In this document: piece by piece, positions 1 through 64,000 of the stretch
Numbering within the stretch: position 1 is the stretch's first letter
Layout of the letters: every line of letters begins with the position of its first letter
Origin: Candidatus Bathyarchaeota archaeon
Lineage (GTDB): Archaea; Thermoproteota; Bathyarchaeia; Bathyarchaeales; Bathycorpusculaceae
Direction of reading: 5' to 3'
Length of the DNA: 64,000 nucleotides
Assembly (NCBI GenBank): GCA_963782525.1
Contig: CAWAKC010000010.1
Location: 169,119 to 233,118, forward strand
The notes under the pieces: model-generated
The model's database searches: none
Told to the model about the DNA's origin: nothing
Seen by the model: the letters and a program-made list of their open reading frames with translations, nothing else
Translations under genes and position numbers: made by a program

Positions 1-90
1 ATGGAGAAAGAAATGAAGCGGAAGTCATCAAAAAAAGATGCGGAGCGTCTCAAGCGAGTAAAGAAAACTTTTAAGAATTGTCCGTTATAA
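1..90 (+). CDS. 3' end (or whole) of a small basic ORF upstream of the GNAT gene; possible antitoxin
   Basis: Frame 1 reads MEKEMKRKSSKKDAERLKRVKKTFKNCPL-stop and ends 12 bp before the GNAT start. Role inferred from position only. Confidence 0.3.
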   Translation: MEKEMKRKSSKKDAERLKRVKKTFKNCPL

Positions 91-102
91 TACAACGTCT
101 AT

Positions 103-632
103 ATGAGCGCTAACAGGATAACTGCTAAAGACTTGTCTCCGCCAAAGATTTTGGACCAAATTGACGACGTTAGTAGCTTTAGTTGCGGCGTTAAAGACAT
201 GGATGAGTTTATACAAAAGGAAGCGTTGGATTTTCAGAAAGAACGCCTCGGTGTAACCTACCTTTTCATGCATGACCAGGAATTAGTTGGGTTTGCTGCA
301 TTATCAATGGCAGACTTGAAAAGGGAAAAAATGGAAGCAAAGCATAGACCTCAATCTAAAGTTGAGAATTACCCTGCGCTCTTGATTGGACAGCTATCTG
401 CGAAGAACTTCAAGGTCAAGACGTAGGCACATTCATTTGCGATTTTTGCTTGGACCGAGCTTTAAGGTTCTCGAAGATAATTGGATGCAGGTTCATGTTT
501 GTAAATGCCCTAAAATCTGCGCTGGGATTTTACTTAAGATATTGTTTTGTGTTGCTTCCAAAGCAGGAAGGAAGAGACCAGAAAGTTATGTTCTTAGACA
601 TATCCAAAGCGACCGAACCACTAACAAATTAG
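103..632 (+). pseudogene. GNAT acetyltransferase (TacT/AtaT-like toxin), frameshifted
   Basis: FSCG..DMDEF, LVGF and YPALLIGQL motifs in ORF 103..426. After a frameshift near 400 the other frame continues CEELQGQDVGTFICDFCLDRAL...ALGFYLRY (acetyl-CoA binding loop) to the stop at 632. Confidence 0.75.
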
Positions 633-785
633 GCTTCCCATTTTTTGCTAACGGAATTAGTCCAACCTATGGCAATTTTTATCCGGCCAGGTTTGCGGTC
701 GAGAAATAACCAAAGAAGATTATGAACAATACGATGTTATGTGCTGGGAATGCTGGGACGACTACTAACTGAGTTGCTATGCGCT

Positions 786-1436
786 TTAGGGTTTATCTTG
801 GATAACGTGGAATATGTTGGCTAATGTTTCATCGGCAACTGGAAGTTTGCGCCATCCAAACGTTCTGAGAATTTCTTCATCTGAAGGTGCAGGAACAACA
901 AAATAGTCAGAGAGGTGTATTTTTTCAATCTCTTTTTCTTGTGCGTTTATGATTTTTCTGTCGATTATATCTTGCATTATTCTGTATCCAACGTACATTC
1001 GGATTGTATGTTTAAATTCATCCATGGCTTGTGCGTGTTTAGCCAACAGTATATTCACTCTTTTCAAATCTTCATTGCTTGTAATGTTGCATTCGGCATG
1101 GTTGATGTTGAGGAAGAAAAGTCGCATTAATCCTCTCTCATTTAAACCTGGCGTGAGCGAGAACAACCTGGAATCTTGAAGTAATCCATGATAAATTTTT
1201 TCCGACTCAGAGAGGTCATGGAATAGTTTAGACTTGGAAAGATCTATTTGAAAAATATGCTTAGCTGCAACGAAAATGAAGGCTTTTTCAAAGACAATGT
1301 AGCCACCGAAAGTTGGGATTCCATTTCGCCTATAGAGAACTCGTATTCTTTTGTGCAGCTCGCTTATCTTTGTTATCTCATTCTGGACTATAAGGTACGC
1401 AAGCTCTTGGGCAATGTTCTTCTTAAGATCAAACAT
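786..1436 (-). CDS. hypothetical protein
   Basis: 216-aa ORF, no recognised motif. Confidence 0.55.
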   Translation of the reverse strand: MFDLKKNIAQELAYLIVQNEITKISELHKRIRVLYRRNGIPTFGGYIVFEKAFIFVAAKHIFQIDLSKSKLFHDLSESEKIYHGLLQDSRLFSLTPGLNERGLMRLFFLNINHAECNITSNEDLKRVNILLAKHAQAMDEFKHTIRMYVGYRIMQDIIDRKIINAQEKEIEKIHLSDYFVVPAPSDEEILRTFGWRKLPVADETLANIFHVIQDKP

Positions 1437-1954
1437 TTTTCTATTCTTCCAGTTCTATCTTAACATCTTCAATTTCTCGGGGTAAGGCTGCATGTTCTTT
1501 AGCCTTTGAAGCATTTAACATGTCCTTTGTTGCCTTCTTCGCAAATTGGCTCAAAAGAGGAATAAGCTTTTCCTGAGTTCACCCTTCTCAAAATATGATA
1601 GTTGTTGCAACCGGTGTGCAGAATGCAGTTGCAGCATCAGCAGCAGCAACTTCTCCAGCCCCGCAGTATATTCAAATTTTGGGATAAAGAAAGAATGGGC
1701 TCATATCTTCCAAGAGATGGATAAAAAAAAGACCTCAAGATGTCTAACAAGGAAATACAAAAAGAAATAGATGCAGCTCAAAAAAAGACAAATAATTTGA
1801 TGTTGGAAGGCTTGCGTTTTAACCAACTATTTACAGGAACAGAAAAAGTTGGAGATGGTTTGTTATTCTACTCTTTTGTCATACTCTCCTATCACAGAAA
1901 CCCTGCGAGCCCAAACTTGCTTATTCTTTTAAGCTTGCAGGTGGAAGGGCTTTT

Positions 1955-2515
1955 ATGCTTAAAGATGCGCATTTTAATATCATGGCTACTAATTCTGCGC
2001 AGGATGAAAGCCAGAACGAAAAGGGTTCTTCTACAACTCAATACAAAAAATGCTACTTGACAACGGCTATCCGAGAATTCAAGTTGACAAAATGGCAAAT
2101 CGAGTGTGCTTTAAGTGATGGCGTCCTTCAGCAGCTTCGAGCCCCAAATCCTCATAACAAAAGCGGACCTTTGGCTGTTATGCTCTACCGCGCCGAGATA
2201 GAACAGAACCTTAATCGACTAAGATCGTACCCAAGATTTTCACCACTAGAGTTGCAGGCAAATAATGCCAAGAGAACAGTTGTAGTAGCCAGAAAGAAAG
2301 CCAGAGACGAAGTTGAATTCTTCTGCGAAACCTGCCAAACCGCAATCAGAGCTCCCAATGGCTACCCTCCCTTTGAATGGTACTGTCAAGGCAAGATCCC
2401 TCAAAAACGCGCCTCAACGCTACTCCGCAGACACCATGTTAGGCATTGGCACAATAGCTTTGACGAGTTCTCCGTAACCTCAGGGCTGGAATGGAATTCG
2501 ACGAAGCCAACATAG
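1955..2515 (+). CDS. hypothetical Zn-binding protein with an XPA-C-like NPH...LY motif
   Basis: TAIREFKLT...NPHNKSGPLAVMLY, CETC and HHVRHWHNSFD motifs. Confidence 0.45.
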   Translation: MLKDAHFNIMATNSAQDESQNEKGSSTTQYKKCYLTTAIREFKLTKWQIECALSDGVLQQLRAPNPHNKSGPLAVMLYRAEIEQNLNRLRSYPRFSPLELQANNAKRTVVVARKKARDEVEFFCETCQTAIRAPNGYPPFEWYCQGKIPQKRASTLLRRHHVRHWHNSFDEFSVTSGLEWNSTKPT

Positions 2516-2630
2516 AAGCCAATGCGTACGCAGAACGGATGATAAGCAGCAAAACAAACCTTAAACACTAAAAAAGAAAAGAGGAAGAAGAAAAAACCTA
2601 ATTTTCCAAAAAACGCCAATTTTTTCTTCT

Positions 2631-2694
2631 TCTACCAGTTAGTTCTCGAGTTCCCGACTGCACCGACTTTCTAGGTGTAGACCTATCGGTAACG
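2631..2694. repeat. diverged ~63-bp direct repeat, copy A
   Basis: tctaccagttagttctcgagttcccgactgcaccgactttctaggtgtagacctatcggtaacg aligns by eye with 3948-4010. Confidence 0.75.
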
Positions 2695-2729
2695 TGTTTA
2701 ATTGATTTACTTGTTTTTCAGCTTTTTTA

Positions 2730-3143
2730 TTATGTTTCTTCATTTTCAGAGTTTATTCGCTTGAATGACTGCTTGAATTTTTCCCCTTCCAGCGATTCAG
2801 GCTCAATTAGTTTTGTATATGGATTGGCAATGTTGTCTTTTGTGGGAAATTGTACGCTGCATGGTGGCTGCCGCTTTAGTGCTGCTTTTTCTTCTTTAGT
2901 CATTTTTATGCCAAACTTGTGCACTTCGTCGTGGCACGGTTGTCTGCACAGCCATATGAAAGGTGGCTTATGTTCGCCTGTGAGTGAATGTTTCGTCATT
3001 GCGTCGCCTACTCTGCCGCATTTGGAACACTGTTTTAGTTTCTTTGGGGGTCTTCGTGTTTTGGTTTTTAACCTACTTTTGACACCGCTGAACATGCCGT
3101 AGTCTTTGTAAACATCTTCTTTGGTAGTTGTGCGCTTAGTCAC
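2730..3143 (-). CDS. small HNH-like Zn-binding endonuclease
   Basis: CSKC...TKHSL...IWLCRQPCHDEVH resembles the CxxC...H...LCxxCHxxxH HNH pattern. Confidence 0.5.
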   Translation of the reverse strand: MTKRTTTKEDVYKDYGMFSGVKSRLKTKTRRPPKKLKQCSKCGRVGDAMTKHSLTGEHKPPFIWLCRQPCHDEVHKFGIKMTKEEKAALKRQPPCSVQFPTKDNIANPYTKLIEPESLEGEKFKQSFKRINSENEET

Positions 3144-3224
3144 TTCTTGTCGTCCATCCGTTTCCTCTTAGATTTGAAAATTTTAGTTCTTTACGATTAA
3201 AAGGATAAAATCAACGATTGGGCT

Positions 3225-3641
3225 TTATGGTGTAATGATTTCTAAGTCAGAAATCCTGCTGAAGTGCGCTTGGTTGCGTGTGGCGACACTGTATTCCCTC
3301 GTTAGGGCGATGGCAGCGATGAGGGTGTCTCTTAGTCCAATCGGTTGTCCTTGAAGCTCTAGTTGTGCGTATATGTGGCCTGCTTTTTGGGCAGCTTTTG
3401 ATGTAAATGGAAGAATAGATAACCTTCTTATGAGTACGTGGATTGCTTGAAGATTTTTTTCGCTTTCCTGAGATTTATGTGCTCCATGATGGAGTTCAAA
3501 GATATTGACTGCAGTGGTTGCCAAAATGTAGTTTTTTTCTTCAAGCTTGGTGATGAAGGCTGTTGCTTGTTTCTGGTTTCTTAGCAGGTCAATTAAGAGG
3601 TCGGTATCGATGACTGTTTTTACGGTTTCCATGTTTCCCAT
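3225..3641 (-). CDS. vapC: PIN-domain toxin (VapC family)
   Basis: VIDTDLLID, NIFEL, GLRDTLIAAIA and VATRNQAHF PIN motifs. Confidence 0.92.
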   Translation of the reverse strand: MGNMETVKTVIDTDLLIDLLRNQKQATAFITKLEEKNYILATTAVNIFELHHGAHKSQESEKNLQAIHVLIRRLSILPFTSKAAQKAGHIYAQLELQGQPIGLRDTLIAAIALTREYSVATRNQAHFSRISDLEIITP

Positions 3642-3868
3642 GCCCTGGCAATTGACTCTTTGACTTCTTTTGCTTCAGTATCATTCATACTCCATGAACC
3701 TGCTAGATCAGAAATCTTTTTTCCTTTTCTGCTTCGCCGTATTATGTATTTCATTGCTTCATCCATCGATACAGGTCGTTTTCTTTTGATTTGTAATTCG
3801 CCTGCGATAGCGCACAATTCGGAATATGTTTCTTTGCTGATTTTCACTGCTTTAAGCTCAGCGGTCAC
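3620..3868 (-). CDS. vapB: VapB-type antitoxin
   Basis: 82 aa, overlaps the vapC start; KAVKISKETYSEL (RHH-like) and ISDLAGSW...E motifs. Confidence 0.8.
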   Translation of the reverse strand: MTAELKAVKISKETYSELCAIAGELQIKRKRPVSMDEAMKYIIRRSRKGKKISDLAGSWSMNDTEAKEVKESIARAWETWKP

Positions 3869-3947
3869 ATCACATCACAGGTGGTAAAAGTAGTATTAAC
3901 CCACTTATTAACCAACTGGCAACTTCAATTATTTTTGTTATTTTTCG

Positions 3948-4010
3948 TCTACGGATTGTTCTCGAGTTCTTAACTGAACCAACTTTCACAGTGTAAGCCT
4001 ATCCGGTACG
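3948..4010. repeat. diverged ~63-bp direct repeat, copy B
   Basis: tctacggattgttctcgagttcttaactgaaccaactttcacagtgtaagcctatccggtacg aligns with 2631-2694. Confidence 0.75.
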
Positions 4011-4475
4011 CTCGACTGCCAAAACGGGAAAGAAGAACGACAAGCAAGATTTTGGGGAGCTGTTGTTCATTTATCGAAAAAAGATCCGGGCGGGGCATTC
4101 CCCTTCAACCATTGAAACAGGGCTATGAGTTATTATTGAAAGAAGAAGACAGCGCTGTGGGCAGAGATTGTGTCTTCTCTTTTAGTTACGTGAGCGTTTT
4201 GTCTTTGTTGGAAAGAAGAAGAAAAACATGCCCGCAGGAAATCACCCGTTCTTCTTCTTTAATTAGAGAAGTTCGGTTTATTGATGGAAAAAAAGAATTC
4301 TAATTCTGTTGGAGCAGTTTTTTCTTTATTAAGCTTTAGTGGGTAGCAAGGTCAACCGCCAAAGATAAAGCATAAACATTCGCTGTCGGTACCATTTTAG
4401 CTAAATTCAAGAAGGTCCATAGCTACAAATCAGGGGAAATAAGAAAATTAAGGCGCTACTTTGCTGGCCCAATTT

Positions 4476-5111
4476 TTAGAGGCCGGGTATGTTTATGTCT
4501 ACCAGGTTTATGTCCATGTTGTAAGATTGTCCTTGAACTGTTGGTGAGGTCATTACCATTTTGATTGGCCATTGGACGGTGTTGTCAACATAGTATGCTG
4601 CGCTCATTCCTTGGCTGCTGTATTCGTAGACGGTGCAGGTTCTTGTTCCAAGGTTTGGTATAGTTATTTGTGCGGTGTATGAGTTGTTTAGTGGTAGGTT
4701 TTCAGGTTGGAAATTCATGTTTTCTCTGCTTACCCAGGTTGTGGTTGTGTTTTCTGTTGCACCGAAAGGTGTTGACATGTTGTAGTCGGTTGATATTTGT
4801 ATGTGCGTTTGGTTGACATCAACGATTTCCATTTTTGCGTTGAAGGTGATGCTCATGGATAGGATTTCAGCTTGGCCTGCATAAGTGGCATAAGCGCCCT
4901 TTTTGATCCAAGATTGCGGGGTATTCTGGTTATCTATTATGCTATTTTGATTGTTAGTTTGGGTATTGGGTGTTTTGTTGCTTGCTGTTAAAATCGCCGC
5001 AGCAGAGGCGACTGTTGCAATTGCTACGACAGCTACTAAAATTATTGCGATTAGTTTTTTGCTAAGAATGTTTTTTTTTGCGACTTGTTGATTGCTTTCC
5101 AATTGGGCCAC
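4476..5111 (-). CDS. membrane-anchored or secreted beta-rich protein
   Basis: KK followed by a hydrophobic N-terminal helix, an N/T/Q linker, then a WIKKGAYATY beta-rich domain. Confidence 0.7.
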   Translation of the reverse strand: MAQLESNQQVAKKNILSKKLIAIILVAVVAIATVASAAAILTASNKTPNTQTNNQNSIIDNQNTPQSWIKKGAYATYAGQAEILSMSITFNAKMEIVDVNQTHIQISTDYNMSTPFGATENTTTTWVSRENMNFQPENLPLNNSYTAQITIPNLGTRTCTVYEYSSQGMSAAYYVDNTVQWPIKMVMTSPTVQGQSYNMDINLVDINIPGL

Positions 5112-5568
5112 CGTTTGATTGCAAGAATATTAAGATATAATATATATCTTGCGCACACAAAATAAGAACCAGAACAACAACAATTTTTTTTAAAGCTGTT
5201 GATCTTTCATAGACTTAAATAAACCCTATTTCATTGGGAGAACAACAACACGCCAAAATTCCAGTTTGTTGTTGTTATTTTGGTAGCGCAGACGTTATCT
5301 TGAAAGAAGAAAAAATTGCTATTCGGGAAAAATCGATTTTTATAAGCAAACCTTTGTAGAGACTTCGGAAAATCTTGATTTTTTTAGGATCGACCACAAC
5401 TTGGGAAAGATAAAACATTACAGAAAAATAATCCTACTCTTAGTTATCGATGGATCATTCTATTTGTCGCCGTTCTAGGCTTTTATAGCTTTCACCGTTC
5501 ACTCAAGGTAAAAACTAAGAAAAGGAAAAGTTGGTTTTCTTAATAACGTCGTGCACCTGTATTATTTA

Positions 5569-6012
5569 TCATCCAACGAAAATCATTCTCATGTATACGC
5601 CATCAGGATATGAATTTGCTCTTGATGGATCCATCTTCATGCCCATAAGAAACAGTCCGATCATTGAATTAGAATAGTAAACCCACGTATTTTCTGGAAC
5701 GGTAAATATCATAGGTGGTATTGTCGCGTCAATAGCTTGTGGTTTTTCTGCATTGGTTGCACTCAACATTTGAGCTCTTCCTGATTGGTGAGCAATCGGA
5801 GGATTTATCCATTCATTCATTACTCCGCTTGGAAGCCAAAGTTCTGTAAGACTATTTTTGCCCTTATTAGTCGCAAAAGCATTCGGATTTTTGTCAACTG
5901 CGTTGTCTGGTCCGATTGCAAGAACAGGCGTTGCCAACATGACAAGCAACAGGAACATAATCGTGATTGTAATGATTTTTTTATTCATTTCTTTCACCTC
6001 TACTAAACCCAT
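5569..6012 (-). CDS. secreted hypothetical protein
   Basis: MNKKIITITIMFLLLVMLATPVLA signal peptide (true start probably the internal Met). Confidence 0.65.
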   Translation of the reverse strand: MGLVEVKEMNKKIITITIMFLLLVMLATPVLAIGPDNAVDKNPNAFATNKGKNSLTELWLPSGVMNEWINPPIAHQSGRAQMLSATNAEKPQAIDATIPPMIFTVPENTWVYYSNSMIGLFLMGMKMDPSRANSYPDGVYMRMIFVG

Positions 6013-6208
6013 AATATGACAAAAAATAGATAGCTTTTTTTAGCACCAAGAAAAGCCTGAAATCAGGAACTAATAATCTTATTAAAGATTATTCAAGCTT
6101 AAATTAGGTTTTAAAATTAGAATCAGCTGATTTAAACTCACAGAAGCTATTACAAACTCAAAATAGCAGAAAACGTTCAAAAATGAGCTATTTATTTTTT
6201 GTCTTTAG

Positions 6209-9200
6209 CTACCTAAGATCAATTTGACGTTTCATAGGTTCCTTTTCATAACAAATCCGAAGCTTCATAATATTGCCTCCACGACCACGTTCTCCTGGGA
6301 AAAAGCGTGTCTCAACTAGACCTCTGCGTTGCAACTCACAAATGACTTTTCCCGACCGACCTTTTCGTCCATATACAGCTGAAGCAGGCACCTTTCCATG
6401 TTTAACTACATCCATCGATGTCCTCCAACCCGACTTTTCCATAGGCAATCTCAACCGCATGTAGTCCTCAACAAAAGAACTGACCAAAAAGTCGAATACT
6501 TTCCTCGAAGCCTCGCTCTTAAATTCAAATCCCACTGCTGAGACTTCTTTAGACTCAGAAAGCGCATTGACAGGAAGAATGGAAATTGCCTTTTCACTTG
6601 GACTCTCTTTCAATTGATCAACTGGAGATATTTTTATAGTGACCACTTTGGGCACGCAAGTTTTACAATTCCCAGTCTCGTCTATATAGACGATCTTCGG
6701 AGAAAAACTGTAGACACCTTCTTTGGTTGCGTATAGCGAAAATTTAATTGTTAACATTTGGAAAGGCGATATAGACTGTTTTCTGAACTCTATGGAACCT
6801 TTTGCCAAAACATAATTAGTAGGCATCTTAGAGACGCTAAAGCTGGGAGAATACAGGTTATCAACTGCGATAAGAAATCCGTTACATCTTGAAACGTTAA
6901 CTATTTCAAGCCATACTTCAAATTCGTCCCCAACCGAACTTTCTTTCTTTAGCATCAAAGATGGCTCTAAATCAAAATATCTAAATTGACTATCAATTTT
7001 CTTAGTAAACATCAGGCTTTTTGCCCTTTGAACCTCGGCATCTGAAGATCGACCTTGTTTATCCAAAGTTGAAGCATAATCTATCCTCATCGTTGCTTCA
7101 AAAGCTCTTGCGAAAAGTGCACCTTTTAAGAGGTCAAGACTCAAATCAAAAAGCGTATTGCTCTTTTCCCAATCCTTCTTCGCAGCAAAGAACAGCGCCT
7201 TGGCTTTAATCATGGCGGCATAGCCAAGTTTGCTCCCGACTTTAGACTCGTCAGGAAATAGGCGCTTAATTTCAACGTAGTGCTTTTCAGCGTTTTCCAA
7301 ATCGCCAAGTTTAGAGTATAAAGCCAAAAGACTAGCCAAACTCTGGCTTTGGATATAATGAGAGTCAGTCTTTTCCGCATATTTATTCGCTAGAAGATTC
7401 TGGGTAACTGCCGCCTCTAATTCACCCAAAATATCCAGGGTTATAGCCGAATAAACAGCAGCCCAACCAGTTCTATAAATGTACCCAATCTTCTCACTGA
7501 TCTCGAATGCCTTGCCAAAACACGCTCACGCTTCACTAAACAGTCTATAATTGAAGAACACTTGACCAGCATAAAAATAAGCATCCACTTGCCCACGAAA
7601 ATCTCCAATTTCCTCGTTCAATGCAATAGCACGCTTAACAACTACAATGGCTTTTTCAGGATAGCCCTCAGTTTGGTAGAGGCTAGCACTTTCATTTAGC
7701 GCTTGGGCTAAATCTGCTAATGAGTTTTCTTCTTCAAAAACAGCTAATGCATTTTCTAAACATTTCAACGTTTCTTTTGAATTTCCAAATGAGCCCATGG
7801 CTGCTGCTTTGTTCAGAAGTAGTCGTGCGTATTCTAATCGACCAAATTCCACGAGGTCGTCTGCTTCTTTGGATAATTCTAGCGAATGGGCAAAATCTCC
7901 AAGCCATCGCGATGATGCCACTGATTTTCGTAGTGCTCGCAGCTTTACTACTCCTTTCTCGGTACTATACAAAAGATGATTGAACATTTTTTGTGCTTCA
8001 CGGAACTCACCTGTGGCAAAAAATGCGTCTCCCAATCCTTCAATTGCTGAAGCACGTTCATCTAAGTACTGTTCCTTTTCCTCTGAAATATCCAAAACAT
8101 ATGAGAAAAATTTCTTCGCTTCCAGGTTACTGAATTTTGCTAAAGCCTCTTTACCTGCCCGCAAAGAATACTCCAATGTTTTGGGGCCATTTCCAGCTTT
8201 TTCGTAGTGGAACGATAAATGACTAGCGATACTTTTTTTCTGGTTCTTACTGAGGGTTTCCAATCTCTCAGCAATTAAAAGATGGTAACCAGACTTCAAC
8301 GGTATTGGCAATTCATCGTAGATTATTTCCTGGGACTTCGCGTGGTCAAACGAGTAAGAGCCATCTTCAAACTTTATCCGCAAAGTTGTTTTAGATATTG
8401 AATTCAGTTTTTCTAAAATCTGAATTTGCTCCTGACCCAGCACAGACGCAATCAACTTAAAATCAAACTTTTCTCCAAGAACAGAAGCAACATCCAGTAT
8501 CTTTCTGTGTTTAAGCTTTAAACTGCTGACTCTTTGCAAAATTATATCTTTAACTTTTAAGGGAATTATAACTTTTAAGGGAATTACTATTCTATCGGTG
8601 GAGGGACGCCATTCACCATTTTCTTGAATGAGACTACCCTCATTACCCAATGTCCTTAAGGATTCAACAACAAAAAGAGCATTACCCTGACTTTCAAATG
8701 ATAATTTTTCCAAAAAAGTAGGTTGTATTTGGCCTCCTAACATACTGGATGCTAACACTCCAACCTCATATGCATTAAGGCTCGGCAACTTGATTTCCCG
8801 ATATAGATCCTCTCGACCCATCGCTCGGAGCGTTTCAACAAGCGATGAAGGTTGCCCTTGTAAATCAAAACTTAAACTCTCACTCCTAAATGTGGCCAGA
8901 ACAAAAATCCTCTCAGAATTGACAAACCGAGAAATATAATGAAGTAATGCCAACGATGCAGAATCAGCCCAATGAATATCTTCAAGAACCAAAACAACAG
9001 GCTTTCTAGTAGACAAATTTAGTAATTCCTTAGTTAACTGATGCAAACGTTAAATCCATCCAAGCTTGAGGGGACCTCACCTCGCCTGTATATTCACTAT
9101 TTTGAAGAGACACTATTCCATCGATTTGACCCTTAACCTTCGGCATAGCAGAAAGTAATTCTTCCGTATTCGGATAAACTGCGCTAAATGCTTCAATTAA

Positions 9201-9440
9201 CGGAAAATAAGGAACGCCGGCATTACTCAAACACCGTCCCAACAAAACGTTAATTTCTTTCTTGCGAGCAATTTCGACAAACTCATTAACCCGTCTAGTC
9301 TTTCCGCTTCCTGCTTCTCCAGAAATAACGATTGTCTGTCCATTAGCCTCCAGAACGGAATCTAAGGTCTTGTTCAAAGTGCTTAGTTCATTATTTCTTC
9401 CGACTAGGACTGGATTAGAAAGACCCAATCGTTTCACCAA
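6209..9440 (-). pseudogene. STAND/AAA_16 ATPase-TPR-Ig-like-wHTH multidomain protein, disrupted
   Basis: Walker A GEAGSGKT (9030..9440); Walker B LVLEDIHWAD and TPRs (7526..9046). Frameshift near 9040, in-frame TGA at 7526-7528 reading through into ORF 6209..7429, and an 18-bp tandem duplication at 8551-8586 (VIIPLK x2). Confidence 0.8.
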
Positions 9441-9640
9441 ATATAATGTATAGTATGAACAATTGATTTTTATTTAACAATTGTCCATCCTATTGTTGTT
9501 CTTTTATTTGACCTTGTCTTAAAAGAAGAAGATTGAAAAAATAGCACTTCTTCTCCTACCAATTAATCGTCTGTTTCTTTACAGAACGCTATTTTGAATT
9601 GGACTTAATGGCTTTTAATCTCTATGTGGTTTGTTAGGTT

Positions 9641-10390
9641 ATGATAGAGATAAAGCAAGCGTCAGATGGTAATTTTGTTGTTAAATCGTCGGTTTCTGAT
9701 TTCTGCGCTTGCATGGGCTACTGTGAAATTAGAGTAAAACATTATTTGAAAGGAATTAAGCCACCTGACACGCAAATTACAATCGACGGCGTCAAATCAC
9801 ATGAGAAAGAAGAAGTTTACGAAAAAGAACACTTCACATTTGAACCTGTTACGCCCGAGGCGCTTGCGGATTTATCTAAGGATATAGAGTTTGCCCGGGA
9901 AGGACTCTTTACACGTTTTCTGAGGGAACTCTGGTTTGGGGCAGAGAGGGTTTCGCTTTTACTCTATGGGCGAGCTGATAAGGTTATGCGAAGCAACGGG
10001 ACACTCATCGTTGAAGACTCCAAGTTTCCAGCCACCAAACCCAAATACCACAACCAGTTTGAACCGTTTGATAACCAGAAACTCCAAACTCTACTGTATT
10101 TGAATTCGAATTTTAATGAAACCGGATCTTTGGAAGAAAAGGAGTATTTTGAGGTTTGCTGTGAGAAGAAGGCGTGGATAATTAACATAAAAGATAAGGT
10201 GACTTTGGAGAGCATCAAGATCTTTCAAGGCTACCAGACCAAAGAAGCAGAAGATTTCTTGAATGAAAAGATCCAAAGATTTGCTTTGTTGGCTCTGGGG
10301 AAACTTGAGCCCGAACACCATAATAATTCAAAGAAATGCCAAAGCTGCAGATTTGAAGAATGCGAACACCACCTGGAACCTAAAATTTAA
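9641..10390 (+). CDS. solo Cas4-like PD-(D/E)xK exonuclease with Fe-S Cys ligands
   Basis: N-terminal YCE, GRADKV...IVEDSK, QTLLY and C-terminal KCQSCRFEEC. Confidence 0.75.
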   Translation: MIEIKQASDGNFVVKSSVSDFCACMGYCEIRVKHYLKGIKPPDTQITIDGVKSHEKEEVYEKEHFTFEPVTPEALADLSKDIEFAREGLFTRFLRELWFGAERVSLLLYGRADKVMRSNGTLIVEDSKFPATKPKYHNQFEPFDNQKLQTLLYLNSNFNETGSLEEKEYFEVCCEKKAWIINIKDKVTLESIKIFQGYQTKEAEDFLNEKIQRFALLALGKLEPEHHNNSKKCQSCRFEECEHHLEPKI

Positions 10391-10531
10391 CCCAACCAAC
10401 TAAACCAAGACCCATAAACCTTCTTTATATCTTATCAAATAATTATCTATACTTCTATTTGTCAGAATCAGTCCGTTAGTTTTTTTGATTCAATTGCGCA
10501 ATCTTAATCTTCTACGGCTCATAGTCGAAGT

Positions 10532-10756
10532 GTGGAAAAGCAAATGAAGAAAGAAGAGGCAACAGTTTTATTAAATGAATTAGGCGCTAACAATCTCGTT
10601 AATCCCCGGTTAGTTCTTATTGAACACAATGAACCAGACAGATATCGATTGCAGATTAGAGGCGATTATGACCGTTCCGCAATTGCACTATTTGTAAGAA
10701 AAAGAGATTTGTCATGCAAAATGAACAACAACTACTTGACTGTTTCCAAGCCATAG
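10532..10756 (+). CDS. small hypothetical protein, paralog of 29993..30235
   Basis: MKKEEATVLLNELGANNLV..P...YRLQIRGDYD versus MNRKEAITLLSELGANQLV..P...YQLKIRGNYN. Confidence 0.7.
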   Translation: MEKQMKKEEATVLLNELGANNLVNPRLVLIEHNEPDRYRLQIRGDYDRSAIALFVRKRDLSCKMNNNYLTVSKP

Positions 10757-11307
10757 ACTTTTTTTAAATTGAATTTTAATCCACCCTTTAGATATTGGTG
10801 GCGTCCTAACAGTAAATTCAGAGAAAAGGAAACATCAATTATTTACTATCATTGGTTATTTTTTGGGTGCCTCTTCATTCGAAATAGGTAAAAATGTCTC
10901 AATTCTTTTGTTGGGTCTTTGACTTTTCTTTTGGACCTCTTTGAGTCTATATTTGAAGTCTGTTGTGTGTGTTATGCTATTTGCTTTGGATTTTTTCGTT
11001 GTCATTTCTTTCTACCTCTAAAAATTTTATAATTCGAAGAATTTAATTTCTTATAGGCGGGAAACATTGTTTCCATCTATCCCTTATCTGATGCGGCGGT
11101 GCATAAGCAGTTTTCGGTTTCGCATATTTCGCAAGGAAAAGTATGGATTAAATTTTAATCTTTTTTTTCTCTCTCTCCTCTCTCTCCTCTCTCAAACGCA
11201 TACGAACGTACTCTTACTCACACTCACCCACACACACGTGCCTAATGTCAGTCTGTCACCCTGTCACTGTCTGGCAACCACTCGCAAAAAACAAAATTAC
11301 TCAATGC

Positions 11308-12366
11308 TTACCGCTTGCGTTTCTTGAAGTAAACCAGTAACCCTATGCCTATAACAGCTATTGATACTATGGATGCCGTGACTAATGTTGTTGGGAAAGG
11401 CTCTAATTGCTTAGGTTCAGGTGTTGGAGCAGGTTCTTTTGAAGGATTTGGTTGTTCTTCCATAAGACTTGTTGTCGGGTGAAGCCAAGGAAATAGTGAA
11501 GGGTCAAAAGAAATTGAAATAGGACTTGAAAGTGGCGATTTGTCAAAGATATTGCCACTGAATTCTTTGTGGGAGTTGTTCCAATAGTTAGAATATAAAT
11601 TGTTGTTAGAGCCTTCTTGGCAGGAGACTCCTATATCATTATTGATGAAATTATTTTCAAAAATATTATTATTTGAATTAGTGCCATAACAATAGACCCC
11701 TATTCCAACATTACTACCGTTGTTATTGGTAATGTTATTTCTGTAAATGTTAGAGTAGCTAATAGTAACCCACGCACCATGCCAACCGTTTCCTGCGATG
11801 GTATTATATGCAATATCCAGAAAACTTGAATCCGAACTAGCAAACCCCGAGAAGAAGTTATCGACTATCTCATTGGCTATAATGCTACAGTTAACGCTCG
11901 AAGACATACAAATACCTGACATTCCATTGCGTATAATGTTTTGAATAATAACAATATTTGTTGAATGGTCAACACTAATACTGGTGTAGCATTTATCGAA
12001 CTTTATGTTTCTGATAGTGATGTTATCTCTATTTGGGATTCGAATGGATGGAAACCAACCAGTTGGCGTCATAAGCCCCTCTGTGTTAACTACAGGCGGT
12101 TTCATGATTGAAAAACCATTTCCATCAATTATGATGTTATCTTTTTGGACTTCTATAGTTTCGTTAATATGCCTAACAAAAGTGTAGATATCTCCACCTC
12201 GCTGTATAGCTCCGTTTCCTCCTTCAATAGTTCCATTTTCTGTTATGTAAATTGGCTTTGGCAGTTCAGGAAGCGGGGTAAAATTTGCCCTTGACATAGG
12301 TATTGCTGATAACAACGTAATTGCTAATACTATTATGATTGTTGTTGCCAAGAGTTTCTTTGGCAT
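11308..12366 (-). CDS. secreted NosD/CASH right-handed beta-helix surface protein with C-terminal anchor
   Basis: Signal peptide, IYITENGTIEG, NIIIDGNGF, Asn-rich beta-helix repeats, Pro-rich linker, TM helix then KKRKR. Confidence 0.85.
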   Translation of the reverse strand: MPKKLLATTIIIVLAITLLSAIPMSRANFTPLPELPKPIYITENGTIEGGNGAIQRGGDIYTFVRHINETIEVQKDNIIIDGNGFSIMKPPVVNTEGLMTPTGWFPSIRIPNRDNITIRNIKFDKCYTSISVDHSTNIVIIQNIIRNGMSGICMSSSVNCSIIANEIVDNFFSGFASSDSSFLDIAYNTIAGNGWHGAWVTISYSNIYRNNITNNNGSNVGIGVYCYGTNSNNNIFENNFINNDIGVSCQEGSNNNLYSNYWNNSHKEFSGNIFDKSPLSSPISISFDPSLFPWLHPTTSLMEEQPNPSKEPAPTPEPKQLEPFPTTLVTASIVSIAVIGIGLLVYFKKRKR

Positions 12367-12630
12367 TTGACGTTCCTGAGATATTATGGGGTAGGTTTGT
12401 TTAAGTGGTTTTTTGTCAAACTTTCTTGCCTAAGGTTTGTCAAGATTTCTTGGCTGACAAAAAGTTAGAGGGCTGGACTTCTCGGAGTCCATTCTTTCTT
12501 TTCAGTTCCTCAGTAAGCCCGTATACTCGATTCCGACTATACCTATATGATTTATTTTTCTATGTATGTGCGGAACCGTGTCTAAGCTGATTAGAGCCTT
12601 TTTTTGCCTGCCCCTGCCCTACGTGAAGTA

Positions 12631-12672
12631 GTTGGTTGGTTGGTTGGTTGGATTAAAATTTAATCCAACCAA
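12631..12672. repeat. (GTTG)5 run overlapping a perfect 14-bp inverted repeat (12644-12672)
   Basis: ttggttggattaaa-a-tttaatccaaccaa; related half-sites at 10381-10400 and 14479-14498. Confidence 0.8.
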
Positions 12673-12698
12673 AAACTCGCTCCTCTAGTTGTAACGTT

Positions 12699-12980
12699 TT
12701 ATCCGAATTTCGCTAGCACTTGCCTTCCGAAGTCAGATATTTCGATGGTGTTGAAATCGTAGGGGCCATGTCTTTTTTCCGGGTCAGGTATGTCGATGAG
12801 CTTGGATTTTGACAGGTGCCTCACTGCGTCGTTTAGGGCTTCAGGCATCAAACCTGTTTTTTTGTGTAAGAGGTCCACCGTCACCAAGAGGCCTTTCTCA
12901 AATTGGGAAAGGGCTATAAGGACTATTTTGGCTGTCGGGTCAATCATGTCAAAATCGTCTTGTTCAAAATCTTCAACCAT
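12699..12980 (-). CDS. small winged-helix protein
   Basis: 93 aa; LHKKTGLMPEALNDAVRHLSKSKLI...ISDFGRQVL wHTH pattern. Confidence 0.6.
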   Translation of the reverse strand: MVEDFEQDDFDMIDPTAKIVLIALSQFEKGLLVTVDLLHKKTGLMPEALNDAVRHLSKSKLIDIPDPEKRHGPYDFNTIEISDFGRQVLAKFG

Positions 12981-13160
12981 TCAAAAACACCACTCGTAAC
13001 TAGGACAGTCTCACATAAAAACCATTTGAAAAAGCCCAATCGGAAAATAGCCGACAAAAAATGGAAAAAGGTTGCAGCGCCGTGTCCGCGGTTTGCAGGG
13101 TTATGGCGGGTTCTTGTTGAGGGTAAACTTCTAAGCACAATCTTTTGAAACCTTAAATAA

Positions 13161-13591
13161 AAACACACAAAAAAAATCGCCGACTCAATGGCTAACCAAA
13201 TAGGCTGTGAGGCAATAAGCCTAACAGCAGATAGCCCTCAACCAACTGTAGATTTGGATTTGTACGACTTGGTTTTGGTTGGAACAGGACTCTTTGCTGG
13301 AACCCCCAACGAAGACCTCGTGCGGTATCTGAGGAACCTAAATTTTAAAACCACCAATTGTTTGCTCTGTTCATAACTTGGGGAGGAACACCAAGAACAG
13401 ATAAATTGGCCCTAACAAGGCTGAGGACGCTTCTGGAAGGTAAGAGGCAGAAAGTGCTTGAGGACCATTTTGCATGTTATGGCGGCTGGAAAGGTATTCT
13501 AATGAAGAGGGGTCACCCCAAACCTGAAGAAATCAAAGCCGCCGGCGAATGGTCAAAAAAACTCGTTGAGTGTTTGGAAAAATCTATTTAA
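13161..13591 (+). pseudogene. flavodoxin-like protein, 5'-truncated and frameshifted
   Basis: NTQK/IADSMA remnant, YDLVLVGTG, then a frameshift near 13358 into FALFITWGG...GHPKPEEIKAAGEW. Confidence 0.7.
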
Positions 13592-13681
13592 AAAAATAAG
13601 AAACACGTACAAGATTAAAATTTAATTAAAAAAATAGCTACTTGGTCACTCAACGGGAAGTTAAGGTTAAGATATGTTGAC

Positions 13682-14149
13682 TTATTTGCTCAATCCAAGT
13701 TGTTGCATGAAGCCCACAACATCGTAGAATAATCGTTCTTCAACGATTTCGCCGTCTTTCCATGTGACAACTGTGCAGAATTCGAGTTTCGCAGTTTTTC
13801 CTGTTGGCGGAATCATTTTTCCGTCTGCGCCTTTCATGGGTCCTTTCATGGGTCCTTTCATGGTTACGGTCCAATCAGCAACGGTGCAGGTGTGATCTCC
13901 CTCGCCGAAAATGATCTTGTAGGGGTTGTTGGCGAGTTTGTTGTCGAATGTTTTGAAAAATTCTGTGGCTTCGACGTCGTGGTTGAAGCGTCCAACGGTG
14001 GGGAGAGGTTGGGCTGGCCAGAATACTTTGACGTCTTCTCGGTGGCGTTTCTTAAAAGTCTCCCAAAGTGGGCTGTTAGGTCCGGCATTCCAAGCATCAT
14101 CAAGAGTCTTCATAAATTCAAGATTTTCTTTAACACCCAAAAAATTCAC
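13682..14149 (-). CDS. SnoaL-like/ester cyclase (NTF2-like fold) protein
   Basis: DDAWNA, FGEGD, IPPTGK and WKDGEIVEERLFYD motifs; 12-bp unit repeated about 3 times at 13830-13864 (MKGP). Confidence 0.85.
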   Translation of the reverse strand: MNFLGVKENLEFMKTLDDAWNAGPNSPLWETFKKRHREDVKVFWPAQPLPTVGRFNHDVEATEFFKTFDNKLANNPYKIIFGEGDHTCTVADWTVTMKGPMKGPMKGADGKMIPPTGKTAKLEFCTVVTWKDGEIVEERLFYDVVGFMQQLGLSK

Positions 14150-14588
14150 CTATTCTCTATAATCCTAACCAAGCATAATAACCTTGTTTTTTCGGATAAA
14201 ACTTGAAAAAAACCTTGAGTGGCTGAGTAGAATTAAATTTATTCCGCATCTACCCAACTTCAATAAATTTCAGCGTTTTTCCAGTAGACTTATAACAAGA
14301 TTCCAAGAATGGATGAAGCATGAGATGTAAGAACTGCGGACACCTTATCTGGATTGAAAAGGAAGATGCCAACAGAAACCCGGTTTATAAACACAAACAA
14401 TCTAACCATAGCATGTACTGCCCCTGCAGGAAACCTGAACCAGCATAGTTTTATTTTCAACCGTTCATTTTTGTGCATTAAAATTTAATTCAACCAACCA
14501 CTCCCTTTACCAATTTAGGGTAATCGTATGGTCGGAATCGAGACTACGGCAATGACTCAGGATTCAGAAACCTTAAATCAAATTCGCT

Positions 14589-15293
14589 TTGATACAAATG
14601 AAACCTATTGTGAAATATTCTACTCTAATTTTCGGATTCATCGCAACTTTGGGAATTGCATTACTCACATTTTTCCTAACGGCTGCATATTTGGCATGTA
14701 CTTATTCATCTGAAATCTTAACGCTCGAAGCTCTAGTACCAAGTTCAATTTTAGGACATTTTTGGGTGCTCTTTTTAATCTTTGGAACAGGCTTTTTGAT
14801 GGTTGGAATATTGGGCATTGGAAGGCAACGCATAAAGAATAAGAGGACACTTTTTACGGTACTTACGGTTGCATTGACTCCAATTCTAGTTTTTGCCTTG
14901 TTTTTTTCAGTGGTTCTTGCCACTACCTATCCCGTATTAAGCGATCCCCCAGAAAGGATGGCTATAATCAACGTTTCATTAATTTCTACTAATCCTCTCG
15001 TTATCTCGCTCGACGCAAAATCATTCTACATGGCTGACATATGGTTTGACTATGCATGCGTCAAAGACTGCAATCAAACCACGGTAGGGTCAATTATAGG
15101 TGAAATGGTTGAGGCTCAAAAGCCAAATAGCACACCATATTGGACATTTCAATTTGCAGCTCGATTACCCGCTGCATCAGAAAAGATACTGACTCTAAAT
15201 TTCAACACTACGCTGCCTTCAGGAGAGTACAGTGTATGGCTTCACAGTTATAGACAAAGTACATTCACTACTCTTTATTTCAGCATACCATAA
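14589..15293 (+). CDS. membrane protein (3 TM helices plus an Ig-like tail)
   Basis: Three hydrophobic segments followed by a beta-rich LPSGEYSVWL domain. Confidence 0.65.
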   Translation: MIQMKPIVKYSTLIFGFIATLGIALLTFFLTAAYLACTYSSEILTLEALVPSSILGHFWVLFLIFGTGFLMVGILGIGRQRIKNKRTLFTVLTVALTPILVFALFFSVVLATTYPVLSDPPERMAIINVSLISTNPLVISLDAKSFYMADIWFDYACVKDCNQTTVGSIIGEMVEAQKPNSTPYWTFQFAARLPAASEKILTLNFNTTLPSGEYSVWLHSYRQSTFTTLYFSIP

Positions 15294-15431
15294 CTCCAAA
15301 CTCATTAAGAGATAATGATGATGGTGATGATGCAAACCAATTTTGTATAACAGTGTCATCTATCAGAATTAAACACAAATTATACAATTTAGCCCTCTTG
15401 CTAAATTTAAAATTGGATAAAAACTTTGGGA

Positions 15432-18023
15432 TTATTTATTTTTGAATATGAGTTGACCGTTTTTTTCATCCACGATAATCGTTGTGTCTTTGTTGACTTT
15501 TTCAGATAACATCATCTTTGAAAGTTCGTTTAGGATGTCTTTTTGGATAACACGTTTTATTGGTCTGGCGCCGAATTGAGGATCAAATCCAACATTGGCA
15601 ATGTAGTCTATGGCTTTTTTGGTGGCTGAAAGTTTTATGTTGTTTTTTTCAAGCATTTGCTCAACTTGTCGTAGCTGCAACTCCACTATTTTCCGAATTT
15701 CCTCTTGGGTGAGGGGTTGAAACATAATTATTTCGTCGATTCGGTTGAGGAATTCTGGTTTGATGCTTTTCTTGAGTAACTCAAAAACTTGCTCTTTGGT
15801 TTGATTTAGGATGTGCTCTCGGTTTTCAGATGTAATTTTTTCCAGGTTTTCTTGGATGAGGTGGGAGCCTATGTTTGACGTCATAATGATGATGGTGTTT
15901 TTGAAATCGACTGTTCGACCTTTATTATCAGTCAATCGACCATCATCGAGAACCTGCAGTAAAATATTGAAAACATCCGGATGGGCCTTCTCGATTTCAT
16001 CAAGCAAAACAACAGCGTAAGGCTTTCTTCGCACCGCTTCAGTTAACTGTCCGCTTTCTTCATAGCCAACATAACCCGGCGGGGCACCCACAAGCCGAGA
16101 AACGGTATGCCGCTCCTGATACTCCGACATATCAATCCGAACCATATTGTTCTCGTTGTTGAATAGAAACTCTGCTAAAGCCTTGGCTAATTCAGTTTTT
16201 CCAACCCCAGTGGTACCTAAGAAAATAAAAGACCCAATTGGGCGCTTAGGATCTTGCAGGCCAGCGCGACTCCGCCGCAACGCATCAGAAACCGCTTGGA
16301 TTGCTTCATCCTGCCCAACAACCCTCATGTGAAGCTCAGTTTCTATGTTTAGCAGCTTTTGCTTCTCAGTCTGTAGCATACGACTAACAGGAATTCCCGT
16401 CCAGCAAGAAACAACCTCAGCAATTTCCTCCCCACCTACCTCTTCATTTACCAGCGCTGAATCCTTCTGTAACTCTGTTAATTTTTTCTTCAAATCCTCA
16501 ATCGCTTTAGTCGCATTGGGAATTCTGCCATACCGAATCTCGGCAACCCTTCCAAGATCGCCCCGACGGTTAGCATTTTCCTCTTCAAATTTTAACTGTT
16601 CAATCTCATTTTTCTTTGCTTGAATCTGATCAACAATTTCTTTCTCAGCATGCCACTTTGCCCGTAAACTATTGCGTTGCTCAGTTAAATTTGAGATTTC
16701 CTGATTTAGCGACTTGAGCTTAACTTCATTTTTTTCTTGTTTGATGGCTTCACGTTCAATTTCCAACTGCCGAATCTTCCGATCAACATCCTCAAGTTCC
16801 TGAGGCTCAGAATTGATTTCAAGCTCCAACTTAGAAGCCGCTTCATCAATCAAATCAATCGCTTTATCGGGCAGAAAACGCTCAGTAATATACCGAGAAG
16901 ATAACTCAGCAGCTGCAATTATTGCATCATCTCTAATTCGAACGTGATGATACACTTCGTAACGCTCTTTTAAACCTCGAAGGATAGAGATGGTGTCCAA
17001 AACATTAGGTTCATTAACCATAACAGGCTGAAAACGTCTCTCTAAAGCCTTGTCTTTCTCAAAATACTTCTGATATTCCTTCAAAGTCGTTGCACCAATA
17101 GCACGCAACTCGCCTCGCGCCAACGCAGGCTTAAGAATATTAGCCGCATCCATAGCGCCCTCGCCGCCGCCTGCCCCAACAAGCGTATGAATCTCATCGA
17201 TGAAAAGCAAGATATCACCCTCTGCTCCCACGACTTCCTTAATTACACTCTTCAAACGCTCCTCAAATTCTCCCTTGTACTTGGCACCAGCAATCAAAGC
17301 ACCCATATCAAGAGAAAAAACCTGCTTTGACTTCAAATTCTCAGGAACATCACCATTAATTATGCGCTGAGCAAGGCCCTCAACGATAGCTGTTTTACCC
17401 ACACCCGGCTCGCCGATCAATATAGGATTGTTCTTTGTCCGTCTAGACAGAATCTGAAGAACCCGCCGAATTTCACTGTCACGGCCTATAACTGGATCTA
17501 ATTTTCCAGCCTGAGCCATACTGTTTAAGTTGATGGCGTACTTGTTGAGGGCATTGTAAGTTTCTTCTGCAGTCGCCGAATTAACAGAAGACCCCTTACG
17601 CAACTGACTAATCGCAGACTTGAGATCTTTTTCATTAACACCACTACTTTTGAGCAAACGCGAAGCAGAATCATTCAACGACAATATAGCCAACAACAAT
17701 TGCTCTATCGAAACAAACTCATCCTTAGCAGCCGAAGCCAACTCTTGAGCCTTATGAACTGCCTTATTGGAATTTGATGAAAGATACTGTTCTCCCCCGC
17801 TAACTTTAGGTAAAGAATCAATTTCCTTATCAAGCAACCCTGAGAAAGAGTCAGAGTTGACACCAAGTTTTCTAAGCAAGAAAGGAACCACATTCTCATC
17901 AACAAGCAAGATCCCCTTTAGCAAATGAAGCGGCTCAACAGCCTGATTGCGACCTACAGAAGCAATTTCTACAGCCTTCTGAATAGCTTCCTGCGATTTA
18001 ACCGTAAAATTATTCAAACTCAT
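15432..18023 (-). CDS. clpB: ATP-dependent disaggregase ClpB (bacterial type)
   Basis: Clp N-repeats, NBD1 GEPGVGKT/LFIDEIH, coiled-coil M-domain (AEIRYG), NBD2 GTTGVGKT/LLDEIEKAH and FGARP. ATG at 18023 (MSLNNFT) preferred as start. Confidence 0.97.
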   Translation of the reverse strand: MSLNNFTVKSQEAIQKAVEIASVGRNQAVEPLHLLKGILLVDENVVPFLLRKLGVNSDSFSGLLDKEIDSLPKVSGGEQYLSSNSNKAVHKAQELASAAKDEFVSIEQLLLAILSLNDSASRLLKSSGVNEKDLKSAISQLRKGSSVNSATAEETYNALNKYAINLNSMAQAGKLDPVIGRDSEIRRVLQILSRRTKNNPILIGEPGVGKTAIVEGLAQRIINGDVPENLKSKQVFSLDMGALIAGAKYKGEFEERLKSVIKEVVGAEGDILLFIDEIHTLVGAGGGEGAMDAANILKPALARGELRAIGATTLKEYQKYFEKDKALERRFQPVMVNEPNVLDTISILRGLKERYEVYHHVRIRDDAIIAAAELSSRYITERFLPDKAIDLIDEAASKLELEINSEPQELEDVDRKIRQLEIEREAIKQEKNEVKLKSLNQEISNLTEQRNSLRAKWHAEKEIVDQIQAKKNEIEQLKFEEENANRRGDLGRVAEIRYGRIPNATKAIEDLKKKLTELQKDSALVNEEVGGEEIAEVVSCWTGIPVSRMLQTEKQKLLNIETELHMRVVGQDEAIQAVSDALRRSRAGLQDPKRPIGSFIFLGTTGVGKTELAKALAEFLFNNENNMVRIDMSEYQERHTVSRLVGAPPGYVGYEESGQLTEAVRRKPYAVVLLDEIEKAHPDVFNILLQVLDDGRLTDNKGRTVDFKNTIIIMTSNIGSHLIQENLEKITSENREHILNQTKEQVFELLKKSIKPEFLNRIDEIIMFQPLTQEEIRKIVELQLRQVEQMLEKNNIKLSATKKAIDYIANVGFDPQFGARPIKRVIQKDILNELSKMMLSEKVNKDTTIIVDEKNGQLIFKNK

Positions 18024-18320
18024 GCTAACCACCAAAATTATTGGTAAGTCGACTAAACTCTACAAAACCAGAAATGATTTCCCCCAATTAAAGTTTTAGG
18101 CAAAAACCACAAAAAAACTGGATACTAAAAAGCCATCCAGCATCACAATCCTGATGCTTTCTTTTAACTTCAAGATGGTTGATAGTTCGCTTCTTCCACC
18201 AATTAACTAACGTTCGCGTTAAAAAATTAGCCAAGTTAAAAGAAGAAAAAACTGGTCTATATATAAGACGTTTTTTTCCTTAAAAGAATCCTTATATGCC
18301 ATTTTCTGTAGTAGGCTTGC

Positions 18321-18788
18321 ATGGCAGAACCAAAAGATGGTCGACCTATTTTCTTCCCTAAAAAATTAGTTTTGCTCGGCAATCTCGCCCTTTTTGTGTG
18401 GATTGTTCTTGACGCAGTCGCCTTTCTACTATTTGATTTAACGGTTGGCATTGTGTTTCTTTTGGCGACGCTGATCTTAATTTATGGTTTACTGCACATT
18501 CTCGGTTGTCTGCGACCATGCTACAACTGCATAAAATGCACTCACGGCATGGGACGCCTGGCTGCATTGTACTTTGGCAAACGCATCTTCAAAGACTACA
18601 AATACAGCTACAAACTGCCCACAGCAATATTCTTCACTCTATATATTGGGGCGTTTCCAGCAGCATTCGCACTCTACTCAGCAGTCATAGATTTCACAGT
18701 CGTCAAAGTAGCGATTTTTGTGGTTCTTTTGGTGTTTACAATCTATAGCGCCTTAACCTGGCAAACCAAAAAACGCTCGAGCCCATAG
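18321..18788 (+). CDS. 4-TM membrane protein with a CxxxCxxCxxC cluster
   Basis: Hydrophobic helices flank GCLRPCYNCIKC. Confidence 0.65.
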   Translation: MAEPKDGRPIFFPKKLVLLGNLALFVWIVLDAVAFLLFDLTVGIVFLLATLILIYGLLHILGCLRPCYNCIKCTHGMGRLAALYFGKRIFKDYKYSYKLPTAIFFTLYIGAFPAAFALYSAVIDFTVVKVAIFVVLLVFTIYSALTWQTKKRSSP

Positions 18789-18840
18789 AGACAAAATTTT
18801 CACTGAAGCTGCAAATCCATAACTTGAAAACATGACGTTT

Positions 18841-19296
18841 CTATGCTAATTTTGCTCCGCAATTAATGCATTTGGAAGCGTCGGGTTGATTTTTGGTTCC
18901 GCAGTATGAGCAGATTATCATAGCTGGAGTTGTTTCTTTAATTAACGCTTGGGTTTGAGCTTTGTAGATGTTGTCTCTTATTGTTCTGTAGGCTTTTTCT
19001 GCGTCATCTTTAGGTACATCGATTAGTATTAGCTGTGGTGCTGCGGATTTGAAGGTGCATCTGATTGTTGAACGCAGTATTCCCTTGTCTATGATTACAT
19101 TTTCAAAATCTAAGTAGTTGTAGTCAGTGAAGTCTTTTTTTAATCCGAGTGCGTGAGGATGGCGCAAGATTACTCTCTGGTTGGTTATAACGACCGAGTC
19201 AATGTCAATCGCGAGATGGTAAAACTTTTGTTTAATGTAGAGTTCAATGGTCTCGTTAGGATCAAGTATATCTTTCATATCATCAGGAGTCGCCAT
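18841..19296 (-). CDS. bacterial PH-domain protein with C-terminal zinc ribbon
   Basis: LDPNETI, VVITNQRVI, KGILRSTI; CSYCG...CINCG. Confidence 0.8.
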   Translation of the reverse strand: MATPDDMKDILDPNETIELYIKQKFYHLAIDIDSVVITNQRVILRHPHALGLKKDFTDYNYLDFENVIIDKGILRSTIRCTFKSAAPQLILIDVPKDDAEKAYRTIRDNIYKAQTQALIKETTPAMIICSYCGTKNQPDASKCINCGAKLA

Positions 19297-19515
19297 AAAT
19301 CATCAACCAATTTTAAAAAATCTTGACAATTATTTATTTCATGAATAAATACGGGAATATAAACGATTTTATTAACTGGCTTAGATTAAGTTTTCAAAAA
19401 ACAAAATAAAGTACCTTCCTGATTTTCTTGGCAGCTATCAAGGAACCACCAACAGAATTTAGGAAAGACTTTAATAATTTACCAGTTTAAGACATTCAAG
19501 GTCGTTTCTTTTTCG

Positions 19516-20940
19516 ATGCGCAAATTGAATACAAAACAACCCAATGAACCAAATCCACTTGCATCTAAAAACCAGACAACTGAGCAATTAAACCACCAAG
19601 AACTAGCCCAATCAATACTTTCACCGTTTATCCACCTATTCAACATTAATGAAACGACGAAGTGCCTTTTCAACTCTTTAACTCTAAAAAAAGTATACTT
19701 AACCAATGATATGTACGCTAAGCTTTTAACAGATCTAAGTTTGGGAAACCGCAGTAAAGACGTTGAAAGTTTAATCGATCTGAAATTTATAGTGCCTCGA
19801 GGTTTTGATGAGATAAAAGTGTTTGACAGCATTGCAAACAGCGTGCTCAGAAAAAAACCTTCAACCAACCTTGCATACATTTTGGTAACGGACTTTTGCA
19901 ACTTCAGATGCGGTTACTGCTTCATTGAAAACTCTCTAAAAGGGCCAAGCATTTCAATGTCTAAGGATTTGGCAGATAAAGTCATAAACGTTCTGATCAA
20001 CGAAGCAAAACAAGTCCCAGAATACAGAGTCACATTTTATGGAGGAGAACCATTCAGCAACAGCGAAATCGTCTTCCACATCATCGAAAAACTTGAGCAG
20101 GCAGCTAAAGACAAATTCAAATTTTCCTGCGTCACCAACGGAAGTCTAGTAACCGAAGATTTAGCTAAAAAACTCAAACAACACAACGTTACAGTAGGAT
20201 TATCGCTTGACGGATGGGCCAACATCGACAAAAACCGTGTGTTTACCAATGGAAAAGAAACCTTTTACTCAGCACTTAAAGCGTTAACGCTCTTAAAAGA
20301 AGCCGAAGTAAATGTGGGAATATCATGCACAATCACAAAACAGAACTACCAATACGCAGAAGAAGTAGTTGAATTTATCCAAAAATTAGGAATCAGAACC
20401 ATAGGGTTCAATTTGTTAACTAGACTCAAAGAGCCAAGCGAATATGAAGTTCCAGACCCAAAACAACTCGCCCACCACCTCTTTAACGCATACTTAAAAG
20501 CAAACGACTTGCACATGTTTGAAGATCGCATAGGGAATCGGCGAGCAAATTATTTTTTCAAAGAAATATTTCATTTGTACGATTGCCCCGCGTTTGGTCA
20601 ACTAATATTTTTTTCACCAGCTGGAACAGTTGGACCTTGCCACGCGTTCTATCCGTCAGGAAAATATCAAATTCCAATTAAAGATAATTTGAAAGTCCCA
20701 GAAGAACCATTGTTTTACAAATGGTTGGAACTTGGCACCCTAAAGAATAAAGACTGCATGAGGTGTCCTGCCATCGGAATTTGCGGAGGAGGATGCGCAT
20801 ACGATATATACGTTAAAACAGGTCAACTTGGCATCAAAGAAGACTATTTTTGCACCTTTCAAAATGAAATACTCAAGCTCCTTCTATCCTACAATTTCCT
20901 GATGACCCCTCAAAATAAGCGCAGAAAAACGAAAAGTTGA
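19516..20940 (+). CDS. radical SAM/SPASM peptide maturase with probable N-terminal RRE-like domain
   Basis: CNFRCGYC, FYGGEP, TNG, LSLDG; SPASM ligands CPAF...GPC...CMRCPAIGICGGGC...FC; N-terminal LFNSLT...LIDLKFIVP segment. Confidence 0.92.
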   Translation: MRKLNTKQPNEPNPLASKNQTTEQLNHQELAQSILSPFIHLFNINETTKCLFNSLTLKKVYLTNDMYAKLLTDLSLGNRSKDVESLIDLKFIVPRGFDEIKVFDSIANSVLRKKPSTNLAYILVTDFCNFRCGYCFIENSLKGPSISMSKDLADKVINVLINEAKQVPEYRVTFYGGEPFSNSEIVFHIIEKLEQAAKDKFKFSCVTNGSLVTEDLAKKLKQHNVTVGLSLDGWANIDKNRVFTNGKETFYSALKALTLLKEAEVNVGISCTITKQNYQYAEEVVEFIQKLGIRTIGFNLLTRLKEPSEYEVPDPKQLAHHLFNAYLKANDLHMFEDRIGNRRANYFFKEIFHLYDCPAFGQLIFFSPAGTVGPCHAFYPSGKYQIPIKDNLKVPEEPLFYKWLELGTLKNKDCMRCPAIGICGGGCAYDIYVKTGQLGIKEDYFCTFQNEILKLLLSYNFLMTPQNKRRKTKS

Positions 20941-21129
20941 AAACTTTCATCTCCAAACAGCAAGAAACCCGCGACCAAGCTAAATCAAAAAAGCCCGGCA
21001 AACAATTGCCAATCTACCAATGTAATAAATGAAAAAGACATGCACACTTTTGACCTTAACTTTGCGCCAGATTAATTTTTACAATAAATATAAATATTGT
21101 TACTCACTACAACAATGTAGTGATTGTTT

Positions 21130-21567
21130 TTGTCAAAAAATAAATCAAAAGCTAAAGCTCCCTCCAAAAAACCCACTTCTACAATGCTTAATAAAAATCA
21201 AACCCGCGCGGCGCCAAAAAAAATGACCCCAGCCCAAACTAAACGGTTAAAAACAATTTTAGCAAAAATGCCACCTATCGAGAAAATAGATCCTGCAATG
21301 TATGCGAAGCTACAGTCAACGATTCATGATGTAGTAGTTAAAGCGTTGCCTGAATACCAGCAATGGGTGGGCGCAAACCTGGTAGCTGATGACTGTCCGA
21401 CACCCTTGTGTAGCTCATGCGGCAACGATTGCCCAACTCCGTTATGTAGTTCATGTGGAAATGACTGTCCGACGCCAATTAAAGACATTGATGATCTTGT
21501 CAATTCGGCTGTCGAAAAGGCAATGACCGCGGCAATTCGTCAAGCTTTGGAAAAACAATTCAAATAA
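21130..21567 (+). CDS. putative RiPP precursor or modified small protein with internal Cys-rich tandem core
   Basis: K-rich N-terminus, helical leader, core DCPTPLCSSCGN x2 + DCPTP (7 Cys), helical follower. Sits between two radical SAM genes. TTG at 21130 chosen by alignment with 23563 (ORF track start 21124). Confidence 0.8.
   Translation: MSKNKSKAKAPSKKPTSTMLNKNQTRAAPKKMTPAQTKRLKTILAKMPPIEKIDPAMYAKLQSTIHDVVVKALPEYQQWVGANLVADDCPTPLCSSCGNDCPTPLCSSCGNDCPTPIKDIDDLVNSAVEKAMTAAIRQALEKQFK
21391..21477 (+). repeat. 36-bp coding tandem repeat (2.4 units)
   Basis: Units 21391-21426, 21427-21462 and partial 21463-21477. Identical peptide; 10 of 12 codons differ synonymously between units 1 and 2. 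Confidence 0.95.
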
Positions 21568-21626
21568 AGATTATTTTCCAACCAGAAACACAAACGCTCA
21601 ATGAACAACAGTTAGCAAAATATTTC

Positions 21627-21709
21627 GCCTATTGCGCTATAACGCAATAGGTATTCTAAAAACCCCCTTCAGGCAAGACCAGGCAGGCTGGTCCTCTGCC
21701 TGAGTTTTT
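21627..21709 (+). terminator. two stem-loops downstream of the precursor gene, the second followed by a T-run
   Basis: cctattgcg-ctataa-cgcaatagg (21628-21651) and tcaggca.gaccag-gcagg-ctggtc...tgcctga (21669-21703) followed by gttttt. Confidence 0.6.
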
Positions 21710-21869
21710 AATCGTAAAAAACGCTTAATATTATTACAGAAAATTTGATAAATACACTAACTTCGGTTGCCTATCGTTCGATCAATGTTTTGTAATAATA
21801 GAACAAGATTAAATCTATGTGTAGCATATTTGGAAGTTCTCCCACAAACAATCTTAGAAAGGTTACAAA

Positions 21870-23459
21870 ATGCGTGTAATTCTTTGTATCCCTCCAGTTT
21901 CTTCGTTAGTTCCTTATCCTGCAATTCCATACTTAACAAGTAGTCTGAAGGCAAATAATCAAAAGGTTAGTACTTTTGATCTGAACATTAAGGCTTTTAA
22001 TTCAACTCTTTTTCGCATAGGCGTGGATATTAAGCCCGGAAAAATTTTACGTAACATTAATCCTGGCGTAAGCGCGAAATGGACCAAAGTTCCTGAGGCA
22101 AATATTTACTCGACCATGCGAGAGAGCAAAGAAATTTTCGAAGAAATTATGTCAGAAGAGGCGGCTGATCAATTAGGTTGTCCCCATTCAAACTTAAAGT
22201 CCAGATATACCATAACCACAGAAGTAAAACAGCAAATAATTTCGGATGTTTGGAAAACTTGTAACAATTGGTTATCGGAGCTTGCCAGTGATACCAAAGA
22301 ACAAAGTATTATAGGCTTCCATGTAATTAGTCAAACTGGATTGTTGTGGAGCATACTTCTTTCGCGAAAATTAAAGAAAATTCTTCCCAGGATTTTAACA
22401 GTCTTGGGAGGTCCGGCATTCCTCGCATGGGGCAAAGTTCTCTCTACCCATCCCGAAATTGACATAATAGTTCGAGGGGAAGGCGAGACAACAATCTCTG
22501 AAATAGCAAATTTCTATGACGGAAGCTTAGAATCAATAAAAGGAATCAACGGAATTTCATACCGAAACAGAGAAAATAAAATTATTACCGTTGCGGACCG
22601 CCCATTAATAAAATCTCTTAATGCTTTGCCTTTTCCCAATTATGATGATTTGCCATTAAAAGAATACCCTCAGAACAAGTTCGAGATGCCTATAATTCCA
22701 GTTGTCGGCTCTAGAGGATGCATTGGAAACTGCGTTTTTTGTGTTGAAAAACGCTTATGGGGGAACACCTATCGGATGCGTACACCTGAAAATATCTTAT
22801 CCGAATTCAAAAATATTAAAGAAAAATGTGGGCCTTCTTTTATTCGCTTCAACGACAGTTTAATTAATTGTAATATAAAGTCGCTAGAAACATTCTGCAA
22901 TTTATTGATTAAAGAGAATATCAGAATGCAGTGGATGGGTAATGCTCGAATCCGACCTGAGATGACCGATAAATTGCTTAAAAAAATGCACCAAGCAGGT
23001 TGTGTAGGATTATGGTATGGCATAGAATCTGGGTCTCAAAGAATATTGAATAAAATGAAAAAAGGGTATAATTTGGAAACGGCGAAACAAGTGATCCAAG
23101 ATACTGCAAGAAACTCCATTCGCGTTCTAATATTCATGATAGTGGATTTTCCGGGAGAAACACCACACGATTTTAAACAATCAGTTGACTTCTTACAGCA
23201 GAATCAAGTTAACATTGATCAAGTCAGCATTTCACGTTTCGGGATCTTGCATGATTCAGAAATATCTCTCAACCCACAAAAATATGGACTTAAAGTTACT
23301 GAGAAAAAAGTGGGCGTAAATTACAATTATACATATTCACCTAGACCCATAAGCAATCGATATGAAATCTTAGATTCTGCCTGGAAGCATTTGAGCATGC
23401 TAAAAACGGCGAACCACGTTAGAAGAAATCCTGTAAAAATAATCGTTCCTTATTTCTGA
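21870..23459 (+). CDS. cobalamin-dependent (class B) radical SAM enzyme
   Basis: B12-binding domain (PYLTSSLK, DLNI, VLGGP, RGEGE), SRGCIGNCVFC, GIESGSQRILNKMKK and FPGET. Confidence 0.92.
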   Translation: MRVILCIPPVSSLVPYPAIPYLTSSLKANNQKVSTFDLNIKAFNSTLFRIGVDIKPGKILRNINPGVSAKWTKVPEANIYSTMRESKEIFEEIMSEEAADQLGCPHSNLKSRYTITTEVKQQIISDVWKTCNNWLSELASDTKEQSIIGFHVISQTGLLWSILLSRKLKKILPRILTVLGGPAFLAWGKVLSTHPEIDIIVRGEGETTISEIANFYDGSLESIKGINGISYRNRENKIITVADRPLIKSLNALPFPNYDDLPLKEYPQNKFEMPIIPVVGSRGCIGNCVFCVEKRLWGNTYRMRTPENILSEFKNIKEKCGPSFIRFNDSLINCNIKSLETFCNLLIKENIRMQWMGNARIRPEMTDKLLKKMHQAGCVGLWYGIESGSQRILNKMKKGYNLETAKQVIQDTARNSIRVLIFMIVDFPGETPHDFKQSVDFLQQNQVNIDQVSISRFGILHDSEISLNPQKYGLKVTEKKVGVNYNYTYSPRPISNRYEILDSAWKHLSMLKTANHVRRNPVKIIVPYF

Positions 23460-23562
23460 ACAAGTTTATCGCCAGAGATGCCTTCTGGCTATGTCTTTAG
23501 TTTAGTTCACTAAACCCATAAATATTGTTTTGAGAGATCTTAAAGTAGAGCAGCGATTATTT

Positions 23563-24738
23563 TTGCCAAAAAACAAATCAGCAACTAAACCCCTCTCTAA
23601 AAAACCTGCAAAAACTGGTTCTAAGACAAAAACAAATGCAGCTGTTTCAAAGAAAAGACAAACCAAGAAGCAAAATGAAACCCCACAAACACCTTTAGAC
23701 AAAAATCAACCCTTTGCAAAATTGAACCCAGAAATATATGCGAAGCTTCAATCAACAATAGATGAACTCGTTATAGAAACCGTACCCAAGTACAATGAAT
23801 GGTTAAATTCTGCATTTAGCGAAAAAATTATAGTAGAGGATTCTTCCAAGGACGACCCTGCCTCCATCAAAGTAGGCGGGTCTGGTGCGAAAATTGATCA
23901 GATGGTAGTTACTGCTTTCACTAAAGTTATTAATGAGGCAATTAAGAAAGCTTTGGAAAAAAATGATCATTCGGGAATTATGGAAAAATGGTTCAAAAAG
24001 AAATTTTGTGATGACCTTTCTGACATTCGTCCTGAAAGCAGGAATTATTACAAGTATTGTGTAAATAATTTCGTTACAAATTTTTTTTCTAAAGACCGAA
24101 TATCGGGAAAGAAGATTCTCGACTTTGGATGTGGCCCAGGATACTATTCCGCGATTTTGGCCCAACGTGGATCATACGTAATTGGAATTGACAGAAGTGC
24201 GTTTCTAATTCACAAAGCAAACGAACTCAAACAAAAACTAGGACTTAAAAATGTAGATTTCATTCAAGGAGATTTTCTTGATTTTGCGGCAAATGTGATG
24301 CCTAAGGAGTTTGACTACATCATTGCAGTAGACACGATTGTGAGTTTTGACTATTCAAGACAAAAACATAACCATGAGGAATTTTCCCAAGCATTGAGCA
24401 GAATCAACAGAATTCTGAAAGATCGTGGCAGATTCTTTATTATTGAAGCGCATCCTTTTTTTGGTCAACTTGCTAAAGGAATAAAATTCTCAAGCGAAGG
24501 ACATTTTCACGGTCGTTTACCCAATTATAAAATAGAATATAAAGGTAAAAATAATCCTCACCATTGGTTTACTCTTAACGAAATAACCAGTGCTCTTAGT
24601 GAGAACTGCTTAGCAATTTGTAGGATTTATGAGCCCGATCCAAGCGTTGAATTAAAAAAAGAAAACGCCCAATTATTCAAATTTTTCCTAAAGTATCCCC
24701 ACATGATTGTATACGAAATATGCAAAGTAAGATCCTGA
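23563..24738 (+). CDS. class I SAM methyltransferase fused to a core-less copy of the precursor scaffold
   Basis: ILDFGCGPG, VIGIDRS, FIQGD, FDYII, ILKDRGRF and EAHPF motifs; the first ~133 aa align with the precursor 21130..21567. ORF track start 23530. Confidence 0.9.
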   Translation: MPKNKSATKPLSKKPAKTGSKTKTNAAVSKKRQTKKQNETPQTPLDKNQPFAKLNPEIYAKLQSTIDELVIETVPKYNEWLNSAFSEKIIVEDSSKDDPASIKVGGSGAKIDQMVVTAFTKVINEAIKKALEKNDHSGIMEKWFKKKFCDDLSDIRPESRNYYKYCVNNFVTNFFSKDRISGKKILDFGCGPGYYSAILAQRGSYVIGIDRSAFLIHKANELKQKLGLKNVDFIQGDFLDFAANVMPKEFDYIIAVDTIVSFDYSRQKHNHEEFSQALSRINRILKDRGRFFIIEAHPFFGQLAKGIKFSSEGHFHGRLPNYKIEYKGKNNPHHWFTLNEITSALSENCLAICRIYEPDPSVELKKENAQLFKFFLKYPHMIVYEICKVRS

Positions 24739-24928
24739 TTAATATGCCATCTAGTATTCATCATGAGTTTGCTCTTTTTTATTGCTTAAACTAACCTATC
24801 TTTTATCCACAAATCAATAAGTTACGGGTTAATTTCCGTTTGATTGACTAATATAAACTTTCAACAGCAACATATCCATAAATATAGTACCCAAAGATAT
24901 CCTAACTTAATATGTTTCTGCTGGAGTT

Positions 24929-26092
24929 TTGAAGAGGTGGACTGGGAGCAACATTTTTTTCCAGCTGCTCGTTTTATATATGCGATTGAGTATGTCGGTT
25001 TTCCTTTTTGACCAAGAAACGATAGGTATGATTCGCTACATTCTGGCACTTCGACGTTTTAAGGAGTATTCAGTTGGACCTCAAGGCTTAGATGAGTATC
25101 TTTGTGCCGTATCTTTCAATAGGGTGCTAATCCAGACGGGGCTAAAATTTTCCAAGTTTCAGAAAGATAATCCGGGAGATATCCGAGTGTATGAGGTTAT
25201 CCGTTTCTTAGAGCAGAAAAGCCACATAAATCCTCCAACGGCGCAGAAACTGAGAGAATACGTGGATTTTTATGACTCCCTGATGAATACCAATTGTCAA
25301 ACAGCTCCAATAAAGGCTAATTCTAAAGCTCAGGAAATCTTGCGGTTTCTCTGTATTGAAGCGGGCTTGGACCAAGATGAGGAACTCAAAAATAGGACAT
25401 TCGAGGACATAGCAACTCTTGCAACAAGGCAATCTGCTGCAAACCAGAATTACGAGAAGCTTGTTGAATCTGATTTTGACAATTTTGATAAACTCTACGA
25501 GAAGTGTCCGTCTTTGAAGCTGGAAATAGAAAAAAGATTAACGACCTCATTGCGGGGTGCACAAATATCGGGTTTCACTCCTAATACTGGTGGGATATGG
25601 CTGCCTTTTGTTACGCTTGAAACAAATGATAGTAGAGCACATATTGATAGGGCAAGTGTTGGAGTAATCTTTACGCCTCTTGATGTTAGGATAGGATTGA
25701 ATTTTGGTAGTCAGGCTCACAAGTTTAGGATGAGATATTATGGAATGCTTTTGAATGGGGAATTGATGAATGAGTTGGAGTTTCTTAACCGCAGAGATAC
25801 GGGATACTGTTTCTGTGACACTTTTTGGAATTATCATATAAGGAATTTGCAGTCTCTTCAATGGTGTCTTACTCTTTATGGCAGTACTAAGATTAGTATT
25901 GAAAACGCTATTGAAGAGACTAGACAGCTTGAGGGAACTTTTTTGACGGCAAACAAGTACTTAATTAGTAAAGTGATTAGGAGAAGTCGGGAAGATTTTG
26001 CTTATGTTTTAAACGGACTTGTTGATGAGATTTCTAAGACTTTAAATGAACTTTATCCAACAATAGAGCGTATTAACAAAGCTCAAGCCTGA
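24929..26092 (+). CDS. hypothetical protein
   Basis: 387-aa ORF (true start probably the internal ATG near 25028); no confident family. Confidence 0.6.
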   Translation: MKRWTGSNIFFQLLVLYMRLSMSVFLFDQETIGMIRYILALRRFKEYSVGPQGLDEYLCAVSFNRVLIQTGLKFSKFQKDNPGDIRVYEVIRFLEQKSHINPPTAQKLREYVDFYDSLMNTNCQTAPIKANSKAQEILRFLCIEAGLDQDEELKNRTFEDIATLATRQSAANQNYEKLVESDFDNFDKLYEKCPSLKLEIEKRLTTSLRGAQISGFTPNTGGIWLPFVTLETNDSRAHIDRASVGVIFTPLDVRIGLNFGSQAHKFRMRYYGMLLNGELMNELEFLNRRDTGYCFCDTFWNYHIRNLQSLQWCLTLYGSTKISIENAIEETRQLEGTFLTANKYLISKVIRRSREDFAYVLNGLVDEISKTLNELYPTIERINKAQA

Positions 26093-26128
26093 ACTCTTGG
26101 ACGTGGATCATAAGTTATTCTGAGTTAA

Positions 26129-26656
26129 TCACGGGATGTTTTGAAGAACCCAAATCAGAGTGTCTCTTTCAATTCTTCTCTTCTCGTTTGAGCGGTCGTT
26201 TGGAGTTTCCGCAATTAGAGTATTTAGTTGATTGAGCTTTTCATCGATTTTGCTTCTCAATTCTCCAAGGTTGACCTTTTCGTAAACCTCTCTTTCTGAC
26301 TTTTCGGGGTGATCAAAGTTGTTGTTTTCTGTTTTCTTTTCTATTTTTTCCGCAGATTTTTCTCGATTTCTGTTTGGTGTTTCGGGTATTAAGCTACCAA
26401 GTTTACTTGTTAAGTTGTTTAATGTGGCAGTTGTTATTCCTCTATCAGTTAAATTGTATTTTTTCGTGAACTTTTTGATTGTGCCTGAAATTCTGTCTGC
26501 TTCTTCTTTGTCATCTACTTTTATCAGGATTTTATTATGTGGGTAACCGAGTTGGTAGCCCGCGTTGTATCCTCTTTCCTCAAGAATTTTTACTATAAGT
26601 TGGGCAAGGTTTTCATCGTTCGGTTTAAAAACTTCATAGTCCTTCGGCATATTCAT
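26129..26656 (-). CDS. hypothetical protein
   Basis: 175-aa charged ORF. Confidence 0.55.
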   Translation of the reverse strand: MNMPKDYEVFKPNDENLAQLIVKILEERGYNAGYQLGYPHNKILIKVDDKEEADRISGTIKKFTKKYNLTDRGITTATLNNLTSKLGSLIPETPNRNREKSAEKIEKKTENNNFDHPEKSEREVYEKVNLGELRSKIDEKLNQLNTLIAETPNDRSNEKRRIERDTLIWVLQNIP

Positions 26657-26788
26657 TCACAACTTGCTTGTTTATTTCTAAGCTTTACGGATTTAAGATT
26701 TGTTAAAAACCCAAATTTGTTTTCTGAATTTATAAGAGCTAAACTTAAAATGTGAAGTATCTTAGCAGAGAACTTTTATCCATTTGTT

Positions 26789-27121
26789 TTATTTTGACCT
26801 ATAATCGCTAGAGATTGAGCTGTAGGGATTCTCTTTCTCTCTTCTCTCAGCAGTTTCTTTCATTTCTTCAACAACTTGACCTATACTTGCCATGGGCAAC
26901 ACGTCTCTAGAAACGATTGACCGGGATAATAGTTCAATTTTTTCATTAAGTGCGCTGACCTTAATCTCAAAAATCGTCAGGTCTTTATCTGTCACATAAA
27001 GTTCTACGATACAGTCTTTTGGGTGTTCTTCGGGAATTCCTCGGACAATGATTGCGTAATAATCATGTTTTCCCCTTGAAAAGAGGCTTCCAACTGAGTC
27101 AACGATTGTCCAGTTTAACAT
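26789..27121 (-). CDS. hypothetical protein
   Basis: 110-aa ORF with ATG start. Confidence 0.55.
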   Translation of the reverse strand: MLNWTIVDSVGSLFSRGKHDYYAIIVRGIPEEHPKDCIVELYVTDKDLTIFEIKVSALNEKIELLSRSIVSRDVLPMASIGQVVEEMKETAERREKENPYSSISSDYRSK

Positions 27122-27320
27122 TCAGATCATTATGTCTATTGTAATACCGGTCTTTTATTTTTAGTTAAACAGAAATTAACCGTATTCAAAATCTGGATTG
27201 AACGTTAACAGCAAATCAGACTTAAATGGCTTTATTTTCAGTAATGCAGGCAGCTACACCGTTTGTGGTAGTGTGACATTACACACAATAGTTTATGATT
27301 GAGTCTAAGGGCAGTTAAGT

Positions 27321-27698
27321 ATGCCTCGATCTTGTTCGGGGTCTACGAAGAATAGGCTGAAAATAATCATGATGCCCAGTTTATATCTGCTTAAGAAAAG
27401 TAGTGGTCGATCAGAATACTCAAAGAAAACGGAAGTTCAAGTGGTAGTGGTAGATCTGGACAAATCAAAGCAGTACCCCTTAAACTTTGTCTGCATTCTT
27501 CCTCAAGCAACAGCGTCGTTGGGAAAGCCAATACATATTTTCGGCAAGGTTTTTGGTGCAAGCAGCTTGGAAGTTGCCAATAAACTCTTGCATAGAGCTT
27601 TGAAAAAAGAAAAAGATGAAGACATCAGAAAAGAGCTCACTAAACGGTTGAGGGCACTTAAAACCTACTCTGACAGCCAAATTATGATTGCTAACTAA
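27321..27698 (+). CDS. hypothetical protein
   Basis: VVVVDLDKSKQYPLNFVCILP domain. Confidence 0.55.
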   Translation: MPRSCSGSTKNRLKIIMMPSLYLLKKSSGRSEYSKKTEVQVVVVDLDKSKQYPLNFVCILPQATASLGKPIHIFGKVFGASSLEVANKLLHRALKKEKDEDIRKELTKRLRALKTYSDSQIMIAN

Positions 27699-28070
27699 AA
27701 AATCCTGACTATTCTAACGCATATGAGAAAGCGAAGGAAAAAAACAAGCCTCTAGGAAATTCGTTTTTTCTTCTTCTAAATTTTTGAGATATTGCCAAAC
27801 TTGAAACATACCTTTTATGCCTTGCAGATAACTTTAAGAAGAAAAGATGACCTTCTCAGGCAGGCGAGGCGAACACTTCCCTTCTCAACTTGTCCTCTTG
27901 TCAGCGCTTAATTGCGCAAATAAAAAAGACTCTAAAAATGCCTCCTTAATTTCGCAAAAACATCAAGAATCCCATAAATTGATTTGGAGCAAGGCTGAAC
28001 CGAACCGGGTTTACCCCAAAATACGTGAAAGCCTTTTAAACAAAATTAGAAATGTGGAAATGTAGGTTTC

Positions 28071-28370
28071 CTATGGTTTGGTAAGCACGATTTCTATTGT
28101 TGAAACCATTCGTGATCTACTTTCGCCTTCTCTTGGCGGCATCTCTTCCGTTGCTATCTGGATTTTGCTAACTTTCAGGTCCTTTATGAAGCGATTTCTC
28201 GTTATTTCAGCGGCGTCAACTGCTGTAGTTATTGCCTGTCCTCTAGCTTTCAAAGTTATTTCTTTAGCGTTGCTTGCAGACAGACCTGTAATTATCGCTA
28301 GAACATAATCCATGGGCATTTTATTTCCGACGAAAACAATTCCCGATCTTTCAACCATTTCATTCACCAT
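28071..28370 (-). CDS. albA: archaeal chromatin/RNA-binding protein Alba
   Basis: VFVGNKMPMDYVLA, LKARGQAITTAVDAAE and VSTIEIVL. Confidence 0.95.
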   Translation of the reverse strand: MVNEMVERSGIVFVGNKMPMDYVLAIITGLSASNAKEITLKARGQAITTAVDAAEITRNRFIKDLKVSKIQIATEEMPPREGESRSRMVSTIEIVLTKP

Positions 28371-28622
28371 TATAAAGCATTACTGATCTATACATGCAAC
28401 CTTACTTATAAGCGATTAAATAGAATCTGAGAAAGAACTGAAATTAATTGTATAGGCATATTCTGACTTTTGCCTTTAGCTATTTAGTGAGCTGGAATCT
28501 TGAAATAGTGGATTCGAGGCTAAAACGATTTGAGTTACTGTGAGGGTTTTATGATATTATTTCTCGAAAGCTGAACTTTAATGAGTCAGCATTCTGCTAA
28601 TTAATGCAAGCGGTGAATAACT

Positions 28623-29010
28623 TTGAAGGCTGTTAATGAATCGCTAAGCGTCAGCATGAGAACTGCAGTCGGTTTGCTCGAGTTATTTCTTGTTGCAATT
28701 ATTCTTGCTTTCTTGACTACTTTTCAACGGGCACGACTGAAATGCGACTTCTATCGGTAGTCTTCATAACTCCAATCGCTATCTTGAGTGGAGTTTTCAT
28801 CTATTATTGCAGAAGAAAGAATGTTTGGAGTTAGCAGGAGCTTCAATTTTGGGGGCATTAGGAGTCATTCTCCGAGTAGCCGTTAGTACTCAACCGGGTC
28901 TTTAGGTAGGTGGTGGTCTGCCGGCGGGTGTCACTGCTCTATACATAGTTCTAGGTGCCCTTGTTTCAATGAAGAATTACGCGTCAAAGCTTGAATTAAG
29001 GAAAATATAG
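28623..29010 (+). pseudogene. degraded small membrane-protein gene
   Basis: Hydrophobic segments (GLLELFLVAIILAFL / LLSVVFITPIAILSGVFIYY / GASILGALGVILRV / GVTALYIVLGALV) split by two frameshifts and a TAG. Confidence 0.5.
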
Positions 29011-29042
29011 ACGACTAAAGGTTAGGCCAGAGTGTCCAGGCG

Positions 29043-29618
29043 TTGTCACACGCTCAAAGCAAAATGCCATTTACATTTGAGCGCCTGAATTTATATTCAG
29101 ATTTTATGACACAAATAGAATTTAAAGCAACAATTCAGATAAACGGATTAAATCCGTTCGTACTCGTAAGTAAGCAAAACGTTGAAGATTTGAAAAAAGG
29201 CTGGAAAAAACCCATGCCTGTATTCGCCCAAATTAATGGGGCTCCGGAAAAGCCGTGGAGGATTAATTTGATGCCTAAAGGTGACGGTAACTTTTACTTT
29301 TACCTTAATGGCACTATTCGGAAATCATCGGGCACGAAGGTCGGCGACGAAGTTTTGGTGCATTTGAGCTTTGATGAGTCATATCGAGGCGGACCAGCTT
29401 ATCTAATGCCGCCATGGTTCAGCGTTTCACTTTCAAAGAACATGAAAGCACAAGCTGCTTGGAATGCGCTTTCCGCAAGCCGGAAAAAAGAGATTCTTCG
29501 CTACTTTTCCTGGCTCAAGTCAGACGAAGCCCGCGAACGAAATGTTACGCGGGCACTTTTAGTTCTGTCGGGCAACGAAGGCAGGTTTATGGCTCGGACC
29601 CGGAAGAATGGCAAATAA
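29043..29618 (+). CDS. DUF1905 + YdeI/OmpD-associated (OmdA-like) protein
   Basis: GLNPFV, PVFAQING, LNGTIRK...VGDEV and AWNALSASRKKEILRY; likely start ATG 29106. Confidence 0.8.
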   Translation: MSHAQSKMPFTFERLNLYSDFMTQIEFKATIQINGLNPFVLVSKQNVEDLKKGWKKPMPVFAQINGAPEKPWRINLMPKGDGNFYFYLNGTIRKSSGTKVGDEVLVHLSFDESYRGGPAYLMPPWFSVSLSKNMKAQAAWNALSASRKKEILRYFSWLKSDEARERNVTRALLVLSGNEGRFMARTRKNGK

Positions 29619-29992
29619 AAGAAATAGCTGGACACTTTTCTATCATTGACAAAAAAATTTTGTTTAACAAAAAGAAACCGCCATAATATAGCGGTTTGCT
29701 TGGTTATTGGCCGTCCACGAGGTGAGCTGTGCCGTCTGGGCAGAATACTTTTTCGAATAGGGTGACTTTTGCAAAGCGACGTTGGCATTCGTGGAGTTGC
29801 CTTTCACATCCGTCACAATCACGGGATAACATTTTTTCATTTCGCCTACTAATATGACACCTGTCATAAGTTGCTTATACGCATTTCTAAACAGAATTCA
29901 AGGTTATATGATCTTACTCTTGATTCTCCAACCTTAGGTGAATCAATACGAGGAACACCAAATCCTCTTTTTTAAGAGGATTTTACCCTTTT

Positions 29993-30235
29993 CTACGGTG
30001 AATAAATAACCAAAAAATTTCTAATCTCTTCCACTAAAAACCGTCTCTTAAGAAAATTTCCAATTTCATGAAGGTTATAGTTGCCCCTTATTTTCAGTTG
30101 ATAGCTACCTATTTTATCTAGTTCCAGAATAACAAAACTTGGACAAACAAGTTGGTTAGCGCCTAATTCGCTTAGTAGAGTTATTGCTTCTTTGCGGTTC
30201 ATTTGTTTCCCCATCCATTCACATTGAAGGTTCAA
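29993..30235 (-). CDS. small hypothetical protein, paralog of 10532..10756
   Basis: Shared EA..LL.ELGAN.LV.P and Y.L.IRG.Y motifs. Confidence 0.7.
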   Translation of the reverse strand: MNLQCEWMGKQMNRKEAITLLSELGANQLVCPSFVILELDKIGSYQLKIRGNYNLHEIGNFLKRRFLVEEIRNFLVIYSP

Positions 30236-30379
30236 AGTTTATAACATTTTTTTACAGACTTCGGGCAAGTTGTTTAGCTCAAACCTCTAAAGGGATGATT
30301 AGTTGTTGAGTTATTGCGGCAAACGAAATGGGGATTAAAAGAAAATTTACGTGCAGGATAAATCAACGTTAATATATTT

Positions 30380-30943
30380 TTAAGTTTTCCGTTTGCTTGC
30401 TTCATCAGGTTTAGGCAGGGAACCAATCCATTCAGCTAGGTCCTTGAACATCATGGCAAAAACTACATCCTCACTTGACAACATCTGCGAATACTGAGCT
30501 ATCGCATTGTCGTCGAGTTCTTCAGTCAGGTTTGGCAACTTAAAATCGTATTTTTCAATTATTCTCGGTCCAAAATCAAACGCTGGATCAGAAAGCAGCG
30601 ATTCGAACTCCCGCCTCTTTTCCCTCATCTGTGCGTAAATGTCTTTTCTTATGTCCGAAATCATCGCTTTAATTTTTTCGTTAACCTCTGGAATCCCTTG
30701 TATGATTTCTTGACTGACTTTGTCTTGGGCTTTTCCGTCCATCGCTTCTGCCATTCCTGAAGCCATAGCGCTTGTTGCATCCACCATTAAATTTGTAAAT
30801 GCACCCATCATCGTGCTCATCAGAAGAACGCTCGTGTTAGCCATTGCGTTTAAGATTTTAGTTTCTCGACCTGACTTGCTAAGCAAAGCTGCATGTTCAA
30901 TTTTTGTATTTTCTTTTTCTGTCCCACGTTTTTTTCTTGCCAT
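30380..30943 (-). CDS. hypothetical alpha-helical Met-rich protein
   Basis: 187-aa ORF with ATG start. Confidence 0.6.
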   Translation of the reverse strand: MARKKRGTEKENTKIEHAALLSKSGRETKILNAMANTSVLLMSTMMGAFTNLMVDATSAMASGMAEAMDGKAQDKVSQEIIQGIPEVNEKIKAMISDIRKDIYAQMREKRREFESLLSDPAFDFGPRIIEKYDFKLPNLTEELDDNAIAQYSQMLSSEDVVFAMMFKDLAEWIGSLPKPDEASKRKT

Positions 30944-31065
30944 GAAGCTATCCTCGTTTTAGATAACTAATAACCTTATCACAAACAAAAAGATTCGGAG
31001 GAAAAAAACGAGTAGGGGAACATTAATTACCAGATCTATCGTTTATCCATAATGGAGTTTTTTAG

Positions 31066-31713
31066 TTGTCAACTCCTATAGATGTGGTTCTTTGTTTTCA
31101 TAATGCTTTTCGCAAAGATATGGCAGAGATAGATTATCAAGTCCTCACCATTGCTCAGCACGGGGGAAATCTGTTGCCTGTTTTAGACCGGTTGCATGTC
31201 ATGGATGAAATCTTAGATTATCATGCTCGAGGTGAGGAAGCTGCGGTCTTTCCTGCTGTCGACAACGTCGCACCCCTCGTAGCCAGAGCGTACTTGATGG
31301 ATCATCGAGAACTTGACAAGATGGTCGAGACCCTGAAAGATATGCGGCTACAAAAATCGCCAGACCCGCTCCTCGCGTCCAGAGCTACGGCGGTTCTAAA
31401 TTCGCACTTGCGGATTCATTTAGATAAAGAAGACGCTCACCTCTACCCGATTCTAAGAGAGAAAACAACAGTAACCCAACAAGTGGCGATTGGTGGAATT
31501 ATGTCGAGTAAGATCCCGCCAGACCGGTTCCCCGCAGCGATTGCGTGGCTGTTCCCCCTGCTCAACCTCAACGACCGAGTAACAATCACGAGGGGCTGGA
31601 TGATGTTTATGCCTCCGCAAGTGTTCGCGGGCGTTAAGCCGATCATAAAAAATGCTGTTGCGGAAGACTGGGATGCGATTGTGCAGCGAATCCCAGAATT
31701 GGATGACAAATAA
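31066..31713 (+). CDS. hemerythrin/HHE cation-binding domain protein
   Basis: HNAFRKD, HARGEE...VFP, DH and HLDKED..LYP motifs. Confidence 0.88.
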   Translation: MSTPIDVVLCFHNAFRKDMAEIDYQVLTIAQHGGNLLPVLDRLHVMDEILDYHARGEEAAVFPAVDNVAPLVARAYLMDHRELDKMVETLKDMRLQKSPDPLLASRATAVLNSHLRIHLDKEDAHLYPILREKTTVTQQVAIGGIMSSKIPPDRFPAAIAWLFPLLNLNDRVTITRGWMMFMPPQVFAGVKPIIKNAVAEDWDAIVQRIPELDDK

Positions 31714-32044
31714 TCAGTTTTTGTGCAAGTGTTTTTCTTCTTTTAGAAGTACCAGCATTTCATCAATGTTTAAGGTTCTTCTTTTTCGCTCTGTAATCAT
31801 GGATTATTTCATTAATCTCTTCGATGGATAACTCGGAGGTGTTCTCAACTTCTTTATTTAGGCATTTGCTTATTTCTGTCAATTCTTTGGTTAGGTCTGC
31901 TTTCTCATTCTTTGCCATAGACTAAACCACCCATATTTTTACTTTCTTCCCTAAAAAGATGCGTAACAAGCACACCAATGAGATCTATTCTGAAAGAAGA
32001 AAAACACAATCCTGTAGGAACAGCTGTTTTTCTTCTTCTAAGAG

Positions 32045-33211
32045 CTAAGGTTTCTTTCTCTTCTTCTTCATAGTCAATGCCAAGCTTACAACAACCACCG
32101 CCACAACGGCGACTAAAACCAAAATTAGCAAAGACATGTCGACTCCGACATTATTGCCTGGACTATTTGGTGTTGATGTGGAACCTCCCGTTGAGGTTGT
32201 TTGGGGTGTGGTTGGCTGAGGGATAGCTGTTGTTGAGGGAGTGGGGTAACTCTGGAGGTTTGGGCTTCCCTGTTGCTGGGTGTATACTGAGGATGGTACT
32301 GAGCCAGGTCCTGGAGCACTGCTTGCGCCTGATGAATTGGGAACAGCCATTGTCCCAGATGGAGTTGCAGTACCCACGTACGGTGTTACCCAATAGTTTG
32401 GTTGTTGAGCCTGAAGAGTTATTGTCGCGTTTGTTTGAGGTGGAAGGACTATTGCTGAACCCGCCAGACCAGTATAAATTGGATATGCGATTATCACCCC
32501 GTTCACAGCTTGGCCAGAAGCGCCAACATTTGGCGGCGTTAAAGAACCGGTTTCGTTAGACGGAATCCAAATCCAAGCATTAATTTGAACGGGCGCGGTA
32601 GGTGCGATTAGATTTGCAACGCCGTCCGCTCCGGTCGTAGCCCAAGTAACAACGTTCGGTTCATATCCCCAGTAATATGAGGAACCAATTACTGACGCCG
32701 ATACTGAGGCACCTACGGCAGATGTTCCATTGGCATATTGAACGGTCACGGCAAGCGGGTTTGTTGGGAATTGAGTGACGTTTTGGGTAGTAATAGTGAA
32801 TGTTGTTGAGCTTGAAATCTGCTTCACCGAAAAACCGTATTCAACGGCTGGAGCTATGTAAATGGGCAACGAGGGAATACTCGAAGAGCTCGCCACGCCA
32901 CTGGACGCAGACAGCAGCGGAACAGGATAGACCGAATTAGATTCATTATTTGCAGTCACAGTGAAAATGAATTGACCATTGGGCAGGTCAAAAGAGGCTG
33001 CAGAATAATGGGTCTGAACTGATGAATCCAGATAGCCGCTCATGTTGAAGGCGTTAACGACGAAATAGTCTGCTTGGATGCTTGAGGTTTGAATGCTGAC
33101 CTCTACATTGTTAAGTGTGACTGCGCTAACTGGCGAAAAAGAACCTAAACCAAGAATACCTAAACCTACGATGCTGACGACCGTGATTAAAAGCAAAAAA
33201 TTTCTTTGCAT
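32045..33211 (-). CDS. Ser/Thr/Pro-rich surface protein with C-terminal TM anchor
   Basis: Signal peptide, beta-rich domains, PT-rich linker, TM helix then KKKRKKP. Confidence 0.8.
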   Translation of the reverse strand: MQRNFLLLITVVSIVGLGILGLGSFSPVSAVTLNNVEVSIQTSSIQADYFVVNAFNMSGYLDSSVQTHYSAASFDLPNGQFIFTVTANNESNSVYPVPLLSASSGVASSSSIPSLPIYIAPAVEYGFSVKQISSSTTFTITTQNVTQFPTNPLAVTVQYANGTSAVGASVSASVIGSSYYWGYEPNVVTWATTGADGVANLIAPTAPVQINAWIWIPSNETGSLTPPNVGASGQAVNGVIIAYPIYTGLAGSAIVLPPQTNATITLQAQQPNYWVTPYVGTATPSGTMAVPNSSGASSAPGPGSVPSSVYTQQQGSPNLQSYPTPSTTAIPQPTTPQTTSTGGSTSTPNSPGNNVGVDMSLLILVLVAVVAVVVVSLALTMKKKRKKP

Positions 33212-33495
33212 AAGAGCCCTCTGATACTTAATTTCTTGGGTTGATATAAAGTTCGCTAAAAATTCCTACCTATTGACACCCTTTGGCGGTATAGCAGAAC
33301 CACGAAGACGTTTGCACAAATATTGATCTATCTAAGCCTGTCTTGTCTGTTGTCTTTCGAGTCTGCCGAGTTTTTTCTTTTTGCGTGCATCGTCTCTATC
33401 TTTCTTTTTTCGAGGCTGAGGCTTTCCCCGATCTTGTTCACCTGTTTCGCCCTTCTTACTCATCTCACAGTCTCCTTCTGATTGTTAGTCTATTC

Positions 33496-34197
33496 TTAAT
33501 GCCCTTTTGACTCATGATGAGTTGAATCAAGATGTCTCTCCATCTCTGCGTGACTCTTGAAGGGTCTTCCGCAGATTGGACAAAGAATCTGATTAGGGTC
33601 TAATCCTCTCAAGGGAACTTCTCTAGTGATTGGCATTTGTTCCATGTTTTTTGCAGCTACAAGCGTGGTCTCGGTGGGTACCATTAGTTCTTGCTCTTTC
33701 TCTTCTTTATGGCCCATTTTGGTGTGGGTATTCAACGCTTCCATGTTCATGAAGCCCATTCCGCATACGGGGCAGGTTAAAATCATGTTTGGCATAAGAA
33801 CCCTGTCTAAAACATGAATTAACCCGTTGTCTGCTACGATGCCGGTGTCCGTTATGTTTGCGTCGTTGATTTTGGGGTTCACGTGGAGATGCAATTTTTG
33901 GGCGTTAATTTTGACTTCTTGCCCCTGAATTGTTTTGACTGAATCCATTTTGCTGATTTCGTCAATGGTTAGTTTTCCCGCAACGATGTGGTACATTAGA
34001 ACTGCTGTCAACTTAGGCACGTCCTTTAGAAGACCGTCAACTGCGCCTGGGGGAAGTTTGGCGAAAGCTTCATCGTCGGGCGCAAAAACAGTGAAAAGGC
34101 CGCCTCTGAGCGTGTCAACTAGTTCTGCTGCTTGAACTGCTGAAACAAACCTCTTGAAAGTTCCAGCCACCATAATTGTGTCAAGTATGTCTCCCAT
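33496..34197 (-). CDS. fasciclin (FAS1) domain protein with two C2H2-type zinc fingers
   Basis: FTVFAPDDEAF, LMYHIV, NGLIHVLDRVL; CPVC...HTKMGH and CPIC...HLDSTH. Confidence 0.88.
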   Translation of the reverse strand: MGDILDTIMVAGTFKRFVSAVQAAELVDTLRGGLFTVFAPDDEAFAKLPPGAVDGLLKDVPKLTAVLMYHIVAGKLTIDEISKMDSVKTIQGQEVKINAQKLHLHVNPKINDANITDTGIVADNGLIHVLDRVLMPNMILTCPVCGMGFMNMEALNTHTKMGHKEEKEQELMVPTETTLVAAKNMEQMPITREVPLRGLDPNQILCPICGRPFKSHAEMERHLDSTHHESKGH

Positions 34198-34741
34198 TCA
34201 TTTTTCCTCCAAAGAAATAATCGGGTAACTGTTATGCCGATTGCTTGGCAATATGAGTGAAGCCAGAAGGCTACATATAGTATTGTGACTGTGGTTAATC
34301 AACAACAAAACAAATTTTTGTTTTTTTAATTCTTTAAGAATCGTTTTTGAGGTTGTTAAGACCCGTAAAATTCTTTTTTGTTCTTTTTGTGTGGGTGTGG
34401 CGCTGTAAAGTTGGACACTACACTTGGGGCTTTGGAAATGGTTGCTTTTTTGGTTTGGGTTGTTTTTTATTTGTGGTTTTGGTGTGGGCGGTTGGATTTG
34501 TGCTCACGGTCAACATGGGTTCTATGTTGAGTAGTGTGAGTGTGAGTGTGGGAGTATGTTGGCGATTCTATTTTTGTGTCATGTGTATGATTTTTCTTTC
34601 TGTCATCCTAAACTATGGTAATCCTTCTTTACCGAATGTTATTAGTCTAGGTTAACTGCACTGTCGCTTAACTTTGGGTCTTGGTCTCCAAACGTGCTGG
34701 TTATCTGTTTCTTTATCGGATAGACATGTCGCATTTCTGCA

Positions 34742-34876
34742 ATTATAACTTTGAAAACGAACGAATTCCACTTAGCAACAGCCAAGACAGTTCTAGATGC
34801 TTCGAGGCTTGTTGAAGCAGGCTTTGATCATGGCTGCGATTTCGGTGAACTCAAATTATTCAGAAAGCACAAGTAG
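34742..34876 (+). pseudogene. C-terminal remnant of an archaeal tyrosine integrase
   Basis: NEFHLATAKTVLDASRLVEAGFDHGCDFGELKLFRKHK-stop resembles the A(K)T.EEA..L.EAGFE...KLFRKRK tail I recall from Bathyarchaeia integrases; no catalytic domain upstream. Confidence 0.6.
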
Positions 34877-34909
34877 ACCCTATTTAAAACAGGGGCATAG
34901 ATTATCGCT

Positions 34910-34931
34910 GTGGCGGCTGGGATTTGAAACC
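34910..34931 (-). other. degenerate tRNA 3'-end-like (att relic) sequence
   Basis: Reverse complement ggtttcaaatcccagccgccac, 33 bp after the integrase remnant stop. Confidence 0.4.
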
Positions 34932-35036
34932 TCTAGTCCCTGGAGATGTCACCTGCAAATCCTCTTTTTTATTGTCAAAGAAAAGAACTACTGATTTATG
35001 TGACTAACGAATGAAACAAGGATGGCTCCAAAGGTG

Positions 35037-35477
35037 TTATTTGACGGAGTATACTTTGAAGGTGTATTCGCCTGTCGCCATGTTGTAGGTAGCTTCTGAC
35101 CAGCCTTTGGTTGTATTCAGGTATGCGAGTTTTTGGGAAGGCGTTTGAAAAGTCAGGTTTGCCTCAATCTTTCCAATCGGAGTTGGGTCAATAAGTTTAC
35201 CGCTGGCCTTTCCCATTACGAAGATAGGTTCGCCGTTGCTAAATATGATTGATTTGAGGTCAAGATCACTTATTCCGCCTGGCTTCATGAGAATGTTATG
35301 CGTGGACATAATTTGTCCAGTGACTTTGCCACTTACTTTTCCAGCAACCGTGATGTCAAGCCTTACGCCTTCAGGAGTGAATTCCTTTATATTGACTGAG
35401 CTGGTGTTCTCTGTTCCTTCAAAAAGCAGTTCTTTTTCCATAGTGTTTACCTTTAAAGTTTGATTGAAGGTTAGCAA
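35037..35477 (-). CDS. hypothetical beta-barrel protein
   Basis: Alternating beta-strand pattern; likely start at MEKELLFEG. Confidence 0.65.
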   Translation of the reverse strand: MLTFNQTLKVNTMEKELLFEGTENTSSVNIKEFTPEGVRLDITVAGKVSGKVTGQIMSTHNILMKPGGISDLDLKSIIFSNGEPIFVMGKASGKLIDPTPIGKIEANLTFQTPSQKLAYLNTTKGWSEATYNMATGEYTFKVYSVK

Positions 35478-36092
35478 GTTAAGCGTTTGTGATTGTTTGT
35501 GGGCTACTACAAGAGATCGTCGAAGCGGCTATGAAGTTTGAGGAGGCTCTTTTCGGAACCCACCCCTGAACATTATGTCAGGATGGGCTTTTGCCTGAAG
35601 CATGATTTCCTTCCCTGTTATGGGTTTAAGAAAGTTGTTTGCTTGCGAATTGCCTTGGATTCTTTCCAATTATTGATAAACTAATCACTAATGCCTTTCA
35701 AAATTTCAGATGAATCAAATCACTTATTGGATGAACTTCAACTAGTTTCATTTTAGACAAAATAAGCTCAAAAACAACACTAACTTGTAAAATGGCGCGG
35801 GAGGGGGATATAGTCCCAATTTACCAGTAAAACGATCTTAAGGATTAGACCGACAAGAGTATATCAAACTTGGTAAGTCCTAGTGCTTAATCTGAAAACT
35901 TACTTTAAAGACTCCAGCTCTACGTTTCCAAAGGTTCATTCAACCCATAGAAGATGTTTGTTCAGTGAAAATTACAACCTGGTTATCGACGTAACCTTTA
36001 ATGACCGATACTTAATCGAGAGGATGTTACTAGCAAAAAGAAAACATAAAAAGATTGAAAGATTTTCTAAATCAGAGTTTCTTTTACCACGC

Positions 36093-36385
36093 CTAAGTTA
36101 GTCTCAAGTAGAGGGATACTTGATCTTTTGTTACTTTAAGGTTTAATCCATTTTCGGTGCAACATAACGCGCCTTTTTCTAACGCAGAAATTGCCAATGT
36201 GTTTCTGGGAAGGTCAAACAACGCGGGTTTTACACCAAGGATTTGTTCGCTAGCTTCCTTGGTTAATTCGATTTCAAGGTGAGTTATTTTCCACTCTTCG
36301 GATCTATAATGGCGTCTTTTACTTTGCCCACGACAAAACCGTTTGCGCCCGTTAAAATTTGGTTAACTAATTGATTAAATTTCAT
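36093..36385 (-). pseudogene. PRC-barrel protein, frameshifted
   Basis: MKFNQLVNQILTGANGFVVGKVKDAIIDP, then after a 1-nt shift near 36298, EWKITHLEIELTKEASEQILG...LNLKVTKDQVSLYLRLT. Confidence 0.65.
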
Positions 36386-36841
36386 CAAAATCTACTCCAA
36401 TTAAAATATAACTGTTTTTTTCTTATAAAGTATTTCGGTTGCCAAACACACGCACCGACAACTACCGACCCCATAAAAATCAAAACCACCTTTAGCCTAG
36501 CAATATACATAATTAAAGCAGTTGGTGAATACGGAAACGATAGACAAATAGTTAACAAAAATAGAAAACTCGCCGATATTACCCATTAAGACGTCATAAA
36601 GCTAGCTCAAAACCCAAGAAACAAAGATTTGTCTAAAAACCTTTAATACGCTTTAGATTTGTCGGACAGGCGCAAATATGGAGGATGATGATTTCGGTCT
36701 ACGGTATTTTCCTCTATAATATTGCCTCTTCCATCTTAAAGCTATTTCCAACTCGAGTTGGAACCTTCCAAATTTGTTGGATCCAAGTTCTGATAATAAA
36801 CTTGGAAAAAACGCTGATAAATCTTGGTTTTTTCGATGTGC

Positions 36842-37072
36842 CTATCTTTTTTCTGGCAAGATTGGGTCACCTGGCAGGTAAACTGCTTTTTTACTGATTT
36901 CTGCACTGCAGGATCCAGCGTGGGCTCTGCAATAATCTTCGCAGTCTTGTGCTATGTTTTTTTCTGAGTATCCAAGACCGCAAATATCACATAGAAAAAC
37001 CGTTTTGTTTCCGATCTTTTTTTCTGTAACCAACAGAAACGCTTCCATAAGAATTACTAATACGTCTGGCAT
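36842..37072 (-). CDS. small Zn-finger protein
   Basis: FLCDICGLGY....AQDCEDYC..H...C motif. Confidence 0.7.
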   Translation of the reverse strand: MPDVLVILMEAFLLVTEKKIGNKTVFLCDICGLGYSEKNIAQDCEDYCRAHAGSCSAEISKKAVYLPGDPILPEKR

Positions 37073-37292
37073 TTAAAAATAAGTTGACCCAAGTAGCTGA
37101 AAAATTCGATCTAACTATCAGGAGAAAGAGCAGGAGACAAGTCTTTGAACATTCTAATAACGTATCAAGTCATACTCTTTTTCTCCACGAACCTTTTTGA
37201 CTTCGGTTGCCTTGTTGCGTAGCCGTGAAAGAAATACTTCGAGATAGCTTTTTGTTAAGAATTTTGCTTGGATAGAGGTTTCTTATTGTTCA

Positions 37293-39611
37293 ATGCTAGT
37301 AACACCTGTATTAGTTCAATGTTGGGTGACGAAGTTGGCGATTGATTCTTTAGCTGCCGGATGGACGAAAGCACTCAGTGTCGATAGGAAACAGTTTAAC
37401 TTATTTGTCGAGAAGATGATGGATGGATTTGCCTATCATAGAATTGTGGTCGATACGAATGGTAAACCTGTTGATTATGTTTTTCTTGAGGTTAACGATG
37501 CTTTTGAAAGAATGACAGGACTAAAAAAAGAGAGACTCTTAGGTAAGAAAGTAACTGAAGTTCTCAATGGAATACAGAACGACCCCGCAAACTGGATTGG
37601 AGTTTACGGGCGAGTTGCAATTACTGGAGAGGCAATTCAATTTGAGAACTATGCTGAATCTCTTGATATGTGGTTTAATGTTTCTGCTTACTGCCCAGAA
37701 AAAGGCTATTTTGTTGCTCTTTTTGAGGACATTACAGAACGCAAAAGATCAGAACGAGAGCTTTTGAGGACAAAGAACGATTGGGAACGTACGTTCGATA
37801 GCGTTCCCGATCTCATCGCCATTATCGATAATAAGCACAAGATTGTGCGCGCAAACAAAGCCATGGCTCAGCGGTTGGGAGTCACTCCTGAAAAAGCCAT
37901 CGGACTCGATTGTTTCACTTGTGTTCACGGAGATACGGCGCCGCCAGAATTCTGCCCTCACTCCAAATCCATCAAAGATGGAAAAGAACACATCGCCGAA
38001 GTCCATGAGCCACATCTCGGAGGCGACTTTCTCGTAAGCACTACGCCGCTGTTTGACGAAAAAGGGTGTATAGTAGGCTCTGTCCATGTGGCTAGAAACA
38101 TAACAGACCGCAAGAAGGCTGAAGAAGAAATTAAACGGGTAAACGAAGAGTTGGAAGAGATGGTTCTCAAACGCACAGAAGAGATTTATGGCGAACGCCA
38201 CCGCCTTTATAGCATTCTTGAAGCGCTTCTTGTTTATGTTATATTACTTGACAAGAATTATTGTGTGCCATTTGCTAACAAGGTCTTCCGCGAGCGTTTC
38301 GGTGAGTCGCATGGAAGACGCTGCCATGAGTTCTTGTTTAAACGTGACTTACCTTGTGAAAATTGCGAATCCTACAAGGTCCTGAAAAATAATGGGCCTC
38401 ATCACTGGGAATGGACCGGTCCAGATGGCCGCGATTATGACATTTATGACTTTCCGTTCGTGGAAGCGGACGGCTCAACTCTTATCCTCGAGATGGGAAT
38501 CGACATTACAGAGCGCAAACGCGCTGAAAAACAAATACGCGATGTTTCTCTATACTCACGTAGCCTCATAGAAGCAAGTTTGGACCCTCTGGTCACCTTC
38601 AATGTTGAGGGTAAAATCACCGATGTTAATCAAGCAACAGAATTTGTCACAGGTTGCTCAAGAGAAGAATTGATTGGCAGCGACTTCGCGGATTACTTTA
38701 CTGAACCTGAAAAAGCCAAGATGGGATATAAACGGGTCTTCAATGAGGGGTTTGTACGAGATTACCCACTGGCAATTAGACATAAATCTGCAAAAATAAC
38801 CGATGTATTATACAATGCTGCCCTTTACACAAATGAAGCAGGCGAGATGCAAGGTGTTTTTGCAGCGGCAAGAGACATTACACAACTAAAGAAGGCTGAA
38901 CAACAAGCTGAGGAAAGCGCTAAGAAACTAAAAGATGCTGAGCGTTTAGCTGCGATTGGGGCTACTGCAGGTATGGTTGGTCATGACATTCGTAACCCGT
39001 TGCAAGCAATAACAAGCGACGTTTTCCTAGCTAAAACTGAATTGGCCTCGACTCCAGAAAGTGATGAGAAAGCAAATGCGTTAGAAAGCTTAATAGAAAT
39101 TGAGAAGAATGTTGATTATATTAACAAGATTGTAGCGGATCTTCAAGATTTTGCCAGACCCCTAAAACCAAATGTAGAAGAAACCGACATAAAACTCGTA
39201 ATTGACGAATTATTGGCAAAGAACGGTTTGCCTGAAAACGTGAAGGTGAGTGTTAGAGTGGAATCTGATGCTCGAAAAGTTTTGGCTGACTCCGCTTACA
39301 TAAACCGTATCATGTACAATTTAGTGAATAATTCAGTTCAAGCAATGCCCAAAGGCGGAAAACTAACCATAAATGCTTACAAAGAAACGAACGATTCTAT
39401 CATAACAGTTGAAGACACAGGTGTTGGGATTGCTGAAAGCGTGAAGGGCAAGTTGTTTACACCAATATTCACAACAAAAGCGAAAGGTCAAGGATTTGGC
39501 TTAGCTGTGATCAAACGTATGACTGAAGCGTTAGGCGAAACCGTCTCTTTTGAGAGTCAAGAAGGCAAGGGAACAACTTTCATGATACGTTTGCCCTCAC
39601 CAAAGGGCTAA
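37293..39611 (+). CDS. multi-PAS sensor histidine kinase
   Basis: Four PAS/PAC repeats (DITERK), H-box GHDIRNPL, N-box NLVNNS, DTGVG and GFGL. Confidence 0.95.
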   Translation: MLVTPVLVQCWVTKLAIDSLAAGWTKALSVDRKQFNLFVEKMMDGFAYHRIVVDTNGKPVDYVFLEVNDAFERMTGLKKERLLGKKVTEVLNGIQNDPANWIGVYGRVAITGEAIQFENYAESLDMWFNVSAYCPEKGYFVALFEDITERKRSERELLRTKNDWERTFDSVPDLIAIIDNKHKIVRANKAMAQRLGVTPEKAIGLDCFTCVHGDTAPPEFCPHSKSIKDGKEHIAEVHEPHLGGDFLVSTTPLFDEKGCIVGSVHVARNITDRKKAEEEIKRVNEELEEMVLKRTEEIYGERHRLYSILEALLVYVILLDKNYCVPFANKVFRERFGESHGRRCHEFLFKRDLPCENCESYKVLKNNGPHHWEWTGPDGRDYDIYDFPFVEADGSTLILEMGIDITERKRAEKQIRDVSLYSRSLIEASLDPLVTFNVEGKITDVNQATEFVTGCSREELIGSDFADYFTEPEKAKMGYKRVFNEGFVRDYPLAIRHKSAKITDVLYNAALYTNEAGEMQGVFAAARDITQLKKAEQQAEESAKKLKDAERLAAIGATAGMVGHDIRNPLQAITSDVFLAKTELASTPESDEKANALESLIEIEKNVDYINKIVADLQDFARPLKPNVEETDIKLVIDELLAKNGLPENVKVSVRVESDARKVLADSAYINRIMYNLVNNSVQAMPKGGKLTINAYKETNDSIITVEDTGVGIAESVKGKLFTPIFTTKAKGQGFGLAVIKRMTEALGETVSFESQEGKGTTFMIRLPSPKG

Positions 39612-39679
39612 ACGGTATGCCGTCAAAGAAATTGTAAAAACTAACTGAAAGGCTAACATAACCCACGCCAAATAACCAT

Positions 39680-40072
39680 GTGGATGGTATTGCCATAGTA
39701 ATTGAGTTGTGTTTTATGTCAAAGAATTTGCCTAATAAAAAGCAGCACCAAGCAGTTGAAAGAATTTTGAGGACGGTGCCATACGAGGAAGGTTTCAATT
39801 TCTATATTAATATTGGTCAACCGACTAAATATACTGCATCAAGTCTGGAACAACTCGCTAATGAACTTGAAGTTGTAGAGACAACGTCAGTTAACTTTCA
39901 TTTTAATAGAGCAAACTTTCAAGAATGGATCAGTAAAATATTGGAAGATATTGAATTATCCCGCAGATTGGACAGAATTCCAAAGGATATTGTTGGCAAA
40001 CAGCTGAGAAAAAAGATTATTGAATTTGTAAAAGCACGAAAAGATGAACTTAGCAAGTTTCAACTTTCATAG
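39680..40072 (+). CDS. DUF5752-like protein
   Basis: VPYEEGFNFY, ASSLEQL and SVNFHFNRANFQEWI motifs. Confidence 0.75.
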   Translation: MDGIAIVIELCFMSKNLPNKKQHQAVERILRTVPYEEGFNFYINIGQPTKYTASSLEQLANELEVVETTSVNFHFNRANFQEWISKILEDIELSRRLDRIPKDIVGKQLRKKIIEFVKARKDELSKFQLS

Positions 40073-40715
40073 CTCCACGCATCTTAGAAACAGGACTGTA
40101 ATGAGTGTCTTTGGTGTAGTGGCGAGTTAATTTCTTGCAGCCAAGACACATTAGCCATCCTGCAAAGTGCGCGTAAGCCAAATGCGCGCTATGTCTTAAT
40201 CAATACGTGGGTTCAAATCAGTCCACTGCCTAATTGCCAAAATAACACACGCTAAAACCTCAAACAAGTGAAGTTTCGCAAATTTTGACATAGGTTCGAA
40301 TCTGCCCGTCTATATAGAATAGCGCTTCTATCTCGTCGCTTTGAGAAAATTACTCCCGTTCGCATTGACCCCTTTTTCGGTAGGGATTAAAGGAAAAACA
40401 GAATTGAAAACGCTACACTAAATGTCCCAACGAATAGACTGTAGGGTACAGCGATTAATGGAATGCTAAAACTAAACCCAAGAAGGAAGATATGCCGAGC
40501 AAAGCCAAACCATCAAGAGCATTTAATTCCAGTGACTATTATTATGTCTTTTTTCATCTTAGAATCTTGAAAAAGAGTTTAGCTATTCTTATGTTAGAGA
40601 GGTCATTGAAAAAACCAGGTATTGCTAAGGTTGAAAGGGCTTTTAAAAATAAAATAAAACCATCTGCATTTGTTTGTGCTTAACCATTTTGTTCATTATG
40701 GTGCAAACCGCTAAA

Positions 40716-41981
40716 TTAAAGCGGATAAGTTGGTATGTAGTCGGGCGCGTTTACGTCTTCATCAGTCGACGGCATTTCTTCAAATGGGTCTTTTTCGTAT
40801 GCTCTTCTTAGGAGGAGTGGCGCCAAAATAGTCGTAAACATAATCATTCCCAAAATAGCAGCGTAAGTACTTCGAGTAATGGCTCCTGCAGAGATGGCAA
40901 CTCCCGCCACTATAAGTCCTACTTCTCCTCGCGAAATCATTCCATAACCTACCTTAAGTCCTTTAGAACGGTCTTTCAAAAAGAAGACAGCAGGCAAACC
41001 ACATCCAATCATTTTGCTAATTACTGCCACTATTACAAGCGCTATGAAAAACAGATAGAAGAACCAGTCAGAAGTAATAAAGCTCCTAAGATCAAGCTGA
41101 GCGCCAGCCAAACCAAAGAAAACAGGTGAAAAAATAACGCTGATCTTTTTGGTATAATCGCGTATCTTCTCAATCGTATGAGAACTCGCAACAGCCATAC
41201 CAGCAGCAAAAGCACCTACAATAGGCGATAATCCTAAAACAGCTGCCAACGCAGATGCACCAAAACATGCCGCCGTAGCTGCCGCCTCAGTTGTTGCCTC
41301 GGAACCTTTTGAGAAAAAATCAATTATTTTTGGAAGGATAAAGGCTGCGAAAACTGTCAAAGCAAGCCACAATCCAAGTGACGTAAGAATTACAACAACC
41401 ACGTTTATTGCCGTAATTGGAGTTGAGGTGGAAATGAATGAAACGATTACGCCTAGGATTGCAAGCCCCAACACGTCATCTATAACACCAGCACTGATCA
41501 TCATTTTTGATTCGATGTTTCTGCTTCGGTTAAGTTCCTGCAGCACGAGAGCGGTTATAGAAATACTGGTGGCTACAAGCGCGGCTCCAACCACTAAACC
41601 CGTTATCGTTCCTAATCCAAGAACAAGCGAGAGCCCGTAACCCATAATGAAGGGAATAATGACACCGATCGTTCCAATGACAAAACCAGGTGCGCCGACT
41701 TTTCGGAAATCTCTAAAGGTCATTTCTAAGCCTGCGACAAACAGGATAAGTATGCCGCCTATTTCTCCGAATGCTAGAACTATTTCATTTATTTGAATTA
41801 TCGGCGTTCCATTTATTGCTATTATGGAACCTAAAGCGAAAGGACCGAGAATAATTCCAGCAGCTAACTCGCCTAAAACTGATGGAATTTTTCTCCAAGA
41901 AAAAATCTCGCCAAGCACCTTGGCTGAGAAAACCAAGATGCAAATCGTCACAATCGCTCTCAGCACAGGGTCTAATGCCAT
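40716..41981 (-). CDS. CPA2-family cation/H+ antiporter
   Basis: GELAAGIILGP, LFVAGLE, ATSISIT, AGVIDD, GAFAAG and MISRGEVG. Confidence 0.93.
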   Translation of the reverse strand: MALDPVLRAIVTICILVFSAKVLGEIFSWRKIPSVLGELAAGIILGPFALGSIIAINGTPIIQINEIVLAFGEIGGILILFVAGLEMTFRDFRKVGAPGFVIGTIGVIIPFIMGYGLSLVLGLGTITGLVVGAALVATSISITALVLQELNRSRNIESKMMISAGVIDDVLGLAILGVIVSFISTSTPITAINVVVVILTSLGLWLALTVFAAFILPKIIDFFSKGSEATTEAAATAACFGASALAAVLGLSPIVGAFAAGMAVASSHTIEKIRDYTKKISVIFSPVFFGLAGAQLDLRSFITSDWFFYLFFIALVIVAVISKMIGCGLPAVFFLKDRSKGLKVGYGMISRGEVGLIVAGVAISAGAITRSTYAAILGMIMFTTILAPLLLRRAYEKDPFEEMPSTDEDVNAPDYIPTYPL

Positions 41982-42133
41982 TAACTACACCTATCTAATT
42001 GGAAGGCACAAGGACACTTTCATATTTAAATTTGCTAGCGTGACGTGTTTTTTCTAAATGTTCAAAAACGATCGAAATTGAAAGTGAGCGATGGTTAAGC
42101 GCAATAACTTGGTGGGTTTCGATGGTAAGTAAA

Positions 42134-43390
42134 CTATTGTTCTATCGTTTTGGTTTTTGCTTTAGTGTTTTTGTCTTTGATTTTGCGGTTGGGAATTCTT
42201 GGCAAAGAAGCGTATAATTTTGATGCTCTGGGAATCCTTATTCTTTTTGTTTCATACAATTTCTTTATAATTGGCATAGCTATGAAGGTTGTTAAGATAA
42301 CAGCCATTACAGCTACAGAATACGTTCCTGTCGAAATTAATCCGCTTGTTAATCCAAGGCTTGCAATAATAAGACCCATTTCACCTCTAGGAGTCATGCT
42401 AATGCCTATTTTGAGAGAGTCTTTAGTCGAGAACTTTGTCATGCGTGCAGCTACAAAACTACCAATTATCTTGCCTATGAAAGCCATAGCTGTGATGACC
42501 AATCCTAAGAATGCGGCTTGACCGAATACTCTAAGGTTTACTAGAGTACCTATGGAAATGAAGAATATGGGTACGAAGAACATGTACAGGCTCTTTGTTT
42601 TTTCAAGAACCATCTTAACTTTCACTTGTCTTGTTGATAATGGTAAACCTGCCGCAAACGCCCCAACTATTGCGGACAATCCAATTGCTGCAGAGATGTA
42701 GGCTGCGAAGAAGCCGTATGCTAGCAACAAGAGAATCATGTATTCGTCATCAAGTCTGACTTTGTCGATGGTTCGAACCAGAACCTTTGAGCCTAGTAGA
42801 ACTATTATAACCCAAAATATTACGGCTTTTACAACAACAAGCCCTACATCAAGGCCATTGACTCCACCGGCAGATAAAATGCTTAGAACAACTGATAGAA
42901 GAATTACTGCTACAACATCATCAACAATTCCTGCTCCCAGAATAGTTAACCCGACTGGATTGTTTAGTTTACCCATGTCCTTTAACAATCGAATAGTGAT
43001 GCCAATGCTTGTTGCCGTAAAGACAACGCCAAGGAAAAGTGCTTCATTGTTTGAAATTCCAAAAGCCAGTGCTGTATAGTAGCAGAGGCCTAATGGTATT
43101 ATTGCACCAAGCACACCAACGGAAAGCGAAGGCAAGAGTTGCTTTCTAAGGTCACCCATCTCTGTTTCTAGACCAATATAGAACAACAAAATAATGGCGC
43201 CTAACTCGGCAAAGACGCTTACTGTTGCTTGGTCCGAAATTAAATTAAAAATCGAGGGTCAAAGGATGATTCCGACTAAAAGCTCACCTAAAGCAACGGG
43301 GTAGCCAAACCGTTTTATGAGTAAGCCGCCGACGATGGCAGCAACTAAGAGTATGGATAGTTGGAGGACAAAGGAAGTCGGGTCAGCCAT
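42134..43390 (-). pseudogene. second CPA2 cation/H+ antiporter with an in-frame nonsense codon
   Basis: ATG at 43390; reads GELLVGIIL-TGA(43259-43261)-PSIF and continues in frame into ORF 42134..43189. The paralog has GIILGP, implying GGA changed to TGA. Confidence 0.85.
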
Positions 43391-43445
43391 AAATTTCACT
43401 TGAACTTTTCTTATTAATCTATTTTTTTGATGAAAACGGCCTTGC

Positions 43446-45347
43446 CTACAACAACCTGTATGTTTCCATAGCAGCGGGAACGATTGTCTTGATTCTCCCC
43501 TGCCTGTGTATGAAGTCAGCCATGTTGATCGTCTTTGATTTTTCTCCGTGGCATACAAAGATCCTTTCTGGCTTAGGTGTGAATTGAGACAGATAGTTAA
43601 TCAGTTGTCGTCTGTCAGAGTGCCCTGAAAAGCCGACTATGGTTTCGGTGCGAAGTTTCGTTTGAACTGCTGCCATTCTGCCTTGATTATCCATCATAGT
43701 AACTTCGCTTATGCCCTTTTGCACTCTTCGACCCATGGTGCCTTCAATTTGGTAACTGACGAAAATTATCGTGTTCTTAGGATTATCCGCCCAATTTTTA
43801 AAGTACTCAATCACGGGACCGCCTTCGAGCATTCCGGACGTAGCTAAAACGACGCATGGTTCACCCTCAATTATGCTTTGTCTAAGATCGGGATGCTTAA
43901 CTATCGTAAAGTAATCTGACTGGAACGGGTTGGCTTCTTGGTGGAGGATATTGTGTCGAACTTCTCTGCTTAAGTATTCGGGGTAGGCTGTGTGGATGGC
44001 TGTGGCCTCGCTAATCATGCCTTCGAGGAATACTGGCGCTTCTTTCATAACTTTTCTTTTCATGTAATCGTTGATAATTAGCATTATTTCTTGTGCTCTT
44101 CCAACTGCTGGCACCGGGATCAAAACTTTTCCCTTATTTTCCAAGGTTTCATTTATTATTCGTGCCAAGAGTTGTTCTGATTCGGCTCTAGAAGGCATGA
44201 CATCATCTGGTCCACCATAGGTGCTTTCAGTAATTATGGTTTCAACGCGCGGAAACTGGGTTGCGGCTGCTTCTAGTAACATAGATTGCCCAAATTTGTA
44301 GTCTCCAGTGTAAACTAAATTATGTAAGCCTTCACCTATGTGAAGATGTACAATAGCTGAGCCAAGGATGTGGCCAGCGTTGTGAAGGGTCAAACGAATA
44401 TCTGGAGCTATGTCAGTAACGACGCCGTAACGTAATGGAATGGTGTGCAAAACAGTTTCTCGAATGTCTTTTTGATCGTAGTGTGGGGTTATTCCCTGTT
44501 TGCTTGCAACATCAAGGTAGTCAAGCTGAAGCATGGTCATTAGATTGGAAGTGGGCGCTGAGCAGTAGACTGGGCCGTCATAGCCATATTTGAATAGGAA
44601 TGGTACTAAGCCACAATGGTCAAGGTGCGAGTGGCTTATGACCACTGCATCTAGAGAATCTATTTGGAATTGTGGGGAATCGAAACGTGGAAATGCGTCA
44701 AATGGCTTTTGTGAACCCGGATTTATGCCGCAGTCCAGTAAAACGCTGCTTTCTCTTGTTTTTAGAAGCCAAGCTGAACGGCCTACTTCTTGGGTTCCGC
44801 CAAGTACAGTTATAGCAACGTCTCCAACTTCAAAGGCGAGGGGTCTGAAAATTCTCTCGCCGACAGCGCGAAGTATTCTTTCTCTTTCTTTGCTTTCTGA
44901 ATTAAGATAATGTCGTATTTGAGCGATTGTTTTTGAGCGTATAGGCGGGCTTCTCACAACGTTAGGTCGCCATTTAGTTTTGCATATGATTTCTTGAAGG
45001 CCTGCGCCATTTTTTCCTATTGCCAAGCCGGGCTTTTTTGCTTCAATAATTATTTCGCCAAGAGTAGGATCAAACGCAATATCAGTTATTTCTGCCTCAA
45101 CTGTAATGATTCGTCGTGTTATTTTTTCTGCTTCTGCTTCTGAGAGTCTAACTGACGGGTCGGAACGAATTACTATTCTTTTTCGTATGGTGCCTACAAT
45201 TTCTGCAACAACGCTGCTTTGCTCAGCTAGAATTTCAGGTTTCTTTGTGTAAATAGAAAGCATGGGGCCTTCGTATTCGATTCTAGTTACTTCTGTTTCC
45301 TTTGGTATTTTTTCCAGAATATATTGGGTAATTTCTGCTTTATTCAT
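43446..45347 (-). CDS. fttA: beta-CASP ribonuclease aCPSF1 (KH-MBL-beta-CASP; termination factor FttA)
   Basis: N-terminal KH domains (IEYEGP, KKPGLAIGK), VGRS, HSHLDH, AGHILG, ESTYG and GFSGHSD. Confidence 0.93.
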   Translation of the reverse strand: MNKAEITQYILEKIPKETEVTRIEYEGPMLSIYTKKPEILAEQSSVVAEIVGTIRKRIVIRSDPSVRLSEAEAEKITRRIITVEAEITDIAFDPTLGEIIIEAKKPGLAIGKNGAGLQEIICKTKWRPNVVRSPPIRSKTIAQIRHYLNSESKERERILRAVGERIFRPLAFEVGDVAITVLGGTQEVGRSAWLLKTRESSVLLDCGINPGSQKPFDAFPRFDSPQFQIDSLDAVVISHSHLDHCGLVPFLFKYGYDGPVYCSAPTSNLMTMLQLDYLDVASKQGITPHYDQKDIRETVLHTIPLRYGVVTDIAPDIRLTLHNAGHILGSAIVHLHIGEGLHNLVYTGDYKFGQSMLLEAAATQFPRVETIITESTYGGPDDVMPSRAESEQLLARIINETLENKGKVLIPVPAVGRAQEIMLIINDYMKRKVMKEAPVFLEGMISEATAIHTAYPEYLSREVRHNILHQEANPFQSDYFTIVKHPDLRQSIIEGEPCVVLATSGMLEGGPVIEYFKNWADNPKNTIIFVSYQIEGTMGRRVQKGISEVTMMDNQGRMAAVQTKLRTETIVGFSGHSDRRQLINYLSQFTPKPERIFVCHGEKSKTINMADFIHRQGRIKTIVPAAMETYRLL

Positions 45348-45869
45348 AATAACTTTTCTCCTTTAAGCAGCAGAGCGATTGCGTTTTTTGTATTCCAAAA
45401 AGTCGCAAAAATTCTTGCTGCCATTTACTTTAATATTGTAATTTTGTCGTTGTTTGTGCAAAACAAAAGCTATGAGCGAACTGAACCATGTTATAACTGA
45501 ATTATTTTTCCTCAAACTTGACAAGCCCAAAGAAAATCCTTGAGTTATAAGGTTTTCAGGATTTCCTGTATGAGTTTGGGCAAGTCGGTTACTTGCGCGG
45601 TAGTTTAGGGGTGCTCGCGCCTCTGAGGTAGACGGGGTCAGGTCTATGTAAACGAGGCCGATGGAGTTATTCTCATCTAATAGTATTGAGTTAGCAAAAA
45701 CATTGAATAACAATTTTTGACCCCTAAAATATTCTGAAATTTAGCTATGCACAGGTCACGAATGGTTAATAATAATCATTAATTAATGTTATGCTTTAAT
45801 ATTCATAAATTTTTACTTTACTTCTAGTTCCATTAGGTTGTGCACGAAACTGGAAAATAGAGAATGGTG

Positions 45870-46601
45870 TTATTTTGTTACTTTTCTTGGCTTCAAACGT
45901 GTGTAGTAGTATTCGCCGATTTCTTTTTGCATAAGATCTATTCTTGAGCATTCTTTGTTTACACGGGGTCTTCTTGTGGTGGGATCTCGGCGGAATGTCA
46001 CTCCCATATCCTTTAGGAAAATGTTCATGCCTTTTCTTAAGCTAACAGGCGCGTTAGCTGTGCCCTTTATTCCTGCTTCACCTTTAAACACCATTAGCTT
46101 ATCTGCAATAAAGTCCTGCGTTACTACGTCATGTTCAACTACAAACGCAGTTATTCCCAACATCTCGGTTACTCGCCGAAGAATTTTAGCCACATTTAAC
46201 CGCTCTTCTACATCTAAATATACACTTGGCTCATCGAGCAAAAACAAATCTGCCTTTCTAGATAGGCATGCCGCAATAGCAACTTTTTGCAGTTCTCCGC
46301 CGCTCAACTCTATAACATTTCTATCCATAAGCAGACTCATGCGCAGAGGGGTTTTCTCCGAAGCATGGCTGCAGTCTTTTTCTAGTTCGTCTGGCAAGTT
46401 TATGATGGTGATTGCTTGGAAGGGGCATTTTTTGACGCATATACCACATCCAGCACACAGGGCTTCAGAGATTATGGCTTTCTTTTGTTCTATGCGGATA
46501 GCTTCAATTTTGCTTCTTACTTTTGGGCAGTACCGAACGCACATTTCTTGACATTTTTCTGATTTGCATTTGTTAGCGTCTAGCGTAGCAACACGTGTCA
46601 T
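45870..46601 (-). pseudogene. internally deleted ABCE1/RLI ribosome-recycling ATPase
   Basis: Fe-S domain (CKSEKC...CP, CAGCGICVKKCP) joined at ~46350 directly to the NBD2 tail (LSGGELQ, LLDEPS, VVEHD, TFRRD, RPRVNK). No Walker A; 243 aa versus roughly 600 for the full protein. Confidence 0.85.
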
Positions 46602-46771
46602 GATTAAAAACCGACAACTACTTCAGTTTGTGATTTATTAATTTAACTGATAAAAGAAGTTAATACCTGCTTCAAGACCTAAAAATTTTGCAAGTTGATT
46701 GTGCTCTCATTAAAATTAGGGGGATTTGAACCAAAAACGGTTTGGGTATCTATGGTTCCAACAAGAAATTG

Positions 46772-46792
46772 TGGTGAGGCCGCTGGGATTTG
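46772..46792 (-). other. tRNA 3'-end fragment, candidate provirus att site
   Basis: Reverse complement caaatcccagcggcctcacca = T-loop end, T-stem, acceptor 3' strand, discriminator A and CCA; the 5' part of the tRNA is absent. Confidence 0.7.
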
Positions 46793-47228
46793 TTCCTCCC
46801 TCCGCCACAGGTTATCAGACAAAAATAGTTTCTTCGCGGCTACTCTCTCTTTTTTCTTTCTTTTGGAGGCTTCTAATTGAAAGATCAGTCGTTGAATATT
46901 ATTTATCGCCGAGACGAGAACGGCCAGCTTTATGTTTTCATCTACCGGGGGCAATTGCACGTCGGTACTGTTGAAGTCAACTCGTTTAATTGCATGAAGG
47001 TTTTTCGAGGAATAGAGAACCCTTCACCTGTCTTGGTGCAGTATTTGCCCGTGGAGCCAACCTAAAATGGTTGCGCTTTCCAGAGAAGTTTTTGAGTGTT
47101 TAGATTGCGCCTTTTGGTGTGCGCCGCTGCTCAGACCCAACTCAGCAAGGCAGAGGGCATGTTAACCACGTTGCGTCTTCTGCAGCATGTGAAAGATTCT
47201 CATTGAAAGCGAACGGAGACTAATTTTT

Positions 47229-48176
47229 TTGGATAAGCAATTAGTTGATAGAAGTCAAAATATTTCGCTTTCAAAGTCCAAAGTCAAATTTGACTTCTCT
47301 ACCGTTCGCTCTCGAGTTCTTCCTATCCTCAAGGGCATTGAGGTGAAGATGTATCCTGCCAAGATTGGACGTGTACGTGGATGGAGCAAGCAGCATGTCG
47401 ATTATTACGTAAAGAAGTTGGAAAAGGCAGGTTTAATCCACAGACTTAAGCGCAGCAACTTTGTTGATTATGAGTTGACTGAGCAAGGTCAAAACTTTCT
47501 CATATCATGTGAGGGAGTACTTTTCAGCAGCGGCGTCTTTCGTCTTCATCGATGTTTTTTCAAGTTCCCAGTTTTGCGGGAGGGCGTTTATCCATCGGGG
47601 GATTTTAAGCGAATTGAGATGCAGAATTGGACTGCTCTTTTGGGTTTAGAGCAAGGTGTCAAAGTTAGGCATACGACAACTTCTTGGATTGTCCATGTGG
47701 AAACCTTGTATGGTCGCAGTCCCGGAGAGTTGGTGACGACTGCTAAAACCTTGGCTGACCGAGTCGCTAAGGGTTTGATGAGCAAGTATGGCTGCGTTTT
47801 AGGCGATGGCAAAATTAATAAACGCCATGAGTTAGGCGTTGATGATCCTGTCGCTAATCTGCTCAACCGCTATTTCACTGTGAGCACTCCCAAACGAGTA
47901 ATCGATGATAGTCCAGGAGAAGATGAGGGTGAGCTTGATCACCTTGGTCGCGATGCTGCAGTCGAGTACTTGCTGATGCCTGAGCGAGTGAAAAAGCTTG
48001 AGGGTCAAGTGGACAATGTCTTAACTGATTTAGCAAAGATTTCAGGCAGCCTTGAGAAACTAGAAAAAATAGGTTACAACCTATCCAAAGTTGCCGAAGC
48101 CCTGGGCAAGCTGACAGATTTTCAAACTAACCAAGAATTACCGACTGGTCCTGGAGGCAAAGAATACATTGCTTAA
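47229..48176 (+). CDS. wHTH-domain element protein (candidate replication or regulatory protein)
   Basis: MYPAKIGR..GWSKQHVDYYVKKLEKAGLI...YELTEQG wHTH; conserved-looking RLH, HELG and IDDSPG..GELD motifs; C-terminal coiled coil. Confidence 0.65.
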   Translation: MDKQLVDRSQNISLSKSKVKFDFSTVRSRVLPILKGIEVKMYPAKIGRVRGWSKQHVDYYVKKLEKAGLIHRLKRSNFVDYELTEQGQNFLISCEGVLFSSGVFRLHRCFFKFPVLREGVYPSGDFKRIEMQNWTALLGLEQGVKVRHTTTSWIVHVETLYGRSPGELVTTAKTLADRVAKGLMSKYGCVLGDGKINKRHELGVDDPVANLLNRYFTVSTPKRVIDDSPGEDEGELDHLGRDAAVEYLLMPERVKKLEGQVDNVLTDLAKISGSLEKLEKIGYNLSKVAEALGKLTDFQTNQELPTGPGGKEYIA

Positions 48177-48477
48177 CTTAGCCTTAAGGCAAGAAATTAG
48201 TTCTCTTAAAGGAAAAACCTGCAAACGGATCATAAAGGCAGCCTCACTAAATGACACGTGGAGTATGAAACGCTACTCCGCAATCAATAGTTATCTGGCT
48301 GATTTGAATGGGAGCGGTGTTTAATGTCTGTAAAAATGTGTTCAAAAGCACTTTTGGCAGTTGCTTTAGGGCATGGGAAAAGTCCATGCTTTTTACAAGT
48401 AGCTCTTCTGCAGTTAGTTGGTCCTGATTACCCACAGCTAATTTTGCTCTGTGTTAATGGAGAAGAATTCTTAGAGT

Positions 48478-48984
48478 GTGCATTTTGATATGGAAGAGTC
48501 CGAAAAACCTGTTCAAACCCAGAAAAAGAAGCGCAGCCAGAGCGATAAGATAGGTCGATTGAAGTATAACCAGCAGCTCCTCAAACAGACACTTTCAGAA
48601 ATTGAAGAAATCAAGTTGATGCTGCGAACCATTCTTGCTGGTCTTAAGGGATCATTTAATTTTAGTCAGTCATTAATCGAGCAAACCGCGTGTTTTGATG
48701 AAGTTGACAAAGAAATTTTACGTTTGCTCTTTGAAGTCGGTTATTCAGGTATATTACCAAAAGACATAGCAGATAAACTTGAAAGATTCAAAATTACCCG
48801 ACACCACGTAAGTCGTCGACTAATTCGAATGAACAAAAGGTTGAGTAAGGAGATTGGTGAGGATGCAGCTGAGCAGCGAGGTTGGCATTGGGCTATGACA
48901 AGTTTCGCACTAGGCGCTTATGGCGCAACTGAAGAGGACCTGCAAATTAATTCCGCTTTATCTGGAGAGGAGACTAAAGAATAA
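48478..48984 (+). CDS. wHTH DNA-binding protein
   Basis: DEVDKEILRLL..GILPKDIA....ITRHHVSRRL..MN...RGWHWAMT. Confidence 0.7.
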   Translation: MHFDMEESEKPVQTQKKKRSQSDKIGRLKYNQQLLKQTLSEIEEIKLMLRTILAGLKGSFNFSQSLIEQTACFDEVDKEILRLLFEVGYSGILPKDIADKLERFKITRHHVSRRLIRMNKRLSKEIGEDAAEQRGWHWAMTSFALGAYGATEEDLQINSALSGEETKE

Positions 48985-49000
48985 GTGCTAAATAATTTGC

Positions 49001-49462
49001 TTAATTTGAAATAAAATAAAACTTGAACAAATTAACCGTGTCAAAGCTCGCGTTGTCCATCTCGTAAAGTTTAGCAAGACTCATTCGTCTGTTTTCCATT
49101 TTCATTGCCACCAACGGAAGCAACAGGTGTCTGGTTTCCTCACTTTTATGTGGAATAATAATCCACAAACGTTCAAATTCTGTTAAAACCAAACGCCTCT
49201 TGGCTTTTTTGCTGATTGCCGCCTGTGCAGAGGTACCAGCAATTAAAAGAGCTGTTAAGGAAATGCCCAACGGCAACCATTGAAGAATGGGAAGCGCAAA
49301 AATGAATCCTACCACCAAGATGGTTGATACTCCCAACATTAAAAACATCGGTGGTAATGTCTTGTCAGCCATAATTTCATCCTTTCGAGTTGGAAATCGG
49401 AAATTCGTATCAATGAAATTTGTCAATTCCTGCGTTATTTCCTTGTATGCCATGCGGGACAC
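49001..49462 (-). CDS. 2-TM membrane protein
   Basis: Two consecutive hydrophobic helices. Confidence 0.6.
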   Translation of the reverse strand: MSRMAYKEITQELTNFIDTNFRFPTRKDEIMADKTLPPMFLMLGVSTILVVGFIFALPILQWLPLGISLTALLIAGTSAQAAISKKAKRRLVLTEFERLWIIIPHKSEETRHLLLPLVAMKMENRRMSLAKLYEMDNASFDTVNLFKFYFISN

Positions 49463-49607
49463 CTTAGTTTAGTATAGTCTCAATTTTCTTTTTAAGATTT
49501 TTTGCCAAATTCCAATAGACTTGCTTAAAAAAACATCGAATTAGTGATAATAAGACAAAGCTTATCAAGAGAAGCAACCTGAAAAGAACTTCGGAGATAC
49601 AAGTAAC

Positions 49608-50021
49608 GTGTACGGTGCCCATTACTCAGATAAACCTCCCAAAGTGAGCGGAGATGATTGGGAAGAACAAACTCTTCAACTTCTCAAACAAGTCTTTCCG
49701 ACCGAAAAAATTGAAAGCCAAGTAAGGTTTCCTGAACTGCCAAGGGCAATAGTTGATTTTTATATCCCCAGATTCAAGGTGGTCATTGAGTGTAAGGCAT
49801 GCGGTTTAACGCCTGTCCAAGATAAGGTCCTGATAAATCACAAAAATCGACAGGATACTTTGAAGTCTCTTGGAATAACCTACATTTGGTGGGTTGACAG
49901 AGAAAGGGCAAGTTTGGTTCCCCGAACTCGAAAATATCTTGAAAATGCGTTTTACAATTGTCTTGGCGAACGGACTAAATTAATAGACTTATTAACTAGC
50001 CTCAAACAGGGTTCTAAATGA
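49608..50021 (+). CDS. small PD-(D/E)xK (Vsr/DUF559-like) endonuclease
   Basis: WEEQ...ESQVRF...IVDFYIP...VIECK. Confidence 0.7.
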   Translation: MYGAHYSDKPPKVSGDDWEEQTLQLLKQVFPTEKIESQVRFPELPRAIVDFYIPRFKVVIECKACGLTPVQDKVLINHKNRQDTLKSLGITYIWWVDRERASLVPRTRKYLENAFYNCLGERTKLIDLLTSLKQGSK

Positions 50022-50143
50022 ATTAGAATCACATAATTGAGTTGAAACATTGATCGAAGAAGAACCATATGATCCATTCGGGAATGACGACAACGAAGAG
50101 GATAACCCAGAAAATGAACCTTAGAACATAGGAGAGATAAAAA

Positions 50144-51358
50144 ATGAGCAACGACCTTAGAGGAGAGCAATTAGTATATGGCGATTTTTCTCGCTTAATG
50201 AATCTTCATGTATCTGGTGATATGGAACAAATTTCACATACATACAGAACACTGAGAAACTTGGACAAGTCATTATACATCGGTTTTGTAACGTATGTTC
50301 TTACACGGGCTGGATACTGCAATAAAACCATTTGCGAAAAGTGGCAGATAAGTGCAAAAATGTACGACCTGGAATTTGAAGGATGCTCTTCCTGCATCAT
50401 TAATCCCCAACTTGCTAGAGCAGGAAAGGTAAGCTGGTCAAATTTGATTGATGTTTCTTTTGCTTGGGCTGAAGAAGTTAATGAACTATGGGCAAAATTT
50501 GGCGAAATAGACAAGGTAATTTATGACCTATTGAGCGTAATGGGGACATGGAGTCACTATTACGAAAACCCTGATACCAAAAAACGGATTAAAGTAATTT
50601 TTACAGAAGATCTTCCACTTGAGCAAATGAAAGATATTAAGAATTTGAAGAAATGGGCTCCTGTATTAGCTATTGACCCTTCTTGCTCAAATCTGATTTT
50701 AGTCAGACCATCGGTTTTCAAGGAAGCCAGAAGAAAAAATGAAACAATATTGAAAGATCTTTGTAAACTATTGCAAGATGAAAACGTAACTCTTTTGTCC
50801 ATTGACGAGTTTTTTGATAAGTTTGTTTCCAGAGCTGAAAAAGAAAGCGAAGTAAAAAATTGGCTTGCCATCAAAGCTGAAAATTTGGAAAACCTCTTGG
50901 TACACAACCCGATTTTGATTATTGCTTTGGAATCAAAAAAATTAAATGAAGTTGAGCGTTACCTCAAAACAGCAAGGCAAGAGTACGAAAATGCCAAGGA
51001 TGACTTGGATTATGAGCATTCTGTTCGCGATGCAACCAAGGCATGTGAAGCTATTCTTCAAATACTCTATCACAAGCACTTCGGAAAAAAGGATGCAAAT
51101 TTGACCTGGGAACCCTTGCAAAATCAACTTCAAGACATGATAAAGAATGAATTCGGTGAAATGGTATACATCGATCTTAAATTCTTACAAATATGGAGAA
51201 ATTATGAGAGTCATCCGAATCCAGTAATTCCCACTAAGCAAATAGTCTTTCAGATTCTTAAGAGAAGCGAGTCTTTCTATGAGTCCGTAAAGACAACTTT
51301 GAGCGAGTTTGATTTCTCGAGACTTTGGTTGAATGAAAAATCTATTGGTAAGAGTTAA
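50144..51358 (+). CDS. protein with C-terminal HEPN RNase-like domain
   Basis: YL..A......DY..SV....KACEAILQ and RNYESH (R-x4-H); GGAG upstream. Confidence 0.72.
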   Translation: MSNDLRGEQLVYGDFSRLMNLHVSGDMEQISHTYRTLRNLDKSLYIGFVTYVLTRAGYCNKTICEKWQISAKMYDLEFEGCSSCIINPQLARAGKVSWSNLIDVSFAWAEEVNELWAKFGEIDKVIYDLLSVMGTWSHYYENPDTKKRIKVIFTEDLPLEQMKDIKNLKKWAPVLAIDPSCSNLILVRPSVFKEARRKNETILKDLCKLLQDENVTLLSIDEFFDKFVSRAEKESEVKNWLAIKAENLENLLVHNPILIIALESKKLNEVERYLKTARQEYENAKDDLDYEHSVRDATKACEAILQILYHKHFGKKDANLTWEPLQNQLQDMIKNEFGEMVYIDLKFLQIWRNYESHPNPVIPTKQIVFQILKRSESFYESVKTTLSEFDFSRLWLNEKSIGKS

Positions 51359-51436
51359 GCAAAATTGCACCAAGTATGGACTTGATTGCCGATTTTTATT
51401 TAAGACTACAATTTAGAATATAAGTTGGAGATAAAA

Positions 51437-51595
51437 TTGAGCGAAAAAGCACCAACACCAAATGACCAACGATCTACCGTCCTAAACCCAAATAGCACAC
51501 AACATCAACAAGCCCTTAACAATTATAGCAGACAAGTCAACCCTAAAGATTCAGTCCACCAATCTTCGAGATCTGGAAGCCATGGAAAAAGATAA
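51437..51595 (+). CDS. 52-aa N/Q/S-rich microprotein with an 18-aa internal repeat
   Basis: GGAG then TTG; MSEKAPTPNDQRSTVLNPNSTQHQQALNNYSRQVNPKDSVHQSSRSGSHGKR; overlaps the next start. Not in the ORF track. Confidence 0.55.
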   Translation: MSEKAPTPNDQRSTVLNPNSTQHQQALNNYSRQVNPKDSVHQSSRSGSHGKR

Positions 51596-53096
51596 CTCCG
51601 AAAGCTTCCAACCTCCTTTTTTCTTCTCCAAAGAACAATACAACTCATTTAGCGAGTTAGAAAAAGCTGAAGTGAATAATATCGCAGATTCTATCATGAA
51701 AGCTTTTGACAGATACGGTCAAAGGTATCTTGAACGATTATTTGGGGGAATGGATCGAGCAAGTCCTGGATGGAAGTCTGAATTAAATGAGTTCGCAGGG
51801 CAAATAGGTTTGTTGCTTTCCAAGAGAGCCTGCATACCTGGTTTCTACTTGTACGTTCTCAAAGAAGTGACAACTGATAAGAAACTAAAAAGACAGAGAC
51901 CTACCCTTGTCAAAGCTTTTCTTCTTTCCATGTTAAAACAAGATGGGGTAAAAATAAGTGAGCTCATTGAAAAGCCTTTAACGGTACCGGAAGAAGGTGA
52001 CTTTGAACTTTATACTCGCAGAACTGTCCAGCAAATTATGCATGATAATGTCTGCGATGCTTTTTATGAAATCCAGGAATCTCGATCAAGAAGAAAAGAG
52101 GACTCTAGAGTCAAATCTTTTACTAGTATATTTGGAATTGAAGAATTGCCAGTCAACGCATATTCAGAAAACGTTACAGACTTTCTTGCTCTAGAAGGAA
52201 AAGCCTGGGGTTCGAATAACGCAGCAAAAGAAATGATATCTTTTAACGCTAAAATAAACCCAGTTATGCCAGAATATGTTCAAGACATGATTTCCTTTAA
52301 GGAAGAATGCCGAAAAATAATTTTAAAAGAAAACTTCCTCGTTCGCGAGAAATATAGTAAATACTTTTGTAATGATGAGGGTGATTTTACTCTACTTTTT
52401 GAAGTATTCTATAGGCAAGTTTCTTCAATTCTGGCGCAAGAATGGTTTAGAGATCAATCTCCTACAATAAGGAAAACCCTCATTGAAAGAGGATATCCAT
52501 TTAGACTCACCAAAGAAGATGCATCTCAAATAAAGGATCTGCTTTTGAAATTAAATGGACGTGAAGAATGGGTCAAATCTCTCTTAGCCTCTTGTGCTAT
52601 TGTGTTTCAAAATCGAGGATTTTTTAACGAATCCATAATTCTATACAAAGAGCTTCTGAATTCAATTAACCTTTCAATTGATGAAAAAGCAAGAGTCCTC
52701 GAAGATATTGCAATTGTCTACAGAAAAAACAAGAAATTCAAACTTATGGTAAGTTACATGAAAAAAGCGCTAAATCAATACAGGGTCACAGGGGAACAGT
52801 ATAGAGTGTGTGTTGCTTTGAAGAACATCGGAGAAGCAGAGTGGAATATGGGCTTCAAAGAAAAGGCAAACAATTTTTTCAAACAAGCCGAAGAACTAGG
52901 TGAAAATTTGCCCGATCAGGGAGACCGATTTGGCGTTTTGTGGAATTTGGCTTCTGCTTTCAAACGAATAGGTGATGTAAAAGTCGAGAGGAATTTTCTT
53001 TCAAAATGTTTAGTTGCCCTGAGTGATGATGAAACGGATAAAATATTGCAAATTGAGGCTCGTTTGCATCAACTGGACCGATTTAGCTTTAGATAG
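51582..53096 (+). CDS. protein with C-terminal TPR repeats
   Basis: LASCAIVF..RG, LEDIAIVY, LKNIGEAE and LWNLASAF helical repeats. Confidence 0.75.
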   Translation: MEKDNSESFQPPFFFSKEQYNSFSELEKAEVNNIADSIMKAFDRYGQRYLERLFGGMDRASPGWKSELNEFAGQIGLLLSKRACIPGFYLYVLKEVTTDKKLKRQRPTLVKAFLLSMLKQDGVKISELIEKPLTVPEEGDFELYTRRTVQQIMHDNVCDAFYEIQESRSRRKEDSRVKSFTSIFGIEELPVNAYSENVTDFLALEGKAWGSNNAAKEMISFNAKINPVMPEYVQDMISFKEECRKIILKENFLVREKYSKYFCNDEGDFTLLFEVFYRQVSSILAQEWFRDQSPTIRKTLIERGYPFRLTKEDASQIKDLLLKLNGREEWVKSLLASCAIVFQNRGFFNESIILYKELLNSINLSIDEKARVLEDIAIVYRKNKKFKLMVSYMKKALNQYRVTGEQYRVCVALKNIGEAEWNMGFKEKANNFFKQAEELGENLPDQGDRFGVLWNLASAFKRIGDVKVERNFLSKCLVALSDDETDKILQIEARLHQLDRFSFR

Positions 53097-53284
53097 GTGT
53101 GAACGATGTTGAATAATGAAGAAAGAATTAGGTCTGTTAATTGGCATCTAACCGCAAAATGTAAGCTATCATTGATGAGCTAGTATTTTGGAAATGAAGC
53201 AATTTACCCTGGTAACTTAAAGATTTGATTTCTTTTTCTTATATTCTTTTGATTTAAACTTCACTAGTTATAAATACGGATAGG

Positions 53285-54037
53285 ATGGATAGGCTGCTTG
53301 GGGTAATAATGGAATTTAAGAATATTAACAATGTTGGACAATTAGGAATAGAACTGCTTTTGGAAGATTCTGAAGGAACCCGAGTAACCAGAGACCTCGT
53401 AGAACAACTAATAGAGGGTATAGTAAAAAGGTCAGTTGACTATTACGATTCTACCGGCGATTACTCTTTTTGTTATAGGGAGAAACAATTGCATTCAGTT
53501 GTTTGTCCATCTATTGCAGCTTTTACACCAGCTTATTTAATGGAGTGCCCCCTTAGAAGAAAACCTGCTGGCGAGGATGATCACGCAGGGCTAGCTGACT
53601 ATTGGATTAGTTATCGTAACTACGGTTTTGTATTGGAGTTAAAGCACGGTTATTTTGCTTACACTAGACCAAACGATCCTCGGCAAAACCTACTAGCTAA
53701 ATTTAATTCAGCAATTGATCAACTAAAAAGTATTCGGAAGGACCAAGTTGAATATCTTGGAGGAGGAGACAGAGGATTATTCAAGATAGCCCTAATGGCA
53801 ATTACTTTCTTTAGTGGAGCAAAAGAAGAAATGACAGCACATAACAACAAGGAAGAGGAACTAAAATCTTCTTTTAATAAAATGTTGACCATAAGTGGAT
53901 TGGTCAAAAAAACAAATCTACGTGCGCTATGGCTTCTGAATAAAAGGCTTGTCATTCCCATGGAATATTCAAATGGTTCTGAAATTTATCCGGCAGTTGC
54001 TTTTGTTGGAAATATTCCATCATGCATAAGTCTTTAA
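53285..54037 (+). CDS. PD-(D/E)xK nuclease-like protein
   Basis: YREKQL, LMECP and GLADYW....FVLELKH. Confidence 0.65.
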   Translation: MDRLLGVIMEFKNINNVGQLGIELLLEDSEGTRVTRDLVEQLIEGIVKRSVDYYDSTGDYSFCYREKQLHSVVCPSIAAFTPAYLMECPLRRKPAGEDDHAGLADYWISYRNYGFVLELKHGYFAYTRPNDPRQNLLAKFNSAIDQLKSIRKDQVEYLGGGDRGLFKIALMAITFFSGAKEEMTAHNNKEEELKSSFNKMLTISGLVKKTNLRALWLLNKRLVIPMEYSNGSEIYPAVAFVGNIPSCISL

Positions 54038-54186
54038 CAATTAGTTTCTAATTCTTTTTGTGAAAATAAGGCTTCAAAATGGAGTTCTACGTATTCGCTT
54101 CTTGATCTTTTCTGTCTTGAGGCTTCTTTGTCTATTTTCTCTAATACTCGGTTAGAAAGGGCTATGCTTACTGGGTGTTTGTGCAC
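54034..54186 (-). CDS. ribbon-helix-helix (CopG-like) regulator, copy A (50 aa)
   Basis: GTG start; MHKHPVSIALSNRVLEKIDKEASRQKRSRSEYVELHFEALFSQKELETNC. Not in the ORF track. Confidence 0.75.
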   Translation of the reverse strand: MHKHPVSIALSNRVLEKIDKEASRQKRSRSEYVELHFEALFSQKELETNC

Positions 54187-54415
54187 TGTACTGGAGCCTC
54201 TGATTATTTACCGCTTGTAAATATTACCCGAAAGCGAGGATGACATTAGGCACTAACAAAGTTTCTAATTGAATCTGGGAGAAACTGAGATACCGACTAA
54301 ATGAAATGATTTTCACACACGTATTCCTGCATCAAATCGCAAAAAAATGAGTTTTCTATTATCAAAATATAAAACTATAGATTATCTGCAAAATGTTAAA
54401 TTAACGAGTTGACTA

Positions 54416-57229
54416 TTGTGTTTTATGTCTTCAACAGAACGACGTCCTAATGGGATATTTTCGTTCTATGCAGAAACTTGGTTTAATAAAGGTGAAGCGT
54501 TAGCAATTTTGGGGTATAATGAAGATGCTTTATGCTACTTTGATATTGCCACCTTGCTAGATTCAAGCCTCAAGAAAGCTTGGTTTATGAAATGCGCTAT
54601 CTTACGCAAACTTGACAGAAACTTTGAGGCGCTAGATTGCTTAGATAAAATGATGAAACTTGACTCTAATGATGCATTTGGCTGGATTAACAAAGGTTTA
54701 GTTCTAAAATCGATAAAACGGGATGAGGAAGCCATAGAATGTTTTGGAAGAGCAATCGAAATATGTCCAACTTTTGCTAGTGCTTGGTACGAGAAAGCTG
54801 CTGGTTTAGAGAACATAAAAAAGATAAACGAAGCTGCTGAGTGTTTTCAAAAAGCTGCGGAACTAGACCCAACAAATATTAAATATTTGAATGACAAGGG
54901 TGCTTCATTGCAACGCTTGGGGAAGCTCAACGAAGCCTTACAATGCTTTGAAAAAGTAATAGAAATTGACTCAACAGATGTTCATGGATGGAGCAACTTG
55001 GGCGCTGTTTTAGCCTCCTTAGGCATGCTTGAAGAAAGTCTTAAAACCTGTGAAAAAGCGACCCAAATAGACTCAACCTTTTCTGAAGCGTGGAATAATA
55101 GAGGTGTTATTCTCGATCGATTGGGTAGGTATGATGAAGCTCTGGAGTGCTTTAAAAAATCGGCAGATCTAAACTCAACAGATACGTTTGCGTGGATAAA
55201 CATGGGTGTTGCTCAGGAGCATTTAAAAAGACTAGATGAAGCATTAAAAAGCTATGAAAAAGCTACCGAGCTTAACCAAAACGATGCTATTCCTTGGAAA
55301 TTCAAAAATAATATTCTAAAAGAACTCGGTAGGCCAAATGAAGCTCTAAGTAGCTTGGAAAAGTCGATCGAACTAGACCCAACAGCTTGGGATGCATGGT
55401 ATAACAAAGGCGTAGACTTAGATTTCTTGGGAAGGCATGATGAGGCAATATTATGTTTTGAAAAAGCGATAGAACTCAACTCGCAAAATCCAAAATCATG
55501 GAATAACAAAGGAGCCGTTTTAGCTAATTTAGGTAAAATCGATGAAGCTCTGGAAAACTTCAAAAGGGCCAGAGCACTGGACTCGACTTACATAGCGGCT
55601 ATAAGAAATATTGGAATTTGTTACATACAGTTAAACAAGTTCAAAAACGCGCTAAGTAGTTTAGCTGAAGCCTCGGAGTATTTTTCGGTAACTAATGATA
55701 AGAATGTGACCTCTGAAATAGAGGCTCTCACAAGTTTTGCCCGAGGACTCAGCAGTTGGAGCAAGGCTGACCTCAGCGGAGCAATAATGAATTTTGAAGA
55801 AGCGAAAAAGATTTTTGAAAACAAAAAGTTTAGCGATGGAAACAAGAGGTTTGCCGTCTTTTCAAAATCTTGTGAATTAATTTCCAAACTGGTATATTTA
55901 GACAAGCTTTTCATCGAAATGGTAGATTGTGAAAGTCTCCGTAAACTTGAAGAGAAAAGCCTGTCGCTGTCTAGCATTTTTGAGGACCTCACTAACACAT
56001 ATAAAAAAGGATCTATTCTTCCGGATGCAAAAAGAATTTTATGCGCAAAGTCGATTTGTGTCAAGGCACTTAGAGACTCTTTGTTGTCTAAAACAAACCT
56101 AAAAGAACTACAAAAAGCAAGAAATATATTGAAAAGGGCGGGAATTCTCGGATCGTTACTTGCAGTAAATGCACTTGAAAACTTTATAACGCTTTTAGAA
56201 CAAGAAAACGCCGAATACGGTGGAATAGAAAGAATTCCAAAAGAAGTCGAAATTAACTTGCTTAAATACTTAAAAATGACCAGCGGTCTTGACGGAGTCT
56301 TATCCAGACACATTCCCATAATAGGTTACGAGAGTTCACCTTCCGAGCAAGAAAAGAATGCATTAAATCTAATTCCTAATATTATTTCGGGCAATCTCAA
56401 AAAAACTGTCAGATTATGTTGCGTTCAATTGGATTTTAATTTAATTCCGCTTAAACCACCGCGCGAATTTGGCTATGTTTTGCAAAACAAATTGGAGGTA
56501 AAAAAGAAAGTATTCTTAGCACTAGAAATTGCGAAGAAGCATAATGTGAATATTATTTGCTTTCCAGAACTGAGCACCGATAAGGAGTGGATAGATGAAG
56601 TAAAAAGTCAATACAAAGACATGATTGCAATTTTCGGAAGTTACTACGAAGACGCCTACAATATATGTCCTGTAATAATTGGCGGGCAGGCCCATTTTGT
56701 TAGAAAAATCAGTCCATCTCCTGTTGAAGGTGAAACATCAGAGGGACGAGGAATGAGAAAGGGAAGGGACATCATTGTCTTCCATACACCTTATGGAAGA
56801 TTTGTTGTATTTGTCTGTATGGATTTCCAAAAGATACGCGATAGAGTTTTGAAATGTGCTGATGATAAAATAAGCAATTTAGATTTTGTTTTCGTGCCCG
56901 AAAGGAATGAAAATCCGAGATTATTCCAGAAAGCCGGAGATTTTGTTTGCCAAGAAGACTCATGTCCATATGTTATACTTGTTAATGGTTCGAATATAGC
57001 TGAAAAGAAAACCGGTGGAACTTGCATTATCGGTTTGGAAAATAAAGATCTCGTTCAAAGGTACATAGATGATGACTTAAGATCAATTGACGCGGGGATC
57101 GATTACAAATTGATCGAGGCAAAGGAAGGAGAGAACTTGTTTATTGCTGATGTAGATATCTCGCAGAAAGGAGTGAAGTGGCCAGTTAAACAGAAAATAA
57201 AGTTAGTTGGTTTCTTTCCATTAACTTAG
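54416..57229 (+). CDS. TPR-array / carbon-nitrogen hydrolase (nitrilase) fusion
   Basis: About 12 TPRs (W.NKG..L..LG), a helical linker, then VRLCCVQ, IICFPEL (Glu), VRKISP (Lys) and FVCMDF (Cys). Confidence 0.85.
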   Translation: MCFMSSTERRPNGIFSFYAETWFNKGEALAILGYNEDALCYFDIATLLDSSLKKAWFMKCAILRKLDRNFEALDCLDKMMKLDSNDAFGWINKGLVLKSIKRDEEAIECFGRAIEICPTFASAWYEKAAGLENIKKINEAAECFQKAAELDPTNIKYLNDKGASLQRLGKLNEALQCFEKVIEIDSTDVHGWSNLGAVLASLGMLEESLKTCEKATQIDSTFSEAWNNRGVILDRLGRYDEALECFKKSADLNSTDTFAWINMGVAQEHLKRLDEALKSYEKATELNQNDAIPWKFKNNILKELGRPNEALSSLEKSIELDPTAWDAWYNKGVDLDFLGRHDEAILCFEKAIELNSQNPKSWNNKGAVLANLGKIDEALENFKRARALDSTYIAAIRNIGICYIQLNKFKNALSSLAEASEYFSVTNDKNVTSEIEALTSFARGLSSWSKADLSGAIMNFEEAKKIFENKKFSDGNKRFAVFSKSCELISKLVYLDKLFIEMVDCESLRKLEEKSLSLSSIFEDLTNTYKKGSILPDAKRILCAKSICVKALRDSLLSKTNLKELQKARNILKRAGILGSLLAVNALENFITLLEQENAEYGGIERIPKEVEINLLKYLKMTSGLDGVLSRHIPIIGYESSPSEQEKNALNLIPNIISGNLKKTVRLCCVQLDFNLIPLKPPREFGYVLQNKLEVKKKVFLALEIAKKHNVNIICFPELSTDKEWIDEVKSQYKDMIAIFGSYYEDAYNICPVIIGGQAHFVRKISPSPVEGETSEGRGMRKGRDIIVFHTPYGRFVVFVCMDFQKIRDRVLKCADDKISNLDFVFVPERNENPRLFQKAGDFVCQEDSCPYVILVNGSNIAEKKTGGTCIIGLENKDLVQRYIDDDLRSIDAGIDYKLIEAKEGENLFIADVDISQKGVKWPVKQKIKLVGFFPLT

Positions 57230-57261
57230 TACATCTTGGCTGAGCGATTGCTTGTTTGAAT

Positions 57262-58500
57262 TCAACAATACCTTTTCTTGTGACAGTAGTTCAAGATTTG
57301 TTCTGCCAATCTACTTTCAACCGCAATATCTATTATTTCATCTATCTCAATTAAACTGATCATTTGTCCATTTTCGATTTCGTGGAAGAGTTGCTCTCGT
57401 GCCTCGTTTGCTACATTTTGAGAGCAGAAAATAAAAGTATATGTTATTCTTCTTTGACTATTGTCAATAAAGGACTTGAAAGACGATCGGAAGGCTTTTT
57501 TCATCTGGTCAATCAGTTGATTTACATTTCCCTCTCTTAGACCAGCCTTTGAATGGATTTTTACAGCTTTAGCCTGTGCAGAGTAGTATATTATTTTTCC
57601 AAACTCATTTGTTTTGTAAAAAGGGTGAAAATCGCTTCCATTCTCCCCTGGCCCGTGAAATGATATTGGCTGAACACCTTGAAAACCTAATGACTTCAAA
57701 ATAGGAACTAAAACTACCGAAATAAGTTCAGCTTCTGAAAGCATTTGGATTTGTTCTTTCAAATCTTTTTTGTCAGGATTAACTTCGACACCAAAAAAAG
57801 CTTCAGCTTCAGAATATCGATTTTTAAATTTGGTTGCTATGGAGACACCTAAATCGTAAACGTAATGGTCCTCGATTATTCTTTCAGCTTTAATCATTGC
57901 TGCCAGCGACAGACTCGTATCTAGTTGATACACAATGCATAGGAAGCCTTCTGGGGTGGAGAACATTTCTGGATAGACCTTCATTCTAATCACAGAGAAT
58001 CTCTCCTCTTCTTCTTCAAACAAATTTAAACGGTAAGAAATTATTCGTTTGTAATTGTCTTTTATGTATAAGATTTCTCCTTCATTATCTGAAAAAGAAT
58101 TTATAACAATATTTAGGGGTCTGAATTGCTCTAAGAGTTTGTCGGCATTCGGTGTAATGCACAGAGTATTTTCATTATTCGCGAAAAGCGACACATTGTT
58201 TTTACTTTCTCTTTTAGTTAGACCTTCGATGTTTACGCATTTCTCAAAGTACAATTTAATATTCGCGAGAACTTGATCCTCATTTTCGCAACATTCATAA
58301 CATATGCAACTGTCAGCACCAGTGGCGAACTTGAGTTCGCAACATTTTTTGCAGATATAATTAATTCCACCTTCTTTTCCTTCAATATCTTCATAACATC
58401 TATGACAAAGAACCATACTTGTGATACTGTTTGGCTTCCTGCATACCTGGCAAAAAGGTTCTAACTTCTCATACTGTTCTGCATTCATAGTCCGATTCAT
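57262..58500 (-). CDS. Cys-rich Zn-finger fused to an Mrr-like PD-(D/E)xK endonuclease
   Basis: CQVC, CHRC, CKKCC and CICYECC at the N-terminus; SEAEL...LVPILKSLGF...HGPGENGSD...AQAK in the C-terminal part. Confidence 0.75.
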   Translation of the reverse strand: MNRTMNAEQYEKLEPFCQVCRKPNSITSMVLCHRCYEDIEGKEGGINYICKKCCELKFATGADSCICYECCENEDQVLANIKLYFEKCVNIEGLTKRESKNNVSLFANNENTLCITPNADKLLEQFRPLNIVINSFSDNEGEILYIKDNYKRIISYRLNLFEEEEERFSVIRMKVYPEMFSTPEGFLCIVYQLDTSLSLAAMIKAERIIEDHYVYDLGVSIATKFKNRYSEAEAFFGVEVNPDKKDLKEQIQMLSEAELISVVLVPILKSLGFQGVQPISFHGPGENGSDFHPFYKTNEFGKIIYYSAQAKAVKIHSKAGLREGNVNQLIDQMKKAFRSSFKSFIDNSQRRITYTFIFCSQNVANEAREQLFHEIENGQMISLIEIDEIIDIAVESRLAEQILNYCHKKRYC

Positions 58501-58630
58501 GAGCTACCAACCGTAAAGTTAAGCATACAATTTGCCATATTTGTTTAGACTGAACTTAACATTTTCCGTTTTCAATCCTGCAAAAATTGAGACAACTTGG
58601 AAAAGTTAGGAAAAGTTAATTTAAAAAAAA

Positions 58631-58795
58631 CTATTGCTTGACAATTTCATTTTCTAATCCAGCTGACCTATCGAATATCGTTTCAAAATGAAGCTCTACC
58701 CATTCGCTTCTTGACCTTTTCTGCCGAATGGCTTCTTGGTCTATTTTTTGAAGTATGCGGTTGGAGAGGGCTATGCTTACTGGGTGTTTGCGCAC
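58631..58795 (-). CDS. ribbon-helix-helix (CopG-like) regulator, copy B (54 aa)
   Basis: GTG start; MRKHPVSIALSNRILQKIDQEAIRQKRSRSEWVELHFETIFDRSAGLENEIVKQ; divergent from the head operon. Not in the ORF track. Confidence 0.78.
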   Translation of the reverse strand: MRKHPVSIALSNRILQKIDQEAIRQKRSRSEWVELHFETIFDRSAGLENEIVKQ

Positions 58796-58841
58796 TGTAA
58801 CCTGAGCCTCAAGGTATTTGCCGCTTATTAATATTTAACAA

Positions 58842-59975
58842 TTGTTGTTAAGCTTTAACAACAGCCTTTTTCAGCCAAATAAGCCTAAATCTGCCTTAAT
58901 GACCCAACCAATCGAAAACAAGTCCATCAGCATTAGGCATCCTGATTTCGAGAAGATTCATACAGCTTTTTTGGCACATTACAGCAAGGATCCTAACCTT
59001 GGCGAGTCCCGTTATGCCGATTGGGTAAAGTTTTCTGGCCTGGATGAATCCCAAAGCTATTACCTTCAGGGTGCTGCCCGGGCGAACAAGTCAAGGCAGA
59101 GTTTTGAGTGGGCCAATTTTCTTTTGCAGTTTGTCAAAGAAGACAACGATGCCAAGTACTACCAGGTTGAGGCTTTGTTTCCTGTTGAGTCGATGAATAA
59201 GGATAGCCCGCCTTTTACTCGAGATGAAGTTTTGCAGGCTGCACGTTCCTTAACGGGAAAGCCTAGTGATTTGAATCATGATTTCTCAAAGACCCTTGTT
59301 GGTGTTGAAGTCGTTGCAGCGCAATTTGAAGATGACTGCGTAGAATGCATAGTGCGTGTTCCTAAGGTGTCGCCTCTTGTTGGCATGATTGAGCGCAAAG
59401 AAATCGTGAATGTTAGCATCGAGGGTGAATGGAGCCATGGAGTTCCGGGTCATGGTCTTGTTCTAACTGGATTGGGTTGGTTAACCAAAGACACAATGTT
59501 GCCGGGTATTCCGTTGACGCGGATTATGCCTGTGGAAAAGATTGCGGAGAGTTTTAAGGGAGTTGAGATTTTGGAAGAAAAACAAATAGAAGAAATTGCG
59601 CAGAAAATAGCTGCTAAAATTAGTGAAAAATCCCCTGAATTAGAAAAACTGAAAACTGACCTTTCTGAGGCGAAAACTAAACTCTTGGAGGCTGAAGGAA
59701 GAGCGAAGGTTGCTGAGTCTGCTTCTGCTGAAGCTAACGGCAAACTGGCTACTGCAAACAAGGCTGTTGAAACCTTCAAGAAAGCTGTCCTAGGAGTCGA
59801 TCTGATGACCGCCATTCCCAAGTTAGTAGCGGTATCCGAAGTTCTTGCTGATCTTGAAAAGCTAAGGTTTTTGCCCGTAGTTGAAAACACATCAACCTTC
59901 TCAAAAATACAGGGCGGCAAAGTCAAGAACATAATTAAAAAATACGAAGACAAACTCAACGAGGTTGCTTCGTGA
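58842..59975 (+). CDS. prohead maturation protease with C-terminal coiled-coil scaffold
   Basis: SMN...FTRDEV..AARSL.GKP.DLNH (His), NVSIEG (Ser), then a long E/K/A coiled coil; lies upstream of the capsid genes. Confidence 0.72.
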   Translation: MLLSFNNSLFQPNKPKSALMTQPIENKSISIRHPDFEKIHTAFLAHYSKDPNLGESRYADWVKFSGLDESQSYYLQGAARANKSRQSFEWANFLLQFVKEDNDAKYYQVEALFPVESMNKDSPPFTRDEVLQAARSLTGKPSDLNHDFSKTLVGVEVVAAQFEDDCVECIVRVPKVSPLVGMIERKEIVNVSIEGEWSHGVPGHGLVLTGLGWLTKDTMLPGIPLTRIMPVEKIAESFKGVEILEEKQIEEIAQKIAAKISEKSPELEKLKTDLSEAKTKLLEAEGRAKVAESASAEANGKLATANKAVETFKKAVLGVDLMTAIPKLVAVSEVLADLEKLRFLPVVENTSTFSKIQGGKVKNIIKKYEDKLNEVAS

Positions 59976-59992
59976 TTTCTAGTCACATAGAC

Positions 59993-60022
59993 CGGGTAAG
60001 AGAGGACGAACTCGCTTACTCG
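59993..60022 (+). promoter_or_regulatory. stem-loop ahead of the decoration and capsid genes
   Basis: cgggtaag-a-gag-gacgaa-ctc-g-cttactcg. Confidence 0.35.
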
Positions 60023-60055
60023 TTAAGATTAAAATTTTGTGGAGATCGATTTTAG

Positions 60056-60517
60056 ATGACTGATAATTCTGGAAAAACAACCATGGCTATAGGCGAAACA
60101 GATGACATTGACGCTGAAATAGAAACCTACGCTGCCGCCGCTGCCATCACCAAGGGAGATCCAGTGTACTTGAGTGCTGACGGAGTAGTCACCAAGGCTG
60201 CCGCAGCTCAAGATTGCATTGGGATCGCAATGAAAACCCAAGCTACAGTTAACGGTCCTGTTCCAGTTCTGGTTCGGGGACGTGTAAAGGTAGCGGCTGG
60301 AGGAGCAATTACCGCTGGAAAAGCAGTTTACGGCGCAGATTCCTCGCAACGTGTCTTAATGCTAACTGATGTTTCTGTCTCTCAAGCTGTGAACGAAGGC
60401 GGATCCGCAACTTATACGATTGCTGTTGCGGTAGCTTTTGGTCAAAAACTTGGCATCGCACTACAGACCACAACGACCGCTGGCGATTTGCTCTTCATTA
60501 AAGTGGAGAAGAGCTAG
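60056..60517 (+). CDS. capsid decoration/cement protein (DUF2190-like)
   Basis: AITKGDPV, CIGIA, VLVRG.V..AGGAITAG and LGIAL....AGD; its stop abuts the MCP start. Confidence 0.8.
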   Translation: MTDNSGKTTMAIGETDDIDAEIETYAAAAAITKGDPVYLSADGVVTKAAAAQDCIGIAMKTQATVNGPVPVLVRGRVKVAAGGAITAGKAVYGADSSQRVLMLTDVSVSQAVNEGGSATYTIAVAVAFGQKLGIALQTTTTAGDLLFIKVEKS

Positions 60518-61489
60518 ATGTTTAAACCTAAACTTTTCGAAGCTGTAATGCAAGAGAGAACTGACGTCGAAGGATCTAGCAGGCATATCTATGAAGGCAT
60601 GAAAACCAAGATGACTTCGCAACCCTTCCTAAGACGCTACACTGAACTGGGCATCAAGCAAGGCTTATTCTCAGACAGTGTTGGCGCATTGGGAAAGATG
60701 CATGATACTCTTGTGGCAGCTGCGCAACCGACACTTATTGGTAGAAACATCATCAAAGTGTTACCTACCACTGAACCAATGGAGCGTTTCCCACTCGAAG
60801 TAAATGCAATTGCGTATCGTTTTGCGGAAGGTGCCAAGACACGTCTTAGCGGAACCAAGAACACAACCGTTGACATCTACACCGACATTGTCGCTGAAGC
60901 TAGTGAAGAATGGACCAAGCAGTTCGCAGAGGATGCAACTTGGAACGTCATGAACGCAATGGTGGAGAAAGTTGGTCGAGCTTTGGGTAAAGATGAAACT
61001 CAGAGAATTCTTGCCGCTTATGCCGCTGTTGCTGCTGGAGACCTTGCTGGCGGCGGAGAAGTTGCTGGAAGCACGGCGGTGTTGAGTTGGGCGTTGCTGT
61101 TGGCTGCACACAATGCAGTTGATAACGCTGACTTCTCATCCAAAGTGTTTGTCTGCAGCGCTCTTGGAAAACACCAATTGCTAAACGACGACAAATTCAT
61201 CAAATCAGTGTACCTGCCAAGTGACTCAGTTGATATGTCTCATGGAGGCATCGGTAACGTTTTGGGGATGTCTGTTCAACCAAGCACCCTGGTACTTAAC
61301 TCAACAGCATACGCAATCGACACTGATGTTGCAGCAGTAATGTTGCTTAGACGCGACGTAACAATTGAGGATTGGTACGATTCCAAGACTGAAAAGTACG
61401 GTGTTCGCGCCAGTACCCGCTTTGGCTTAGGCATTCTGCGTTCAACTGCTATTTCACGCATCACTGGCATTAAGACGTCTTTGACTTAA
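60518..61489 (+). CDS. major capsid protein (HK97 fold)
   Basis: AEG E-loop, TKQFAEDATWNV spine helix, GNVLGMSV and terminal TRFGLGILRSTAI. Confidence 0.85.
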   Translation: MFKPKLFEAVMQERTDVEGSSRHIYEGMKTKMTSQPFLRRYTELGIKQGLFSDSVGALGKMHDTLVAAAQPTLIGRNIIKVLPTTEPMERFPLEVNAIAYRFAEGAKTRLSGTKNTTVDIYTDIVAEASEEWTKQFAEDATWNVMNAMVEKVGRALGKDETQRILAAYAAVAAGDLAGGGEVAGSTAVLSWALLLAAHNAVDNADFSSKVFVCSALGKHQLLNDDKFIKSVYLPSDSVDMSHGGIGNVLGMSVQPSTLVLNSTAYAIDTDVAAVMLLRRDVTIEDWYDSKTEKYGVRASTRFGLGILRSTAISRITGIKTSLT

Positions 61490-61500
61490 GCTGGGATCTG

Positions 61501-61782
61501 GTGTCGGCTCACTCTCTGGTTGACCATATGGGCAAATGCTCCAACTGCGGTCGCGAGTACCACTCAAATCATAGTGATGTAGTGGTTTGCGACTGTTGGA
61601 AGATTTGTCCTTTGTGCGATCATGAGATGGAATCACACACGCCTGATCTTGCGCCAAAGTCATACGGCTTAGATGGCAAACGTGACCTGCAAATCCTGAA
61701 AGTCTGCTATAATTTGGCTGGGCATTCTGGCCATTCCCCCCATTTTAGTATGTTAAAACCTGTTGAGGTTGAATTGCAATGA
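61501..61782 (+). CDS. small Zn-finger protein
   Basis: CSNCG, CDC and CPLC motifs. Confidence 0.7.
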   Translation: MSAHSLVDHMGKCSNCGREYHSNHSDVVVCDCWKICPLCDHEMESHTPDLAPKSYGLDGKRDLQILKVCYNLAGHSGHSPHFSMLKPVEVELQ

Positions 61783-62024
61783 AGAAAAAGTTGAAAGCGC
61801 AGCTAGAGCTCACAAGGGTTTTGTTAGCTGAGCTTAACCATGAGCCTTGCCGTTTCTCAATTTTAGAGAAGCAGGTGTTGGCCAAAGCTGGAACTTACGC
61901 AACAGTTACTAGCCTGCTTTATTTTCTGCGTGATTCAGGATTTATTTCTAAAAGTGCCTATGAGAATCGGGCGCCTTACAATATTTCGGTTAAGGGTCAA
62001 TTGCTGCTGGAGGCTTTATCTTGA
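61779..62024 (+). CDS. small wHTH protein
   Basis: RFSILEK...YATVTSLLYFLRDSGFISK...PYNISVKG; overlaps both neighbours by 4 bp. Confidence 0.72.
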   Translation: MKKKLKAQLELTRVLLAELNHEPCRFSILEKQVLAKAGTYATVTSLLYFLRDSGFISKSAYENRAPYNISVKGQLLLEALS

Positions 62025-63310
62025 ACAAAGCCTTGAGCAAAGTTAAGGAGTTTTTAAGTTATTCGCCTTCAGGTGTAGCTTCTCCTGGCGGCGCCGTGTT
62101 TTATGAAACATCAGATATTCCGCTTGCCAAAGTCATGGAACTCTACGAGAAAGACACCACCTGCAAATCGAGTGTTGATTTGTTGGCAGCTTCAGCGGTT
62201 AAGCGGTTCTATACGACTTGTGCAACTGAGAAGGATTATGTTGATGCCGCTAAGGCTATGGAAGTTGTTGACAGTTTCTGCGAAGAGGTCAATTTGGATG
62301 GTTTGCTGCATGATATGGCTATTCGCCTTATCGCTTGCGGCAACGATTTTTGGCTAAAGCGAGGATCCGAAGGGCTTAATGAGTTTGTACGAATGCCAAT
62401 TGATTCAGTTGATAAAATCAAACTGTCAAGTGTTGAGGGCTTAAAGATTCCTTACAAGGTTGAAGGTTACCAACTGAAGGCTTCTTATCGTGGATCTTTT
62501 GGTGATAGCTTGAAACCTCAAGCAGTCTTGCATTGGAATGTTAATCAGAATTTTAATTCTGGTTTTGGCGTTGGGCTCTTGCAGGTGCTTTTGCATACTT
62601 TGTCGATTGACAGTAGTAAGCGTCCTGCGTATGCGTGGATGAAGGCAAAGATTGAGCGTTTGATGCCCAAGATTTTTGAGAAATATGCTGGTCCTGACGT
62701 GGTTGTTGGGTTGCCTGGCGCTAAGCCTGAGACGATTGAGAAGTTTGAACGTGCTGTAAAGAATCGCCCGGAAGAGGGTGTTTGGTTATTTCATGGCCTC
62801 AAAGATGCCAACGTTAACGCAGTGTCGATTGACCCACGTGCCCAGGGCTTCACCTACTACATCGATCACATGGTCAACCAATTCTATCTAGGCTGCGAAA
62901 CACCTTTACCCAGATTGTTTAGTACGCCTGGCTTCACTGAAGCTTCAGCTCGGGCAGCCTTAGAACTGCAAGATATGCTCATTGATCCAATCCAGCGAAT
63001 GATTAAACGCCGTGTTGAACGTGAGATTTTCAGAGTAGTTGTTATGCAAGCTGGTTTTGACCCAGTTAAAGCTAAGATCCGTTTGAATTGGGGATCCCCT
63101 GAATCTCCAGAGATTATGGCTTCTGACTTGATTTCTGCAGCATCCGCCTCAGCTGGATCTTTGCCGCTTATTCGAGCAGAAGAGTTTCGCAAGAACGCGG
63201 TTAAGATTTTGGGTTGGGAACTTTGGGATGACTCGAACGCCTCCAAGGCGCCTGTTGCAGGTGCAAATAAAGTTAACCCGGTTGGCAACGGAGGTGAGTC
63301 ACAAAAATGA
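62021..63310 (+). CDS. portal protein
   Basis: LYEKD..C...VD.LA, IACGNDFW, VLHW....FGVGLL and PIQR.I...VEREIF; 429 aa. Confidence 0.8.
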   Translation: MNKALSKVKEFLSYSPSGVASPGGAVFYETSDIPLAKVMELYEKDTTCKSSVDLLAASAVKRFYTTCATEKDYVDAAKAMEVVDSFCEEVNLDGLLHDMAIRLIACGNDFWLKRGSEGLNEFVRMPIDSVDKIKLSSVEGLKIPYKVEGYQLKASYRGSFGDSLKPQAVLHWNVNQNFNSGFGVGLLQVLLHTLSIDSSKRPAYAWMKAKIERLMPKIFEKYAGPDVVVGLPGAKPETIEKFERAVKNRPEEGVWLFHGLKDANVNAVSIDPRAQGFTYYIDHMVNQFYLGCETPLPRLFSTPGFTEASARAALELQDMLIDPIQRMIKRRVEREIFRVVVMQAGFDPVKAKIRLNWGSPESPEIMASDLISAASASAGSLPLIRAEEFRKNAVKILGWELWDDSNASKAPVAGANKVNPVGNGGESQK

Positions 63311-63513
63311 AAATTGGAAATACAACAATTGATGCGGCTGATGTTGGAAACGGCTGTTTGATTATCGGAACTGGCGTTGCATTCTACGGAGCAACCACAG
63401 GAAATCCATTGTTTGCAGTTGAAGCGCTCGCGGTTGGCGGAGCACTCAAAGCAGTTGCATCAGCGATCGACAATTACATATTCAAAAAATCCGTAACTGC
63501 AAAAACTGCATAA
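63307..63513 (+). CDS. small 2-TM membrane protein (holin-like size)
   Basis: 68 aa with two hydrophobic segments and a basic tail. Confidence 0.55.
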   Translation: MKIGNTTIDAADVGNGCLIIGTGVAFYGATTGNPLFAVEALAVGGALKAVASAIDNYIFKKSVTAKTA

Positions 63514-63581
63514 CTTCGAACATTTGGCTTGAAAGTGCCTCCTCGTGGGGCATTGCAAGACTCCAAAGGTAGGAACACAAA

Positions 63582-63893
63582 ATGGGCTACTGCACAATCG
63601 ATAACGTGAAAAATGTTCTTCAGCTTGACTTAGCGGAAACTAAGAACGACTCTTTGCTAGCTGACTGCGTCTTAAGTGCAGGAGGGTTAGTTGATGGATT
63701 TTTGAAGCCAAAGCAACTTGTGGTTCCTGAAGTGGTTCCTCAGCTGATAAAAGATGCAACCAAATATTTTTCTGCCTGGATATTTAGGCGTGTTGCAGAT
63801 CCTGTTGGCGCCGAAGCCTTCTGGACAGAGGGCAATCGGTTTATAGCTGCCTACATCGACGCTGAGTTTCAAGAATATGTGGGGATGGCCTAA
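63582..63893 (+). CDS. head-tail adaptor-like protein
   Basis: YCTIDNVK..L, D..L...A...VDGFL and VP.LIK.A pattern; 103 aa. Confidence 0.7.
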   Translation: MGYCTIDNVKNVLQLDLAETKNDSLLADCVLSAGGLVDGFLKPKQLVVPEVVPQLIKDATKYFSAWIFRRVADPVGAEAFWTEGNRFIAAYIDAEFQEYVGMA

Positions 63894-64000
63894 ATGATAG
63901 AGTTCAGCGTCACCTCAAGCGGCACAGAATTTAATGAGTTAGCCCAAAAAATCAGCAGTCCCCTAAAACAAAAACTCGTAGAACGAGTAACAGACATTGC
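63894..64000 (+). CDS. next virion morphogenesis gene (neck/HK97-gp10-like?), truncated by the window
   Basis: ATG immediately after the previous TAA; MIEFSVTSSGTEFNELAQKISSPLKQKLVERVTDI, open to the window end. Confidence 0.45.
   Translation, partial: MIEFSVTSSGTEFNELAQKISSPLKQKLVERVTDI

Follow-up and report, generated by a model that had tools for sequence, protein, structure and literature searches.

Among the enzymes that introduce thioethers into ribosomally made chains, QhpD is a SPASM-type radical SAM (rSAM) enzyme that forms Cys-to-Asp/Glu thioethers in a small protein, which remains a protein subunit. The PapA motif is Cys-X3-Asp/Glu. In proteusin tailoring, the B12-dependent rSAM (B12-rSAM) C-methyltransferases PoyB and PoyC act with the N-methyltransferase PoyE, and methyl-coenzyme M reductase is modified by a B12-rSAM glutamine C-methyltransferase and a class I Cys S-methyltransferase. 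According to the available text of Dieter et al. 2026 (PMC13692751), CrpC, an archaeal SPASM rSAM enzyme of Methanococcus voltae, forms ranthionines in CrpA, a protein with Cys repeats, at motifs such as C-x-x-D, CrpB, which has its N-terminus in common with CrpA, increases the extent of modification, and QhpD/QhpC of quinohemoprotein amine dehydrogenase maturation are cited as a parallel.

Here we describe a four-gene cassette from an archaeon of soil and peat, for which CrpABC appears to be the closest precedent. As far as the available text of PMC13692751 describes CrpABC, both systems are archaeal, both contain a three-cluster SPASM rSAM enzyme whose N-terminal domain serves recognition or, in the cassette, may do so, the neighboring gene specifying an unannotated protein that exceeds 100 aa and repeats a short Cys motif containing C-x-x-D/Q, both contain a second protein with a substrate-type N-terminal region, and neither has an obvious protease, which points to a modified protein as the product. 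On the same basis, the core of CrpA is C-terminal, whereas that of the cassette is central, between two helices; the CrpA unit has 17 residues and occurs 10 times, compared with 12 residues and 1–5 copies in the cassette, the substrates being compared by description and not by sequence. The Cys content of the small protein (4.8%, 7/147) is under the 10% screen of that study, a B12-rSAM enzyme and a methyltransferase are present in addition, and the protein sharing the substrate N-terminus is itself an enzyme. The rSAM enzyme of the cassette also falls outside the CrpC family TIGR04463 (94.3 bits over residues 47–293, cut-off 525). The cassette may be regarded as a variant of a protein-modification system only recently described in methanogens, and its concept is no longer without precedent.

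Gene organization and start codons

The window, a stretch of 64,000 nucleotides from Candidatus Bathyarchaeota archaeon (contig CAWAKC010000010.1), carries four intact genes on the + strand. They encode a radical SAM/SPASM enzyme (19516..20940, 474 aa), a small Cys-repeat protein presumed to be the substrate (21124..21567, 147 aa counted from the first TTG), a B12-binding-domain rSAM enzyme (21870..23459, 529 aa) and a methyltransferase (23530..24738, 402 aa). The same four co-oriented genes had been claimed in an earlier note on this DNA and were recovered from the ORF listing of the window. The TTG of TTGTTTTTG[T/C]CAAAAAA was conserved in 17 of 17 small-gene and 14 of 14 methyltransferase-gene starts compared, and the true starts are therefore likely to be the second TTG of the small gene (21130, giving 145 aa) and the TTG at 23563 of the methyltransferase gene (giving 391 aa).

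Small Cys-repeat protein

All seven Cys of the small protein were located in DCPTPLCSSCGN-DCPTPLCSSCGN-DCPTP (residues 90–118, nt 21391–21477), in agreement with the earlier description of an approximately 145-aa protein with its only seven Cys in an internal repeat. The core, C91–P118 (21394..21477, + strand), consists of two 12-residue units, CPTPLCSSCGND, followed by a terminal CPTP. The two full units are identical at the protein level, and 10 of their 12 codons differ, all synonymously. Across the family, the 12-residue unit occurs in 1–5 copies between conserved helices and has the pattern [C]-P-x-x-x-C-x-x-C-x-N-[D/Q/E], or more fully [C]-P-[T/V]-[E/P/Q]-[L/V/I]-C-S-[S/A]-C-x-N-[D/Q/E]. 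In a logo built from 281 units of 120 homologues, P1, C5, and C8 were invariant (281/281), N10 was present in 268 units, and position 11 was D, Q, or E in 276, while the Cys that opens the first unit was substituted in 25 of the 281. Members with one unit contained exactly four Cys. The invariant positions and the synonymous-only divergence of the units show that selection acts on the core. Position 3 in the units of the window is Pro (CPTP), neither acidic nor amide, so that each unit has no more than one C-x-x-[D/Q/E] motif that is general.

Helices were placed at residues 36–48, 57–86, and 121–145 in AF2 models of low confidence (pLDDT 57.6 and 50.8), with pLDDT below 50 for the repeat and for residues 1–30 and with no fold for the Cys loop. 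The mean majority fraction was 0.84, 0.84, and 0.75 in the flanking helices versus 0.59 in the core, and the C-terminal helix was conserved like the N-terminal ones. No signal peptide or double-glycine-type site was visible when the sequence was read by eye. The small protein matched no Pfam model and, at E ≤ 0.01, no NCBIfam model, including Nif11- and NHLP-type leader models, and the core motif strings did not occur in the literature searched. For the core, the earlier remark that neither it nor the enzyme trio was known from a described RiPP class holds to this extent, but the concept has a 2026 precedent in PMC13692751, as far as its available text shows.

Radical SAM/SPASM enzyme

The rSAM/SPASM enzyme scored 78.6 bits against PF04055 (cut-off 29.5), which places it in the radical SAM superfamily. 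Its CxxxCxxC motif (C128/C132/C135) was invariant in homologues, as were seven SPASM Cys (C357, C375, C414, C417, C423, C427, and C446; 13 of 13 homologues, down to 28% identity), with C375 in GTVGPC (Gx4C), C414-x2-C417-x5-C423-x3-C427, and C446. The claimed CxxxCxxC and full SPASM Cys set were thus borne out by ten Cys invariant in 13 homologues, which is three clusters' worth. The Pfam SPASM model PF13186 gave no match to the enzyme, and its assignment to the SPASM group is therefore by motif and not by model.

The nearest NCBIfam families were the thioether-forming RiPP/protein maturases FibroRumin, PapB, CefB, QhpD, and SCIFF, each of the named families being scored under its curated cut-off. 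The best match was the FibroRumin maturase TIGR04136 (179.3 bits, cut-off 400), followed by the PapB ranthipeptide maturase family NF047865 (150.5 bits, 6.5e-44, cut-off 340), QhpD TIGR03906 (113.8 bits, cut-off 453, residues 37–448), and the SCIFF maturase TIGR03974 (102.1 bits, cut-off 425); the reaction type is extrapolated from these families. The best PDB match was CteB (5wgg, 4.8e-24). The ranthipeptide/SCIFF maturases, which rank among the closest matches in both the HMM and the PDB comparisons, act on Cys-rich substrates, as proposed for the cassette. Unlike the cassette protein, the PapB and SCIFF substrates are short leader-core peptides, and the Cys-X3-Asp/Glu motif of PapA differs from C-x-x-[D/Q/E].

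We mapped six catalytic site proximity residues by hand from the PDB-match alignment and rechecked them, giving F136-Y175-V206-S230-H376-A377. In the available text of PMC10288494, the corresponding residues are F-F-T-S-H-Q in the ranthisynthase CteB and Y-T-I-S-K-L in the sactisynthase StsB, so that three of six were identical to CteB and one of six to StsB, as judged from two reference profiles only and without a similarity matrix.

The approximately 85-aa N-terminal domain had been called RRE-like. No Pfam match to PqqD (PF05402) was obtained in residues 1–120 at E ≤ 10, and in the Atlas PqqD was only a weak lead (rank 28, score 0.89). What speaks for an RRE is indirect: starting at residues 36–47, the enzyme could be aligned full-length with RRE-bearing maturase families, including the N-terminal portions of the FibroRumin, QhpD, CefB, and TIGR04463 models. 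A TIGR04463 member with a predicted RRE is described in the available text of PMC13692751.

B12-rSAM enzyme

The third gene product, described earlier as a cobalamin-dependent rSAM enzyme, indeed belongs to the radical SAM superfamily (PF04055, 60.3 bits, cut-off 29.5; SRGCIGNCVFC) and scored just under the cut-off for B12-binding PF02310 (28.9 bits, cut-off 32.1). It was also below the NCBIfam cut-offs for ApyD (144.2 bits, cut-off 750), HpnJ (141.1 bits, 577.6), the RiPP C-methyltransferase subfamily rSAM_ocin_1 TIGR03975 (139.8 bits, 1.1e-40, 281.85), and the glutamine C-methyltransferase TIGR04014 of methyl-coenzyme M reductase modification (96 bits, 2.1e-27, 360). Its PDB matches were 9ccb (2.2e-19, the best), CysS (2.7e-10), TokK (6.7e-06), and AprD4; CysS and TokK are the known methylases among them, as distinct from AprD4 and 9ccb. 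The enzyme is presumed to be a C-methyltransferase.

Methyltransferase and its scaffold copy

The fourth gene product matched Methyltransf_31 (PF13847; 80.4 bits, 1.3e-22, cut-off 27), and its class I domain (23977..24738, + strand) contains the GxGxG-type motif DFGCGPG, found in 14 of 16 aligned methyltransferases, with D[FL]GCGPG in 16 of 16. This confirms the class I assignment made earlier. PDB matches were generic class I proteins only (best 1ve3, 4.3e-12).

In the N-terminal domain (23530..23976, + strand), the basic tail and both helices of the small protein recur without the Cys repeat. The two sequences are paralogous (BLASTP E=4e-19; 152 aligned columns, 34% identical), which upholds the earlier term scaffold-fused methyltransferase. 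The domain was kept in 16 of 16 aligned methyltransferases, and a profile search with the small protein also recovered it (P0131). The predicted complex of the small protein with this domain had an ipSAE of 0.34, compared with 0.00 for the best of three controls; the runs had at least 63% of contacts in common, and the partner pLDDT was at least 53. In calibration, 58 of 80 solved complexes passed the ipSAE mark, as did 2 of 110 mismatched pairs, but only 7 of the 80 solved complexes passed it at an ipSAE of 0.60 or under, along with both passing mismatches, and these calibration counts apply only roughly to the pairing prediction, which used custom alignments. The prediction weakly suggests that the small protein pairs with the methyltransferase N-domain.

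Distribution and synteny

Within one Bathyarchaeota genus, 22 of 120 species carried a member of the small-protein family, and only 18 clusters emerged when 1.84 billion representatives were searched exhaustively. Of 28 genome loci, 24 had an rSAM orthologue adjoining the small gene, as did 15 of 21 small-seeded metagenome loci. Of the six metagenome loci that lacked it, two lie on contigs that end approximately 200 nt upstream. Conversely, 11 of 12 rSAM genes with at least 70% identity had a small gene within 1 kb, and among 61 genomes both genes were present in the same seven and neither in the other 54. Synteny among close kin is weak evidence by itself, since the family was found in a single genus only. 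Flanking genes varied from locus to locus while the cassette stayed together, its enzymes were 63–89% identical across loci with all catalytic Cys kept, and paralogous subtypes (rSAM at 70% identity, long-form small protein) stayed paired in either gene order.

The four-gene order, whose recurrence the earlier note had proposed to check, was found in 20 of 28 genome loci. The B12-rSAM enzyme and the methyltransferase, being present in those 20 of the 28, are therefore accessory, and some loci carry rSAM-small-methyltransferase or rSAM-small alone. For the small protein as a substrate shared by all three enzymes, the tight pairing with the rSAM/SPASM enzyme is favorable, but the two accessory enzymes are missing at some loci. 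An rSAM gene without the small protein, which had been named as evidence against this assignment, was encountered once: within 18 kb of the rSAM paralogue G029:C10 there was no small gene, although an orphan one lies approximately 34 kb off on the same contig. Orphan small genes accounted for 4 of 28, one of them, of 196 aa, in this genome. A second precursor gene was present in seven loci, and 13 of the 24 genome loci with enzyme genes had at least one split cassette gene, which could reflect decay or assembly error.

No conserved protease, transporter/exporter, or immunity gene was found across the 28 loci, each spanning at most 16 kb, and no additional gene family was common to more than six of them.

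Proposed function and alternatives

We infer that the cassette is a self-contained system of one genus for RiPP-like post-translational modification of the small protein, which would remain uncleaved and would receive ranthionine-type thioethers from the rSAM enzyme and then methyl groups; we assign this reading a probability of roughly 0.58. The substrate would be a protein of approximately 145 aa in which a disordered tail of basic character precedes two conserved N-terminal helices, the loop with its 1–5 units, and a conserved C-terminal helix. The N-terminal domain of the rSAM/SPASM enzyme would dock on its conserved N-terminal part, and the enzyme would turn loop cysteines into intramolecular thioethers, most likely of the ranthionine type, in which Cys S is joined to the side-chain carbon three residues downstream at C-x-x-[D/Q/E]. 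Candidate bonds are C8 to D/Q/E11 and perhaps C0 to E/Q3. Where encoded, the B12-rSAM enzyme would methylate carbon atoms and the class I methyltransferase nitrogen, oxygen, or sulfur atoms, the latter enzyme perhaps locating the substrate through its own repeat-less scaffold copy, by helix pairing or at a shared docking site on the rSAM enzyme. The product would be neither excised nor exported, but would form an intracellular rigid polycyclic loop on a helical stalk; metal binding or a redox role for it are guesses. The chemistry of the whole cassette is put forward here from sequence comparison.

The multiply cross-linked, methylated RiPP product proposed earlier is retained as a modified protein and not as a cleaved, exported peptide, because there is no conserved protease or transporter and conservation is higher in the flanks than in the core. 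A classical RiPP, in which unlinked proteases remove an N-terminal leader and a C-terminal follower and the cross-linked methylated peptide or peptides, per repeat or as the whole core, act extracellularly, is unlikely in our view, although its enzyme trio is typical (a maturase-like rSAM/SPASM enzyme, a B12-rSAM enzyme nearest ApyD/rSAM_ocin_1, and a methyltransferase). The 1–5 repeats resemble multi-core precursors, the second precursor gene in seven loci, the apparent own promoter of the small gene, and the hairpin 3' of it in three loci (see below) also fit, and the patchy occurrence in the genus (22/120) is like that of accessory biosynthetic clusters. Against it stand not only the gene content of the 28 loci, which share no protease or transporter family of the kind that usually accompanies a strict RiPP (a leader-core peptide whose modified core is released by proteolysis), and the lack of a signal peptide or double-glycine-type site by eye, but also the flanks themselves: they outdo the core in conservation, the C-terminal helix equals the N-terminal ones, and both have been retained in the methyltransferase as a domain that looks folded, which argues that they are a structural unit and not disposable signals. 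Decay of the cassette to a non-functional state in most carriers, with a gene order due to shared ancestry in one genus, would account for the splits in 13 of 24 loci and for the narrow distribution, but the splits may be assembly indel errors, all four window genes are intact, and the enzymes retain every catalytic Cys at 63–89% identity. Since neighbors change while the block persists, subtypes remain paired in either gene order, and repeat units diverge only synonymously, we regard decay as very improbable.

The small protein could instead be a metal or Fe-S partner of the two rSAM enzymes (electron donor, cluster carrier, or metal chaperone), these and the methyltransferase acting on another molecule. 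The spacing Cx2Cx3CP of C-S-S-C-G-N-D-C-P resembles that of the second half of a ferredoxin motif, one-unit members have exactly four Cys, and rSAM enzymes require a reductant. A metal-related role is also suspected by the authors for CrpA (available text of PMC13692751). A four-Cys site is not conserved, because 25 of 281 units show a replacement of the Cys that opens the first unit, and adjacent units would be forced to share a Cys; a copy number of 1–5 is odd for a cofactor site, and the loop has no AF2 fold. The nearest rSAM families, moreover, all modify peptides or proteins encoded alongside, and no alternative substrate gene is conserved among the 28 loci, which makes a partner role quite unlikely.

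Modification of a retained protein has a parallel in QhpD/QhpC, where thioethers are made in a small protein kept as protein. No dehydrogenase subunit, heme protein, or QhpE-type protease was found among the other four conserved genes (28 loci). Proteusin-type systems similarly use a B12-rSAM enzyme together with a class I methyltransferase to tailor a ribosomal product with a long protein-like recognition region; the cassette, in contrast, has no epimerase, and its methyltransferase bears a copy of the substrate scaffold. The methyl-coenzyme M reductase enzymes are archaeal B12-rSAM and class I methyltransferases that act on side chains of a folded protein, the TIGR04014 score being below the cut-off here. 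Possible, though tentative, is a version in which the methyltransferase N-domain, as a repeat-less helical hairpin, mimics its paralogue and pairs with the substrate helices or replaces the substrate on the rSAM enzyme, holding the Cys loop at the active site; the product would then be an intracellular protein with a polycyclic, thioether-stapled, methylated loop as a built-in cofactor or metal site. If true, such paralogue mimicry would be a recognition principle unlike RRE-leader binding. To our knowledge, no member of this lineage has been cultured.

Promoter-like block and hairpin

An A/T-rich, TATA-like block with its upstream context (21083..21123, + strand), (c)aataaa[ct]at[ta]aata...caatgtagtga, was conserved upstream of the small-gene TTG in the window and 16 other loci, and a paralogous block was found upstream of the methyltransferase gene. 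The block upstream of the small gene suggests a promoter dedicated to this gene. Downstream of the coding region, a hairpin with a five-U run at the 3' end of its stem (21657..21710, + strand) had a predicted energy of −24.1 kcal/mol (z=−3.96; equal stability in 0 of 200 shuffles). A similar hairpin was present in only 2 of 16 other intergenic regions examined (L032 and L037). It may be a terminator or attenuator that separates the substrate gene from the enzyme genes.

Gene organization of the cassette

Four intact open reading frames on the same strand were found within less than 5.3 kb, in agreement with the arrangement that had been described from the sequence: an rSAM/SPASM gene (19516-20940, +), a small Cys-repeat protein gene (21124-21567, +), a B12-domain rSAM gene (21870-23459, +), and a methyltransferase gene (23530-24738, +). 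The window lies at G000:C10:169119-233118 in a genome that comprises 2.87 Mb in 12 contigs, with an estimated completeness of 95.8%. A search of sequencing runs returned five DNA rows with shares of 0.05-0.24, and no RNA run was listed.

All seven Cys residues of the small protein were located, as reported in the earlier note, within DCPTPLCSSCGN-DCPTPLCSSCGN-DCPTP (nt 21391-21477). Because 10 of the 12 codons differ between the two full DCPTPLCSSCGN units, with every difference synonymous and all 12 residues the same, the divergence fits long-standing purifying selection on the repeat peptide.

In the 300-nt spacer 3' of the small gene, a stable hairpin with five U at its end was predicted at 21657-21710 (-24.1 kcal/mol, z -3.96). 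Of 16 other loci, only the nearest two (L032 and L037) kept it, with compensating changes, and it was therefore not counted among the general features of the system. No Rfam family was found in 18000-27000. The downstream ORFs at 24929-26092 (+, 387 aa) and 26129-26656 (-, 175 aa) had neither a Pfam or NCBIfam match nor a counterpart beside the cassette in other genomes, and the former and its neighbours were rejected as cassette members on these grounds. Just upstream of the cassette, 18841-19296 (-) encodes a bPH_3 (bacterial-PH-domain) protein with a C-terminal zinc ribbon, which was syntenic in one other locus only (L042, 89% identity).

Small Cys-repeat protein family

A word-indexed search yielded 128 homologues of the small protein, 80-258 aa in length, none of which contained a Pfam domain. 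When 1.84 billion representatives were searched exhaustively with a profile, just 18 clusters emerged at E<=0.001; one was a 367-aa methyltransferase, and the weakest (P0135) appears to be a chance match to the repeat. Among the 120 small-protein homologues listed, two units (75 proteins) and three units (38) predominated, and one, four, and five units were found in four, two, and one proteins, respectively. The consensus from 281 units was [C]-P-[T/V]-[E/P/Q]-[L/V/I]-C-S-[S/A]-C-x-N-[D/Q/E]. Numbering the positions from 0, P1, C5, and C8 were invariant, and N10 and C0 were present in 268 and 256 units, respectively, with the absences of C0 falling mainly in first units. Rarer members (such as P0122, P0126, and P0133) had the same scaffold with differing Cys patterns.

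The AF2 model of the small protein placed helices at 36-48, 57-86, and 121-145, with the basic tail and the repeat disordered and low overall confidence (pLDDT 57.6). At such confidence, neither this model nor that of the methyltransferase (pLDDT 50.8) was good enough to support a fold search. Across 108 small proteins, the helices were more conserved (0.84, 0.84, and 0.75) than the core (0.59) and the tail (0.52). No usable match to the small protein was obtained from the ESM Atlas. Literature searches found no occurrence of the unit motif strings and no paper joining Bathyarchaeia, radical SAM, and RiPP; two papers mention both the Bathyarchaeota and ranthipeptides, and archaeal ranthipeptide clusters are mentioned no more than generically in the available text of PMC12144867.

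A second, orphan small-protein gene was present in the same genome (G000:C3:83134-83625, -; locus L022, 9036-9626). Its 196-aa long-form product contains three CPVEICSSCGND units followed by CPTP and a Lys-rich C-terminal extension. The neighbouring genes were unrelated (helicase-like, PIN-like, and Fe-S assembly-like), with no rSAM gene nearby, and this protein would need the single rSAM of the window to act on it in trans.

rSAM/SPASM enzyme

The product of the first gene matched Radical_SAM and Fer4_12 in Pfam. The CxxxCxxC motif and the full SPASM Cys set noticed previously were borne out by ten Cys residues (3 + 7) that did not vary among 13 homologues, the most distant of which had 28% identity. 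The NCBIfam matches were, in order, FibroRumin maturase (179.3 bits), PapB (150.5 bits), CefB, QhpD, nif11-peptide maturase, AmcB, anaerobic sulfatase maturase, and SCIFF maturase, every one of them under the family cut-off, and the best solved relatives were CteB (5wgg, 4.8e-24) and 8vpo. The putative RRE at the N-terminus is based on full-length alignments to maturase families only, because the Pfam PqqD model gave no match there; the ESM Atlas returned unnamed clusters and one weak PqqD lead for this region.

Six "catalytic site proximity" positions have been defined on CteB, according to the available text of PMC10288494. The residues of the enzyme at these positions, F-Y-V-S-H-A, were identical to those of CteB at three of six and to those of the sactisynthase StsB at one of six, as far as that text gives them, and the chemistry may thus lean towards ranthionine formation, a tendency rather than proof. 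Below about 70% identity, the next relatives shared 44-47% identity, and several were fused to GNAT acetyltransferase domains. The GNAT-bearing relatives P0191, P0196, P0197, and P0201 (38-47% identity, 571-595 aa) represent a different fused tailoring arrangement.

B12-rSAM and scaffold-fused methyltransferase

The nearest NCBIfam families of the B12-rSAM were ApyD, HpnJ, and a RiPP C-methyltransferase subfamily, all under cut-off, and its nearest PDB entries were 9ccb, CysS, AprD4, and TokK. The fourth gene encodes an ordinary class I methyltransferase domain preceded by an N-terminal domain. Pfam scans of sub-regions (rSAM N- and C-termini, B12-rSAM termini, and the methyltransferase N-domain) gave nothing above cut-off, and a Sey1_3HB match was taken as chance (18.2 bits against 24).

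The description of the methyltransferase as scaffold-fused was upheld: its first ~145 residues could be aligned to the small protein over the whole length (E=4e-19), from the basic tail through the two helix regions to the C-terminal helix, with a short Cys-poor linker (consensus GNDxSNGSLQN) in place of the repeat. This N-domain was found in 16 of 16 methyltransferases aligned. The fused methyltransferase was recovered by the profile search alone; a search by shared words turned up no fused homologue longer than the small protein itself. The paralogy extends to the upstream DNA, where a TATA-like block and a start context are common to the two genes (21083-21150 for the small protein and 23500-23590 for the methyltransferase). 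In the start context TTGTTTTTG[T/C]CAAAAAA[T/C]AAA, TTG was present in 17 of 17 small-gene and 14 of 14 methyltransferase loci, and ATG in none; the conserved synonymous positions near the start suggest a DNA- or RNA-level constraint on initiation. The N-domain would be an unusual substrate-mimicking domain on a predicted tailoring enzyme of an uncultured archaeal lineage.

Complex prediction for the small protein (31-147) with the methyltransferase domain (58-150) gave an ipSAE of 0.34, against 0.00 for the best of three controls. The mark applied had been passed by 58 out of 80 solved complexes, compared with 2 out of 110 mismatches (rough counts, from self-built alignments); only 7 of the 80 solved complexes, and both passing mismatches, reached it at 0.60 or under. 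Contact agreement was at least 63%, and partner pLDDT was at least 53. The model weakly supports a pairing between the small protein and the N-domain of the methyltransferase.

Comparison with known systems and proposed modification

To our knowledge, enzymatic thioether cross-linking of a whole protein, as opposed to a short peptide, has been demonstrated in archaea only recently, in one methanogen system. The cassette would add another substrate family, unrelated to the first and from a different archaeal phylum, with features unreported for the methanogen system: a core between two conserved helices, predicted B12-dependent and SAM-dependent methylation, and a tailoring enzyme with a copy of the substrate's scaffold. 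Such a compact set offers a route to asking how tailoring enzymes locate protein-sized substrates. As we know the soil and peat Bathyarchaeota carriers from metagenomes only, any function established for the cassette would add new biology to this group.

In that methanogen system, CrpABC of Methanococcus voltae, the available text of PMC13692751 describes a Cys-repeat protein in which a SPASM rSAM forms ranthionines at motifs that include CAVD and PCAGD. Another protein of that system has the substrate's N-terminus and raises modification, and domain-domain contacts take part in recognition. CrpABC is the nearest described system. The cassette would work alike but is not a member: its rSAM falls under the TIGR04463 cut-off, its substrate family differs (7 Cys in 147 residues, 4.8%, under the 10% Cys screen given in that text), its core is central, and it adds two predicted methylases. 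The earlier note knew of no described RiPP class with this core, its central position, or this enzyme trio. The cassette is likewise not a member of the PapB, SCIFF, FibroRumin, or QhpD families, but a conceptual precedent has now been published (PMC13692751). The proposal of a modification cassette was retained, and the "RiPP" label was softened to "RiPP-like protein modification".

We propose that the rSAM would link loop Cys residues to side-chain carbons, most simply at the C-x-x-[D/Q/E] motif that starts from the third Cys in a unit; the first Cys may undergo the same reaction at C-P-x-E/Q in many homologues. The methylases would then modify the loop, with the D/Q/E position and Asn at position 10, which hardly varies, as candidate targets, and the product would remain a protein. 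Another reading considered, in which the Cys-rich loop binds a [4Fe-4S] cluster in a ferredoxin-like manner, was given a low probability.

Gene neighbourhoods and distribution

In a collection of species-representative genomes, 28 loci were counted. The order rSAM-small-B12-(second small)-methyltransferase was found in 20, seven of which had the second small gene; two had rSAM-small-methyltransferase, two had rSAM-small (one holding an rSAM fragment only), and in four the small gene was an orphan. In a metagenome sample of 27 short contigs, 21 were seeded by the small gene; the rSAM adjoined it in 15, the B12 gene followed it in nine, and the methyltransferase followed it directly in two, with the rSAM after the methyltransferase in one of these. 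Seeding by the rSAM placed a small gene within 1 kb of 11 of 12 rSAM genes of at least 70% identity. An rSAM homologue lacking the small protein, which had been named as a counter-case, was thus found once among the 12, on G029:C10, a contig of another genome, with nothing related within 18 kb and an orphan small gene about 34 kb away. The original observation is real and non-random, and the coupling of the two genes is strong. The four-gene order recurs in 20 of the 28 genome loci, and the B12-rSAM and the methyltransferase are accessory.

A subtype with an rSAM of ~70% identity and a long-form small protein (165-203 aa, with a C-terminal extension) occurred in either gene order, with no B12 or methyltransferase genes in the available sequence. 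No further gene family was common to more than six of the 28 loci, and with no protease or transporter among the shared families, there are no conserved processing or export genes. An apparent 18-locus cluster was rejected as an antisense shadow ORF within the B12 gene. Among the 28 genome loci (L032-L059), 24 carry enzyme genes, and 13 of these have at least one cassette gene broken up into several ORFs, often in A-rich stretches, which would reflect either decay through true frameshifts or indel errors of the assemblies. An ORF family resembling transposases (example of 330 aa) lay near the cassette in 4 of the 28 loci (L033, L035, L046, and L050); as flanking genes also vary between loci, this hints that the cassette may move or be reshuffled within the genus.

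Of 120 species genomes examined from the genus, 22 carried the small-protein family (10 of the 73 high-quality ones); it was not found in other genera of the order (24 genomes, 20 genera). A sample of 40 genomes of the genus gave rSAM orthologues in three, and other genera of the class (360 genomes, 130 genera) gave a single match of 33% identity. Of the 28 loci, 27 were recorded as Candidatus Bathyarchaeota archaeon. The exception, a 10-kb contig (L056, 10426 bases) recorded as Sulfotelmatobacter, carries an archaeal rSAM (75% identity) with a long-form small gene and is probably misbinned; a second, distant rSAM (24% identity) lies just upstream on it.

Follow-up and report, generated by a model that had tools for sequence, protein, structure and literature searches.

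A core-less copy of the precursor as the N-terminal domain of a methyltransferase in a Cys-repeat gene cluster of Bathyarchaeota

The window analyzed here, that is, the whole 64,000-nucleotide stretch of contig CAWAKC010000010.1 from a Candidatus Bathyarchaeota archaeon, contains a gene cluster encoding a radical SAM/SPASM-type peptide maturase, a Cys-repeat precursor, a B12-binding radical SAM enzyme, and a methyltransferase (MT), the latter comprising a precursor-like N-terminal domain (N-domain) and a catalytic domain (Table 1). The host lineage of the fusion-bearing clusters is Bathyarchaeota from soil and peat.

Table 1. Features of the gene cluster, with positions in the window.
Feature	Position	Strand	Remarks
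Radical SAM/SPASM-type peptide maturase, 474 aa, first gene of the cluster	19516..20940	+	Pfam Radical_SAM, E 8.3e-22
TATA-like box ATAAATATTGTT 5' of the precursor gene	21090..21101	+	Same 12-mer 5' of the MT gene
Precursor/substrate protein: basic tail, leader helix, 2.5 repeats of CPTPLCSSCGND, follower helix	21130..21567	+	Conserved TTG at 21130
B12-binding radical SAM enzyme, 529 aa, probable C-methyltransferase	21870..23459	+	Pfam Radical_SAM, E 3.4e-16
TATA-like box ATAAATATTGTT 5' of the MT gene, 34 nt before the TTG	23518..23529	+	Same 12-mer 5' of the precursor gene
MT, 402 aa, precursor-like N-domain and catalytic domain	23530-24735 (stop to 24738)	+	
MT residues 12-57: TTG start and Lys-rich tail, homologous to the precursor tail	23563..23700	+	AF2 pLDDT <50
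MT residues 58-100: leader-helix copy FAKLNPEIYAKLQSTI...PKYNEWLNSAFSEKI	23701..23829	+	AF2 helix 67-100, pLDDT ~72-75
MT residues 101-117: Cys-free loop replacing the core repeats	23830..23880	+	Variable length and sequence
MT residues 118-146: follower-helix copy	23881..23967	+	AF2 helix 118-144
Class I SAM-dependent methyltransferase domain, from Met151	23980..24738	+	Pfam Methyltransf_31, E 1.3e-22

Among solved structures, the best relative of the SPASM maturase is CteB (5wgg, E 4.8e-24); the maturase also aligns with 8vpo from residue 57. Its scores against the NCBIfam models of RiPP radical SAM/SPASM enzymes are all below the cut-offs (e.g., 179 bits for FibroRumin). It is not a member of the ranthipeptide/SCIFF enzymes (150.5 bits against a cut-off of 340 for PapB, NF047865; 102.1 bits against 425 for SCIFF, TIGR03974), though it is related to CteB, nor is it a member of TIGR04463 (94.3 bits, cut-off 525). 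Its N-terminal extension of about 120 aa aligns with the N-termini of RiPP maturase families (from model positions 2–18); Pfam yields no PqqD domain and no meaningful match in residues 1–125, and residues 1–116 have pLDDT below 50 in the AF2 model (mean pLDDT 50.6). Orthologues of the maturase, 77–89% identical, are present in the syntenic loci. The B12 radical SAM enzyme matches the Pfam B12-binding domain with 28.9 bits, under the cut-off of 32.1, and the NCBIfam models of ApyD and of the RiPP C-methyltransferase TIGR03975, both also under the cut-off, and by sequence it is a probable C-methyltransferase; no meaningful Pfam match was seen in its residues 1–143.

The longest open reading frame of the precursor gene, which adjoins the maturase gene, opens at 21124 (21124–21564, 147 aa), slightly upstream of the conserved TTG. 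The precursor family counts 128 homologous protein clusters at 90% identity with 1 to 5 repeats each, and the C-X-X-(Q/D) units of the homologues listed are CGND, CSNQ, CDNQ, and CANQ. One more paralogue of the precursor, an orphan, is encoded on a different contig (locus L005, 10036–10626). The Cys-repeat proteins of Bathyarchaeia are a so far uncharacterized family of more than 120 such protein clusters, and our search of the literature on Bathyarchaeota RiPPs returned nothing on it.

In the catalytic domain of the MT, residues 192–308 match Methyltransf_31 (80.4 bits, cut-off 27), Methyltransf_25 (54.9 bits, cut-off 27), and Methyltransf_11 (54.1 bits, cut-off 21.2) in Pfam; the SAM loop DFGCGPGYY is invariant among the homologues. 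The domain is modeled by AF2 as a Rossmann-type fold with alternating strands and helices at pLDDT above 90, and its Foldseek matches are class I methyltransferases (3g5l; CypM, 7wzg; ChlM, 4qdk; E ~1e-12).

The N-domain is a paralogue of the 147-aa Cys-repeat precursor, spanning MT residues 12–146 (23563–23967). According to BLASTP, the precursor matches the MT with 69.3 bits, E 4e-19 and 52/152 identities, precursor residues 1–144 being aligned with MT residues 10–144, and the precursor as a query against all six frames of the entire 2.87-Mb genome finds the MT N-terminus with E 1.6e-14. The similarity to the orphan paralogue amounts to 54–56% identity over approximately 95–99 residues (MT residues 8–106). 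The consensus sequences of 108 precursors and 41 MT N-domains are the same at 56 of 151 columns, half of which (28) are at least 80% conserved both in the precursors and in the N-domains, and the agreement is densest in EKLDP..YAKLQST....KT.P.Y..W.NS and V..A.N....AL. The N-domain thus bears the marks of the precursor family, namely, the basic tail, EKLDP..YAKLQST, P.Y..W, and V..A.N....AL. At the same time, it has no full CPxxxCSxCxN(D/Q) repeat and no cysteine in residues 1–150; its homologues carry zero to two cysteines. A profile search that included the MT columns (398 profile positions) gave 8123 matches at E up to 0.001, and among the best 150 of them the precursor-like part is confined to proteins of 78–184 aa and the MT fusion. 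Neither the N-domain nor the precursor had a PDB sequence match below E 0.09, and ESM Atlas provided no usable match.

These data agree with the initial annotation, which had described the region 23563–23961 as a core-less duplicate of the precursor: the duplicate is genuine, being conserved in the lineage and kept under purifying selection (see below), position 23563 is the TTG opening the shared (S/P)KNKS start, position 23961 closes ALEK, and the counts of 15/31 identical residues in the leader block and 11/23 in the follower block were reproduced by eye on the translations. A correction is needed for the 30-aa Cys-free stretch, which had been counted properly but read as a loop throughout. 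Its first 13 residues, LNSAFSEKIIVED, match WLNSAFGERVIAED, the segment immediately N-terminal to the core in the orphan paralogue, and hence the core is really replaced by about 17 aa (SSKDDPASIKVGGSGAK). In the AF2 model, the pLDDT of the loop falls below 50 at residues 100–105 and 110–117. Among the homologues, the loop is variable both in length (about 5–26 aa) and in sequence, with no invariant position, and some N-domains retain remnants of the core, DCPTP or GNDC, including one C-S-N-D-C-P-T-P unit in P0135, P0142, and P0145.

The similarity of the precursor and MT genes extends upstream of the reading frame at the DNA level, ATAAATATTGTT ... GATTRTTT TTG, and the orthologues have an A/T-rich box at an equal distance; from the sequence, we infer a promoter role for these TATA-like boxes. 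The TTG start is present in 29/30 precursor-type genes examined and in 15/15 intact MT orthologues. The common upstream box and TTG context are consistent with co-expression of the two genes, and the conservation of the first codons, TTG CCA AAA AAT AAA, may have to do with translation initiation and not with the function of the protein.

The fusion is retained in homologous clusters of this archaeal lineage, as the initial annotation had suggested checking. All 12 matches of the N-region search are MTs of 367–402 aa, and 42 of the 98 matches of the MT-domain search are full-length fusions. In 22/22 close loci (one genome per species), the match begins at query residue 1–10, and in 15/22 the gene is one intact frame of 364–380 aa, including the loci from short-read bog MAGs L037 and L044; the 133-codon frame of the N-domain is thus intact in 15 species-level genomes with DNA of ~37% GC. 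The frame is broken in the remaining 7/22 loci, all from the MFD MAG series, which we take to be long-read, and these breaks may be assembly errors. In a tree obtained by a quick search, the 41 N-domains form one clade, lying on a single side of a branch with SH-aLRT 98. Over 16 genes, the MT domain has the lowest median dN/dS (0.13), followed by the leader helix (0.22), the tail (0.38), and the follower helix (0.55). An assembly chimera, named in the initial annotation as grounds for refutation, is at odds with short-read unitigs that match the junction 23855–24005 with zero differences; unitig coverage is absent at 24186–24369 and in certain other bins.

Homologues lacking the N-domain allow us to locate the joint. 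Met151 is at least 90% conserved in the alignment, and the shortest outgroup MTs (251 aa) start there. MTs at 50–64% identity without the N-domain comprise 36 of the 98 matches of the MT-domain search, so that the N-domain is a lineage-specific addition rather than a catalytic requirement. In the outgroup locus L112, an MT gene without the N-domain adjoins genes for a SPASM radical SAM enzyme and a Cys-repeat precursor, hence the catalytic domain can find Cys-repeat substrates without it. The 45-aa N-extension of the L112 MT was considered as a precursor mimic and rejected, as 1430/2000 shuffled sequences score equally high (one outgroup locus). Similarly, Pfam provides no support for an RRE in the N-domains of about 150 aa in the distant MTs of 380–410 aa (P0240–P0261). 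Homologous MTs without the domain had been named in advance as evidence against a role of the N-domain in recognition; they are indeed found among distant homologues (the 36 matches and L112), whereas the close lineage keeps the domain.

Hence, the MT gene is an old, conserved fusion, in which an entire precursor gene was attached, in frame, at what had been the start Met of a class I SAM methyltransferase. The fused piece runs from the TATA-like box and TTG start through the basic tail and the leader and follower helices to the C-terminus; the Cys-repeat core of this copy decayed later to a short variable loop, and both helices, the leader helix foremost, stayed under purifying selection.

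As for the function, we regard it as a serious possibility, though one falling a little short of probable, that the N-domain is a recruitment module by which the MT is tethered to its substrate; an MT bearing the non-core scaffold of the substrate would join the assembly where the precursor is processed. In favor of this, the MT has no RRE-type domain, and the N-domain is modeled as two helices: Pfam detects no RRE or PqqD in residues 1–150, where only stretches below the cut-off are seen (Sey1_3HB, 15.7 bits against 24, and PCMT from residue 136). On the other hand, the outgroup MTs at 50–64% identity do without the domain, and the follower helix is only weakly constrained, with a dN/dS of 0.55. 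The core, whether already crosslinked or not, is the most likely target of the MT, because it has C-X-X-(D/Q) units, a kind associated with thioether formation by radical SAM enzymes.

The way such tethering could work is more tentative: homotypic pairing, in which the core-less leader–follower hairpin of the MT combines with the precursor in a mixed helical bundle, is possible but somewhat doubtful. The leader and follower helices of the precursor would form an antiparallel hairpin presenting the Cys-repeat loop, and the MT hairpin would pack on it, probably as a four-helix bundle, so that the catalytic domain is held beside the repeats and the precursor's own leader remains available to the radical SAM enzymes. 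The loop varies, but the two helices and their hairpin topology persist, which fits a need for the fold beyond that for a linear leader motif. By inspection of the sequence, each of the helices displays broad hydrophobic/Ala faces (LV..AV..AM..AI..AL), as is usual in helices packing against more than one partner. Prediction of a complex between MT residues 58–150 and precursor residues 45–147 yielded ipSAE of 0.01 and 0.02 in a run without controls and speaks neither for nor against binding. In the G101 lineage (P0168), several otherwise invariant leader residues are changed in the N-domain, while the cognate precursor P0025 is unchanged, which speaks against tight pairwise co-adaptation. Further, YAKLQST is an unbroken stretch of seven conserved residues, which resembles a motif for recognition by an enzyme rather than a single face of a coiled coil.

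The latter observation leads to the explanation, in our opinion an unlikely one, that the N-domain mimics the leader, i.e., occupies the site or sites of the precursor leader on the SPASM and/or B12 radical SAM enzyme; the MT would then be docked to the maturase, as a complex or for hand-off, or would displace the finished product. The best-kept part of the N-domain coincides with the most invariant leader block of the precursor, LDP..YAKLQSTI, the leader helix has the low dN/dS of 0.22, and all faces of this segment are conserved, as expected of an enzyme-read motif. The N-terminal extension of the maturase resembles those of RiPP maturases, and CrpC (TIGR04463) reportedly uses an RRE together with domain contacts (PMC13692751). 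However, a mimic and the substrate would be rivals for one site, there would be no need for the follower helix, which nevertheless is present in every homologue, and the extension of our maturase shows no PqqD in Pfam and has low pLDDT.

The variable loop and the constraint on the helices bear on a different, quite improbable explanation, namely, that the fusion is a relic, which once held a real core in cis, as in borosins, and after the loss of the core was left with helices serving as a generic dimerization or solubility appendage or being nearly neutral. The core could be seen to decay stepwise, from DDCSNDCPTP in some homologues through GNDC in others to the complete absence of Cys in the N-domain of the window, and the weakly constrained follower helix and the broken frames agree with this; the dN/dS of the leader helix and the tail, as well as the frame kept open in 15 species-level genomes, argue against it, all broken copies being from MFD MAGs and possibly due to assembly errors.

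Even less probable, in our view, is that the fused copy acts in cis as a leader, binding its own catalytic domain and keeping the MT active or correctly folded, so that the enzyme would act without reading the substrate leader, as a natural counterpart of engineered leader–enzyme fusions. An appended leader reportedly yields a constitutively active tailoring enzyme (PMC13003496), and the N-domain helices are modeled at moderate pLDDT beside the confident MT domain; however, the outgroup MTs work without the domain, hence no leader-binding site is expected on the catalytic domain, and many RiPP methyltransferases are leader-independent (PMC11285071).

It is very improbable that the gene structure is an artefact of annotation or assembly, with the MT made only from an internal ATG (Met151 or Met125) and the upstream frame being a dead precursor gene. 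Although Met151 is the ancestral start, at which the 251-aa outgroup MTs open, and certain gene calls in the close clade start at an internal Met (P0133, P0134, P0160), no stop separates the N-domain from the MT in 15/22 loci, dN/dS is below 1 throughout, the N-domain is preceded by a conserved TATA-like box and opens with a conserved TTG, and the short-read unitigs match the junction without a difference. Finally, the suggestion of the initial annotation that the N-domain loop is an in-cis substrate is scarcely credible, whether the MT and/or the radical SAM enzymes would modify it: the C-S-N-D-C-P-T-P unit in the three homologues would suit it, but the loop is Cys-free in the window and too variable among the homologues for a conserved substrate.

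Returning to recruitment by a core-less scaffold, the closest published parallel to the MT fusion is the CrpA/CrpB pair of Methanococcus voltae (PMC13692751). According to that paper, the first 47 residues of CrpB are common to the substrate CrpA, and the presence of CrpB raised the extent of modification, for which its authors suggest a chaperone-like role. Both systems are archaeal and pair a radical SAM/SPASM enzyme with a Cys-rich protein whose repeats contain C-X-X-(Q/D) units, the presumed substrate in our case; in both, another protein of the cluster bears the N-terminus of the substrate, and no protease or exporter is described (PMC13692751). Unlike the MT, CrpB, as described there, is not an enzyme and may be a second substrate, while the partner here is a tailoring methyltransferase; CrpB has the N-terminal 47 residues, whereas here both flanks of the core, leader and follower, are duplicated and the core is deleted; the SPASM enzyme here lies outside TIGR04463, and the cores are unrelated in sequence.

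RRE (PqqD-like) domains share with the proposed role of the N-domain the common task of bringing a tailoring enzyme to the precursor, but the MT has no RRE, and its N-domain is a two-helix copy of what an RRE would bind. Engineered leader–enzyme fusions are exemplified by LctM, LynD, and MdnC. In these, as in the MT, a leader copy is covalently attached to a tailoring enzyme; they are man-made and rely on a known leader-binding site (PMC13003496), whereas the MT fusion is natural, includes the follower, and has no such site known.

In a borosin-like arrangement, the core peptide would be part of the same chain, and the MT N-domain has no conserved core. The fold of borosin methyltransferases differs from that of class I methyltransferases; all Pfam and NCBIfam matches of the MT are to class I families, and the borosin-type alpha-N-methyltransferase domain is not matched. 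Borosins (types I–III, e.g., OphMA) resemble the MT in having a precursor-derived sequence and a methyltransferase in one chain, but their fused part holds the core, which is methylated in cis and whose product is cut off, and their methyltransferase is N-terminal to the peptide (PMC11285071). Nif11-like and NHLP leaders are likewise long, conserved, helical, and engaged in protein–protein contacts (10.64898/2026.10.04.756588; PMC10858898); in distinction, the precursor here has a follower helix flanking the core, and a copy of it resides on an enzyme. Pfam gave no match to Nif11 or NHLP.

In the literature searched, most subscription papers and supplements lying outside it, no natural case of a tailoring enzyme bearing a core-less precursor copy was described. 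For RiPP and RiPP-like enzymes, the recognition of substrates is a central issue of the field, with RRE domains, direct leader binding, and substrate–enzyme fusion as the known answers. If our reading is true, an enzyme bearing the core-less scaffold of its substrate would be a further solution to RiPP substrate recognition; if homotypic pairing in particular holds, this would be RRE-independent recruitment that evolved by duplication of the substrate gene and its promoter onto the enzyme, a natural counterpart of the engineered leader–enzyme fusions. It would also suggest a design rule, grafting of substrate flanks onto tailoring enzymes in order to redirect them, and a signature for genome mining, a tailoring enzyme whose terminus matches a neighboring small ORF. 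For the Cys-repeat family of Bathyarchaeia itself, thioethers, C-methylation, and one further methylation are the candidate chemistry.

In BLASTP, residues 1–144 of the precursor align with residues 10–144 of the MT (E 4e-19, identities 52/152), and the MT N-terminus was recovered (E 1.6e-14) when all six frames of the entire genome were searched with the precursor. The block identities reported in the initial annotation, 15/31 and 11/23, were reproduced on recount. The same whole-genome search also yielded an orphan precursor paralogue (196 aa, 3.5 repeats), whose leader is 54–56% identical to the N-domain, compared with 34% for the in-cluster precursor. Its repeats are CPVEICSSCGND, its C-terminal tail is Lys-rich, and no radical SAM or MT genes were found within about 10 kb of it. 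The leader end of the paralogue, WLNSAFGERVIAED, immediately precedes the first repeat and is matched by WLNSAFSEKIIVED in the MT, showing that the whole leader has been retained in the MT copy. A Cys-free loop does replace the core, as proposed earlier, but it is smaller than was claimed, with only about 17 residues (SSKDDPASIKVGGSGAK) at the repeat position. Consensus sequences of precursors (n = 108) and N-domains (n = 41) are the same at 56 out of 151 columns; at 28 of these 56, conservation reaches 80% or more in each group, chiefly EKLDP..YAKLQST....KT.P.Y..W.NS. Searches of PDB sequences and Pfam revealed no solved or Pfam relatives of either the N-domain or the precursor.

The MT copy reaches the final residues of the precursor (…ALEK), followed by a few linker residues and then Met151, which is conserved at 90% or more in a 76-row alignment and is the start position of the shortest outgroup MTs. 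A junction of this kind marks a stop-loss fusion, by which a precursor gene became joined to the beginning of the MT gene downstream of it. The ancestral start, Met151, is still in frame inside the fusion, as is Met125, and internal Met codons serve as starts in some gene calls, e.g., the 278-aa P0133. A shorter MT lacking the N-domain may conceivably be made as well, and the domain could be missed by automatic annotation.

The source genome is a Bathyarchaeia MAG (2.87 Mb, 12 contigs, completeness 95.8%); the closest contigs, titled “Candidatus Bathyarchaeota archaeon,” originate from soil (MFD) and from a bog MAG series. The locus consists of four genes, all in one orientation. The SPASM enzyme has thioether-forming maturases among its relatives (CteB, 5wgg, E 4.8e-24) but reached no equivalog cut-off. 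Among more than 100 precursor homologues, the core unit is C-P-x-x-x-C-S-x-C-x-N-(D/Q), which contains C-X-X-(D/Q), in one to five copies. For the 387-aa ORF directly 3′ of the MT, neither Pfam nor NCBIfam gave a match, and tblastn did not recover it in nine related loci, so that it probably lies outside the cluster.

Features of the MT locus and related loci, with coordinates (in the window unless a locus is named)
Feature	Coordinates	Description
Radical SAM/SPASM-type maturase	19516-20940	
Precursor	21124/21130-21567	147 aa; 2.5 copies of CPTPLCSSCGND flanked by two helical parts
B12-binding radical SAM enzyme	21870-23459	
MT	23530-24738	402-aa ORF; matches to class I SAM methyltransferase families over residues 192-308 (Methyltransf_31, E 1.3e-22)
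Met125 and Met151 codons	23902-23904; 23980-23982	
387-aa ORF	24929-26092 (+)	
Shared 5′ region	21090-21132; 23518-23565; loci L033-L054	TATA-like box, GATTRTTT, TTG start, then YCAAAAAATAAA
Identical short-read unitigs	23450-23587; 23585-23735; 23669-23819; 23855-24005; 24023-24173	
Orphan precursor paralogue	L005:10036-10626 (-)	G000 (window's genome), contig C3
Outgroup locus with context	L112:6760-9894	194-aa ORF (CxC-rich stretch, eight CAPPVDCA repeats), 530-aa SPASM radical SAM enzyme, MT
Variant clusters	L194:8159-14809; L193:2620-10255	Genomes G108 and G115, respectively

The N-domain is conserved in homologous clusters, a point raised in the initial annotation: all 22 close-homologue loci (one-genome-per-species contigs) align from query residue 1–10 and thus contain it, and the next matches are generic MTs aligned only over about residues 196–307 (identity up to 37%). 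A search with MT residues 1–150 alone retrieved 12 proteins, all of them MTs of 367–402 aa (alignment A2). The MT domain alone matched 98 proteins, comprising 42 full-length fusions, seven cut proteins still bearing the leader motif, 13 close-clade fragments or calls beginning inside or after the follower helix, some of which are accounted for by short contigs, internal ATG calls and frameshifts, and 36 outgroup proteins without the N-domain (50–64% identity). In the genus survey, precursor-like matches were found in 22 out of 120 genomes: 13 have an N-domain match within a frame of 364–410 aa (open-frame data), a fourteenth (G101) has a fused MT found by tblastn only, six have shorter frames at the match (in G029, the case examined, the frame shifts in the loop), and two (G108 and G115) have SPASM-plus-precursor loci without this MT. 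The gene order SPASM, precursor, B12, (second precursor), MT is kept in seven further loci, one of which misses the B12 gene.

The alternative of an assembly chimera, considered earlier, is contradicted by exact unitig matches over the tabulated stretches, with no differences or indels, and by the independent support of other MAGs; the unitigs come from four short-read runs of one study, maybe the assembly's own campaign, and are therefore a check of base accuracy rather than of independence. The MT frame is uninterrupted (364–380 aa) in 15 of the 22 loci and broken in seven, all from the MFD series; the bog MAG loci L037 and L044, from short-read assemblies, are intact. Since we take the MFD series to be long-read assemblies, the breaks may be errors. 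Breaks in MT, B12 or SPASM genes of orthologous MFD clusters (L045, L048–L051, L053, L054; L025, L028, L030) could be assembly indels or real pseudogenes.

The upstream regions of the two genes are also shared. ATAAATATTGTT lies 28–34 nt before the TTG of both the precursor and MT genes, and GATT(G/A)TTT precedes the TTG. In related loci, this context is near-identical across all examined MT and precursor-type genes, and a second precursor gene before the MT, where present, has an upstream sequence nearly equal to that of the MT. All 15 intact MT genes and 29 out of 30 precursor-type genes keep the TTG start, the remaining one being a truncated call that begins at an internal ATG. The duplication of the precursor gene took in its 5′ region as well. 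We interpret this region as a probable archaeal TATA box followed by a very short 5′ leader; the arrangement points to mRNAs with short leaders that are translated from TTG, and to co-regulation of the precursor and MT. As the first codons (TTG YCA AAA AAT AAA) are conserved at the nucleotide level, the (S/P)KNK start common to both proteins may be due to translation signals instead of protein function.

A quick maximum-likelihood tree built from 151 domain sequences places the 41 MT N-domains on the same side of a branch (SH-aLRT 98), which fits one fusion event, and gives no indication that the neighbouring precursor has repeatedly converted them. The catalytic domain belongs to a wider family, whose outgroup members (251–328 aa) either lack an N-extension or have about 45 unrelated residues there (LPDG…VDP.L..R; alignment A4). 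The single outgroup locus with context, on a high-GC metagenome contig of another lineage (L112), encodes an MT 50–60% identical to the window's catalytic domain, with an unrelated 45-aa extension (LPDG...EP.L..R), beside a SPASM enzyme and a Cys-repeat ORF; hence MTs of this type were paired with Cys-repeat substrates before the fusion arose, and the fusion is an add-on of the Bathyarchaeia lineage.

Several variant systems were also observed. In the G108 and G115 clusters, precursors of this family have different cores (CMECDCDCTNCSSCGSCGSC and CPQPACWSCGTG), and the fused MT is missing: G108 contains a 122-aa ORF that by eye resembles PqqD and, after it, another radical SAM enzyme and two small MTs of unrelated type, and G115 only SPASM, precursor and a divergent B12 radical SAM enzyme. 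More distant MTs (P0240–P0261, 380–410 aa, E about 1e-16 to 1e-24 to the profile) have an N-terminal domain of about 150 aa without a Pfam match, by eye resembling a strand-plus-helix peptide-binding module. In the outgroup call P0188 (412 aa), a single frame runs from a radical SAM enzyme's C-terminal SPASM Cys motif into the MT; this is either a natural rSAM–MT fusion or a call that reads through on a short contig.

According to the AF2 model (76-row alignment), MT residues 1–63 are disordered, helices span residues 67–100 and 118–144 (pLDDT about 72–75), the loop between them falls below 50 at 100–105 and 110–117, and the MT domain is confident; its Foldseek matches are generic class I MTs only, the RiPP N-methyltransferase CypM among them. 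Median pairwise dN/dS for 16 intact genes is 0.38 in the tail, 0.22 in the leader helix, 0.55 in the follower helix and 0.13 in the MT domain, the loop being left out as too gapped.

The fusion, its age, selection pattern and regulatory duplication are shown by these data; function we infer. We favour the N-domain as a putative recruitment module, because selection retains the substrate's non-core parts on the enzyme, the conservation extends beyond a linear motif to both helices and their order, and the MT has no RRE; moreover, the catalytic domain evidently works elsewhere without the module, which should then add something beyond catalysis. As its first-ranked, still tentative variant, the N-domain would pair homotypically with the precursor's own hairpin, leaving the precursor leader free for the radical SAM enzymes; this would account for the retention of the follower helix, and the broad hydrophobic/Ala faces on both helices fit a bundle of three or more. 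Rather unlikely is a leader mimic, with the N-domain taking the precursor-leader site on the radical SAM enzyme(s): YAKLQST is conserved on all faces, as it would predict, but it implies competition with the substrate. A relic, given the selection on the leader helix and tail, is quite improbable, and slightly more so is activation of the MT in cis by the fused copy, a natural counterpart of engineered leader–enzyme fusions (PMC13003496). An annotation artefact, set beside the independent MAGs, is very improbable. Finally, the in-cis substrate proposed initially is barely credible: the loop decays stepwise, from DDCSNDCPTP (the last C-X-X-D unit and a terminal half repeat) in some homologues to only GNDC in many, and Cys is absent from the window's copy, which argues against a conserved substrate. 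These last two readings and the relic are the less likely ones.

The closest published parallel is CrpA/CrpB of Methanococcus voltae, where the radical SAM/SPASM enzyme CrpC puts ranthionine thioethers on the Cys-rich repeat protein CrpA, which bears C-X-X-(D/Q)-type motifs; CrpB has the first 47 residues of CrpA, its inclusion raised the extent of modification, and a chaperone-like role was proposed for it (PMC13692751, 2026). Borosins are the precursor–MT fusion described in a review of RiPP methyltransferases, in which several RiPP MTs are leader-independent (PMC11285071, 2024); a natural tailoring enzyme with a core-less precursor copy was not found in the accessible parts of the literature searched, this review included. 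On these sources, we rate leader-guided, RiPP-like modification of a Cys-repeat protein as known and the architecture of the tailoring enzyme as new. Similarly to the Crp system, as far as it is described there, only maturases, precursor(s) and MT are conserved across the Bathyarchaeia loci, and thus the cluster may yield a small modified protein instead of releasing a peptide.
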